Shown here: in pieces, positions 1 to 64,000 of the stretch
Layout: the number at the start of each line of letters is the position of its first letter
Numbering within the stretch: the stretch's first letter is position 1
NCBI RefSeq assembly: GCF_039654945.1
Contig: NW_027361671.1
Span: 62,868,001 to 62,932,000, forward strand
Direction: 5' to 3'
Origin: Dendrobates tinctorius
Lineage: Eukaryota
Length of the DNA: 64,000 nucleotides
Translations under genes and position numbers: made by a program
Notes under the pieces: generated by a model
What the model was told of the DNA's origin: nothing
The model's database searches: none
What the model saw: only the letters and a program-made list of their open reading frames with translations

Positions 1-865
1 CTGATCCATATTTGGCGGCATTGTCCAGGGATAAAGAGTTTCTGGGGAGAAGTATTCTCGAATTATAATAATATATCAGGAGATGATACAAACCCCACCC
101 CATAGATGGCCATCCTGTCCATGCTACCGGGATCAATTGCAAAACAAAAAAATAGCCTCCTGAGATTTTGCCTGATGGCAGCCCGCATGGTTATACCTAG
201 ACATTGGCGTACAACGAAAATCCCGTCCATGATTGAATGGCTAACAGAATTCTCACATATCCACCATATGGAGGAATTGTTTGCACAGGCTTTGGGTGAT
301 AACTCGAGGTATTTACGGACATGGCAACCCTGGATTTTATTCAGGGACTCAAGGAGTTTCGGGGCTCTCATGAAGAAAGGGGAAGTACTTTCCCGGTAGT
401 GAGGTTTCTCATTGGCACTCCTGGGTTGGTTTCAGAGAGTAGCGGAGGCATTGTCCTTCATTTCCCTTCCCATTTTTTCTTTCCTTTTCTTCTTACCCTC
501 CTTTTAATTCTGACGTAATAACATAAGCAATCATAAATGCTTTCAGGGATAAATGATGATAAACTGGGCGGATACTATAGATAATTACAGCAATTAGAAA
601 TAGACTTCCACAGTCGAAATAAATATTGAAATGAAGCAACAGGTGGTGAAAAATGTGAAATGCTAGGAAAAGAACAGAAGAGATGAGCATTGAACCTATA
701 TAGTATTAATCAGTAAAAATGATTCTGTGATGATACCATATTTGCGTGAAGCAGGATGCGTATTATTTTGAGAAGTCTTGTAATTACTTAGTCTATATAT
801 ATGTTTGCATTTGTGATATGTTGTACTGTATTATTACTTTAATAAAAAAGAGATTAAACATAAAA
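1..865 (+). mobile_element. 3' end of an L1/Tx1-like LINE (ORF2 C-terminus, 3' UTR, A-rich tail)
   Basis: ORF 106-399 (CLMAARMVIPRHWRTTKIPSMIEW...YLRTWQPW) resembles the vertebrate L1 ORF2 C-terminus; AATAAA and an A-rich end at ~841-865. Confidence 0.7.
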
Positions 866-998
866 CTCATATAATAGCCATAAATAGTTTTATACCTCAT
901 GTACACACATGACAGCTTATTTAGAAAAGCTCCAGAAATAAGAGCTACAAGGAAATGAGTAAGCAAACTTGGCTTGCATAATGCGGGGAAGTAATCTC

Positions 999-1317
999 TT
1001 AAAGTGAACCTGACACGAGTTACAGCCACCGCCTCTCAGGGCTTATCTACAGCATTCTATAATGCTGTAGATAAGCCCCAGATCTGACCTGTAAGAGAAG
1101 AAAAATAAGTTTTATTATACTCACCTGTGGGGCGGTTCGATCCGATGGGTGTCGCAGGTCCTGGTCCAGCGCCTCCCATCGTCTTGCGATGCTGCCCTGC
1201 AGGTGAGTATAATAAAACCTGGGGCTTATCTACAGCACTATAGAATGCTGTAGATAAGCCCTGAAAGGCGGTGACCGTAATTTGTATTGGCAACATCTGG
1301 TGACAGGTTCTTTTTAA
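999..1317. mobile_element. TTAA-flanked palindromic MITE (T2/Kolobok-like)
   Basis: Ends TTAAAGTGAACCTGACA ... TGACAGGTTCTTTTTAA; internal palindromes GGGCTTATCTACAGCA...TGCTGTAGATAAGCCC at ~1039 and ~1221. Confidence 0.65.
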
Positions 1318-1471
1318 TCAGTGTGGTCATATTTATGATATGATATTCCATAGAATAGGTAATAAATTACAAATCATTGGGGGTCCCTACTGATCATCAG
1401 AAAATGGGCCCTGTGCTCATTTGACTAAAGCAGCCAACCTCACAAGTTGCCCCTTTGTCCCATGAGTCTAA

Positions 1472-1877
1472 AGGGGGCTTTACACATAGCGATATCGCTA
1501 GCAATATCGCTAAAGCGTCACCTATTTTGTGACGCAGCTGCAATATTGCTAGCGATATCGCTATGTGTGTTACTTACCTCCGACCGGCTCCCCCGCTGAC
1601 TATCGCTGATCGCGTGAGATCGTCCGCGTCCATTTCTCGTTGGCCGCTTCCTGCTGGGCTTCTTGCTGGCGCCGACGAGCGACGTGTGGACGCGGGCGGG
1701 AGGACATCATCAACGCTGCGTCTGAAAGGTAAATAACGACTGCTGCTGCGTCGCTATGTCGCTGTGAGATGTGCCTGTGTGGCAGCTCACTAGCGACCAT
1801 TTAGCGATGCACCAGCGATCCTGACCGGGTCGTATCGTTGTCGGGATCGCTGGTGCATCTCTAAATGTAAAGGGGGC
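1472..1877. mobile_element. PIF/Harbinger-like MITE
   Basis: GGGGGCTTTACAC start and TGTAAAGGGGGC end, TAA/TTA flanks, repeated AGCGATATCGCT subterminal palindromes. Confidence 0.65.
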
Positions 1878-2190
1878 TTAAGACAGACGAAGATAGCCAA
1901 GTATAATACTGTGAGTCTTTCAGACTTTGATTGGAGCAGCGGGCCATTTTCATCAGCAGAGATTTCAGTTGTCTCACATGGTCAGAGTGTCTAGACCCCC
2001 AGCAAACAACAAATAATTAACTTTTCGGCAGGTAGGTATTAAGTTGCTATTGTTGGAATTAGGAAGTAGTATATTATTATTTGCTTAGAACTCTTCCTGG
2101 TAGTGATTCACCCTGTTCTGCAAGTAAACATGGGAAAAGATTGTAACAAAACACCTGTTATCCATGGTCAATATTAATGTTGTATCCTAA

Positions 2191-2516
2191 GGGTGTGTGC
2201 ACACGCTGCGGATTCTGCTGCGGATCCGCATTATATCCTATGGGAAATGGAAACCGCAGTGCAGACGGTGCGGATTTTTCCCGCGCAGATTTGCTGCGGT
2301 TTCTAATCCACAGAAAGAATTGACATGTCAATTCTTTCTGCAGATTCCGCTGCGGTTTACCATCTCCTCCATTGTAGAGGTGATAAACCGCAGGGCAAAA
2401 CCACAGGCTAATGCGCAGATAAACCGCAGGTCTTTTGACCTGCAGATTTAGCTGCGGATTTTGCTAAATCCGCGCGGATCAGTCTGCAGCAGAATCCGCA
2501 GCGTGTGCACACACCC
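2191..2516. mobile_element. PIF/Harbinger-like MITE
   Basis: Perfect ~30-bp TIR GGGTGTGTGCACACGCTGCGGATTCTGCTG; TAA/TTA flanks. Confidence 0.85.
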
Positions 2517-3057
2517 TTACACTTAACACAATAGAGTCTGGAATAGACCAGGACCCATAGCTTACAATAGGCAGCATAGTAGTATAATTGCAGAGAGCAA
2601 CCATAATGTATGAGTCAGACATATTTTCATATAACGAAAATGGAAACCTCTTACTTTATCGCAGCTCTGAGGCCCAAGAAAAAATTAAATAAAGAAAATG
2701 TACGTATGGATGACATTTCCACTATCTAATAGAGACAGGGTTTGTGCTCTTTATTTCTGGTATATCTCAGGCTAATCTTCTCGCCATATAAAGTATTTTC
2801 ATCTATTAATGACAATTAACTTATCGCACATCCACGTCACTGCAAGTTAAAATGTATGTTTGATTGTTATCCACTGGAACTAGACAATGAAAGTTCCTAT
2901 AATTGACAGCAAGCAGAGGTTTTCCAAATCAAATTGTGACAGGATAGAATAAGCTTCTCTCAGGTTTTGCAAATTAGAAGGCGGTATTGACATGCTTTAT
3001 AAACCCATTCTGCCTCATTGCAGTGTTCTCAATCTTTCATATTTTCTAGAGCAGTAA

Positions 3058-3556
3058 GGCCTGTTTCACACTTCGGCTTTTTTTGTTCAGTTGCAATCCG
3101 CCAAAGATGGGAAAAACGGATCTGTTTCTGTTGTGACGCCAACATATGTCACCGGACCGTTTTTTTTGACGGATCAGCTGAAGTAGGAAAGGTTTGGAAA
3201 TTTAAAGGAATCGTGTCCTGGAAAAGGGGAGAGAGAGAGAGATTTTTCCACGGCCTTTTCGGAACGCTATTCAGGGTTAAAATCCCTGCTAGAGCAAGTC
3301 TGCCTGGCATGCGCAATACAAAATAGCGGACCGTCGCTCTGAAAAAAATGAGTCCGTCTCCTCCGCCCGGGAGCCGCTAAAATTCTGTTGGATCCATCAA
3401 AAAACGGGTGAGACGGACGACCGTCAATCAAAATCCGCTGCTAATGTAAGTCTATGGGGGGAAAAAACTGATCCGCCAAAAAAGGGGCAAATCCGTTTTT
3501 TTTCTAAAAGTGGCGGACTTTGACTAACGTCAAAAAACAGAAATGTGATACAGGCC
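3058..3556. mobile_element. PIF/Harbinger-like MITE (GGCCTGTTTCACA family)
   Basis: TIR GGCCTGTTTCACA / TGTGATACAGGCC; TAA duplicated on both sides; same family at 56651 and 59284. Confidence 0.85.
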
Positions 3557-5984
3557 TAATGCAATTCAAATTTCAAAATATTTCATGTTTACATAATATA
3601 GCGCTAGTTTGCTACTTTATTTGTTGGACATTTTACTGAAACCGCTTCCTGTGTCTTCCTCAAACGCAACCGAGTAGAAACCCTACACCAGGTATACAAG
3701 AAAGCACTTCGAACATTACGAAGATCAGGACTTCCAAAAAACAGATGCCATTCTTCTTGTGACCCATTGTTTGTGCCCTTCCATTTACTAACTTTGTATG
3801 TTGTATCTACAGTGTACAGCACTTCAATAGAGCAATAGGAGGAAAAACTGTCTACAGAAGTGCACCCAAAGTCCAGTCATGCAAATAGTCATAAGATCAC
3901 ATATAGCATAAGGAATGAACTTCATGAATAATGCAGTAATACATAGAGGTCATTATCATATTGCATCAAACTTGTAAACCAAAATGAGAAGAGGGTTAAA
4001 AAAAAAGCAGTTGAGGTAAATATTTTTTCTTTATACTTTACCTCTGTTATGTTTATAAAGCTGTGTTTGCATGATTTTGTGATGCTAGTCACCAATCACA
4101 AACAGACCGTGAGGCAGAAGAGTCAGACATTACGGAGTCTATACCAAGATAGTACGTAGATAGCCTAGGGAAAATATGAATGCGTAAGTCAGGTCACTAT
4201 CAAGGGTCAATAACAAGAGATAGTGATTCAAAAGCGAAAGGACAAGGCAAAGGGATAGTCAGGACAAGGTCCAAAGGGTCAGGCAGCAGAAGATCAGAAA
4301 TCAGGGCAACAGAATCAAGCTAACACTCACCAAGAAGCACAAACTACATCTGGCAAGGATCAGGGGCAGACAGCTCAATTACATAGCTGGGCAATCACCA
4401 GATCACCGAAAGTCTTGCACCTCCCAGTTACAGATTGGACAGCTGAACTGTCAATCAAAGCACCGACATCCCAACAAGCCCATTGCAGGATTGGACAGGC
4501 AAGCTGTCATTCAAGACACCGACAACTTGGCAAGACAGTTTCCACAGAAAAGCATAGAATTCACTTACTGAGCAGAGGAACAGTGACAGTACCCCCCTTT
4601 TCTAGGGAGGCCAATGGACCACCAAGTTTCCCAGGAAACCTGTGATGGAAGGCCATGACCAGACCATCAGCGTTTACAGCTCGAGAAGGGACACAAGATC
4701 TCTCTTCCAGACTGTAACCTCTCCAATGAATGAGGTACAGGAGGGAATTACGGACTTTCCAGGAATCAACAATCTTTTATTCTTCAAACTCCACACTGTT
4801 ATTGACAGAAAGCGGTGAAGGCGGAGATGAAGGAGACAAAATGGAAGGGACAAACTCTTTTAGCAGTGATTTATGGAATACATTTGGAATGTGAAAAGAA
4901 GGAGGGAGGTTTAATCTGAAAGCCACTGGTGTTGTGAACTCATTTTCTGGTTTACCTCTGGCTTTTGGTGAGGGTGTTGGAGCTGGCTGTGTTGACAGAG
5001 GAGTCGTGAGTTCTCCATCCGGGCTCCCTCTAGTGATGCCAGTAGGTAATGAAGCTGATCTAAATGGCAGAGACCTGCCACCTGAGGAGGAGGACTGTGA
5101 GTTGACATCAGGAGTCTCTGACTGGATTTAAGACAGCCGACTCCCTAATTTTGTGCTGGTGATTTTTTCTGCCCTGAAGTTCTAGTTTCCAGTTCTGTTC
5201 CTGCCTTCTCAAGCTAAGTGTGCTCTGCTATTTTTTCACATGAGATTTGGTCTGGTTTACTCAGTTTTTGTGGTCAGCCAGCCCCTGCTGGGGCTGTGCT
5301 GAATTTCCATTCTTATGTCTCTGTTTCTGCCAGTTTGCTTTTTGTCCCTGATCAGATTGGTCTCTTTTTGCTCTGTCTTCAGAATATACCAGAGTGCTGA
5401 TATAGGGAATTGAAGCCTAGCGACTTCAGAGTTTTTGTTATCAGAAATTGTTGGACATTTTTTGGCAGGGTTTTGTGCGTGATTGCAGACAGCATCTTTC
5501 CTTTCCTGTCTTTTCTAGTTAGTGTGGGCCCCATCGTTTGCTCAGCCTATTTTTCTATCTGTGTTTGTGTTTTCATCTTGTCTCACCAACAATAAATGTT
5601 TGGGGGCTGTCTATTGCTTTGGGGTCTGCTCTGGGGCAGTTTAGATTTCCCCTTTTCTTGCTTTAGGCTTATTTAGTTCTCCGGCTGTGATGAGGCGTCT
5701 AGGATCATCGTAGGTACGCTCCACGGCTACTGCTAGTTGTGTGGATAGGATCAGGGGTCTGCAATCCGCTTAGTTACCAACCTCTCTGGTTTTCTGTGGC
5801 TTAGCTTGTTTTTGTTTTTCTTCCTCGGTGACTCATTCATAACAGATATGATGATAAATGGGAAAGATGCAACCAAGCCGTCAGGAAGAACAGAATTCTG
5901 ATAATAAAATTAATAACCTGAGGCTGAAAAGAGCTTTTTTTGATATGCTTGATTATTTTATTGAAAATAACAGTCACACAAATC

Positions 5985-6021
5985 ACCCAACGTTTCGGCT
6001 TTACTAGCCTTTTTCAAGGGT
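5985..6021 (-). ncRNA. Minimal hammerhead-ribozyme-like motif (left arm copy)
   Basis: Reverse complement of 7590-7626. Confidence 0.5.
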
Positions 6022-7589
6022 ATCTTATCTAGGTAAAACAAAAAATAAACACCAAATCACACAATATGAATTATTATACAAAATAAATGAATTGCTGACT
6101 GATACATATTTATATAAATATTAAATCTATGATATTGTAGACATATCACTCAAATAGCAAAGTTATAGATAGTTCTGATATCCATCATTGGAGGCAGTTC
6201 ACATTGAGCAGAAAAAAATATATATATTGACAAAAAGGTCAAAAAATTCACTAGAACCTAAGGCAGTTTCTGGTATCTCACCAGTGTGGTATAGAAAGAG
6301 GAAAAATATATATATAAAAAAATTTTGTATATACCTGTGTAACCGTGAGGATAATGATAAGATTCTAGAAAAAGGAAAGGAAAAACAAAGTTTTTGACAA
6401 ATGAAACCAAGTCCATAAAAAACATATTATATACACCACCATTATTGTGAAGCAATCAATTCCAGATGACAAACCTCTAAGCAGGATAAGCGGTAGAACA
6501 GGACAGCGCCGCAGTCAAGGGAGAAGTGAATAGAACACCAGTGAATGAAACTATTTAAAGCATTTTAATCAGGAAAATGTGAAGCAGCTGAAAAGATAAG
6601 CTAGCAGTAAAGGCGCGTGAGCAGACCATCAGTCAGGACGGAAGTGTGGCATGTCAGAAAAAGCAAAGAGAAATAAACGATGTATGAGACATCTGTGTAT
6701 GTGCACATGCGTCGTCCTGCACTAAAGACGGAAGTGGGGCATGTTCAGACCAGAAGAAAGGCTTGATAGCCAGCGAAATATTGAAAGCAATTATCTGTAA
6801 AGAATGTCTGTAAAGAATATCTATGGAATGTTCATATTAGATGCAGTAATATGCGTGTCCACTATGTGAATAAACATACTATATAGAAAAAATATTATAA
6901 AACGCGCTGTGCACATACACAGATGTCTCATACATCGTTAATTTCTCTTTGCTTTTTCTGACATGCCACACTTCCGTCCTGACTGATGGTCTGCTCACGC
7001 GCCTTTACTGCTAGCTTATCTTTTCAGCTGCTTCACATTTTCCTGATTAAAATGCTTTAAATAGTTTCATTCACTGGTGTTCTATTCACTTCTCCCTTGA
7101 CTGCGGCGCTGTCCTGTTCTACCGCTTATCCTGCTTAGAGGTTTGTCATCTGGAATTGATTGCTTCACAATAATGGTGTATATAATATGGTTTTTATGGA
7201 CTTGGTTTCATTTGGCAAAAACTTTGTTTTTCCTTTCCTTTTTCTAGAATCTTATCATTATCCTCACGGTTACACAGGTATATACAAATTTTTTTATATA
7301 TATATTTTTCCTCTTTCTATACCACACTGGTGAGATACCAGAAACTGCCTTAGGTTCTAGTGAATTTTTTGACCTTTTTGTCAATATATATATTTTTTTC
7401 TGCTCAATGTGAACTGCCTCCAATGATGGATATCAGAACTATCTATAACTTTGCTATTTGAGTGATATGTCTACAATATCACAGATTTAATATTTATATA
7501 AATATGTATCAGTCAGCAATTCATTTATTTTGTATAATAATTCATATTTTGTGATTTGGTGTTTATTTTTTGTTTTACCTAGATAAGAT

Positions 7590-7626
7590 ACCCTTGAAAA
7601 AGGCTAGTAAAGCCGAAACGTTGGGT
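7590..7626 (+). ncRNA. Minimal type I hammerhead-ribozyme-like motif
   Basis: ACCC-TTGAAAAA-GGCT-agtaa-AGCC-GAAACGTT-GGGT: stem I, variant core, stem II, GAAA and palindromic AACGTT, like minimal hammerheads of Penelope-like elements. Core deviates from CUGANGA. Confidence 0.55.
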
Positions 7627-7871
7627 GATTTGTGTGACTGTTATTTTCAATAAAATAATCAAGCATATCAAAAAAAGCTCTTTTCAGCCTCAGGTTATTA
7701 TTTTTATTATCATTCATAACAGAATCACCAGCCATACGGCAGAATCTAGGGTACTCAAAAGCAGGAAAAAAAAAATTGTTGTAAAAAAAAAAGTGTCAGA
7801 ATTTTTTTTTTTTTTTTAATATATGTATTTTTCCTTTTTTTCTCTGGGGCCGTAGGAGGATTTTTTCCTTA

Positions 7872-10800
7872 ATGGAGATTAAGCAATTGTCTGATCGCGT
7901 GGAGCAGCTCGCTGCTGAAGTGCAGGGAATTTCCGCCTATCTCGCTGAATCTCATGCTGTTGAACCAAAAATCCCTACTCCTGATGTGTTTTCCGGGGAT
8001 CGGTCTAAATTTTTGAATTTTAAGAATAATTGTAAATTATTTCTTGCCTTGAAGCCTAACTCATCGGGGAGCTCTGCGCAGCAGGTTAAAATTGTCATCT
8101 CCTTGCTGCGCGGCGATCCCCAGGACTGGGCGTTTTCTTTGACACCTGAAAATCCTATTCTGACTAATGTGGATGCATTTTTTCAAGCCTTGGGGTTGTT
8201 GTGTGATGAACCTAATGCTATTGATCAAGCTGAGAAAGCCCTATTGGCGTTGAACCAGGGTCAGGATTCTGCAGTGTTATACTGTCAAAAATTCCGAAAG
8301 TGGGCGGTCCTTACTACATGGAATGATGGTGCCTTGGCAGCTCTCTTTCGCAAGGGTTTATCAGAAACCGTAAAAGATATTATGGTGGGATTTCCTGTTC
8401 CCTCTGGTCTTGACGATTCTATGTCATTAGCCATTCAAGTTGATCAGCGTTTACGTGAACGTAAAACTACACGAGAGGTGTTGCCACCTTTTCAACAAAT
8501 GTCTGAACCTGTGTAATGTGATAGAGTTTTGTCTAGGGTGCAATGTCAGGAGTATAGAAGGTGTAATAAGCTGTGTTTTTTCTGTGAAAATGCCTCTCAT
8601 ATTATTTCTGTCTGCCCTAAACGAGAGAAACGTTTTGCACACACATTTGCTGTGGGTGGCGTACAACCTAAGTTTCTTTTGGCAATTACTCTGATCTGCT
8701 CCTTATCCACATTTTCCGCCAAGGCTTTTGTGGATTCAGGAGCGGCTTTGAATCTGATGGATTTGGATTTTGCTAAACGTTGTGGTTTTCCCATGATACC
8801 TCTGCGGACGCCTATTCCTTTGAGGGGTATTGATGCTACTCGTTTGGCGGAGAATAAACCTCAGTTTTGAACCCAGGTGATAATGCGGGTCACCCCAGAC
8901 CACCAAGTAAATTGTAGATTTTTGGTACTGCATAATTTGCATGATACTATTGTTCTGGGTTTTCCCTGGTTGCAAATCCATAATCCAGTTTTGGATTGGA
9001 AATCTGTCTGTGGTGAGTTGAGGCTGTCGGTGTGCTCTTGGTGACACTCCTGTTCCTGACTATTTGGCTGATTTTTATGATGTATTTAGTGAGAGTAAGT
9101 CTGCGTCCCTGCCTCCTCATAGGAGTTATGACTGTGCAATTGAGTTGAGGACCGGGTGTAAATTTCCCAAAGGTCGGCTTTTCAACTTATATGTACCTGA
9201 ACACGAGGCTATGCGATCTTATATTAAGGAGTCATTGGAGAAGGGTCATATTAAACCATCCTCTTCACCCTAAGGTGCTGGGTTTTTTTTTCGTGGCTAA
9301 GAAAGATGGTTCATTAAGGCCTTGTATTGACTATCGATCCCTTAACAAGATTACGGTTAAATATCAGTATCCGTTACCCCTGATTTCTGATTTATTCAAG
9401 GTGCCTGCTGGTTTACTAAGCTTGACCTCAGGGGGGCGTATAATCTTATGCGCATCAAGCATGGAGATGAATGGAAGACGGCGTTTAATACTCCGGAGGG
9501 ACATTTTGAGTACCTGGTGATGCCTTTTGGGCTCATTAATGCCCCTTTTGTCTTCCAATTCTTCATGAATGATATTTTCCGGGACTTTGTGGATAAGTTT
9601 TTGATCATCTATTTGGATGATATTCTGATCTTTTCCAGTGATTGGGATTCTCATGTGGAACATGTTTGGACTGTGTTCTGGATTTTGAGGGAGAATTCCC
9701 TGTATGTTAAGGGATCGAAATGCCTTTTTGGTGTACAGAGGATTTCATTTTTGGGATTTATTTTGTCTCCGTCAACTATTGAAATGGACCCGGCCAAGGT
9801 ATAGGCCATTTATGATTGGGTTCAGCCCACTTCTTTGAAGGCTCTCCAGAAGTTTTTGGGTTTTGCTAATTTTTATCGTAAATTTATAGCTAATTTTTCT
9901 GGTATTGCAAAACCACTGACTGATCTGACCAAGAAGGGCGCTGATGTGCTGAATTGGTCTCCAGAGGCTGTTTTGGCATTTCAGGAGCTGAAGCGGAGGT
10001 TTACTTCTGCTCCGGTTTTACGGCAACCTGATGTCTCACTTCCATTTCAGGTAGAGGTAGATGCTTCGTAGATTGGTGCAGGAGCTGCTTTGTCCCAAAA
10101 AGATCCGGTGACTTCTAAAATTAATCCCTGTGCCTTCTTTTCCCGAAAGTTCTCCCCATCTGAACGCAACTATGATGTGGGGAATCGGGAATTGTTGGCC
10201 ATGAAGTGGGCACTTGAGGAGTGGAGACATTGGTTGGAGGGAGCTAGACATCAAGTTGTGGTCCTCACTGACCACAAGAATTTGATTTACCTGGAGTCGG
10301 CCAAACGCTTGAATCCTAGACAGGCTAGGTGGGCCTTGTTTTTCACGCGTTTTGATTTTGTGGTCTCCTTTCTTCCGGGTACTAAGAATGTTAAGGCAGA
10401 CGCCGTTTCTAGGAGTTTCATTGCTGATTCTCCTATTGTGACCAAACCTACTACCATCCTAGGTGAGGGGGTAGTTCTTTCTGCCATCTCGCCCGATTTG
10501 AGACATGCCCTGGAAGAATTTCAGGAGGACAAACCTGAGCGTTGTCCTATGGGAAAATTGTATGTTCCTGACCAGTGGAGGAAGAGAGTGATGTCTGAAG
10601 TTCATTGCTCCGCGTTGACTGGTCATCTAGGTATTTTTGGTACCAGAGATTTGGTGAGTCGGTCTTTTTGGTGGCCCGCCTTATCTCGTGATGTCAGGAA
10701 TTTTGTGCAGTCTTGTGGGACTTGTTCCCGTTCTAAACCCTGTTCTTGTTCTAGTGGGTTATTGATGCCCTTGCCGGTGCCCAAGAGGCCATGGACCCAT

Positions 10801-11843
10801 ATCTCAATGGATTTTATTTCTGATCTTCCTGTCTCTCAGAGAGTGACTGTTATCTGGGTGATTTGTGATAGATTTTCTAAGATGGTCCATCTTGTACCAC
10901 TCCCAAAGCTGCCATCTTCCTCAGAGTCGGTGCCCTTGTTTTCACAACAGGTGGTTCGGTTGCATGGGATTCCTGAGAACATTGTGACGGACAGAGGAGT
11001 CCAGTTTGTCTCCAGATTTTGGAAAGCTTTTTGTTCCAAGCTGGGAATTCAGTTATCCTTCTCCTCTGCGTTTCACCCACAGACCAATTTGAGATGTTTT
11101 ATATCTGCTGATCAGGATGATTGGGTCTCATTTCTGCCCTTGGCCGAATTCTCCCTAAATAATAGAGCTAGTTCTGCCACATTGATGTCGCCCTTTTTCT
11201 GTATCTTTGGGTTTCATCCTCGATTTTCTTCAGGGCAAGTGGAATCTTCAGCCTGCCCAGGTGTTGACACTGTGGTAGAGAGAATGCAGCAGATTTGGGA
11301 CCAAGTGGTGGATAAGTTATCCCTCTCTCAAGAAAAGGCCCAGCGGTTTTCCAACCGGCATAGGACCATTGGTCCCCAGTTTAAAGTGGGTGATATGGTT
11401 TGGTTGTCGTCAAAAATATCTCTATGAAGGTTGCGTCTCCAAAGTTCAAACCAAGATTTATTGGACCTTATAGGATTTTAGAGATTCTTAACCCGGTTTC
11501 TTTTCGATTGGCTCTTCCAGTTACGTTTAAGATCCATAACGTGTTTCATAAGTCTCTGTTGAAGAGGTTTGTTGAGCCAGTGGTTCCTATGGCGGCACCT
11601 CCTGACCCTGTGTTGGTTGAAGGTAATGTGTCAATATGAGGTAGAGAAAATACTGGATTCTCGTCTGGCTAGACGGAGACTCCAGTATTTGGTCAAGTGG
11701 AAGGGTTATGGCCAGGACAATTCTTGGGTCTCTGCCTCTGACATTCATGCCGATAGATTGGTTCGTGCTTTTCACCGGGCTCATCCTGATCGGCCTGGTG
11801 GCGTGGATGAGGGTTTGGTGACCCCTCCTCAAGGGGGGGGTAC
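7872..11843 (+). pseudogene. Disrupted gag-pol of element B
   Basis: Fragments with Gag (PDVFSGD), protease (FVDSGA), RT (YLDD), RNase H (EVDAS), integrase (H2C2, SMDFI, VTDRG) and chromodomain ([10 protein letters not shown]...YLVKWKGY); many stops and frameshifts. Confidence 0.95.
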
Positions 11844-12933
11844 TGTTGTGAACTCATTTTCTGGTTTACCCCTGGCTTCTGGTGAGGGTGGTGGAGCTTG
11901 CTGTGTTGACAGAGGAGTCGTGAGTTCTCCATCTGGGCTCCCTCTAGTGGTGACAGTAGGTAATGAAGCTGATCTAAATGGCAGAGACCTGCCAACTGAG
12001 GAGGAGGACTGTGAGTGGACATCAGGAGTCTCTGACTGGATTTAAGACAGCCGACTCCCTAATTTTGTGCTGGTGATTTTTCCTGCCCTGAAGTTCTGGT
12101 TTCCAGTTCTGTTCCTGCCTTCTCAAGCTAAGTGTGCTCTGCTATTTTTTCACATGAGATTTGGTCTGGTTTACTCAGTTTTTGTGGTCAGCCAGCCCCT
12201 GCTGGGGCTGTGCTGAATTTCCATTCTTATGTCTCTGTTTATGCCAGTTTGCTTTTTGTCCCTGAGATTGGTCTCTTTTTGCTCTGTCTTCAGAATATAC
12301 CAGAGTGCTGATATAGGGAATTGAAGTCTAGCGACTTCAGGGTTTTTGTTATCAGAAAGTGTTGGACATTTTATGGCAGGGTTTTGTGCGTGATTGCAGA
12401 CAGCATCTTTCCTTTCCTGTCCTTTCTAGTTAGTGTGGGCCCCATCGTTTGCTCAGCCAATTTTTCTATCTGTGTTTGTGTTTTCATCTTGTCTCACCGA
12501 CAATACATGTTTGGGGGCTGTCTATTGCTTTGGGGTCTGCTCTGGGGCAGTTTAGATTTCCCCTTTTCTTGCTTTAGGCTTATTTAGTTCTCCGGCTGTG
12601 ACGAGGCATCTAGGATCATCGTAGGTACGCTCCACGGCTACTGCTAGTTGTGTGGATAGGATCAGGAGTCTGCAATCCGCTTAGTTACCAACCTCTCTGG
12701 TTTTCTGTGGCTTAGTTTATTTTTCCTCCTTGGTGACTCATTCATAACACACTGGGTTAGCTACCTCCAAAATCTCATATGGACCAATATACATAGGACC
12801 CGACATCACTGATGGCACTTTCAATTTAATAGTTTTGGAAGAAACCCAGACCTTATCACCAACCTTGAATATGGAACCCCCATGAACGCTTCCTGACAGC
12901 TTGTTTGCTTAAATGCGAATCGAGCAGTCCTTG

Positions 12934-15900
12934 TGTCATGATCCAGGACGGGATTTCGCTTTGACCCGTCCTGGTTAGACTAGGGGTTAATTGTGCTGCC
13001 TCTCTCTGGCAGCAGGAGGCTATTTAGTGCTCACTGGACCTGGGTCCGGTGTCAGTTATACTCCTGCCCTCGGCTGAGTTAGTTGACCTCTTGTATACGT
13101 GTGCCTTGTGCCTGATATCTTGCTTGTTTGTTCGGTTGTGATCTGGTTCTGTCCCTGTTACGAGTTCTGCCTGACCCTCTTGTACTGCGCTACCTCTCGT
13201 GTATGACTCTCTGCTTGTGACCCGACTTCTCTCTGCTCGTCCCCTTGGTACCACGTCGCCATCTTGTGTATGACCTTTGGCTCTGTCTGACTACCCGTCT
13301 GTTCGTCCCTCCTGTACCTCGTTCGCCCGTACTGTGTGTGACCTCTGTTTTGCCTGACTCTGAGTTGTTGTATGGTGTCCTGTCCTATCTGAATACAGGA
13401 CACTAAGCCCCGCCCCCTTGCAGTCACATGACCATAGGTCCCGTGCACATTATTCAGTTTTAGTGTCCGCAGGTCCTATGCATCTTTACTTTCCAGCACT
13501 GACTGGATCCTGACACTATTAGCCTGAAGCACGCCTGGTCACCTCTGCTGCCCTGCTCCCCAGGTATCTTTTAGCACTGCATCTGTTCTCAGGACACGCG
13601 CACTGGCTCTATGAGCAAGTGCAGTGCGGTGTCTCTGGCATTATAACTGACCCATACCATTTTTTTTTCTCTGCTCCCATTCACCTGTGTGTGTGATGGA
13701 TCCTGTGCACGCTCTTTCTGAGCAGGTCAAGCACCAGACGCAGATGTCTCAGAAACTCTTTGGAGAACAAAGAGTCCTGGCTCAGTCTCAGCAGCTGATC
13801 GCTGACACTGTGCAGGGGGTTCTTTCATTGGGGATCGGGATGTTACATTAATTTCCCCTGAGTCTCCAGTGAAGTTACCAGATACCTTTTCTGGAGATAA
13901 AAATGACTTCAGAGTTTTCAAGGAGGGCTGTAAGCTTTTTTTTTCCTTAAGACCACACTCTTCTGGGGATGAAAGTCAGAGAGTGGGGGTCATTATGTCT
14001 CTGTTAAGGGGAGCCCCCCAAGCTTGGGCTTTCTCCCTTCCTACCACGGCCCCTGAGCGTTTGACTGTGGATGCATTTTTTGAGGCCCTGGGGCATATTT
14101 ATGATGAGCCTGATCGGGTGCGTATGGCTGAGGACAGGCTGATGAATGTTTGCCAGGGGAAACACTCAGCCGAGTGGTTTTGCTCAGAGTTCAGACGCTG
14201 GGCTGCTGAGGTCTGCTGGAACGACGCTGCTCTCCGGGGGTTGTTCCGCAGAGGCCTGTCTGAGCATCTGAAAGACGCCTTGGCTCTCCACCCCCCACCT
14301 GATGCCCTGGAGGAAGCTATGACACAGGCCGTCCGAATGGATCGCAGGTTACGGGCAAGGGGAGTGATACAAACCGAGACTTCATTATTCTCCCAAGGAA
14401 GGGGAGCCAGTTCTTCATTGAAAATCACGGCGATGGGAACCATCAACCTTAAGGAGGAAGAAAGGAGACAACGGCACGTGAGAAAATACTGTGTTCACAG
14501 TGGCGAGTCTGGACATGGGAAAAAGGATTGCCCCTCCCGGCCACTAACCAACAAACGACTGAGCCCGGGTGATTATCGTGGAGGTCACCCAGGCTCTCAG
14601 GTACCCTTTTCTGCATTTTCTAAAATGTCATTCCAAGTGGAACTTTGTTGTGGGGGTGTCTCCACATCCACAACTGCCTTCGTGGATTGCGGTTCATCAT
14701 TGAACTTTATTGACTCTGACTTGGTGGCCAGGTGTAAGTTAGGGACAGTTAGGTTGGAGACTCCGATTCACCTTGTTGCTATTGACAAAACACCACTGGG
14801 TAAGAATGACATTGTGTTTTGTACTGAAGAGTTTCTCCTTAAAGTGAGTTCCTTACATCAGGAACGTATTTCATGTTTTGTAATGAACAACCTGCCTGCG
14901 GGACTGGTGTTGGGGTTCCTCTGGTTACAGCTGCATAATCCTGTGATTAATTGGGAATCTCGGGATATTGTTAAATGGGGTCCCTATTGCTCTGAGAAAT
15001 GTCTTGTTTCTGTGTCTGTGTCGTCCGTGGGTCTAGAAGGCATTCCGGAGTGCCTGATAGATTATACTGACGTTTTCTCCGAAAAAGAGGCTGAGGTTTT
15101 ACCACCACACCGCCCATTTGATTGTGCCATTGACCTGGTTCCAGGTGCTAAATTGCCCAAAGCCCGCCTGTATAACCTCTCGGGTCCGGAACGGGCTGCG
15201 ATGAAGGAATATATTTCTGAGAGCCTCCGTAAGGGACATATTCATCCTTCTGTTTCTCCTGTGGCGGCAGGGTTCTTTTTTGTAAAAAAAAAAGACGGTG
15301 GTTTGCGCCCATGCCTCGATTTTCGTGAGTTAAATAAAATAACTGTGAGGAATACTTATCCCCTTCCACTTATTCCTGATTTATACAATCAGTTGTCCGG
15401 AGCTAAGTGGTTTTCGAAATTAGACCTACGGGGAGCGTATAACCTTATCCGAGTCCGGGATGGAGATGAATGGAAGACCGCCTTTCTCACTACTGAAGGG
15501 TTGTTTGAAAATTTGGTCATGCCCTTCAGCCTGACCAACGCTCCAGCGGTCTTCCAAAATTTCATAAATCATGTGTTCTCCGATTTGATTGGACGTTTTA
15601 TGTTGGTGTATTTGGATGACATTTTAATCTACTCGCCTGATAAACAGACTCACATTGGTCATGTTCGGGCAGTTCTCCAAAGGCTCAGGGAGAACTGTCT
15701 GTTTGCTAAACTTGAAAAATGTTTATTTTTTGTTCAGGAACTGTCCTTTCTGGGGTTCATCGTGTCTGCTGAAGGGTATCGCATGGATCCTAATAAGGTG
15801 CAGGCCATTCTCGAGTGGGTTCAACCGTGTGATTTGAAGGGTCTGCAACGTTTCCTAGGGTTCGCTAATTATTATCGGAAATTTATAAGGGGGTTCTCAC

Positions 15901-18579
15901 AGGTGGTTAAACCCCTCACAGACATGACTCAAAAGGGGGCCGATATCAAGAATTGGTCAACCGCAGCGGTAGCGGCATTTCAGTTTTTGAAAAAATGTTT
16001 CATGTCGGCCCCGGTTCCTATCCAACCGGACCCCTCTGAACCATTTATTGTTGAGGTAGACGCCTCAGAGGTGGAGGTGGGGGCGGTATTGTCCCAGGGA
16101 CCCGCCACTTTGACCAATTTAAGACCTTGCGCCTTTTTCTCAAAGAAGTTCTCTCCGGCAGAGAGAAACTATGATGTGGGGAATCGGGAACTTCTGGCCG
16201 TAAAATTGGCTTTTGCAGAATGGAGGCATTTTTTGGAGGGGGCTGTCCATCCTATAACGGTAATCACGGACCACAAAAACCTAGCTTACATCGAGTCTGC
16301 TAAAAGGTTGACTCCCAGACAGGCTAGATGGTCACTTTTTTTTTCTCGATTCAACTTCTCGATCACTTTCCGACCAGGATCCAAGAATATCAGAGCGGAT
16401 GCGTTGTCACGCAGTCTAGATCCGGTGTCCCCCCCGGAACCTCCATCCTCCATTCTTCAGCCTGGGGTGGTGGTGGCAGAGGTTTCTAATGTGTTGGAAC
16501 GAGAGATTCGAGAAGCCCAGGCTCTTGCACCTCCAGCTAAGCCGGTGGATAAACTTCATGTGCCAGCTCAGTTTCGTCTCAAGGTCCTCCAGGAGTTCCA
16601 TGACTCAGTTCTGGGTGGACATCCAGGGATCTCAGCGACCCGGAAGGCCATTGCTAGAATGTTCTGGTGGTCTTCTTTAGCCTCTGATGTTGGGGAGTAT
16701 GTGTCTGCGTGTGAGGTTTGTGCCCGTGCGAAAACTCCCCATAACCGGCCGGCCGGGGAATTGGTACCACTGCCAATTCCTGAGAGACCATGGACTCATC
16801 TGTCCATGGATTTCATCACCAACCTTCCCCCTTCCAAGGGTAATACCGTGGTCTGGGTCGTAGTGGACAGGTTTAGTAAGCAGGCACATTTTGTACCTTT
16901 GGCAGCTCTACCTAATGCGGAAACATTGTCCAGATTGTTTGTGGAGCATGTGGTGCGGTTGCATGGGGTACCCCTGAATGTGGTGTCTGATAGGGGAGTG
17001 CAATTTGTGTCCAGATTTTGGAGAGCTTTTTGTAGGAGGTTGGGTATTAGTCTGTCCTTTTCATCCGCCTACCATCCAGAGACTAATGGGCAGACTGAGC
17101 GGACCAATCAGTCTCTTGAGCAAATTCTGCGTTGTTTGACCTCAGCCCGACAGGATGATTGGTGTTCTGTGTTACCATTGGCTGAGTTTGCTTTTAACAA
17201 CCGCACTAACCAGTCTACGGGTACATCTCCTTTTTTTTGCAATTATGGGTTTCATCCTCATTTTGGAGAATTTTCCCGCTTGAATTCTGGGTGTCCTGGG
17301 GCGGACGAGTCGTTCCAGCGGTTGGGGGAGGTATGGCGGGAGGTCCAGAATAACATTACGAAGGCCCAGAACAAATTAAAATTTTTTGCGGACAAAAAAC
17401 GATCCGTGGGTCCAGTGTTTCAGGTCGGGGATAAGGTATGGTTATCCACCAAAAATATAAGGCTCAAGGTCCCCTCTGCGAAGCTTGGACCCAAGTTTAT
17501 AGGTCCCTATGTAATTACCGAAGCAGTTAACCCGGTGGCTTTTCGGTTGCAGCTCCCGCCATCTCTGCGGATCCCAAACGTTTTCCATAAGGCCCTTTTG
17601 AAACCTGTGAGGTCCAGTGGGGAGGGATCATCATCTTCCCCGACACCGGTTCTGGTAGATGGGCAGGCTGAGTACGAGGTGGAACGAATTGTCGACTCCA
17701 GGTTGGTCCGTCGCGCCCTTCAGTATTTGATACATTGGAAGGGCTACGGTCCTGAGGAACGCTCGTGGGTTCCTGCTCGATCAGTTCATGCGGATCGGTT
17801 GATCCGAGCCTTTCACGCCAAGCACCCTGAGAGACCTGGGGGTCCGGTGGCCCCCCATTGAGAGGAGGGTACTGTCATGATCCAGGACGGGATTTCGCTT
17901 TGACCCGTCCTGGTTAGACTAGGGGTTAATTGTGCTGCCTCTCTCTGGCAGCAGGAGGCTATTTAGTGCTCACTGGACCTGGGTCCGGTGTCAGTTATAC
18001 TCCTGCCCTCGGCTGAGTTAAGTGACCTCTTGTATACGTGTGCCTTGTGCCTGATATCTTGCTTGTTTGTTCGGTTGTGATCTGGTTCTGTCCCTGTTAC
18101 GAGTTCTGCCTGACCCTCTTGTACTGCGCTACCTCTCGTGTATGACTCTCTGCTTGTGACCCGACTTCTCTCTGCTCGTCCCCTTGGTACCACGTCGCCC
18201 TCTTGTGTATGACCTTTGGCTCTGTCTGACTACCTGTCTGTTCGTCCCTCCTGTACCTCGTTCGCCCGTACTGTGTGTGACCTCTGTTTTGCCTGACTCT
18301 GAGTTGTTGTATGGTGTCCTGTCCTATCTGAATACAGGACGCTAAGCCCCGCCCCCTTGCAGTCACATGACCATAGGTCCCGTGCACATTATTCAGTTTT
18401 AGTGTCCGCAGGTCCTATGCATCTTTACTTTCCAGCACTGACTGGATCCTGACACTATTAGCCTGAAGCACGCCTGGTCTCCTCTGCTGCCCTGCTCCCC
18501 AGGTATCTTTTAGCACTGCTTCTGTTCTCAGGACACGCGCACTGGCTCTATGAGCAAGTGCAGTGCGGTGTCTCTGACA
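12934..18579 (+). mobile_element. Gypsy element C: young full-length chromoviral LTR retrotransposon
   Basis: 707-bp LTRs 12934-13640 and 17873-18579 with about 8 differences by eye; PPT GAGAGGAGGGTAC; 5-bp TSD CCTTG. Confidence 0.97.
13869..17861 (+). CDS. Gag-Pol polyprotein of element C (Gag, PR, RT, RNase H, IN, chromodomain)
   Basis: 1330-aa open frame: FVDCGS, YLDD, EVDAS, HDSVLGGH..CEVC, SMDFI/VSDRG/GQTER, IGPY, chromodomain. The likely true ATG (13696) is out of frame through an apparent 1-bp loss near 13830. Confidence 0.9.
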   Translation: MKLPDTFSGDKNDFRVFKEGCKLFFSLRPHSSGDESQRVGVIMSLLRGAPQAWAFSLPTTAPERLTVDAFFEALGHIYDEPDRVRMAEDRLMNVCQGKHSAEWFCSEFRRWAAEVCWNDAALRGLFRRGLSEHLKDALALHPPPDALEEAMTQAVRMDRRLRARGVIQTETSLFSQGRGASSSLKITAMGTINLKEEERRQRHVRKYCVHSGESGHGKKDCPSRPLTNKRLSPGDYRGGHPGSQVPFSAFSKMSFQVELCCGGVSTSTTAFVDCGSSLNFIDSDLVARCKLGTVRLETPIHLVAIDKTPLGKNDIVFCTEEFLLKVSSLHQERISCFVMNNLPAGLVLGFLWLQLHNPVINWESRDIVKWGPYCSEKCLVSVSVSSVGLEGIPECLIDYTDVFSEKEAEVLPPHRPFDCAIDLVPGAKLPKARLYNLSGPERAAMKEYISESLRKGHIHPSVSPVAAGFFFVKKKDGGLRPCLDFRELNKITVRNTYPLPLIPDLYNQLSGAKWFSKLDLRGAYNLIRVRDGDEWKTAFLTTEGLFENLVMPFSLTNAPAVFQNFINHVFSDLIGRFMLVYLDDILIYSPDKQTHIGHVRAVLQRLRENCLFAKLEKCLFFVQELSFLGFIVSAEGYRMDPNKVQAILEWVQPCDLKGLQRFLGFANYYRKFIRGFSQVVKPLTDMTQKGADIKNWSTAAVAAFQFLKKCFMSAPVPIQPDPSEPFIVEVDASEVEVGAVLSQGPATLTNLRPCAFFSKKFSPAERNYDVGNRELLAVKLAFAEWRHFLEGAVHPITVITDHKNLAYIESAKRLTPRQARWSLFFSRFNFSITFRPGSKNIRADALSRSLDPVSPPEPPSSILQPGVVVAEVSNVLEREIREAQALAPPAKPVDKLHVPAQFRLKVLQEFHDSVLGGHPGISATRKAIARMFWWSSLASDVGEYVSACEVCARAKTPHNRPAGELVPLPIPERPWTHLSMDFITNLPPSKGNTVVWVVVDRFSKQAHFVPLAALPNAETLSRLFVEHVVRLHGVPLNVVSDRGVQFVSRFWRAFCRRLGISLSFSSAYHPETNGQTERTNQSLEQILRCLTSARQDDWCSVLPLAEFAFNNRTNQSTGTSPFFCNYGFHPHFGEFSRLNSGCPGADESFQRLGEVWREVQNNITKAQNKLKFFADKKRSVGPVFQVGDKVWLSTKNIRLKVPSAKLGPKFIGPYVITEAVNPVAFRLQLPPSLRIPNVFHKALLKPVRSSGEGSSSSPTPVLVDGQAEYEVERIVDSRLVRRALQYLIHWKGYGPEERSWVPARSVHADRLIRAFHAKHPERPGGPVAPH

Positions 18580-21000
18580 CCTTGAGGTAATGTCCTGCAT
18601 GACCACAGTAGAAGCAGAGCAGAGTCCCAGAGCAAGCCGACGTCTCCTCTCCGCGGTCCAAGAGCTGGCTGTTCCAACCTCCATTGGTACTGTCTCAAGT
18701 AAGGAAACTGACTCGGGAAGAATGACTGAAACCTCTTGTCACTCATCACTTCTCTCTCGAATTCTACGATCCATACGAATGGCCTGAGTCATGGCCTCCC
18801 TCAAAGAACAGGGTGGAGAATGCAAAGCCAGAGCGTCCTTAAGAGTATCTGTAAGGCCACGGTAAAATTGACACCTGAGAGAGCAGCATTGTTCCACAGA
18901 ACCTCAGATGACAGTTGCCAGAACTATAATCCTCAGTGGTGAGGAGCCCCTGTGTCAGGTTCATGATCTTAGCCTCTGCGACCTGGACCCTATCAGGTTT
19001 ATCATAAAGCATCCCTAAAGTGTCAAAAAAGGAGTCAACAGAAGAGCGTTTCGGGTCTAGTGGGGAGAAAGGGAATGCCCAAGTCTAAGGATCCCCAGGC
19101 AATAGGGACATAATTATACACACCTACTGGGACTGATACCCAGAAAACTGGGGTCGTAGAGTAAAAAATAATTTACAGCTCTCCCTAAATACCCTAAATT
19201 GATCCCTGCCGAAAATCTGTCAGGAAGTGACAACTGATTCAGGGGAGGTCAACTGTACATCAGCGGGTCCAGGAGACGTAACTACTACCGATAACGGAGA
19301 GCTTTTGGAACCACCCAGGGTACTAAACTGACCCTGCAACTGGGACTGTGATAATTCTAGCCTCTGGTGACCCCTGGCCAGATCCTGAGCCATCTGGGTC
19401 AGATTTGTCACCTGATCACACAAACTGATGAACAAACTGGATCCATTGTGCAGGAAAGAAAAGTATATGGCCAGACGTAATGTGACGCTAGTCACTACTC
19501 ACGGACAGACCGTGAGTCAGAAGAGTCAGACATTCCGGGGTCAATACCAAGAGTGTACGTAGATAGCCAAGGGAAAAGATGAAGGAATACGTCAGGTCAC
19601 AGTCGAGGGTCAATATCAAGAGATAGCGGATCAAAAGCCAAAGGACAAGACAAATGTATAGTCAGGACACGGTCCAAAGGATCAGGCAGTAGAAGATCAG
19701 AACTCAGAGCAACAGAATCAGGCTAACTCTCACCAAGAAGCACAAACTACATCTGGCAAGGATCAGAGACAGACAACTCAGTTAAGTAGCAGTCACAAAT
19801 TGGACAGCTGAGCTTTCAATCAAAGCATCGACAGCCAAGCAAGCCCATTACAGGACTGGACTGTCAAGCTGTCAGTCTAGACACAAACAACTCAACAAAA
19901 AGTTTCCATAGACAATCATAGCAACCACTCATTGAGCAGAGGAATCGTGACAGTTTTACTATGGAGAAAACTCACAAATTTAAGTGCATGTCCATTTTGC
20001 ACAAAAATGTAATAGTTTATGCAGCTCTCACTACTTTTTTAAAAGTGGTTGAATTTAATGGGAGAAGTGGTCAAACTGCAGTCCAAAAGATTTACTATAA
20101 TCCACCAGAAGTTGTAATAAATTATAGCATAAATTTCAGTTTGTGGCGCATTGACAGCCCACAATATATCAAATTTATTTATAGGATCTTATTCCAACAC
20201 ACAGCTGAAAAGTGTGAATTAAACTTCAATCAACTACAGAAGTCTGAAAACTGACTTAAATGGGTTGTCCGGCCATGGGGTACAAGTCTGCAGTCACTCC
20301 ATGTGCGCACGCTGTGAGGATTCACAAGTCTGCAGTAACATAGAATGACTGTAGATTTGTTCCCCAAGGCCAGACAACCCTGTTACGGCCTCTTTCATAC
20401 ATTTGGTTTTAATGTACAAGTTATATCCATGTTTTTCATCGATAGAACGAGTTCCCATTATAGCCTATGGGGCTGTTTACAAATCTGTGTTTTTTTACAG
20501 ACTGAGTGTCAGCAAAAAAAACCTCCAGAATAATGAGATGTACCCTTTTTTGATCCTCGTTATGGATCAAACTCGCCAATGCATGTTAAAGGGTCCATAA
20601 AAAAAACTGATAGCACTTGGATGCCATGCATGTTTTACTCGAGTAGTGCCCTTTTTTGCTGTTAAATGATTGGAGCTTGGAATAGTTATTTTTTTCTGCT
20701 AACAAATCAAAAAGAATCAAAAATCAATAAAGATTGTGTAACGCTCATGCCCTGACTGGTTGGCGCGAGCGTGGGGTTGTGGCCCCACTGTGCCACAAAC
20801 CAGACTACCCTGGAAGGGGCATGACTAAGCAGCTATCTTGGTGTTCACTGGGGCCTCTGATGGTGAAGTCAGGCTTGTGCGGTAGGTAGCTGCCAGGTAC
20901 CACTCCAGGGTGGTGTCTGGCTGTGGCTGCTGATCCCACTGATGGACTGGACACTAATAGCAGGTGCGGGCAGGTACTGAGAGGCACAACTGGTACTCTG

Positions 21001-21210
21001 GCGGGCACGGCTGGCACTCTGGCAAGACAGGCGGGCATGGCTGGCACTCTGACGGGACAGGCGGGCACGGCTGGCACTTTGGCAGGACAGGTGGGCACGG
21101 CTGGCACTCTGGCAGGAAAGACGGGCATGGCTGGCACTCTGGCAGGACAGGCGGGCACGGCTGGCACTCTGGCAGGACAGGCGGGCACGGCTGAGACACT
21201 AGCAGGCAGG
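21001..21210. repeat. 30-bp tandem repeat, about 7 copies, inside LTR E
   Basis: Unit GCGGGCACGGCTGGCACTCTGGCAGGACAG. Confidence 0.9.
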
Positions 21211-21789
21211 CACGGATGAGTATGAGTGGTATGAGGGGACAGGTGGGGAGCTGTTCACACTGGAGGTGCAGGAACTGGTTCTGGAAGGACAGGAACATAG
21301 ACAGGTATGAAGGGTATGAGGAAACAGGTTGGGACCTGTTCACACTGGAGAAGCCGGTACTGACTAGGAACCAGTACAGACTGGTAGGACAAGGATCCGC
21401 AAGATACAGAACGGAAGCAAAGCAGAACCGCAGAGTTGCGGAGCAGAGAAGAACAGCAAGAAGCGGAGCAGGGTAGAACTGCAAGGCTGCGGAGAGGAGC
21501 TGCAGTTTGCAGCAAGAGGTTCTGCAGCAGGAGCCACAGGAAGGGAGCAGAGCGAAACTGCAAGGTATGTGGTGAGGAACTGCAGCAAGAGATTCTGCAG
21601 CAGTAGGAGAGGAGCAATACGAAACCGCAAAGTATGCGGAGAGGAGCTGCAGCAAGAGGTTTGGCAGCAGCAGACGTGGAGCACAAGCAGAACCACAAGA
21701 GTGCGGAGCACAGGCAGAACCTCAAGATTGCGGAGCACAGGCAGAATTGCAAGAATGCGGAGCACAGGCAGAATCGCAGGAGTGCAGAG

Positions 21790-22355
21790 CGTTATGAACT
21801 GGTCACCAAGGAGGATGGCAGGAATAGGCTAGGCCACCAGGAAACCAGAAAGGTTGGTAACTTAGCGGATTGTACGACTGATATGTACAAAAAACACTGA
21901 GGTCTTACGACCTCTCCCCCACTATATCAGCATTCTGGTATGAACTGGCAGCAAAGCATAATGGGCTAATATCACAGGGGACTAAACAAACTGACACAAG
22001 CTGTAACTTAAGGAGCGGGGTCCCGCACAGCCCCAGCAGGGAGCACGCTGAACCCTCACAGCAAAGCAGAAAGCAGAAAAAGGCAAAACCAGATCAGATG
22101 CAAAGGATTAGCAAAAGAACCACTTAACTGAAAAATGTAGGATAAGGCAGGAGACAGCAGACCTCAAAATGCACAGGAAGAAACAATCACCAGCAGCAAC
22201 TGAGGGAAGCCTGCTCACTTAAATACTCCCAGTCAGTAACCCCAGATTTCCAATCATTGTCGTCAGGTGGCAGATTTCTGTCAATCCAGCCAGCTCCACT
22301 ACCCACAGTAACCACCAGAGGGAGCTCCGACTCAGAAGTAAGAGAATTCACAACA
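21790..22355 (-). mobile_element. Solo LTR related to element B's LTR, nested in LTR E
   Basis: Reverse complement starts TGTTGTGAATTC and ends CCTCCTTGGTGAC..TTCATAAC(G), as in B; GCAGAG on both flanks. Confidence 0.85.
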
Positions 22356-24099
22356 GCAGAGTACAGGCAGATGGAGAGGACACAAGGATAGGCACAGCAG
22401 GGAAAGGAGCCACAAACAAGGAGACTAACAGACAGAGGTAGGACTGAGTTCAGACAAGGTCAGGAACAGGATAAGATACAGGAATAGAACACAGTAAACA
22501 CAAGGGCGGACACGGGAACAAATACTGGACAAATACACAGGCCTGAGTATGCAGCCCTCAAGACACAAAGTGCACAGAAACAGATCGGGGTATACAGCCC
22601 CCAGAGAAGGCAGAACAAAGACACAAAGCACACAGAAACAGATTCTGGGTATGCAGCCCCCAGAGAGGGCAGAAACAGGACCTGGCAACTAAGCAGCAAG
22701 TCACTGACTGAGATAGTGTTACTCAGGCAGCTTCCACCGGGTGGAGCTGCCCTAAATACTAGAGGCCTCTTGATAATTGGTTGGGAACACCATAGGCAGG
22801 TGCACACTGATTCTATAAGAACCAGAGAGTGCCGGTGCCGCCCTCCTATGCACACAGCCAGGAAGTATGCAGAGAGCAGGTAGAAGGCAAGACGCATGGA
22901 GCTGGCAGAAGACAAAGCTCACAGCATGGCCCGGAGTAGTGAGTAAGGCTGATGGGGGATGGGAGGCCATGCAGTGATGCTGGCAGGGTTGTTACAGATT
23001 GGATCTAGAACGCTGATGAAAAAGGTCCCTTTCTTTCGTATGCAAAAAATATAGACATCTGAATGAGACACCTAAAACATTGCGCTTTGTACTGTTATGG
23101 ATCAGATCAGTCACCACAATGTTTAAGTACTGTATATCATGCTGGAATAACCTGGTTATTTTCAAGTTCAAATAAGCAGCTGAAGTGAAGTTCCATCTTG
23201 GAATTGGAATGTGCTGTGTTGTTCATTAATATTTCAGCATGTAAAGGTGTGAATTACACCATGGAAAGTCACTACACAAATGCTGTTCATGGATTAAATG
23301 ATGCATGACACATTAAAAATGTACCTAAATGTTTACACTGAATAATGAGAGCCACAAAAGTACTCAAGCTGCCTACTTGCTTGGAACAGCGATTTTTTTG
23401 CATAAATTACGACAGCAGTTTATCATAAAAACACACAATTAAACCCTACAATCACAGTGGTGAGGACATCAAGCAACTGTCTCACAATAGCTTAAATAAC
23501 AATTGTAACTAGACAGTCATGTCCAGAAAGGAATGTTCACTGTGTTTAGTCTTTGTCAAAACGTTATTGTTTTTGTATGAATTCTTATTTTGCTACAAAA
23601 AGGAATTTGCTTTTTTTCTGATCCAAAAGTGAAATATATTAGCAGTGCTGATCCACTGGCTTAATCTTGCAAACAACAATATAAATCCATGCAATCAACT
23701 AATTATCTTCAGTGGTGGCTCATCAACAGAAAAAACATCAGTACATGAATACAGAACCAAACAATCAGTACATAAATAAATCACCAGAACCACCAAAAAA
23801 AAACATTTCTACAGAACCATGGCTACAGGTGCCTCTCACAAAATTAGAATATCAAAAAATTAATTTATTTCAGTTCTTCAATACAAAAAATGAAACTCAT
23901 ATATTACAAAGAGTCATTACAAACAGAGTGATCTATTTCAAGTGTTTATTTCTGTTAATGTTGATGATTATGGCTAACAGCCAATGAAAACCCAAAAGTC
24001 ATTAGCTCAGTAAATTAGAATACTTTATAACAGCAGCTTGAAAAATGATTTTAAAATCTTAAATGTTGTCCTATTGAAATGTATGATCAGTAAATGCAC

Positions 24100-25084
24100 T
24101 CAATACTTGGTCGGGGCTCCTTATGCATCAATTACTGCATCAATGCGGCGTGGCATGGAGGCGATCAGCCTGTAACACTGAGGTGTTATGGAAGCCCAGG
24201 TTGCTTTGATAGCAGCCTTCAGCTCGTCCGCATTGTTGGGTCTGGTGTCTCTTATCTTTCTCTTGACAATACCCAATAGATTCTCTATGGAGTTAAGGTC
24301 AGGTGAGTTTGCTGGCCAATCAATCACAGTGATACTGTTGTTTTTAAACCAGGTATTGGTACTTTTGGCAGTGTGGACAGGTGCCAAGTCCTGCTGAAGA
24401 ATAAAATTTCCATCTCCAAAAAGCTTGTTGGCGGAGAGAAACATGAAGTGTTCTAAAATTTTCTGGTAGATGGCTGCGCTGACTTTGGTCTTGATAAAAC
24501 ACAGTGGGACCTACACCAGCAGATGACATGGCTCCCCAAACCATCACTGATTGTGGAAACTTCACACTAGACCTAAAGCATCTTAGATTGTGTGACTCTC
24601 CACTCTTCCTCCAGACTCTGGGACCTAGATTTAAAAATGAAATGCAAAATGTACTTTCATCTGAAAACAACACCTTAGACGACTGAGCAACAGTCCAGTT
24701 CTTTTTCTCCTTGATCCAGGTAGGTTCTGGTATTGTCTATTGGTCATGAGCGGCTTGACACTTGTAGCCCATGTCCTGGATACTTCTGTGTGTGGTGGCT
24801 CTTGAAGCAATGACTCCAGCAGCAGTCCGCTCCTTGTGAATCTCCCCTAAATATTTGAATGGCCTTTTCTTAACAATCCTTTCAAGGCTGCAGTTATCCC
24901 GATTGCTCGTGCACCTTTTTCGATCACACTTTTTCCTTCCACTCAACTTTCCATTAATATGCTTGGATACAGCACCCTGTCAACAGCCAGTTTCTTTAAC
25001 AATGACCTTTTGTGGCTTATCCTCCTTGTGTCGTGTGTCAATGACTGCCTTTTGGACATTTGTCAAGTCAGCAGTCTTCCCCAT
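24100..25084 (-). pseudogene. Tc1 DD34E transposase pseudogene
   Basis: Fragments MGKTA.., LFSDES, VMVWGAM, QQDLAPVH-(34 aa)-E with WPANSPDLN; frameshifts and stops. Confidence 0.9.
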
Positions 25085-25112
25085 AATTGTGGAGCCTACT
25101 GAAACAGACTAA

Positions 25113-25627
25113 GGCTACTTTCACACATCAGTTTTTTGCCGTCAGGCAGGATCCGGCTTTTTTTAGAAAAAACGGATCCGGCATAAATTTTGGAGAACTG
25201 TAGAAACGGATCCGTTTTTTTGCTGGATCCGTCTCTGTTCCTGGCGGCTGGCCAATTGGATCTGAGCATGCGCAGACTTAAAAAAACCGGATCCGGTTGC
25301 TGGATCTGTCTTTTTCTGGATCCGGCGCATTCCGGCGCCCATAGACTTTCATTGTAGCAAAAAGCTGGAAGCGCCGGATCCGGCGCTTCCGGCTTTTTCG
25401 CCGGAGACAAAAAACGTTACAGTAGACGTTTTTTCAAGACGCCGGAATGAGACAAGTTGCCGGATCCGGCAAAAAACGGATGAAACGCAATGCCATCCGG
25501 CGCGATCTGGCGCTAATGCAAGTCAATGGGGAAAAAACGGATCCGGCATTGCATTTTGCCGGATCCGTTTTTTCCAAAAAAAGCCGGATCGCGCCTGAAG
25601 GCAAAAAACTGATGTGTGAAAGAGGCC
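25113..25627. mobile_element. Harbinger-like MITE inserted upstream of the Tc1 ORF
   Basis: TIR GGCTACTTTCACACATCAGTTTTTTGCC / GGCAAAAAACTGATGTGTGAAAGAGGCC; TAA TSD. Confidence 0.88.
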
Positions 25628-25877
25628 TAAGGGACCTTTTTAAACACTTAAGAATCCTTTCCAGGTGTTTTTATTAATTATTACAATTTACTGAGATAAT
25701 GACTTTTGGGTTTTCATTGACTGTAAGCCATAATCATCAACATTAACAGAAATAAACACTTGAGATAGATCACTCTGTTTGTAATGACTTTATATAATAT
25801 ACGAATTTCAATTTTTGCATTGAAGAACTGAAATAAATTATATTTTTGATGATATTCTAATTTTGTGAGATTTACCT

Positions 25878-28628
25878 TGTAACGTTCCACACTGTCTGTG
25901 GACGGAGATTACTCACTTTGCAGGTCTTGGAGGTAAACACTGGCACACTCAGGGTTAAACCGAGTCCATTCGGTTTATTATTCATCAGTATGCAGCAGCC
26001 ATTACACTGTCTGTTACACATTCAGCTTTACCAAAATGAACATAGTCTCTCACTGACCCCGGTCATCATAACACGGACTCCGTTCCGTTACCTGTTGGCC
26101 ACACAGGTTCTCGGATCCCTCTTGTCCGCAGAGGTCTCCCATTGATAGGCGTCGGATTCCTGTGGCTACACAACAGGAGTCCAGAGCCTCACATACTGCT
26201 TTGCAGCAAGTCACTCCTGAGGCTAAGTCCCGTTGCTGCTCCACTGAGCATGCTCATGAGACGATCTCCCATTGGAGCTCGGGAGTCACGTGCTCAGGTC
26301 CTTCCCCTGATCTGGTTGGTCCATCTCAGAGATCTGGAAGGTCCCGGCAGCACACAGCTATAAAAGGACCGCATGGCTAGTATAGACATTACTTGCTAGA
26401 TGTGTGAATGGTGACGGATGTATGATTCTGGTGACTGACTCATTTGAAACCCCTTCCCTCTGATATTACGCATGTGGATAGGGAATTAGTTCTGCAGTCA
26501 GCACCAGTCAGTGGCAAGCCTTAGGCCACTGTGCACACCGCGCCTCTACACTAGCGTCCGATTGTGCTACTCCTCACAGCACTATCGTCTCGTGGCAGCT
26601 CTCTTTGGCGCCCGCAATAGCGACGCTGCACACACGGTAGGTCCAGACGGACGCAGTTCCTTCTGCCTTTGGTCCTGCACCTGTGACCTGATACCATGTG
26701 TGCATATATCTGAGACATGTGACGCTAACAGGCTCGGCCTTTTTGTGTTTACCCCTACTGGCATCTCTGTGATTAAACAGCGATTGCTCTGTGCACCTGG
26801 GTGACGTTTAACCCCGTGCGCATTGTACCGCCATACAGCACGTCTGCCATTACTCAGCAGCAGTTATAACACCTTCTGCATGGTGGACCCCGAGCGGCGA
26901 ACGCACTTTATTATATATTTTATTTAGTGCGTTCCGCCGTTCCTAACATTATACTAGCGTCAGGGTCTGGCTGGTAATGGCAGAACAGCAGCAATTACTA
27001 CATGACATTCGGCAGCTGGAGGGCCGGTTGGCTACTCTTGAGAGTGCTATCTCTGCTGCGAAGTCCACTGAGGCTGCTGTTCAGGCAATCGCAGAGGCGG
27101 TTTCACGTGTGTCCACGTCCTCCCCTGCGCAGACAGTTTCCTGCCTCCCGCTACCAGATAAATTTTCTGGCGATAGCGCCTCCTGTAGGGGCTTCGTGAG
27201 CCAGTGCTCTATCCAGCTGGAGTTACTGGCTGCGCGATTCCCTACGGAACGGGCTAAGGTGGGGTTTCTTGTTTCCCTTCTGTCGGGCAGGGCGTTGGAG
27301 TGGGTCACACCGCTTTGGGAGCATGGCGACCCAGAGGTTCAGACCGCTGCTCAGTTCTTAACAGCTATCAAGCAGGTCTTCCTGGGACCACGAGTCACGC
27401 ACGACACCTCTCTTCAGCTATTGGCATTAACTCAAGGGTCGCTCTCAGTCAGTATGCCGTACGTTTTCGGACTCTGGCTTCTGAGCTGGAGTGGTCTGAT
27501 AGAGCTCTCATCCCTGTGTTTTGGAGAGGTTTAGCAGAGCATGTTAAGGATGCCCTATCTACCAGAGAGGTTCCTGCAAGTCTGGAAGAGCTGATTGCCA
27601 TCTCCACCCGCATTGATCTTCGTTTTTCGGAGCGCGGGCTGGAGCGTGCTCAATCCAGACAGAAGGTTACTCCGGCTCCAAACCTCTTTGAACCTCTGGA
27701 GTCACCCAAGCCAGAGTGTTCACTTCCAGAGCCCATGGAGGTGTCTCGCGCCAGTCTCAAGGCGCGCCCGGCACTAAGCTCCATTTGCGGTTGCCACTGT
27801 CAACACCCTGTTCCCCACGATAACAGGGCCCCACAGTTGCCAACCTCTGTGCCGCCGGGCAAGACCTTTGTTCCCCCTCGCCTTCGGTCGAAGGTTCTCG
27901 CGTGGGCACATGCGTCCAGGGTGGGTGGACACTGTGGCTACATGCAGACCACAAAACTCCTGGCAAGGTCTTATTGGTGGCCGCACAGGGCTCGGGACAC
28001 TAAAAAATATATTCGGGCATGCGCCTCTTGTGCTCGGAATGCCTCCCCTACACACAGAGTGAAGACGCCTGCCGATAATCTGCGGCATTCCATTCCAACT
28101 TTGGTTTCAGGTCCTTGTGCTGCTCCTGTTGTCTCTCAGGTGTCCCTTCTCAACACCCGTAAATATCTCTCACTGACCCGGGTCAGCGTAACTCACGGTT
28201 TTCAAGACCGTCTACTCCTCTGGCTCAGACTTGCCAGCACTGCTTCCCCAGGCTATGCGACGTCCAGCCATGAAACATGGGAGCCCTGTCCAGGCTGACA
28301 GACTGCCAACACACTCTCTCACATGTGCAACACACCTTTCTTAGATAGCTGTAACCACTCCCAGTTACCTATCACATGGCTAGTCACATGATCATGACCT
28401 CATCACAGGTCCTCAAAATTCACAACCACAAACATACCCGGAGAGAGGTAAATGGGTAGCACAACCCTCCCAACTCTCAGAGCTATCCTTAGCCCGGACC
28501 CAAATGTGAACAAACACTACTTAGAACGTACTTACATTTAAGAAAAAACACTCCGGCTACATCACAGGGAGCTGCCATTCCTGTGATACATACCTCCCAT
28601 TAACTATACGGCCATTAGTATTGCTACA
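25878..28628 (-). mobile_element. Solo LTR inserted in the Tc1 TIR and interrupted by element D
   Basis: TGTAAC...GCTACA termini, 4-bp TSD ACCT; 28370-28420 matches the reverse complement of GGACCTGTGATGAGGTCA..ATGTGAC in the LTRs at 52924 and 60567. Confidence 0.75.
26093..28160 (+). mobile_element. Gypsy element D: 5' LTR, gag and an integrase zinc-finger fragment; 3' truncated
   Basis: LTR 26093-26948 (TGTTGG...CCTAACA, TATAAAA at 26359); gag from ATG 26977 (LPDKFSGD..LSGRALEW) with one frameshift; then HASRVGGH..WWP..CASC. Confidence 0.8.
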
Positions 28629-29771
28629 ACCTGTACATGAAAGCAGAACCAGAACCACCCTCAGTATATTAATACTGCACCAGAAAAACCATAAGTACAT
28701 GAATACATCATCAGAACCACCATTTTTACATGAATGCATCACCAAGCTTAGTTCTGCGACTAGTTGCAATGTCAGGTGAGCTCCCGCCATTTAAATTTGA
28801 ATCACGTGAACTTACAATTCCCAGTGTGTTCTTTACAATGGAAAGGAGATGCTGAAAGTTGTTAACAGCCATCATCTGACTCCTGACCATACAGGAACCA
28901 CAGTACTGACTGGATGTAGTCCATATCACAAATAAAGATTTACCCAGGTAGCTTATAAGTAACATCTTTTCTGATTGGATTCTCATTCTTTTCTTTTCTA
29001 ACTGATCCAGATGCAATGGTGACTTTTAAAACTCACAGCTCGTCACTATAGACTTGGACCTTGTCTGGTCTTCTACAGCAGATCCCAACAAGGTATCCTT
29101 AAAATAGCAGTGTCATTATAATGTCCCCTTTATAAAAAAATATCTGTCTACACTGTGGTCCTGAAAAAATAACTGCCTCGCACTGTGTCTCACACAAAAT
29201 ATGTCTATCTCTTAATGTACATAACCTCCACACTGTCCCCTTCTATAAAATATTGCCTTCATACTGTCTGACTTTATAAACTACAAATACTACTCTGTCT
29301 GTTCTTATGCACGATATCCACCACAGTGTCCACTTTTCTGAGCTACACCTGCAACACTGGCTGCCCTTATGAACTAGAACTGCCACACTGTGAACTGCAG
29401 TTATAACAATCACACTGTTCTCCCTAATGAACAATAATTACTACAATGTTCTTAAAATGAACTATAACTTCCACACTGCCTTTCTTCATAAACTATAAAT
29501 TATATACTGCCCACCCTTATGAACTATTACTGCTACACTGTTCGCCCTTATAAGGAATCTGTCAGCAGGTTTTTACTACGTAATCTGAAGGCTGCATGAG
29601 ATAGGAACTGAGACACTGATTTCAGCAATGTGTCACTTATTAGACTGTCAGCTGTTTTTTTCAATACAATAAATGTTTTATCATCAGATTATCACTGCCC
29701 AGCCTGGTGCCTGCACCATACCTGATCCAACAACGCCCCCCAGAACTGATTAGCAGCTTACTGACAATATA

Positions 29772-30992
29772 CACTCACTGGCCACTTTATTAGGTACACC
29801 ATGCTAGTAACGGGTTGGACCCCCTTTTGCCTTCAGAACTGCCTCAATTCTTCGTGGCAGAGATTCAACAAGGTGCTGGAAGCATTCCTCAGAGATTTTG
29901 GACCATATTGACATGATGGCATCACACAGTTGGCGCAGATTTGTCGGCTGCACATCCCTGATGCGAATCTCCCGTTCCACCACATCCCAAAGATGCTCTA
30001 TTGGATTGAGATCTGGTGACTGAGGAGGCCATTTGAGTACAGTGAACTCATTGTCATGTTCAAGAAACCAATCTGAGATGATTCGAGCTTTATGACATGG
30101 CGCATTATCCTGCTGAAAGTAGCCATCAGATGTTGGGTACATTGTGGTCATAAAGGGATGGACATGGTCAGCAACAATACTCAGGTAGGCTGTGGCGTTG
30201 CAACGATGCTCAATTGGTACCAAGGGGCCCAAAGAGTGCCAAGAAAAAATTCCCCACACCATGACACCACCACCACCAGCCTGAACCGTTGATACAAGGC
30301 AGGATGGATCCATGCTTTCATGTTGTTTACGCCAAATTCTGACCCTACCATCCGAATGTCGCAGCAGAAATCGAGACTCATCAGACCAGGCAACGTTTTT
30401 CCAATCTTCTACTGTCCAATTTCGATGAGCTTGTGCAAATTGTAGCCTCAGTTTCCTGTTCTTAGCTGAGAGGAGTGGTACCCAGTGTGGTCTTCTGCTG
30501 CTGTAGCCCATCTGCCTCAAAGTTCGACGCACTGTGCGTTCAGAGATGCTCTTCTGCCTACCTTGGTTGTAACGGGTGGCAATTTGAGTCACTGTTGCCT
30601 TTCTATCAGCTCGAACCAGTCTGCCCATTCTCCTCTGACATCTGGCATCAACAAGGCATTTCCGGCCACAGAACTGCCGCTCACTGGATTTTTTTTCTTT
30701 TTCGGACCATTCTCTGTAAACCCTAGAGATGGTTGTGCGTGAAAATCCCAGTAGATCAGCAGTTTCTGAAATACTCAGACCAGCCCTTCTGGCACCAACA
30801 ATCATGCCACGTTCAAAGGCACTCAAATCACCTTTCTTCCCCATACTGATGCTCGGTTTGAACTGCAGGAGATTGTCTTGACCATGTCTACGTGCCTAAA
30901 TGCACTGAGTTGCCGCCATGTGATTGGCTGATTAGAAATTAAGTCTTAACACACAGTTGGACAGGTGTACCTAATAAAGTGGCCAGTGAGTG
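29772..30992 (-). mobile_element. Intact Tc1/mariner transposon, DD36E (Incomer-type)
   Basis: Perfect 29-bp TIRs CACTCACTGGCCACTTTATTAGGTACACC; TA on both sides; 1221 bp. Confidence 0.97.
29804..30844 (-). CDS. 346-aa DD36E transposase
   Basis: Uninterrupted ORF with N-terminal HTH, GRK motif, [13 protein letters not shown] and NPIE; 36 residues between the second D and E. Confidence 0.95.
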
Positions 30993-31091
30993 TATAATGT
31001 ACCCAGATAGCTAATTGCAACACACGCTACACCCAGGTAATATGTGCATATTAAATATTACAGTCTCCTCTCATTACGAATATTGCCATCC

Positions 31092-32673
31092 TGTTACAGC
31101 GCCATCTGCCCCCCGGCCCCGGGATACTTCCCTGACTCCTCGGAGTGCCGCTGACCGGGGTCCTCTGAGGGTTTCTCTTCAGCTTTCGGCTTGGCGAGCG
31201 CGTCGAGGATCCCATCCGCTGTGCACTCACACTCGGCTGCTTAAGCCGCAGCCGCGCGCCTGCTTGAGGAAGCGCCTGATTATTACTTCAGCATCTGTTC
31301 TGGGCGAGTTTATGTTCCAGTGCGAGTGCTCTTCTGATATTCAGGTCCCTGTGTGCTTCCCTATGCGCACCCTACTCTTCTTATCCCAGCGTGCTTCCCT
31401 GTGTACGCTCTGCACTCTCCTGTATTCAGCGTGCTTCCCAGTGTGCGCTCTGCTCTCTCCTGTGTCCAGTGTGCTTCCCTGTGTACGCTCTGCGCTCTTC
31501 TGTATCCAGCGTGCTTCCCTATGTGCGCTCTGCGCTCTCCTGTATCCAGCGTGCTTCCCTGTGTTCGCTATGTGCTCTCCTGTATCCAGTGTGCTTCCGT
31601 GTGCGCTCTGCGCTCTCCTGTATCCAGTGTGCTTACCTGTGTATGCTCTGCACTCTCCTGTATCCAGCATGCTTCCCTATGTGCGCTCTCCTGTATCCAG
31701 CGTGCTTCCCTGTGTTCGCTAAGTGCTCTCCTGTATCCAGTGTGCTTCCGTGTGCGCTCTGCGCTCTCCTGTATCCAGTGTGCTTACCTGTGTATGCTCT
31801 GCGCTCTCCTGTATCCAGCATGCTTCCCTATGTGCGCTCTGCGCTCTCCTGTATCCAGCGTGCATTTCCTTGTGAGCACTCTGCGCTCTCCTGTATCCCG
31901 CGTGCTTCCCAGTGTTCGCTATGCGCTCTCCTGTATCCAGTGTGCTTCCGTGTGCGCTCTGCGCTCTCCTGTATCCAGTGTGCTTACCTGTGTATGCTCT
32001 GCGCTCTCCTGTATCCAGCATGCTTCCCTATGTGCGCTCTGCGCTCTCCTGTATCCAGCGTGCATTTCCTTGTGAGCACTCTGCGCTCTCCTGTATCCCG
32101 CGTGCTTTCCTGTGTTCGCTATGCGCTCTCCTGTATCCAGTGTGCTTCCGTGTGCGCTCTCCTGTATCCAGTGTGCTTACCTGTGTATGCTCTGCGCTCT
32201 CCTGTATCCAGCATGCTTCCCTATGTGCGCTCTGCGCTCTCCTGTATCCAGCGTGCATTTCCTTGTGAGCACTCTGCGCTCTCCTGTATCCCGCGTGCTT
32301 CCCTGTGTTCGCTATGCGCTCTCCTGTATCCAGTGTGCTTCCGTGTGCGCTCTGCGCTCTCCTGTATCCAGTGTGCTTACCTGTGTATGCTCTGCGCTCT
32401 CCTGTATCAAGCATGCTTCCCTATGTGCGCTCTGCTCTCTCCTGTATCCAGCGTGCATTTCCTTGTGAGCACTCTGCTCTCTCCGGAACCCAGTGTGCTC
32501 CAAAGTTTTTCGTAAGTCTCCTTCGAGCCGGCCTCCTGGTACCAGCCGTCACGGTACTTAACCCCCTGGGTCTGCTCCTGATGCTCCCTGTATAGAGGGT
32601 GGCTGCATTAGGTCAGTTCGCTCAGGGAGGGTTGGTATCACGACCCAGTGGGTCCACTCCATGAGTCATAACA
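31092..32673 (+). mobile_element. Solo LTR F containing an expanded minisatellite
   Basis: TGTTAC...CATAACA termini; exact 5-bp TSD CATCC. Confidence 0.85.
31350..32500. repeat. ~40-bp minisatellite with ~200-bp higher-order period
   Basis: Unit ~GTGCTTCCCTGTGTGCGCTCTGCGCTCTCCTGTATCCAGC; variant GCATTTCCTTGTGAGCACT recurs at ~31862, 32062, 32255 and 32455. Confidence 0.9.
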
Positions 32674-33579
32674 CATCCCTTATTGCATAGTGCCCTTTCT
32701 TGTTATGTACAGCACCGTTCCTTACATATTGGATGTGCTTGGTAATTTTGTTACTTATAGCTCAATGTTCTTTATTTCATAGTGTTATCTTTTGTTAGAG
32801 ATAAAATGAAATGAATCTTGATGGAATACGGGAAAGCTTCTTTTCTAATGTAGGAGACTGGTAGACCGGTCTCCTGGTCAGATGCTGCTCCATTAACAGT
32901 CATCAGCTATAACAGTCATCAGCTATAACCACCACACTGTTCTCCCTAATGAACAATAATTACTACAATGTTCTTGACATGAACTATAACTTTCACACTG
33001 CCTTTCCTCATAAATTATAAAATGTACAAGAGAGAACTCTATGTAAGAAAGAGATGGCAGGGTTACTAACAAAATTAACGACAATACGTTATGCAAATAA
33101 TGGTACTGTACATAACAAGAGAGGAAGCTATATAATAAGGGAACACCCCCTAAATAACTAGATACTGTATTGTCACACTGATCATCGCAGCCCTGAAAAT
33201 AACAAGGTCACAAGTATTGTACACATACATTTGTTTCCTGAATAAAAAATCCTCCACTCTGCGCCCCTAAATATAAATATGTTCTACACCATTAATTTAC
33301 CATGCACCATTCAAAATATAAATGGATAAGCCCCTTTAATTATAATTTCCATTGCGTTTTAACTGCACGGATTTGTTGCGGAAAATATGCAGCATTTTAC
33401 AGTACAAGCAAAGTGAATGAGATTTTTGAATTCTCCAGCACACGTTGATTATTTTTTCGTTGGACTAGTTCACATTAAAATCTGAATAATGTCAATTCTT
33501 GCCATGTATTACACCCTTACTAATGAGTGGGGAAAAATATGCAACAAAACCTAGGTCCTATAAATACATGTGTTCTCCT

Positions 33580-34566
33580 CCCACATAATGATGTCTCCCA
33601 TTCTGGGCCCCTTCCAGTAATAATGTCCTGCATCCTGGGCTCCTTCTTTGGATGATGTCTCCTAACCTGGTCTCCTTCTTGGTATCATGTCCCCCATCCA
33701 GTTATGTGCCCCATCCTGGTCTCCTTCCTAGTATAAGGTGCCTCGATCTGAGCCCTTTCATGGCATACTGTAATGTTCCCAATCCTAGTCCTCTTACTGA
33801 TATGTGCCTCATCCTGGTCCCCTTACTCATATAATGTGTCTCATCCTGGGCCCCTATCTGGAATGTCTCCCAACCTGGGTTCCTTCTTAGTATGTCCCCC
33901 ATTCAGTTATGTTAGTTATCCTGGTCCTCTTCCTGGTATAAAGTGAGTCATCTTGTTCCCCTTCATGGGACAATGTTCCCCATCCTGGTCCCCTTCATGG
34001 CATATTGTGCCCAATCCTAGGATGTCTCCCAACTTGGGATCCTTTTTCTAATAATGTTCCCAATCCAGTTGTAATGTCTGCCATCCTGGGCCTCATCCTG
34101 GCCCCATTCATGGTATAATGTGCACCTTCTTCCTGGTATAAGGTTCAGTTATTCTCCAACGCATTCAAAAAAAAAAAAAGATTTTCCTTATCATTCTCTG
34201 CTCCCATAATGCACAGCGTCCTCTTCTATTCCTGGCACCTTAGCTGGCAGCTGACTTCTGAGTCCCCGTCATGGCATATGATGTCACTGCCATGCACCCA
34301 TAGGCACACCGCCATCAGCTGTAGTCTCTGATTGGCCGGTGGTGTGTATTGCAGCGCACAGAGCCAGCAGGTCCCCTGAGCCACAAAACATTTAAGTTGA
34401 ACTGTGCATACAAGGAAGCGCATCCAGCTGAAATAGTCGCAGTTATCGGCAGTCTTCCTCCACCTCTGGGTCCCTGTGTAGCTGCACCGGCAATATGTCC
34501 GCCCTGCTGTCACAATTTGGCATTGTGACTGCAGATCTTTGTCCCACACCTGGACAACCCCTTTAA
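33580..34566. repeat. Degenerate tandem repeats (AATGTCCCCCATCCTGG-like) ending in a T2-like MITE terminus
   Basis: Repeated CATCCTGG motifs at 33590-34140; terminus GGACAACCCCTTTAA. Confidence 0.5.
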
Positions 34567-34809
34567 CCCGTCAACTCTGCAGCCAATTTTTGCTTTTATG
34601 GTTTGCATTTCACTATGGGGTTCTTCCATGAGCCAAAACTTTTTTCATTTTTCTGTTCTCCTAGCTGTATGAGAGCTTGTTTTCTTGTGGGTCGAACTGT
34701 AACTTTAAATGACACAATTCATTTTTCCATACAATGTACTGAAAAATGTGAAAAAAACCCTGAAATACTGACACTAATGCAATTCCTGTTTTTTGTTTTT
34801 GAAGTATTG

Positions 34810-35020
34810 TTTTATTTTACGCTCTTATATAGCACCATTAATTCCACAACACTTTACAGACATTACTGGTACTGTACCCTGTGAGGCTCACAAACTAAAT
34901 TCCCTATCAGTGTGTCCTTAGGAGGAAACTCATGCAAACATGCGGAGGACATACCAGATACATTGCAGATACTGTCCTTGAAGGGATTTGAATCCAGCTC
35001 TCCACTGCTGTAAGGCTACA
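34810..35020 (-). mobile_element. Decayed tRNA-derived V-SINE-like element
   Basis: GGAGGAAAC..CATGCAAACA core and GGGATTTGAATCC (reverse B box); similar to 52405-52580. Confidence 0.5.
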
Positions 35021-35171
35021 CTTCCTAAAATTTTCTTTCTGTGGCCAAGGAAGGATAACATGGTAAATAAGTGGGTAAGGGTGTGGACTAAAAGTTTGTA
35101 GCGGCGCACTATGCATAATTTGTTCTTTTGGATCTTCTGGCCGAGCTCCATGGAAACAAGATACACACTAT

Positions 35172-35367
35172 GGGCAGAGTCAGACAGCCGTAGAACTCGT
35201 ATGAGAATCGCATCACACTGCATGGACTGGCCCGGCACCTCTCCTGACCTGAGCAAGACAGCATGTATTACTATACAGCTGTCAAGGTCAGGTTAGGAGA
35301 GCCGACAGCGAGTATGAGTTTTATGATGCGATTCTCACACGAGAAATATGGCCGTCTGACTCTGCCC
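35172..35367. mobile_element. Short Harbinger-like MITE
   Basis: TIR GGGCAGAGTCAGAC(A/G)GCC; TAT duplicated on both sides. Confidence 0.8.
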
Positions 35368-35734
35368 TATGTAAGATAAAAGCTCTCATAGCTGAATTAT
35401 TGACAGAAAAAGTCAATTGAGAATGTACTTCTTTTCATGCAGTCTAAGTAAACCTACAGGATGTAACAGCTTGAGAATTCCCGTATTTCTACAGGACAGG
35501 CAGTATATGAGGGCATTTTTCTGCAGAGAAATGATTGTGCTCTAATGTCTCGCCTGCACCATCTTATTGTCTCAGCGTTCTCTGATCTTTCTCTCGGTCT
35601 TGTTAGTAGTTTTGGAAAATTTATGTCCATGAATGATAGCAAATAACTGAGGTGACCATGGATAATAGCAGCTCTGTAACACATGCTGGACAAGAAGTAT
35701 CCAAAATGACTTGTCTGGCACGTTATCATCCACA

Positions 35735-38700
35735 AATGGATGCCACAATGTGCGGCATACTCCCAGTGATGGACGCCACAGTGTGCGGCATGCTCCCGGT
35801 GATGGACCCACAGTACGCGGCACGCTCCCAGTGATGGACCCACAGTACACGGCACGCTCCCAGTGATGGACCCACAGTAAATGGCATGCTCCCAGTGATG
35901 GACTCACTGTACGCGACACGCTCCCAGTGATGGACCCTCTGTACGTGGCACGTTCCCAGTGATGGACCCACAGTACGCGGCACGCTCCCAGTGATGGACC
36001 CACAGTACGCGGCACGCTCCCAGTGATGGACCCACAGTATGCGGCACGCTCCCAGTGATGGACCCACAGTACGCGGCACGCTCCCATTGATGGACCCACT
36101 GTACACAGCACGCTCCCGATGATGGACCCACTGTATGCGGCACGCTCCCGGTGATGGACCCACAGTACGCGGCACGCTCCCATTGATGGACCCACTGTAC
36201 ACAGCACGCTCCCGTTGATGGACCCACTGTATGCGGCACGCTCCCGGTGATGGACCCACAGTAAACGGCACGCTCCCAGTGATGGACCCTTTGTACGCGG
36301 CACGCTCCCAGTGATGGACCCACAGTATGCGGCACGCTCCCAGTGATGGACCCACAGTACGCGGCACGCTCCCAGTGATGGACCCACTGTACACAGCACG
36401 CTCCCGATGATGGACCCACTGTATGTGGCACGCTCCCGGTGATGGACCCACAGTACGCGGCACGCTCCCATTGATGGACCCACTGTACACAGCACGCTCC
36501 CGATGATGGACCCACTGTATGCGGCACGCTCCCGGTGATGGACCCACAGTACGCGGCACGCTCTCAGTGATGGACCCACAGTAAACGGCACGCTCCCAGT
36601 GATGGACCCTCTGTACGCGGCACGCTCCCAGTGATGGACCCACAGTATGCGGCACGCTCCCAGTGATGGACCCACAGTACGCGGCACGCTCCCATTGATG
36701 GACCCACTGTACACAGCACGCTCCCGATGATGGACCCACTGTACGCGGCACACTCCCGGTGGTGGACCCACAGTACGCGGCACGCTCCCAGTGATGGACC
36801 CACAGTAAACGGCACGCTCCCAGTGATGGACCCTCTGTACGCGGCATGTTCCCAGTGATGGACCCACTGTACGCGGCACGCTCCCAGTCATGGACCCACT
36901 GTACGCGGCACACTCCCGGTGGTGGACTACAGTACACGGCACGCTGCCGGTGATGGACCCACTGTCCACGGCACACTCCCGGTGATGGACCCACTGTACA
37001 CGGCACGCTCCCGGTGATGGACCCACAGTAAGCGACATGCTCCCGGTGATGGACCCACAGTACGCGGCACGCTCCCCGTGATGGACCCACAGTACGCGGC
37101 ACGCTCCCCGTGATGGACCCACAGTACGCGGCACGCTCCCCGTGATGGACGCCACTGTACGCAGCACGCTCCCAGTGATGGACCCCACAGTACGGGGCAT
37201 GCTTCCAGTGATGGACCCACTGTACACGGCACAGTGCGCGGCATGCTCCCAGTGATGGACCCACTGTACATGGCACAGTGCGCGGCACGCTCACAGTGAT
37301 GGACCCTCTGTACGTGGCACGTTCCCAGTGAAGGACCCACAGTACGCGGCACGCTCCCACTAATGGACCCACAGTACGCGGCACGCTCTCAGTGATGGAC
37401 CCACAGTACGCGGCACGCTCCCAGTGATGGACCCACAGTACGCAGCACGCTCCCAGTGATGGACCCACAGTACGCGGCACGCTCCAAGTGATGGACGCCA
37501 CCGTACGTGGCACGCTTCCAGTGATGGACCCCACAGTACGCACCATGCTCCCAGTGATGGACCCACTGTACACGGCATGCTCCCGGTGATGGACCCCACA
37601 GTGCGCGGCACGCTCACAGTGATGGACCCTCTGTACGCGGCACGTTCCCAGTGATGGACACACAGTACGCGGCACGCTCCCAGTAATGGACCCACAGTAC
37701 GCGGCACGCTCTCAGTGATGGACCCACAGTACGCGGCACGCTCCCAGTGATGGACCCACAGTACGCAGCACGCTCCCAGTGATGGACCCACAGTACGCGG
37801 CACGCTCCAAGTGATGGACGCCACAGTACGTGGCACGCTTCCAGTGATGGACCCCACAGTACGCACCATGCTCCCAGTGATGGACCCACTGTACACGGCA
37901 TGCTCCCGGTGATGGACACCACAGTGCGCGGCACGCTCCCGATGATGGACCCACAGTACGCGGCATGCTCCCGTTGATGGACCCACAGTACGCGGCATGC
38001 TCCCGTTGATGGACCCACAGTGCACGGCATGCCCCCGGTGATGGACCCACAGTACGCGGCACGCTTTTTTCATCATAGATTGTAAGCTTGCGAGCAGGGC
38101 CCTCATTCCTCTTGGTATCTGTTATGATCTATGTGATTATTGTTATGCTGTAATGTCTATTGTCTGTACAAGTCCCCTCTGAAATGTAAAGTGCTGCGGA
38201 ATATGTTGGCGCTATAGAAATAAAATTTATTATGCTCCCAGTGATGGCCCCACAGTGCACGGCATGCCCCTGGTGATGGACCCACTGTATACGGCATGCT
38301 CCCGGTGATAGACCCACTGTATACGGCTCGCTCCCGGTGATAGACCCACAGTACGCGGCATGCACCCAGTGATGGACCCACAGTACGTGGCACGCTCCCG
38401 GTGATGGACCCACAGTACGCGGCACGCTCCCATTGATGGACCCACTGTACACAGCACGCTCCCGATGATGGACCCACTGTATGCGGCACGCTCCCGGTGA
38501 TGGACCCACAGTACGCGGCACGCTCCCAGTGATGGACCCACAGTAAACGGCACGCTCCCAGTGATGGACCCTCTGTACGCGGCATGTTCCCAGTGATGGA
38601 CCCACAGTAGGCGGCACGCTCCCAGTAATGGACCCACTGTACGCGGCACACTCCCGGTGGTGGACCCACTGTACGCGGCACGCTCCCAGTGATGGACCCA

Positions 38701-40165
38701 CAGTAAACGGCACGCTCCCAGTGATGGACCCTCTGTACGCGGCATGTTCCCAGTGATGGACCCACTGTACGCGGCACGCTCCCAGTCATGGACCCACTGT
38801 ACGCGGCACACTCCCGGTGGTGGACCACAGTACACGGCACGCTGCCGGTGATGGACCCACTGTCCACGGCACACTCCCGGTGATGGAGCCACTGTACACG
38901 GCACGCTCCCGGTGATGGACCCACAGTAAGCGACATGCTCCCGGTGATGGACCCACAGTACGCGGCACGCTCCCCGTGATGGACCCACAGTACGCGGCAC
39001 GCTCCCCGTGATGGACCCACAGTACGCGGCACGCTCCCAGTGATGGACGCCACTGTACGCAGCACGCTCCCAGTGATGGACCCCACAGTACGGGGCATGC
39101 TTCCAGTGATGGACCCACTGTACACGGCACAGTGCGCGGCATGCTCCCAGTGATGGACCCACTGTACATGGCACAGTGCGCGGCACGCTCACAGTGATGG
39201 ACCCTCTGTACGTGGCACGTTCCCAGTGATGGACCCACAGTACGCGGCACGCTGCCAGTAATGGACCCACAGTACGCGGCACGCTCTCAGTGATGGACCC
39301 ACAGTACGCGGCACGCTCCCAGTGATGGACGACACAGTACGCGGCACGCTCCAAGTGATGGACGCCACAGTACGTGGCACGCTCCAAGTGATGGACGACA
39401 CAGTACGCGGCACGCTCCAAGTGATGGACGCCACCGTACGCGGCACGCTTCCAGTGATGGACCCCACAGTACGCACCATGCTCCCAGTGATGGACCCACA
39501 GTACGCGGCACGCTCCCGGTGATGGACCCACAGTACGCGGCACGCTCCCGGTGATGGACCCACAGTACGCGGCACGCTCCCGGTGATGGACCCACAGTGC
39601 GCGGCACGCTCCCGGTGATGGACCCACAGTGCACGGCTCGCTCCCGGTGATGGACCCACAGTGCACGGCTCGCTCCCGGTGATGGACCCACAGTGCACGG
39701 CTCACTCCCGGTGATGGACCCACAGTACGCGGACGCTCCCGGTGATGGACCCACAGTACGCGGCACGCTCCCGGTGATGGACCCACAGTACGCGGCTCGC
39801 TCCCGGTGATGGACCCACAGTACGCGGCTCGCTCCCGGTGATGGACTCACAGTACGCGGACGCTCCCGGTGATGGACCCACAGTACGCGGCACGCTCCCG
39901 GTGATGGACCCACAGTACGCGGCACGCTCCCGGTGATGGACCCACAGTACGCGGCTCGCTCCCGGTGATGGACCCACAGTACGCGGCACGCTCCCGGTGA
40001 TGGACCCATAGTACGCGGCTCGCTCCCGGTGATGGACCCACAGTACGCGGCACGCTCCCGGTGATGGACCCACAGTGCACGGCTCGCTCCCGGTGATGGA
40101 CCCACAGTGCACGGCACGCTCCCGGTGATGGACCCACTGTATACGGCATGCCCCCCGGTGATGTC
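35735..40165. repeat. CpG-rich 32-bp minisatellite (~4.4 kb)
   Basis: Unit GTGATGGACCCACAGTACGCGGCACGCTCCC(A/G); the long repetitive ORFs here come from the array. Confidence 0.97.
38066..38232 (+). mobile_element. L2-clade LINE 3' tail inside the minisatellite
   Basis: TAGATTGTAAGCTTGCGAGCAGGG ... GTAAAGTGCTGCGGAATATGTTGGCGCTATAGAAATAAA, typical of amphibian L2 3' ends. Confidence 0.7.
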
Positions 40166-40239
40166 CCACAGACATCACACAATCAGCATCACAGCAGCCG
40201 CCAGAACACAAAATCCACTTCACTGGCTAAACTGCTCGT

Positions 40240-40800
40240 CTTGAGTACTCAGCTACTGCGCCTGCGCCTGACGTTAGCCTAAAACCCGCCTTTCACTGAG
40301 AAAGATGTCCAATGAGAACCATTCTTCCGGGACACGACTCCAAAATCGCTAGCTGCAATTTGACACGTTGGACACTAGAGGGCGTGGTGAGCAGAATTGC
40401 AGAGCTTGAAGCTGGCGCACTGATGACGGTGGCGGAGGTGCAGTGCGAGATTGACGCATGTGCAGTGCGAGCACAGTGGTTACCTCAGTGTCTGGATTGT
40501 TACCTTCTGCGGTTTCCTTTCCTCACTAGTTCTCCCGCAGCACCTGTACTCGGGCTGGAAGGCACGGGCGCCTGCGCGGGATTGCGGGGCCGTGACCTGC
40601 TGCTCCGTGTGAGGGGAGAGCTCCTGTCACTGACATTCAGCGGCGCTCCGGGAAGTGTCATGTGCTGGTAACCCGCTGTGTGCCGGACTCTATGCGGCCG
40701 CTGGACCATGAATCTGCACCAGGTGCTGACAGGAGCCGTCAACCCGGGGGATCACTGCTTCTCTGTAGGGAGCCTGCAGGAGCAGCCCGTAACGGTGAGA
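40240..40800. promoter_or_regulatory. CpG-island-like, probably bidirectional promoter and first-exon region
   Basis: Unique CpG-rich sequence with NRF1-like TGCGCCTGCGC (40257, ~40568), TGACGT, CCCGCC, CCAAT and ETS-like CTTCCGG (40324) / CGGGAAGTG (40649); outward-facing donor-like sites (minus at 40484 and 40504, plus GTGAGA at 40795). Confidence 0.6.
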
Positions 40801-40869
40801 CCCTGACTTGGCGGCATTGTATGGGGGGCTACTGTACGTGGCAGCACTGATACTGCGTGGAGCACCTTG

Positions 40870-43800
40870 CTTGTGTGGGCACATTACACGGCAACACTGT
40901 GGGGTGTGTGGTACAGTGTGGGCACATTACACGGCAGCAGTGGGGGGGGGGTGTGTGGTATAGTGTGGGCACATTACACAGCAGCACTGTGATGTGTGTG
41001 GTACAGTGTGGGCACATTACACAGCAGCACTGTGATGTGTGTGGTACAGTGTGGGCACATTACATGGCAGCAGTGGCGGGGGGGTGGTATAGTGTGGGCA
41101 CATTACACAGCAGCACTGTGATGTGTGTGGTATAGTGTGGGCACATTACACGGCAGGACTGTGATGTGTGTGGTACAGTGTGGGCACATTACACGGCAGC
41201 ACTGTGATGTGTGTGGTACAGTGTGGGCACATTACACGGCAGCACTGTGATGTGTGTGGTACAGTGTGGGCACATTACATGGCAGCAGTGGGGGGGGGTG
41301 GTATAGTGTGGGCACATTACACAGCAGCACTGTGATGTGTGTGGTACAGTGTGGGCACATTACATGGCAGCAGTGGGGGGGGGTGGTATAGTGTGGGCAC
41401 ATTACACAGCAGCACTGTGATGTGTGTGGTATAGTGTGGGCACATTACACGGCAGCACTGTGATGTGTGTGGTACAGTGTGGGCACATTACACAGCAGCA
41501 CTGTGATGTGTGTGGTACAGTGTGGGCACATTACATGGCAGCACTGGGGTGTGTGGTACAGTGTGGGCACATTACACGGCAGCACTGTGGGGTGTGTGTG
41601 GTACAGTGTGGGCACATTACATGGCAGCAGTGGGGGGGGTGTGTGGTATAGTGTGGGCACATTACACAGCAGCACTGTGATGTGTGTGGTATAGTGTGGG
41701 CACATTACACGGCAGCACTGTGATGTGTGTGGTACAGTGTGGGCACATTACACGGCAGCACTGTGATGTGTGTGGTACAGTGTGGGCACATTACACGGCA
41801 GCACTGTGATGTGTGTGGTACAGTGTGGGCACATTACATGGCAGCACTGTGGGGTGTGTGTGGTACAGTGTGGGCACATTACATGGCAGCACTGTGGGGT
41901 GTGTGTGGTACAGTGTGGGCACATTACATGGCAGCAGTGGGGGGGGTGTGTGTGGTATAGTGTGGGCACATTACACAGCAGCACTGTGATGTGTGTGGTA
42001 CAGTGTGGGCACATTACATGGCAGCACTGTGGGGTGTGTGTGGTACAGTGTGGGCACATTACATGGCAGCAGTGGGGGGGTGTGTGTGGTACAGTGTGGG
42101 CACATTACACAGCAGCACTGTGGTGTGTGTGGTACAGTGTGGGCACATTACACGGCAGCACTGTGGTGTGTGTGGTACAGTGTGGGCACATTACACGGCA
42201 GCACTGGGGTGTGTGGTACAGTGTGGGCACATTACATGGCAGCACTGGGGTGTGTGGTACAGTGTGGGCACATTACATGGCAGCACTGTGGTGTGTGGTA
42301 CAGTGTGGGCACATTACACGGCAGCACTGTGGGGTGTGTGGTACAGTGTGGGCACATTACATGGCAGCACTGTGGTACAGTGTGCACATTACACGACAGC
42401 AGTGGGGTGTGTGGTACAGTGTGGGCACATTACATGGCAGCACTGTGATGTTTGTGGTACAGTGGGCACATTACATGGCAGCACTGTGATGTTTGTGGTA
42501 CAGTGTGGGCACATTACATGGCAGCATTGGGGTGTGTGGTACAGTGTGGGCACATTACACGGCAGCACTGTGGTGTGTGTGGTACAGTGTGGGCACATTA
42601 CACGGCAGCACTGTGGGGTGTGTGGTACAGTGTGGGCACATTACACGGCAGCACTGTGGGGTGTGTGGTACAGTGTGGGCACATTACACGGCAGCACTGT
42701 GGGGTGTGTGGTACAGTGTGGGCACATTACACGGCAGCACTGTGGGGTGTGTGGTACAGTGTGGGCACATTACACGGCAGCACTGTGGTACAGTGGGCAC
42801 ATTACATGACAGCAGTGGGGTGTGTTTAGTATAGTGTGGGCACATTACATGGCAGCACTGTGATGTGTGTGGTACAGTGTGGGCACATTACACGGCAGCA
42901 CTGTGATGTGTGTGGTACAGTGTGGGCACATTACACGGCAGCACTGTGATGTGTGTGGTACAGTGTGGGCACATTACACGGCAGCACTGTGATGTGTGTG
43001 GTACAGTGTGGGCACATTACACGGCAGCACTGTGATGTGTGTGGTACAGTGTGGGCACATTACACAGCAGCACTGTGATGTGTGTGGTACAGTGTGGGCA
43101 CATTACATGGCAGCACTGGGGTGTGTGGTACAGTGTGGGCACATTACACGGCAGCACTGTGGGGTGTGTGTGGTACAGTGTGGGCACATTACATGGCAGC
43201 AGTGGGGGGGGTGTGTGGTATAGTGTGGGCACATTACACAGCAGCACTGTGATGTGTGTGGTATAGTGTGGGCACATTACACGGCAGCACTGTGATGTGT
43301 GTGGTACAGTGTGGGCACATTACACGGCAGCACTGTGATGTGTGTGGTACAGTGTGGGCACATTACACGGCAGCACTGTGATGTGTGTGGTACAGTGTGG
43401 GCACATTACATGGCAGCACTGTGGGGTGTGTGTGGTACAGTGTGGGCACATTACATGGCAGCACTGTGGGGTGTGTGTGGTACAGTGTGGGCACATTACA
43501 TGGCAGCAGTGGGGGGGGTGTGTGTGGTATAGTGTGGGCACATTACACAGCAGCACTGTGATGTGTGTGGTACAGTGTGGGCACATTACATGGCAGCACT
43601 GTGGGGTGTGTGTGGTACAGTGTGGGCACATTACATGGCAGCAGTGGGGGGGTGTGTGTGGTACAGTGTGGGCACATTACACAGCAGCACTGTGGTGTGT
43701 GTGGTACAGTGTGGGCACATTACACGGCAGCACTGTGGTGTGTGTGGTACAGTGTGGGCACATTACACGGCAGCACTGGGGTGTGTGGTACAGTGTGGGC

Positions 43801-45780
43801 ACATTACATGGCAGCACTGGGGTGTGTGGTACAGTGTGGGCACATTACATGGCAGCACTGTGGTGTGTGGTACAGTGTGGGCACATTACACGGCAGCACT
43901 GTGGGGTGTGTGGTACAGTGTGGGCACATTACATGGCAGCACTGTGGTACAGTGTGCACATTACACGACAGCAGTGGGGTGTGTGGTACAGTGTGGGCAC
44001 ATTACATGGCAGCACTGTGATGTTTGTGGTACAGTGGGCACATTACATGGCAGCACTGTGATGTTTGTGGTACAGTGTGGGCACATTACATGGCAGCATT
44101 GGGGTGTGTGGTACAGTGTGGGCACATTACACGGCAGCACTGTGGTGTGTGTGGTACAGTGTGGGCACATTACACGGCAGCACTGTGGGGTGTGTGGTAC
44201 AGTGTGGGCACATTACACGGCAGCACTGTGGGGTGTGTGGTACAGTGTGGGCACATTACACGGCAGCACTGTGGGGTGTGTGGTACAGTGTGGGCACATT
44301 ACACGGCAGCACTGTGGGGTGTGTGGTACAGTGTGGGCACATTACACGGCAGCACTGTGGTACAGTGGGCACATTACATGACAGCAGTGGGGTGTGTTTA
44401 GTATAGTGTGGGCACATTACATGGCAGCACTGTGATGTGTGTGGTACAGTGTGGGCACATTACACGGCAGCACTGTGATGTGTGTGGTACAGTGTGGGCA
44501 CATTACACGGCAGCACTGTGATGTGTGTGGTACAGTGTGGGCACATTACACGGCAGCACTGTGATGTGTGTGGTACAGTGTGGGCACATTACACGGCAGC
44601 ACTGTGATGTGTGTGGTACAGTGTGGGCACATTACACGGCAGCACTGTGATGTGTGTGGTACAGTGTGGGCACATTACACGGCAGCACTGTGATGTGTGT
44701 GGTACAGTGTGGGCACATTACACGGCAGCACTGTGATGTGTGTGGTACAGTGTGGGCACATTACACGGCAGCACTGTGATGTGTGTGGTACAGTGTGGGC
44801 ACATTACACGGCAGCACTGTGATGTGTGTGGTACAGTGTGGGCACATTACACGGCAGCACTGTGATGTGTGTGGTACAGTGTGGGCACATTACACGGCAG
44901 CACTGTGATGTGTGTGGTACAGTGTGGGCACATTACACGGCAGCACTGTGATGTGTGTGGTACAGTGTGGGCACATTACACGGCAGCACTGTGATGTGTG
45001 TGGTACAGTGTGGGCACATTACACGGCAGCACTGTGATGTGTGTGGTACAGTGTGGGCACATTACACGGCAGCACTGTGATGTGTGTGGTACAGTGTGGG
45101 CACATTACACGGCAGCACTGTGATGTGTGTGGTACAGTGTGGGCACATTACACGGCAGCACTGTGATGTGTGTGGTACAGTGTGGGCACATTACACGGCA
45201 GCACTGTGATGTGTGTGGTACAGTGTGGGCACATTACACGGCAGCACTGTGATGTGTGTGGTACAGTGTGGGCACATTACACGGCAGCACTGTGATGTGT
45301 GTGGTACAGTGTGGGCACATTACACGGCAGCACTGTGATGTGTGTGGTACAGTGTGGGCACATTACACGGCAGCACTGTGATGTGTGTGGTACAGTGTGG
45401 GCACATTACACGGCAGCACTGTGATGTGTGTGGTACAGTGTGGGCACATTACACGGCAGCACTGTGATGTGTGTGGTACAGTGTGGGCACATTACACGGC
45501 AGCACTGTGATGTGTGGGCACATTACATGGCAGCACTGTGATGTGTGTGGTACAGTGTGGGCACATTACACGGCAGCACTGGTGTGTGTGTGTGTGGTAC
45601 AGTGTGGGCACATTACGTGGCAGCACTGTGGTACAGTGGGCACATTACATGGCAGCACTGTGGTGTGTGTGGTACAGTGTGAGCACATTACATGACAGCA
45701 GTGGGGTGTGTTTGGTATACTGTGGTCTGTGTGTTACACTATGGGCATATTACATGTGTGGGTACTGTACATGGCAACAC
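40870..45780. repeat. 43-bp minisatellite (~4.9 kb)
   Basis: Unit TACACGGCAGCACTGTGATGTGTGTGGTACAGTGTGGGCACAT. Confidence 0.97.
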
Positions 45781-46409
45781 TGTGGTGAATTTCTTCGCAC
45801 AGTTTTCCTCATTGGTGTCCTATGAGCAGTACTGTGTCCTGTTCTTGTTGTGTATGTACCGTGGCTGATTAAGCAGTGAGAACATGTTGTGCAGCGTGAG
45901 TGCCAGTCTGATCAGTGTCCGAGTAGCTGGCATTCTCACTCCTGGACTCAGACTTCGTTGCTGTGGTAGATAAACCACAAGTCTGGATCTGTTCCCAATG
46001 ACTTGTTCTATCACATGACTGTGTGTTTCATGTTAGACAGGACAAGCCGCTGTGTAGCTCCCGTCTGTTACCTATAGCAGGCAGCCATTTTATCGGTGTT
46101 GTGTGTGTGTAAGTTATATTTTTACAAACATCACGTCTTGATGTCAGTGTCTGGTGATGATAGAGATGAGCGGTGCTAGATGCAGTAGGTGCTGCTTATC
46201 TCTTGTCTGGTTTTTCTTTTGTGCGATTTCTCTGCTAGAGGGGAAATATACTAAGGGTTTCATGACACAAGCAGATAATCGTGGGAATAATGTGATCATA
46301 ACTCGCAACTACCAAACTATGTTAACTTGCAAAGTTCTATATGAACAAACCACAATATTTCTGGAACAATTCATGTATTTTGAAATACGAATGGAGAGGT
46401 TTATCTGTA

Positions 46410-46680
46410 ATGTCCTGCGCCACAGAAACCTCATACCAGTTGTCGGGTGCAGTGGTGGAGGGGTGATGACTTGAACTTGCTTTGCTGGCACAGGATCTGG
46501 GCAGTTTGCAGTTATTAAATTAACCATGAACTCCTCTTCATACCAAAGTATTCGAGTCAGTAGTGAGGCTATGTAGCCAAAACTGGGTGTTGCAACAAGA
46601 CAATGATTGTAAACACAACAGCAAATCTACTCCATATTGACTGAAAAAGAGAAAATAATTGAGGTGTTGCAATGGTCCCT
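46410..46680 (+). pseudogene. Highly decayed Tc1 transposase fragment
   Basis: Remnants GGGVMT-CF and WVLQQDND-KH..LQW. Confidence 0.55.
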
Positions 46681-47675
46681 TTAAAGATCGGACCACAACC
46701 CAGCTGAATTTCTGTGGCAACAGCTTAACTCCTTCCTGCAAATAGACGTAACTGGTGGTTTCCCATACAGTTGTACAGTTACATCGTTGTAGCAAGAGCT
46801 AGCTGTCATACACAACCAGGCTCCTGCTGCATGTCAAGACTGGACATAGCGCCCATCCCAGCTCTTTATCCCCTCAGATGCCGTTGTCACTAGCTCCAGT
46901 GACGGGGACATCGTTGTATGCATTCAATGGCGCTCCAGCTGATCAAAATATTGTATCTACCCCCAAAATTGAAAATGTTCGGGGCCTTGGAAAATGGGGT
47001 CACAAGCAAATGATTTTTTTCCAAGCACTCATGACCGCACTTGAGAGGGTGGGATCCGCTCTTATCACTGGACAGAAAGCCAAGAGCACAAAATAAAAAG
47101 GCACATCCCACTTCCTCATTCAATGTGGTGTCCTTTGGATGTAGGAACTTTGAGCACACAACTGGAGCAGCCGGGAATCCTATAACACCATAGCGTGTTC
47201 TATAGTAAGAATGGCAGTGAGTACAGGAGCCCAGCTAGACACTGACATGCTAACATCAGTCTGGGTCAATCTACATTTAATGCTTCCATACCTACCTAGG
47301 TTTGGTGTCTGGCCTGGGGCCTTGTGCTTCAGTGGTCCTGCGGTCTTGTCATTCTGGCTAGTTGTGCAGCCTGACGTTTCTTGTTTAGGTACTGTGGCTT
47401 AGTTGGTTAAAGCTGTCTTGTCAACTGATCCTGTGTTTGAATCTCGAGAGTGTCTGGCCTCGTGTCTTGCGTTTTGCTTTGACCAATACCATATGATGTC
47501 TAGATCTCTTTCTGACTGAGTCGCTTCGTCATGGGGGGGGAAAAAAAAGTGGTGTATCAGAAGTAATGGTTGTCACTTCGTTTTCTTAGATTACATTTCA
47601 AGTAAAGAGACTATTTTGCATTTAATTGCTTTCTACTAACACCCTTCATGTTTGGATTGTGCTATTAGCATCCAT

Positions 47676-48041
47676 TTAAGTCCACTACTTTTACATTGAT
47701 GGCCTATCCTTAGGATAGGTCATCAATGTCTGATCGACCATGGTACAGCACCCCTGATGATCAGCTGTTATTGGTGTCGCCGGCTGGAAGTACTTGCTTG
47801 CAGAGCTGGCCGTCTACTTATAGTGGCTTGGGCTTGGTACTGCGCATCCACCTCTTATTCAAATGAATAGGAGGTAGATGGGCAGTGCCCTGAGGAAGCC
47901 ACTACTAGTAGACGACCAGCTCCGCAAGTGACTACTTCCGGCCGACGGATCGACCGGAGTGTCAAACTCCGGCCAATCACACATTTACTGCCTATCCTTA
48001 GGATAGGTCATACATATAAAGGTAGTGGACAACCTCTTTAA
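47676..48041. mobile_element. T2/Kolobok-like palindromic MITE
   Basis: GTCCACTAC / GTAGTGGACAACCTCTTTAA ends; paired CCTATCCTTAGGATAGG palindromes at 47703 and 47991. Confidence 0.65.
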
Positions 48042-48176
48042 GTTGTGGAATTGATGCCATTTTAGAAACTAGGATAAATTAGGATAAATTCTATCATCCC
48101 TAAATGAATGTTTGGTTGTGGTTCTTATTTATATTGAATAGCCTAGACTTTTATTTTTGCCTGTTCTAGTTGTATC

Positions 48177-51100
48177 CAGCGCTGTGGAGTCGGTAAGCCA
48201 AACCTGCGACTCCGACTCCTCAATTTCTCTTACACCGACTCCGACTCCCACATATATTGCTTATATTTAAATGAAAATTTATTGTAGTACAATATGAACA
48301 TCAGACATTTAATCATTTTTATGATACAATAATCAAGATATTTAGATAGAACATGTATATTTATTGGAATACAACTTTAGAACACAAAAACTGTAATAAA
48401 TTGTAAATATGTAATACACTATGTAATATCGATTACGTATATATATATTGTATATACAGTTTATATATAACACTATGTAAGTGGCAAAAAAGAGTTTTCA
48501 ACAAAACCATACCAAATAACATTTGTGCAGTCTATGAATTTGTTCTAAGAAATAGAATTGCCTCCATCAGATCCTCCTTCATAGATGACCTCAAATCTGA
48601 CCTAATAATTTTAAGGCCATAGAACAACTTCTCTACACTAACTAGGGGTTGGAGGCAAAGCCGTAACCACATGGGCAACATCTCTAACAATTTCTGGGTA
48701 TAAAGGAATTGCCTCATGCACAGTCAGTTTTGATGAACGGTTGAATTTTTCTATTTCTTTGACAGCACGTGAAACCTTTTGCTGAAATATGGTCAATCTG
48801 CTTGCTATGGGATACAGAGTGAAATCTTTTTCCTTGCGGCAACGCTTTGCCTGCTCCCTGTCATCCAAATACTTGTCAAAGTCAAACTCCTCATCTGATG
48901 AGGATGAATATATGGCAGCAGTAGCACTGTCAGGACCCAAGTCCTCTTGCTCTTGACAGTCCTCCTGTAGGTCACTCATCCTAACTGCTACCTCAGTCAG
49001 AGCTTCTTTTCCTTTAGTAAGTTGTTGATCATCAAGCAGTATACGATGACTTGGGTCCACAAACAGCTGCCAGAAAAATTTTATTTTCCAATAGCTGTGT
49101 CTCTCTCCGTTTCATTGAAGCAGAAATGCCATCTGCGATTTAATCCTCCTCTTTGGGACAGGCAAAATAGCAAGTTCTTCCACTCCCTTATCAAAATGCC
49201 AAGAGTTAAATCCTCAGCTTGTAATTTTTTAGTCACCGGTAAATGGGTGATTAAGCAATTCCTTCAGTTCAGCCACCTGTGTCCATTGACCTTCATTTAG
49301 GGTTACCTGAGGGTTCGCCATATCTATAAGAAATGGTTTTAGTTCAAGCAATCGCTCAATCATTTAATAAGTGCTGCCCCACCGAGTGGCTTGATCGACA
49401 ATTGCTCCTTTCCCAGCACGTCTCTTCAAGATGGAATCAATTTTAGGGGTTCTGGCAGCAATAACCACTCACTTTTCCAATCAGATTTCCAGCATGTCCC
49501 TCTTGCAGTCTATCTCTTATTGCCAGCTTCAGCGTGTGCACAACACAGCGCATGTGATGAATATGAAAGTGCTTTGAAGCAGCTTCAACAAGATCATCTA
49601 TTTCTACAGTATAATTTTGCTGTTCTTCTGTTGTAATATCTGTTTGTTCCTCAGTTACATGAACAGCACTGTGGCCTTCCATCTCAAACATACTGAATCC
49701 TAAATTTTCTTCTAGCTGTTGTTCATTACTCTCATTCATCAGTTTAATTGTACTTATCATGTTTGAAGCATTGTCCGTTACAATAGCAAGAACCTGTTCT
49801 TTTTTGAGTTCGTAATCTTGCAGAACTTTTTCCACTAAGGCCTGGAGAAACTGGCTGCTGGGATAAGCTTTAGTATCTGTTACTGCCAGTGTCTTGGTAA
49901 CAATTTCTTTGTTGTCCCAAACATATCGAACATTGATGGCAAAATAGTTCACTCTGTGACGTGTGCAGACATCCATTTTAACAAACATGAAGCATCTTTT
50001 GAGAGTCTTTAAGATCTTCCTTTTGTTTAAGGGTTTCTTCAATCACTAATTTTCTAATACTTTCTCTTTCCAGAGAAACACCAAGTTTGCGTGCCATTTC
50101 TCCATTAAGAGCTGTAAAAGCTGGTCATGCAAATGATAGTGATACACCATCCTTCATGACAAGCTGTATGAGCTGTCTTTTAAACATATCTGCTGTCATT
50201 GTTACAGTAATTTTGTCACTTACAAAATATCTTGTTAATGATGTTTGAGATGCTCTTTCCTCCTCATTTGCCTGGCAGGAAGTGCTGGGTGCGGATTTCT
50301 TGGTGCTGCTGTTATCTTTCTCAGTCACAGCTTTGAAAACTTCTGGGTGGAAGGGTTGTAAATGTCTTTTTAGATTGGAAGCTCTTGTAGGAGCATTTTT
50401 ATCACTGCCTGAGTATGCACTGATTTTGGCGTCACAGCATTTGTTTTCCTCTGGGTCACGTCATACATTGACACACAAAATATTTTTCATCTTGAGTCAC
50501 TGTGAAATGCTCAAATACAGCTGACTTCATGGGGAGCTTCTTAGACATTTTGTAATAATATAAATTCACTCTCAAAATAATTTTGTCCTATAAAATAATG
50601 TATGTTATAATTCCATCAAGAACAGGGAACCATGTACAGTGGAGAAAATAAGAATTTGATACAACGACCCAAAAAAAGTCCAGAGCTTTCAAGAACAATC
50701 AGTGATACCCGGCAGGGGGGCCGGTCGCTGATGTCACACACAGCGATCTCGCTGGTGAGATCGCTGTTGTGTCACAAAACTTGTGACTCAGCAGCGATCT
50801 CGCTAGCAAGATCGCTGTGTGTGACAGGGGCTTTAGTCTGTGTGCTACTCGGCTTTCATTCTTTTTGGTACAGATATGGTATGAATAAATGGATAGAGCA
50901 GATAAGCTCACAAACCTTTCAGGTGATGCTGTTTTTTAAAAAGCTGATCTGCTTTTGCAGCTGAAAAACGTATCCCCAAAAAACGCAGCAAAAACTCTGT
51001 GTGTGAATGTAGCCTTAGATTAGGAATAGAACAGCCATTTACAGGACATTTCATAACTTTCCCAAATTCCTATGAAACAATATTCAGCACATTCTGCATT

Positions 51101-51195
51101 GAACTACTGTACACAATTTATTATATATTTTAGGAGTCGGTCCATTTTATACCGACTCCACCAAAATGAGCACCGACTCAGACTCCACAGCCCTG
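48177..51195 (-). mobile_element. hAT DNA transposon, full-length and decayed
   Basis: TIR CAG(C/G)GCTGTGGAGTC, subterminal CCGACT repeats, exact 8-bp TSD GTTGTATC; MITE remnants at ~50695-51015. Confidence 0.93.
48532..50548 (-). pseudogene. hAT transposase pseudogene (BED finger, DDE, dimerisation domain)
   Basis: MSKK..AVFEHF..VCQC..NLKRHL, IVTDNASNM, RCVVHTL, SVEKLF..IRSDLRSSM..EAILFLR; several frameshifts. Confidence 0.88.
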
Positions 51196-51248
51196 GTTGT
51201 ATCAGCTCTTATTACTTAGCTAGGATGCGGTGGCCAGAAAATCTCTAA

Positions 51249-51730
51249 GGCTAGTTTCACATTTGCGCTTTATAGCGCAGCGACGGCCTGCGTACGGCCG
51301 TCGCTAAGCTCTGCCCACCCCATCCGGTCATCGCTGCCTACTAGCGCACATGGGCGCTTGCGATCTGCGCACCCTATCTTTAGCATAGGGTGCGCAGATC
51401 GTGCGCTGGCCGTGTGCTAGCAGGATTTTGCCGCGCGCTGCGCACTTTTGAAGGTGCGCCCGTGTGCGCCGAACGCAGCATGTTGCATTTTGGCGCGCGC
51501 GGCGCACCTTCAAAAGTGCGCAGCGCACGGCAAAATCCTGCTAGCGCACGGCCAGCGCATGATCTGCGCACCCTATGCTAAAGATAGGGTGGCAGATGGC
51601 AAGCACCCATGTGCGCTAGTAGGCGGCGATGACCGGATGGGGCGGGCAGGGATGCCGGCAGGGGGCGGGGCTTAGCGGTGGCCGCGCGCAGGCCGTCGCT
51701 GTGCTATAAAGCGCCAATGTGAAACTAGCC
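51249..51730. mobile_element. Almost fully palindromic Harbinger-like MITE
   Basis: TIR GGCTAGTTTCACATT; arms complementary nearly to the centre; TAA/TAT flanks. Confidence 0.88.
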
Positions 51731-51823
51731 TATGGAATGAAATTTACTGATCATGTGCACAACACTTCAGGATTGTCATTGAATTTCCTTGTCTAAGTAT
51801 TCCAATGCGTTTTTGGACCATTC

Positions 51824-52148
51824 AGGCTAGTTTCACATTTGCGCTTTATAGCGCAGCGACGGCCTGCGCACGGTCGCTGCTAAGCCCCACTCCCTGCCCG
51901 CCCCATCTGGTCATCGCCGCCTACTAGCGCACATGGGCGCTTGTGATCTGCGCACCCTATCTTTAGCATAGGGTGCGCAGATCGTGCGCTGGACGTACGC
52001 TAGCAGGATTTTGCCGTGCGCTGCGCACTTTTGAAGGTGCGCCGTGCGCGCCGAAATGCAACATGCTGCGTTCGGCGCACACGGGCGCACATTCAAAAGT
52101 GCGCAGCGCACGGCAAAATCCTGCTAGCGCACGTCCAGCGCACGATCT
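51824..52148. mobile_element. Truncated second copy of the same MITE
   Basis: Same left TIR; the centre is the reverse complement of the first copy's centre; right end missing. Confidence 0.8.
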
Positions 52149-52404
52149 TAATATTACAATGTCACTTTATGAGGTTATTATTACTCTGAAACACTTACAG
52201 ATCATCATGCCACTGATTTTGATTTTGTTTTCTTGTGACATATTGTACTTAATGATAATGGTAACATTTCTTCAATATGCCTTGCATTTATTTGTTAAAA
52301 AGCCAGAAATTTTGCAAAAATTGTAAAAATGTCATAATTTTCAAACATTAATTCTTATGTCATTAAGCCAGAGATATGTCACACAAAATAGTTAATAAAT
52401 AATA

Positions 52405-52580
52405 ATCTTTATTTTTATAACACATTCCGCAGCGCTTTACAGCTTGCACACATTATCATTACTGTCCCCGACGGGGCTCGGAATCTAGATTCCCTATCTG
52501 TATGCTTTGGAATGTGGGAGGAAACCGGAGTACCAGACAGAAACCCACGCAAAAATGGGGAGAAAATGCAAACTCCTATA
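52405..52580 (-). mobile_element. V-SINE-like fragment with L2-type tail
   Basis: ATTCCGCAGCGCTTTACA tail and TGTGGGAGGAAACCGGAGTACC..GAAACCCACGCA core. Confidence 0.6.
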
Positions 52581-52923
52581 ACATTTCCCACATATCTTCT
52601 TTACATTTGCCCAATTTTGGAAACATAATTTTTCTTTTGTTAGGACGTTATAAGGGTTTAAAGTTGACCATCGATTTCTCATTTTTCCAACAAAATTTAA
52701 CAAACCATTTTTTTTAGGGGCCACATCACATTTGAAGCGACTTTGAGGAACCTAAATTATAGAAAATACCAAAAAGTGACCCCATTCTAAAATGTGCACT
52801 CCTCAAGGTGCTCAAAACTACATTCAAGAAGTTTATTAACCCTTTAGGTGTTTGACAAGAGCAAAGCAATTTGGAAGGAAAAAATGAACATCTTGTTTTT
52901 TTCACAAAAAACTTACTTTAGAC

Positions 52924-53625
52924 TGTGGTGTAATAACCACTGTGTCCTGTCCGCTAGGGGGCGCTGTGTGGATGTCCCAGGAGAAAGGATGAATGACAGA
53001 ATACTGAATGGCCGTTATGTATCTCAAAGTGGGTGGCTTTGAGGCGGAGACTTGTGTGTTGATCAGCAGTGATACTGCTGAGGTGCTGCTTTAATGTGTC
53101 AGGGAGAAGTCTCCGGGTAACTAGGGAGATGGGTGGGCCAGTTACCTACAAACCCACCCAGGGGTGTGTTTAAGAGTGTCATAATAAAGTATATGTGTAT
53201 GAATGCTTGAAGGACCTGTGATGAGGTCATAGCCATGTGACCCGGGGGGCGTGGCTACGGACCATATAAGGTAATCAGAGTAGGTCACATGAGAGAGCGC
53301 ATGGATCTGATTGGGCCATGTGGAAGGTCCCGGCAGGCCTAGGTGGAAGAAGGTGTGCTACCCTCCTAAAGACCACGTGCTGAGGCTGCTGACCCGGGAG
53401 GCCTATGTATATTGGCTGTTTGACAGGAGGGATAAGCCTCCTGTGTTTGCTGAGGCTCCAGGACTGAGCCTGAAATAATGGACAGTTATGCTTGCTTTCG
53501 CCTGAGCTAAAGGCTATTTCTTATGTGCTGGTTTATGGGTTATGGAGCAATAAACCCTATGAACTTTTAAAGGAACGTGCCTCCTGGTTGTCTCCCGTCG
53601 CACCTAAACGAGTTGAATCCCTACA
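52924..53625 (+). mobile_element. Solo LTR (4-bp TSD family)
   Basis: TGTGGTG...CCTACA; TSD AGAC; AATAAA at ~53549; related to 60567-61208. Confidence 0.88.
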
Positions 53626-55011
53626 AGACCCAAACTTTTATTTTCACAAGGGTAACAGTAGAAAATGGACCCCAAAATGTGTTGTGCAATTTCTCCTGAA
53701 TACGCCAATACTTTATTTGTGGGGGAAGTCTACTGTTTGGGCGCATGGCAGGATCAGAAGGGAAAAGCGGCATTGGACTTTTTGAATGTAAAATTTGCTG
53801 GAATAATTAGCGGACTCCAAGCTGCTTTTGGAGAGCCCCTGATGTGTCTAAACAATTGAAACCCCCCACAAGTGACACCATTTTGGAAACCACACCCCTC
53901 AAGGATTTTATCCAGGGTTATAGTGAGCATTTTGAACCCACATGTATGACACAGAAATTTGATAAAATTAGGTTGTCATATTGAATACGTCGTCATTAGT
54001 GCTCCCTACTCGAGTTTGCATCGGGTATGCACCAAATATCGTGGGTGCTCGAGTGACATGCTGCATGTTTCATGGTTGTTAGACACCCCAAATAACATGC
54101 GGGGTTCCTCGATGCTCTGTGCATACCCGAGCACCCGATGCATACTTGAGCAGAGAGCACTTGCAGTGAACACTATTCGTCATTTGTTTTTTTTACTTTT
54201 TTAAAAAAAAAAAAAATTCCTGTCTCTAGCCCCAACTGCAAACAATGTAAAAAAAAATATATTTCTCCCTCATATGGGTTTACTCAGAAGAAATTGCACA
54301 ACAAATTGTATGGTGCAAGTTCTCCTGTTACCCTTATGAAACTGCAATATTTTGTGCTAAATGCATATTTTTGAAGAAAATTTGATTTTTACGGCTCAAC
54401 ATTGCAACCTTCTGTGAACCACCAGAGGGTTTACTGTGCTCACCACACATCAAGATCAGTTCCCTGAGGGGTCTAGTTTCCAAAATGGTGTCACTTGTAG
54501 GGAATTTTCACTGTTTAGGCACATCAGGGGCTCTCCAAATGCGACATGGTATCTGTCAATTGTTCCAAGAAATTTTGCTTTCAAAAAGTCAAATGGCGCT
54601 CCTTCCCTTCCGAGCTCTGTCCTGCGTCCAAACAGTGGTTTTCTCCCTCATATGGGATATCGGCATGCTCAGGAGAAATGACACAACAAATTTGAGGGTC
54701 CATTTTTTACGGTTACCCTTGTCAAAACGAAAAAAAAAAAAAATTGGATCTGAAAAACATCTTTGGTGACAAGTAGTGAATGTTCACTTTTATTCCACAT
54801 TCCAAAATTTCCTGTGAAGCACCTGAAGGGTTAATACTCTTCTTGAATGTGGTTTTGAGCACCTTGAGGGATGCAATTTTTAGAATTGTCACTTTTGGTT
54901 ATCTACTATCATATAGACCCCCCCCCCCCAAAAAAAAAAATTTGCTTCAAATGTGATGTGTTTTCTAAAAAAAAAAAAAAAAAAAAAAGTTTTGTGAATT
55001 TTGTTAAATTA

Positions 55012-56409
55012 GGCTATTTACACACGATGCGGATTTGTTGCATTTCCGCAGCGTTTTTTCCACGCGAAAATGATTCGAAAACGCAATGGATTACTGAAGC
55101 AGTGTTAATCATTGACATTCCTGAAGTGTTATGCACATGCTACAGTTATTTCCATCCTTATTTGCAGCATTTTATTTTCTGCAGCATGTCAATTCCTTTT
55201 GCGGATCTGCAGCGTTTTTCACCCATTGACTTCCATTGAGTCAGTCAAATCTGCAGCAAAAATGCAGTTGTGAAAAGGTTTCGGATTTGCTGGGAATTTG
55301 CTGCCAAAAATGCAGCAGAATTGTCAAAGGAAATTATGTTAGAAAGGAGGAAGAGTGTGTTAGTGGAGAATATGTCTGAGTGTGTTTGCAGGTGTGTACC
55401 CATGCAATGTGCAGCCCATAGTGATTGTACTTACAATAGATGTCGTCTGATGGGACTAATACTCCCGTCTGGCTATGTATGCTATCACATATAACAGACA
55501 GCATCAGCCGATGATGGGAGAATAGTCTCATCATCTGGCGCCTGAGTTGAATTGTAAAAAAAAACAAAAAAACATTGACATAATCACATAAAATATACAT
55601 ATTCACCAAACACCTAATCCCCGATGCCCGCATCTCTTGCAAGCAATCAAAAATAATAAACCAACATATACTCCCTGTCCGCTGTAGTCCATTTAATACC
55701 GAGTGTCCCACATCCATGTCACCCGGCTGCCGGCGATACACTGACAGGAAATCTCTCACACACAGCGGTAGTGCCGTAAGTGAGAGCACCAGAGCTGATG
55801 AACTCCAGTGAACTCTCAAGGCAGCTAAGTGACACACTGCACAAGCGGTCAGTGTATCAACAGCAGCCGGGTGAGATCGCCTTGGGACACTCGGCGGACA
55901 GGATAGTATTATATGTGGGTTTATTATTTTATTTTGGTTGCAGGAGATGAGGGCGTTGGGGATTAGGCGATCAGTAAGTATGGTTAATTTAGATTCCATA
56001 TGTGATTACTGTATATACTCGTGTATAAGCCGGCTTTTTCAGCACATTTTTATTGTGCTGATTATACATGAGTCAATTGTCCAGAAAGCCGGTGAGGTAG
56101 GGGGGGCAGCGAAGTGATAGAGACAGGAGCCGGCGGCTGTAACGGTGCCCGCTGCTTATAGCAGCACAGAGTGACAGCCGCCGGCTTCCAGAAGACATCC
56201 TACTCGTCCACCAGCGTGCCCTCGCAGCATCTCGGTGGTTAAATAATATATATTTAGCCCTTTGGATTTACAAAAAAACATACAAAACTACATGAAAATC
56301 CGCAACAATAGCGCATCAAAAACGAATAAAATTCCACTGCGTTTTCTGACGAGGTGCAGAAACCGCGCAGAAATTTCTGCAAGCAAATCCGCAACGTGTG
56401 CACGTAGCC
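55012..56409. mobile_element. Larger non-autonomous Harbinger-like element
   Basis: GGCTATTTACACACG / CGTGTGCACGTAGCC imperfect TIR; TTA/TAA flanks; internal inverted block 55590-55660 vs 55920-55985. Confidence 0.65.
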
Positions 56410-56650
56410 TAACTTCCTAGCAAAAAATGTTTTTGTTCCAAAATTGTGCTGATGTAAAGTTGACATGTAGGAAATGTTACTTATTAACTATTTTGTGTGA
56501 CATATCACTGTGATTTAAGGGCATGAAAATTCAAACTTGGAAAATTTTCACCACGTTTCTGTTTTTTTCACAAATAAATGCAAGTCATATCAAAGAAATT
56601 TTACCACTATCATGAATAACAATATGTAATGAGTCAAAACAATCACATAA

Positions 56651-57345
56651 GGCCTGTTTCACACTTCAGTTTTCTGCGTCAGTCAAAATCCGCCGTTTTG
56701 ATGGAAAGACGGATCCGTCGAAATAAGTGAAAAACGGATGCAACTGATCATTTTTTTCGACTGATCCGTCTAGCGGATCCGCTGAAAAAAGGATCCCTTT
56801 AATCAGTTGCGTCCGTTTTTTTTCATCCGTTTATACCGTTTTTCTAAGGGATCCATCTAAACTGCAGAGTTTGGAATTGAAAGGGACACGATTCGAGAGA
56901 GAGAGAGATTTGGTCCCAGAGCGGCTTTTGGGGTTAAATTTTAAGAAAATAAATTCTTCCAGGCATGCTCAGTTTAAAGAAACAGAATCCGTCAACTGAT
57001 TCCGTCATTTGACGGACGGGGACAGATCCGTCGCCCATAGGCGCCCATTCTACTATACGACGGACAGGGATAGATCCGTCACCCTCTGCCTTTTCAACGC
57101 AGACAAAAAAAACGTTCCTATGGATGTTTTTTTTTTTTCCAAACGGACAAGAAATCTATGATGGATTCGCCGCTTGACGGACGCAACGGAAAGCCATCCG
57201 TCACAATCCGCCGCCAATACAAGTCTATGGGGGGAAAAAAACGGATCCGCCAGGCAAATGCGTCAGATCTGTTTTTTTTTTTTTTTTTTTTTTCCCAAAC
57301 GGCAGATTGTGACTGATGCCTGAAAACGGAAGTGTGAAACAGGCC
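56651..57345. mobile_element. Harbinger-like MITE (GGCCTGTTTCACAC family)
   Basis: TIR GGCCTGTTTCACACTTC; TAA TSD. Confidence 0.9.
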
Positions 57346-57902
57346 TAATCAGTGGGATCCGTTGAAGTGATTTAGAGTTATAACCTCATAAATTTTCCTG
57401 GTCATTAATGTGCAAATCACCTTCAGGAGTAAAGGGGTTAAACAGCAACTACAAGACGCATTTCTTTAAACCAGGTATCATTTTAATCAGAGTAACAGTG
57501 TCAACCTGACAGTGGCTGTAGTTTACTGAGCAAAATTCTGATGATAGTTTCGCTTTAAAGGGATTTTTCATAGTCTTTTCAGGTCAGTTTTCCCACTGTC
57601 ACCTTCTGGGGGAGGTATCCTCCATGTGTCGTTTATCTTGGAGTTTTCTGTGCTTACCCATTCCTTACTGGCAATGACTGAGATGGCAGGCAGCTCTGGA
57701 CAAGGTCGCTTGTAGCCTTAGGCAGGATAAATATACCTTGATGTTGTTCAGGTTTTGTGGTTATACAAGTCTAATATTTCACTACATGATTGGAGCCTTT
57801 AATGTCAGGAAATAATATCTCATAGTAGTCTGTAAAAGATATTTATTGGAAACCAATCATGTGGGAGGGGGGACACATGTAGTACAGTCTGAATCCATTC
57901 TT

Positions 57903-60103
57903 TTTTTTTTTTTTTTATAAGCTCATTTTTATTGAAGTTTTTCAAAAAACAAACCAGAGTGTAAGAGAAAATCTGAAGCCTGTATGCTGACAAGTCATAC
58001 AATATAAATTTTGCAAACTAAGCTAGTATGGTATAAAAAACAGAAATTAAAATTAAAGACTGCATCCACAAATGAAGTGTGTGAACTAGCTGAAATTAAT
58101 CGTTATTGAATGCTGTCATGAAGAAAACTATCATACTGTAATTGAATTATAAACTTTGTCCTGGAGATAGCCTCCCCTACTTTAATTCAGTCTTAGTAAC
58201 CCCAGATTATTTTTGAGATCCTCTAATATATACCAAGCTGTAGATGTGAAGGGCCCAGCCATATTCCTTTTTTCTACTAAAGAGCAGCAATTCACAATAA
58301 ACTGCCTCCATTTCAGAAGAAACTTGCCCGCTTGCACTTCTTTAGTGCCCAAGGCAACCCTTTGTTCCACCTCCATAAAATACTTAATTTGTGTTATCAA
58401 TTCTACAATGGGGGGGGAGTTTGGATCTAACCAGTATTTTAAGGAGCAGGTTCTTGGCTAATATAAGCAAGGTATCCATCAGTGTAGGAGGACCACCCAC
58501 CTTTCTGCCACAATTCTGTATTATGGTACACCAAAAGTGCAATAAGGCTGAAGGAGACCGGGTGTACCCCGAACCCCATTAGTATTAACCAGGTTTGACA
58601 CTAGTCCCCTAAATGAAACTGATGCAGGGCAAGACCAAAGTACACGCATAAGATCGGAGTTAGGAAGGCAACACTTAGGACATTCTGTCAGTCTATCTGA
58701 TAGAGGATCTTTTTTAGGTATATTGAAAGCATAGATGGCCCCATGCATAATGTTATATTGGGTTTCTCTCCACACTTCCTTTATAATGTGTTTCTTGAAC
58801 ACACTCCACCCTGCCCTGATTTTGCAAAGAATCTCCACATCGTCCAACTGCTGCTTCCAATATTTGAAAAAAAATGTCCAGGTGGACCCTCAATAGATTA
58901 GACCTCATTACAGAGTATAAAACTGATATTGAAGCAGTACCCACTGGAGATAACAAAATGAAATCCAAATCATTCTGAGCGACCTCAAAGGTACATCTTT
59001 TAAGTTGACCATGGTGGAGAGTTTGATTTGTTCAAACTGAAAATAATGTTGGAGAGGTAGGTTATATTTTGACAGACACTCTGTGCATGTCAGCCATCTC
59101 TGCTCAGTTGGGTGGAGAAAATGCCAGATGTCATTATCCCCTGCCTGCTGCTGTCTTGCGAAAAATTTGTTGTCATTATCTTGGGGGAATTCATGATTAC
59201 GCCATAGTGGAAGGTGTTTTGAAACTTTAAAAGAGAGACCAAATTTTTTCCTTACTGCCTTCCACGTTATAATAGTTTCCTTAGGCCTGTTTCACACATC
59301 AGTTTTTTTGGTAAGTCAAAATCCGCTAAAATGGCGGATAACGGATCCGTTCCTGTACTGACCACAACGTTTGGCACCGGACCGTTATTTTATCGGATCC
59401 GTCAAAGGAAGAATTTTAAAGGAACCGCTGCCTGGGGAAGAGGAGAGAGAGAGAGAGAGAATTTTTCAGCCGCCAGAACAGAGTTTAGGGTTAAATTTGC
59501 GGCTGAGTGAAGTCTTTCGGGCATGCGCAGTGAGAAATGCGGATCCGGCCGCCCGTAAAAACGTTGCATGGTCCGTTCGGGCATGTCGGCAGATGTCAAA
59601 ATTTTGGCGGATCCGCAAAAAAACGGATCCGACGGATGGCCATCCGTCAAGATCCGCCGGTAATGCAACTCAATGGGGAAAAAACGGATCCGTCAAGAAA
59701 AATGGCGGATCCGTTTTTTTTTTTTGCAAAACGGCAGATTTTGACTGATGGACACAAACGGATGTGTGAAACAGGCCTTAAAAATAACCAATCTTTTGAT
59801 TGCAGGGGGGTAGCAGGGCAGGCTAGGAATGTAGGAAGGCTATAATTTAAATGGATAAGCATAGTCAGATTCCAGCTTATGATCAGAATATGTATGTCTC
59901 TTGTGAAGCCAGTCTATTATACAGCGGGAGAGGCAGGCTAGATTGTAGTTTTTAATACTTGGCGTTATTGATGCCTCCGTCGTCTTTAGACGCCATGAGT
60001 TTGTTCAGGCTAATCCTAGGACGTTTACCCCTCCTTATAGAGTGGCTGAAGGCCCTATTAAGTATGCTGACATCAGTGTTTAAGAAGTAATAGTAAAGTT
60101 TGA
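57903..60103 (-). mobile_element. 5'-truncated L1-like LINE with poly(A) and TSD
   Basis: Poly-T at 57901-57916 with TTTATT; ORF2 remnants (ECPKC..DLMRVLWSCP); GAATCCATTCTT duplicated at 57891 and 60104. Confidence 0.85.
59284..59777. mobile_element. Harbinger-like MITE inserted in the L1
   Basis: TIR GGCCTGTTTCACACATC; TTA TSD. Confidence 0.9.
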
Positions 60104-60566
60104 GAATCCATTCTTCACAGTAAAGGTTTCTGGGGTAAAAAAAACAAACAATTGATCCATTATTTTTTGTTATTCCAAATCTTTGCTTTTTGTGTTGAGG
60201 TGTTGTTTTTTTTTTTTTTTTTTTTATAAAATGTATTTTGAATTAAGTTATTTGCCTACTGTAACATGCTTGTGCCTGAAACGGGTGGGAGACAGTGATG
60301 TCTATTTTTTTATGTTTAAAAAAAAAAAAGTTTGTTTTCAAAAATGGAATTTAAGTTGCAGTCTTCAGTCCCTTTCACACTCTAATGTTACTTTTATTAT
60401 GTCCCAATTAGAGTAGTCCTATGTTGCTGACACAGTTGTCATCTTAGGTGATGTCTGGTTTGCTGCATGTCATTTCTGATATGATATTGGTCCGATATAC
60501 AGTGAGTGGACTAGGTAACAAGAATGTTGTGGCCTAAATTCCCATAGACAGTATAGTTTAGGCAGC

Positions 60567-61208
60567 TGTGGTGTAATGACCACTGTGTCCACTAGGGGGC
60601 GCTGTGTGGATGTCTCAAGGGAACGGATGAGTGGTAGAATCCTGAAGGATAGTTTTGTATCTCAAAGTAGGTGGCTTTGAGATGGAGACTTGTGTATGTG
60701 TGATCAGCAATATCATTGCTGAGGTGTTGTTTCTAAGGATAAGGGAGAAGTCTTCAGGTAACTAGAGAGATGGGCCGGTTCTGGTTACCTACAAACCCAC
60801 CCAGGGGTGTGTCTGAAAATGCCTGTATTAAAAGGCTATGTGAGTGTGGGAAGGACCTGTGATGAGGTCAGTCACGTGACCCGGTGGGCGTGGCTATAGA
60901 CCATATAATGTGGCTAGGGTAGGTCACGTGGTGAATGCTGGGACCTGATTGGTCCAGTTTGTAAGGTCCCGTGAGGAGAAGGATCTCCTCACTCACAGCC
61001 ATGTGGGAACCCTGACGTGGGTGAGATAAGGATGAGGCTGAATAGCCTGTATAATGGACGCTATCCTGTAATGCTGTTTATATTGCTGTGGTTTATGATG
61101 ACAAATAATCCTCATGGACTATGTTATGGCTTATGAAAACCCGAGCTGGATCTGATTGTGTGGCTGCCAAGCGAGTGTCCCCCAACCTTGAATGACCGCT
61201 ACCTCACA
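60567..61208 (+). mobile_element. Solo LTR (4-bp TSD family)
   Basis: TGTGGTG...CTCACA; flanks CAGC/CACC; first ~370 bp similar to the 52924 LTR. Confidence 0.8.
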
Positions 61209-61789
61209 CACCATATTCATCGTGTTCCTGTCTGCATTCTTACAGTGGCTTCCATCCGAATACTTGTGAAAATGAGGCAGACTTAGTCTACGATATGAAA
61301 CTATGAATGGTTACATCAGGGGTAAAGTCTGAGTAGGGAGAAGGTCATGTGAACTCGCCTAACTCTAGTACAAGTAAATACAACTTTTGTCTTCCCATAG
61401 TATCTCTGTGTTTCATAGGAGTCAAGTCTATTGCAAAACATCTTTTATAAAGTGCAGCATAATGAAAATTGTGTGTAATGGGAGGTGCACAGATATATAG
61501 GTTGGGCCTCAAGTGGACTATGCGCACAATATTCCTTCACTGAGTAAGAACTGAAGTGAGTTTTCACTCTTTGTTTACCCCAGTGCAGTGATGATGTGTC
61601 GTGACACCACAGATTTCCACCACTGGTTTCTGAACAAGGTGGTCACTTCTGTGAAGTCAAATTATCACCTGTCCTGGCAAAAGAGGTCGCTTATAACCCA
61701 GCAGGAATTGGAAGTAGAATTGGTAATTTATTTTATCTAAGCACTACAGAAAATAACGAAAAAAAAATCTAAATAAAGCTCAAGGGCCC

Positions 61790-62704
61790 TTTAATAATTG
61801 ACTGAGCCAACTTTTTAAAATCTGACCAGTGTCTTTTTATGTAGTAATAACTCTAAAATGCTTCAACATATCCTATTGATTGAGATAATTTTTTTGTGTC
61901 ACATCATGCTTTATGGTAATGGTAAATTGAAATTGATATGTTTTGCGTTTATTTCTAAAAATATCAGAAATTTGACAAACATTTTTTTTTTAAATTGCAA
62001 TTTTCAAACTTATCCCTTTTATCCAGACAGTCATACCACACCAAAACATTAATAAATAATACTTCCTTCATGCCTGTTTTATATCAGCACCATTTGTAAA
62101 ATGTTGTTTTAGTTGATTAGCATTTTAGAAGGTTTAAAAATGTAGCAATCGTTTTTCATTTTTTCAAGGAAATTTACAAAACTTATTTTTTTTTAGGGAA
62201 CTATTAAGTTTTGAAGTGACTTTGGTGGTCCTATATATTGGAAACCCCCAAATATGATACCATTTTAAAAATTGCACCCCTTAGCATATTCAAAATTGCT
62301 TTCAACTAGTTCATTAACCCTTCAGGTGCTTTTCAGGAATTAATGCAAAGTGGCATAATAGGAATGAAAATGTTTGTTTTGACCACCTAAATTTTGATAA
62401 CTTTTGAACAGGCCGCTATACCCATGGCAAACATCAGGGCCACACGATCAAGATTTCAGGGTGCCAATGGGGTTAAAGAGAAAGCCCCCACTCTCTGTTA
62501 ACCATCTAGATGCCAAAGTCACTTTTTACAGCAGCATTTAAGGGGCTAAACTACCATAGTTAGTACCAACACCTATCATGGCTGATGCAGCAAGTTGTCA
62601 GCTATAGAGTACTGCTGACAGCTGCTGGATTGTCACCCATCGGGTGATAGTCTCTTATATCGCAGGTCAGTAAAAAGACACATTGGTGGTCACTAAGGGG
62701 TTAA
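61790..62704. mobile_element. Fragment of an AT-rich TTAA-ended non-autonomous element
   Basis: Similar to 52150-52920; ends CACTAAGGGGTTAA. Confidence 0.45.
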
Positions 62705-63272
62705 ATAAAGGTCTTATTTTATTTTCTCTGACCCTGTCTAATGTAATTTTGATGCTAAGATTACTCTATAATCAAGGGCCCAAAGTCATTACAGATGGTG
62801 GAAGGAAAGCTGCACCAGAGATCATTGTAGCGCACCCTTGGTAATTTGTATTGGGCTAAGGGCAGTGGCTCCTGCTTTACCTTCCAGGCGTTGGAATAGA
62901 TTCCTGGTTTTTGTTTGACATTTGCTTTCCACAATTGCAATAATAAAATTACTCCCAAGTATCCTGAGGTGTGAAGCCAGAACAAATACTGTTCAGATTG
63001 ATTTAACGTCCCTTACTGAAAGCGAAATCTAATGTTCCTTTTACAGAACATTAGTCTTCACTTTATAACGATGAAGAAAATGATTTCCAAATTCTTATAT
63101 ACCAATTCAAATGTGAAAATAATTACTTTAAAGCAAAAGTATTTTAAAGGGAGCTATACATCGGTGTGTTTTTTTTTTTTTTTTTTTTTTTTTTTCATGG
63201 ACCCTACTTCTACTCTATTTTTACTCCATGCTTTATACTGCAGTTCTGTATTTCTGAAACGTGTAAACCTAA

Positions 63273-63552
63273 GGGCTTGTTCACATGCTGCGTTTTTGCA
63301 ACCGTTTTGTTGCACATTTTTTCAAGGTTAAAAAACGCTGCACTTTAGAGAACCTGCAAAGGTAAGGATCTTTCTGACATTTGAACCATCAGTGTTTCTT
63401 CAACTCTGCAGCATGTCAATTCTTTTACCATTTTTTTTTGTCAGCATTTTTCACCCATTCACATAAATTGGAGGGACAAAGAACTATTTTTCCTGCTAAC
63501 CTTGTTTTTGGTGCAGAAAAATCTACTGCAAATACTCAGTGTGCACATACAC
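63273..63552. mobile_element. Degenerate Harbinger-like MITE
   Basis: TAA|GGGCTTGTTCACATG ... GTGTGCACATACAC|TAA. Confidence 0.5.
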
Positions 63553-63848
63553 TAAGTTGTCTTACAGACAATCCTTTAGACAAGAGTTACTTGGTAACTT
63601 GAAGACCATGGTATTGCATTGGGACATTGTGTAGATGTAATGGTTAATGAGGTCGTAGTGTGACCTATTATATTGTTAACAGTGCAAACAATAATTGCAC
63701 TTGTTGGATTTTTGTTTGCATGTGTCTTTGGCCCAGTAGGCTTCATCTACAGTTTGGCTATGTACATCTCTAAAATAGTGGCATGATGGTGAGTTTCTCA
63801 ATTTGCGGGGGGGGGGGGGGTAAGTGTGAAGTCGCACTGTAGCTCTAT

Positions 63849-64000
63849 GGCCATGTGCACACGATGCATTTTTCCTGCCGATCCGCAGCGGATTTTAGAT
63901 TTTACCGCGCAGAAACACTGCGGATCCGCAAAGTGATTTACAGTACAATGTAAATCAATTAAAAAAAAAAAAAGCTGTGCAGACGCTGCGTTTTATGTGC
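63849..64000. mobile_element. Harbinger-like MITE cut by the window end
   Basis: GGCCATGTGCACACG start with GCGGATCCGC motifs like the 2191 family. Confidence 0.55.

What the first reader, a model, noticed from the sequence alone, without database searches (positions are those of the whole stretch)
4924..22361. A Gypsy LTR lineage that appears to make 6-bp target-site duplications
Seen: B is flanked by CACTGG (4924-4929, 12750-12755). The related solo LTR at 21790-22355 is flanked by GCAGAG (21784-21789, 22356-22361). Removing exactly 6 bp restores the host reading frame in the first case and the host repeat phase (GAGT-GCAGAG-TACAGGCAGA) in the second. Neighbouring families give 5 bp (C, E, F) or 4 bp. 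Established: Ty3/Gypsy TSDs are usually 4-5 bp, and TSD length reflects integrase cut spacing. Inference: this lineage has an altered integrase geometry.
Basis: partly seen in the sequence, partly recalled or inferred. Interest (0 to 1): 0.7.

Follow-up and report, generated by a model that had tools for sequence, protein, structure and literature searches.

The report
Frog chromovirus clade with 6-bp duplications
A clade of chromodomain-bearing Gypsy retrotransposons in poison frogs duplicates 6 bp of target DNA at each insertion, while its closest relatives duplicate 5 bp; this is a real but modest variation within the known 4-6 bp range.

Summary
Element B (4930-12749) is a dead chromovirus-type Ty3/Gypsy element with TG..CA LTRs that are 96% alike. 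It is flanked by an exact CACTGG repeat. The distantly related solo LTR (21790-22355, minus strand) is flanked by GCAGAG.

Comparing the 5' and 3' LTR edges rules out a one-base shift of the termini. Three independent checks show that exactly 6 bp were duplicated:
- the host pol codons Pro-Val occur on both sides of B;
- the 27-bp host repeat keeps its phase across the solo LTR;
- two residues are duplicated around a nested solo LTR in another frog.

I fetched the closest relatives, from Ranitomeya imitator. Ten more insertions there all have exact 6-bp repeats, giving 12 of 13 overall; the thirteenth has no repeat at all. Relatives outside the clade give 5 bp: window element C, and one element each from Xenopus tropicalis and Dendrobates tinctorius.

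In an integrase tree the 6-bp copies form a clade with 100/100 support, nested among the 5-bp lineages. The integrase has no clade-specific indel. Its one striking change is Val to Cys next to the second catalytic Asp. "Altered integrase geometry" therefore remains an inference.

The scan had noted 6-bp duplications for chromovirus LTRs elsewhere in this genome (s1-362321, unchecked).

The parts
4924..4929 (+). Left copy of B's 6-bp target-site duplication, CACTGG
4930..5844 (+). 5' LTR of element B (915 bp, TGTTGTGAAC...ATTCATAACA)
   Evidence: 96.2% identical to the 3' LTR; sequence
5899..7712 (.). Secondary insertion in B's leader: inverted repeat with arms 5899-6715 and 6902-7712 (98.5%). 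It is bracketed by a 14-bp direct repeat tcattcataacaga (5833-5846 and 7710-7723). It is not part of the mechanism that sets duplication length.
7872..8516 (+). gag remnant of B
   Evidence: Pfam Retrotrans_gag, E 1.6e-6
8529..8870 (+). Protease remnant of B (weak match)
   Evidence: Pfam Asp_protease, E 8e-4, below the curated cut-off
9191..9804 (+). Reverse transcriptase of B, split over two frames
   Evidence: Pfam RVT_1, E 5e-23
10090..11427 (+). RNase H plus integrase ORF of B (zinc finger and core domain). It lacks 13 residues, including the catalytic Glu, so this copy is dead.
   Evidence: Pfam RT_RNaseH, Integrase_H2C2, rve; deletion seen
11569..11843 (+). Chromodomain at the C-terminal end of B's pol
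   Evidence: Pfam Chromo, E 1.5e-12
11831..11843 (+). Polypurine tract AAGGGGGGGG followed by a TAC spacer, directly before the 3' LTR
   Evidence: the same arrangement occurs in all full-length R. imitator copies
11844..12749 (+). 3' LTR of element B
12750..12755 (+). Right copy of B's 6-bp target-site duplication, CACTGG
21784..21789 (+). Left copy of the solo LTR's 6-bp duplication, GCAGAG, in phase with the 27-bp host repeat
21790..22355 (-). Solo LTR (566 bp) of a distant sister family; on its own strand it reads TGTTGTGAAT...GTTCATAACG
22356..22361 (+). Right copy of the solo LTR's 6-bp duplication, GCAGAG
12929..18584 (+). Control: element C with its flanks. C is a young chromovirus at 12934-18579 with LTRs 99% alike and an open 1330-aa gag-pol frame, flanked by the 5-bp duplication CCTTG.
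4078..19952 (-). Host element A: an older C-like Gypsy on the minus strand into which B and C inserted. Its flanks are AAAAC and AAATC, i.e. 5 bp with one mismatch.

Best explanation
Element B and the solo LTR belong to a clade of chromodomain-bearing Ty3/Gypsy retrotransposons (chromoviruses) of dendrobatid poison frogs. Their integrase joins the two LTR ends to target-DNA phosphates staggered by 6 bp instead of the 5 bp used by their relatives. Repair of the two gaps then leaves a 6-bp direct repeat.

Shown: the element type; the exact termini; a 6-bp duplication at 12 independent insertions in two data sets; 5 bp in the nearest outgroups; and monophyly of the 6-bp copies. The shift from 5 to 6 bp therefore most likely arose once, on the stem of this clade.

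Inferred: that the cause lies in the integrase-DNA complex itself. The integrase has no indel, so any change must come from substitutions. One candidate is Val to Cys immediately before the second catalytic Asp (VVCDRFSK against VVVDRFSK in all relatives compared and in Ty3).
For: Type: the order gag, protease, RT, RNase H, integrase, chromodomain. The best solved relative is Ty3 Gag-Pol 7Q5B at E 1.3e-48, against PFV integrase at 9e-27.

Termini: the LTR-to-LTR homology edges coincide with TG and CA in B and in eight full-length R. imitator copies. The polypurine tract plus TAC sits just before the 3' LTR.

Duplications: CACTGG, CTCTGC, GTGATG, ATTTCC, GGCTTC, GAGGAC, GAAACC, GAACGT, TTTCTG, GTACCT, CACTAC, GGTACC. 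All are exactly 6 bp and all differ. The chance of one such match is 1 in 4096.

Independent proofs that 6 bp were duplicated: PV codons on both sides of B; residues 406-407 present on both sides of the solo LTR nested in L010; the minisatellite phase.

Controls with 5 bp: window C, X. tropicalis L007, D. tinctorius L008.

Tree: the 6-bp clade has 100/100 support. It groups with window C (5 bp) at 97/97.

Symmetry: G at the first and C at the last duplicated base, 7 of 12 each. This is as expected for a two-fold symmetric complex cutting 6 bp apart.

Principle: duplication length equals the cut stagger and is fixed per family or clade (PMC9410886, PMC8632968, PMC3276498).
Against: Only two insertions come from the window's own genome; the other ten come from R. 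imitator, whose copies are about 74% identical to B in DNA.

One full-length R. imitator copy (L010 20191-26603) has no flanking repeat at all. This is probably recombination between copies, but it was not shown.

No biochemical or structural evidence links the integrase sequence to the spacing. No clade-specific indel or linker change was found.

The sister sequence P0147 has an unknown duplication length, so the branch on which the change arose is not pinned down. The tree root is a midpoint only.

Twelve sites cannot exclude a minority of 5-bp events: the 95% lower bound for the 6-bp share is about 78%.
Confidence: 0.85

Rival explanations
1. The true duplication is 5 bp. The sixth matching base is either chance or arises because the real LTR termini lie one base away from TG..CA.
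For: A sixth matching base has a 1 in 4 chance on either side at any single site. In L006 the LTR's last A also extends the match to 7 bp.
Against: In B the base outside each LTR edge differs between the two LTRs: 4929 g against 11843 c, and 5845 g against 12750 c. The same holds in the R. imitator full-length copies. Twelve of 12 sites give exactly 6 bp, and the controls give exactly 5 bp by the same procedure. The host codon and repeat-phase tests count 6 bp without any reference to the LTR edges.
Confidence: 0.02
2. The spacing is set by something other than the integrase protein. Candidates are the unusual LTR end sequences (TGTTGTGAA...ATAACA against TGTCA...GACA in the 5-bp relatives) or a host factor or target-DNA state used by this clade.
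For: The LTR termini differ consistently between the 6-bp clade and the 5-bp relatives. The integrase shows no indel or linker change.
Against: In every system studied, the stagger is a property of the integrase-DNA complex (PMC9410886). 5-bp and 6-bp elements (C and B) inserted 184 bp apart into the same host element in the same genome. Local target DNA or host species alone therefore does not explain the difference.
Confidence: 0.1
3. The clade makes a mixture of 5-bp and 6-bp duplications, as reported for RSV/ASLV, and the small sample happened to contain only 6-bp events.
For: RSV/ASLV integration yields mixed 5-bp and 6-bp duplications (PMC9410886). In Drosophila a small share of insertions deviates by about 1 bp from the family mode (PMC3276498).
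Against: 12 of 12 scorable sites are 6 bp. The earlier unchecked note s1-362321 also reports only 6 bp.
Confidence: 0.1

Closest known systems
Vertebrate chromoviruses (Ty3/Gypsy, Metaviridae), here represented by window element C and by X. tropicalis and D. tinctorius copies
   Same: They share the gene order, the zinc-finger/DDE integrase with an SH3-like domain and C-terminal chromodomain, TG..CA LTRs and a G-rich polypurine tract. Integrase identity is 47-57%.
   Different: These relatives make 5-bp duplications, whereas the B clade makes 6 bp. LTR ends are TGTTGTGAA..ATAACA against TGTCA..GACA. The residue before the second catalytic Asp is Cys in the B clade and Val in the relatives.
Ty3 of budding yeast (strand-transfer complex solved, PDB 7Q5B)
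   Same: It is the best solved-structure match to the clade's integrase (E 1.3e-48). It uses the same catalytic motifs and the same mechanism of staggered strand transfer.
   Different: Ty3 makes a 5-bp duplication (PMC8632968) and has Val before the catalytic Asp. It lacks a chromodomain and targets Pol III genes.
Retroviruses and endogenous retroviruses that make 6-bp duplications (MMTV, HTLV-1, MVV, RSV/ASLV)
   Same: They have the same 6-bp stagger of strand transfer (PMC9410886), so the frog clade works like them in this one respect.
   Different: B is not a retrovirus. It has no env, it carries a chromodomain, its integrase is far closer to Ty3 than to any retroviral integrase, and its gag is of the retrotransposon type.
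Drosophila Gypsy-group elements (412, 297, ZAM and others)
   Same: They belong to the same superfamily, and duplication length is fixed and characteristic of the clade (PMC3276498).
   Different: They make 4-bp duplications and have no chromodomain.

Membership tests
Ty3/Gypsy (Metaviridae) | pol domain order protease, RT, RNase H, integrase (integrase after RT) | tested here: met
   Pfam hits lie in that order along 8529-11427. The same order is seen in the open frames of L006.
Ty3/Gypsy (Metaviridae) | LTRs ending TG..CA, with a polypurine tract before the 3' LTR | tested here: met
Ty3/Gypsy (Metaviridae) | Primer-binding site after the 5' LTR | tested here: inconclusive
   In B the LTR end is followed by a secondary hairpin insertion. 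In R. imitator copies the LTR is followed by GTAC(A/T)GGAGGCC..., but no tRNA match was tested.
Chromovirus (chromodomain-bearing Gypsy) | Chromodomain at the C-terminus of the integrase | tested here: met
   Pfam Chromo, E 1.5e-12, at 11569-11843. Chromobox structures match residues 396-459 of the L006 integrase piece (query L006:10685-12109).
Chromovirus (chromodomain-bearing Gypsy) | Integrase with an HHCC zinc finger and a D,D,E catalytic core | tested here: met
   Intact in the natural R. imitator copies L006, L011 and L012. B's own copy has lost 13 residues, including the Glu.
Chromovirus (chromodomain-bearing Gypsy) | 5-bp target-site duplication (usual for characterised members; not a formal criterion) | tested here: not met
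   12 of 12 scorable insertions have 6 bp.
Class II endogenous retroviruses / retroviruses that make 6-bp duplications | Retroviral-type gag-pro-pol (and env), with an integrase closest to retroviral integrases | tested here: not met
   The retrotransposon gag domain and the chromodomain are present. Ty3 is a much better match than PFV or HTLV integrase. No env-sized frame lies between the integrase and the 3' LTR.

The most novel reading that the evidence does not exclude
A single, recent, clade-wide switch from 5-bp to 6-bp strand-transfer spacing occurred inside vertebrate chromoviruses without any change in integrase domain or linker length. If so, a few substitutions, possibly the Val-to-Cys change next to the second catalytic Asp, are enough to reset the spacing. 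That would give a natural, closely matched 5/6-bp pair for working out what sets duplication length in retroviral-type integrases.
Probability: 0.3. Interest if true: 0.55.

Novelty: new variant of a known kind. Interest (0 to 1): 0.38.

Why it matters
Duplication length directly reports the geometry of the integrase-DNA complex. It is treated as fixed within a clade of elements, and annotation tools use it for that reason. This is a clean case in which it changed inside a tight group: 5-bp and 6-bp elements with about 56% identical integrases sit side by side in one genome.

Practically, LTR finders that expect 5 bp will mis-trim or reject this abundant frog family. Mechanistically, the pair offers a small sequence space in which to look for what sets the 4, 5 or 6 bp spacing, which is still not explained at residue level for retroviruses.

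It is not a new kind of element, and 6 bp lies within the range quoted for LTR elements in general.

Tried and rejected
- **One-base shift or chance extension of a 5-bp repeat:** rejected by the LTR edge comparison and by three checks that do not depend on the LTR edges.
- **Element B as a class II endogenous retrovirus,** which would explain 6 bp trivially: rejected, because it has a chromodomain, a retrotransposon gag, and Ty3 as its best solved relative.
- **Clade-specific indels or linker-length changes in the integrase:** none found. The one-residue gap in B's zinc-finger-to-core linker is private to that dead copy.
- **Copies that could not be scored:**
  - L002: 5' LTR truncated.
  - L003 1009-1825: the element runs off the locus.
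  - L005 5021, 7099 and 12935: nested and truncated.
  - L006 17622: truncated.
  - L011 35421: runs off the locus.
- **L009 (Labeo rohita) and host element A:** 5 bp with one mismatch, so not counted as clean controls.
- **The old LTR pair at 52923/60566** (79% alike): too decayed to score.
- **Paper searches** for a named Gypsy or chromovirus family with 6-bp duplications found none, only general '4-6 bp' statements and plant Copia/TRIM cases. Repbase entries cannot be searched here, so a prior record cannot be excluded.
Full report
**What is at the coordinates.**
The window holds a 7,820-bp LTR element, B (4930-12749, plus strand). Its LTRs are 4930-5844 and 11844-12749 and are 96.2% identical. 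They begin TGTTGTGAAC and end ATTCATAACA.

Between the LTRs, Pfam finds domains in this order:
- a retrotransposon gag
- a weak aspartic protease
- reverse transcriptase
- RNase H
- an integrase zinc finger and core
- a chromodomain

B is therefore a chromovirus-type Ty3/Gypsy element. It is dead: the frames are broken, and its integrase lacks 13 residues including the catalytic Glu. A polypurine tract AAGGGGGGGG plus the spacer TAC sits directly before the 3' LTR.

The solo LTR at 21790-22355 lies on the minus strand. It has the same terminal motif but is only a distant relative of B's LTR: collinear patches of 76-95% identity, the longest 90 bp at 81%. Its last base is G rather than A.

**Are the 6-bp repeats real target-site duplications?**
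CACTGG abuts both ends of B and GCAGAG abuts both ends of the solo LTR. In both cases the match is exactly 6 bp.

The two LTRs of B stop being alike exactly at the TG and the CA: 4929 g against 11843 c, and 5845 g against 12750 c. Neither LTR can therefore be extended by a base.

Three tests count the duplicated bases without using the LTR edges.
- *Host reading frame.* B sits in the pol frame of an older Gypsy element on the minus strand. I searched the two flanks separately, without joining them. The right flank ends ...ANPV and the left flank starts PVAFRL.... Both align to the single PV at residues 1222-1223 of element C's polyprotein. Two codons are duplicated.
- *Host repeat phase.* The host minisatellite motif stands at 21703, 21730 and 21757 with a 27-bp period. 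The next unit is due at 21784, which is where the left GCAGAG starts. The complete motif GCAGAGTACAGGCAGA resumes at 22356.
- *A nested solo LTR in another frog.* In R. imitator a solo LTR is nested in a sister element's gag-pol frame. It has residues 406-407 on both sides.

**More copies.**
The genome outside the window is not available, so I looked for the closest relatives. B's integrase frame finds Ranitomeya imitator proteins at 72-77% identity and nothing closer. A second search, with an open R. imitator frame as query, finds many more there. It then shows a gap down to about 58% and 50% identity in other amphibians.

I fetched nine R. imitator loci. LTR pairs and solo LTRs were located by similarity, and their edges were set by comparing 5' with 3' LTRs.

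Ten insertions could be scored. All have an exact 6-bp repeat: GTGATG, ATTTCC, GGCTTC, GAGGAC, GAAACC, GAACGT, TTTCTG, GTACCT, CACTAC, GGTACC. They come from several subfamilies whose LTRs differ by about 25%.

One further full-length copy (L010 20191-26603) has unrelated flanks. It is most likely a product of recombination between copies. Several others were truncated or ran off the locus.

The tally is 12 of 13 with exactly 6 bp and none with 5 bp. A chance 6-bp match has probability 1 in 4096 per site.

An earlier, unchecked note of this scan (s1-362321) reports 6-bp duplications for chromovirus LTRs on another piece of the same genome. It agrees with this result, but I did not test it.

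**Relatives outside the clade.**
The same procedure gave the following.

| Element | Source | Flanks |
|---|---|---|
| C (12934-18579; LTRs 99% alike; open 1330-aa frame) | window | CCTTG, exactly 5 bp |
| L007 chromovirus | Xenopus tropicalis | GAGGC, exactly 5 bp |
| L008 chromovirus | Dendrobates tinctorius | AAAAG, exactly 5 bp |
| Host element A | window | 5 bp with one mismatch |
| L009 | Labeo rohita | 5 bp with one mismatch |

B and C inserted 184 bp apart into the same host element, so local DNA or host species does not explain the difference.

A maximum-likelihood tree of the integrase region puts all 6-bp copies in one clade with 100/100 support on a long stem. Next to it is an unscored sequence (P0147), then window C at 97/97. 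The other 5-bp lineages lie further out. The root is a midpoint only. Given that Ty3 and the other relatives make 5 bp, 6 bp is most simply a derived state of this clade.

**How it most likely works.**
In retroviral-type integration the two processed LTR 3' ends attack opposite target strands at a fixed stagger. Gap repair turns that stagger into the flanking duplication. The stagger is 4, 5 or 6 bp depending on the virus (PMC9410886). It is 5 bp in the solved Ty3 complex (PMC8632968) and is characteristic of a family or clade (PMC3276498). The frog clade therefore uses a 6-bp stagger.

A weak two-fold pattern fits this: G at the first duplicated base and C at the last, 7 of 12 each.

What changed in the enzyme is not shown. 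Natural integrases of the two kinds are about 56% identical and align without any clade-specific indel or linker change.

Only two positions are fixed in the clade and conserved differently in at least 14 of the 15 other lineages compared:
- Val to Cys immediately before the second catalytic Asp. The clade has VVCDRFSK; all 15 others, and Ty3 (7Q5B), have VVVDRFSK.
- Lys to Arg near the chromodomain (14 of the 15 others have Lys).

These are candidates only; many less conserved positions also differ. The LTR end sequences differ too, so a contribution from the DNA ends cannot be excluded.

All comparisons use natural copies.

**Comparison with what is known, and novelty.**
The element is an ordinary chromovirus in every tested respect except duplication length. 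It is not a retrovirus, although in this one respect it works like the 6-bp retroviruses (MMTV, HTLV-1, MVV, RSV).

General texts already give 4-6 bp for LTR retrotransposons (PMC5659011). The characterised Ty3/Gypsy examples I could check are 4 bp (Drosophila Gypsy group) or 5 bp (Ty3). My paper searches found no named Gypsy or chromovirus family with a consistent 6-bp duplication. Repbase cannot be searched here, so an existing record cannot be ruled out.

I rate the finding as a new variant of a known kind. It is solid and mildly surprising. It is useful for annotation and offers a natural 5/6-bp pair for mechanistic work, but it is not a new system.

**Limits.**
- Only two of the twelve insertions come from the window's own genome.
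- The species is called a poison frog only in another agent's note (s1-364486).

Noticed in passing
window 5833-7723: An 1.8-kb inverted repeat (arms 5899-6715 and 6902-7712, 98.5% alike) sits right after B's 5' LTR. It is bracketed by a 14-bp direct repeat, tcattcataacaga, that includes the last bases of the LTR. It therefore looks like a later fold-back insertion or duplication that separated the LTR from the primer-binding region.
   Followed up: partly
window 12934-18579: Element C is a young chromovirus that looks intact: its LTRs are 99% identical and it has one uninterrupted 1330-aa gag-pol frame (13869-17861) carrying all the Pfam domains.
   Followed up: partly
window 12750-12933 and 18585-19207: Host element A is badly rearranged. 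Across C's insertion site its integrase C-terminus (aligned to C residues 1181-1223) lies next to its gag (C residues 11-211). About 2.9 kb of pol is therefore missing, or two elements recombined.
   Followed up: no
L004 1903-13304: The R. imitator locus has three LTRs in the same orientation, about 5.0 and 5.2 kb apart. The block 6861-8178 is repeated at 12049-13304 with 99.9% identity. This is an LTR-internal-LTR-internal-LTR tandem, arising either from unequal recombination or from an assembly duplication.
   Followed up: no
L010 20191-26603: A full-length copy of the 6-bp clade (LTRs 95.5% alike) has unrelated flanks (GATATG against GAAAGG). A fragment resembling an LTR start lies 20 bp upstream. 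This is probably recombination between copies.
   Followed up: no
window 11841-11843; L001-L012 LTR junctions: A 3-base spacer, TAC, lies between the polypurine tract and the LTR start, and GTAC follows the LTR end in full-length copies. The same TAC occurs in 5-bp relatives (host A, L009) but not in L007 or L008. It may mark extra bases on the linear DNA that are trimmed before joining.
   Followed up: no
twelve insertion sites: There is a weak symmetric target preference: G at the first and C at the last duplicated base (7 of 12 each), and A or T at the second base (10 of 12).
   Followed up: partly
R. imitator proteins P0001, P0002, P0067 and others: Many annotated R. imitator 'genes' are chimeras of this retrotransposon's pol with host exons (kinase, fibronectin, myosin and other domains appear in the same model). 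The public annotation of that assembly is heavily contaminated by this family.
   Followed up: no
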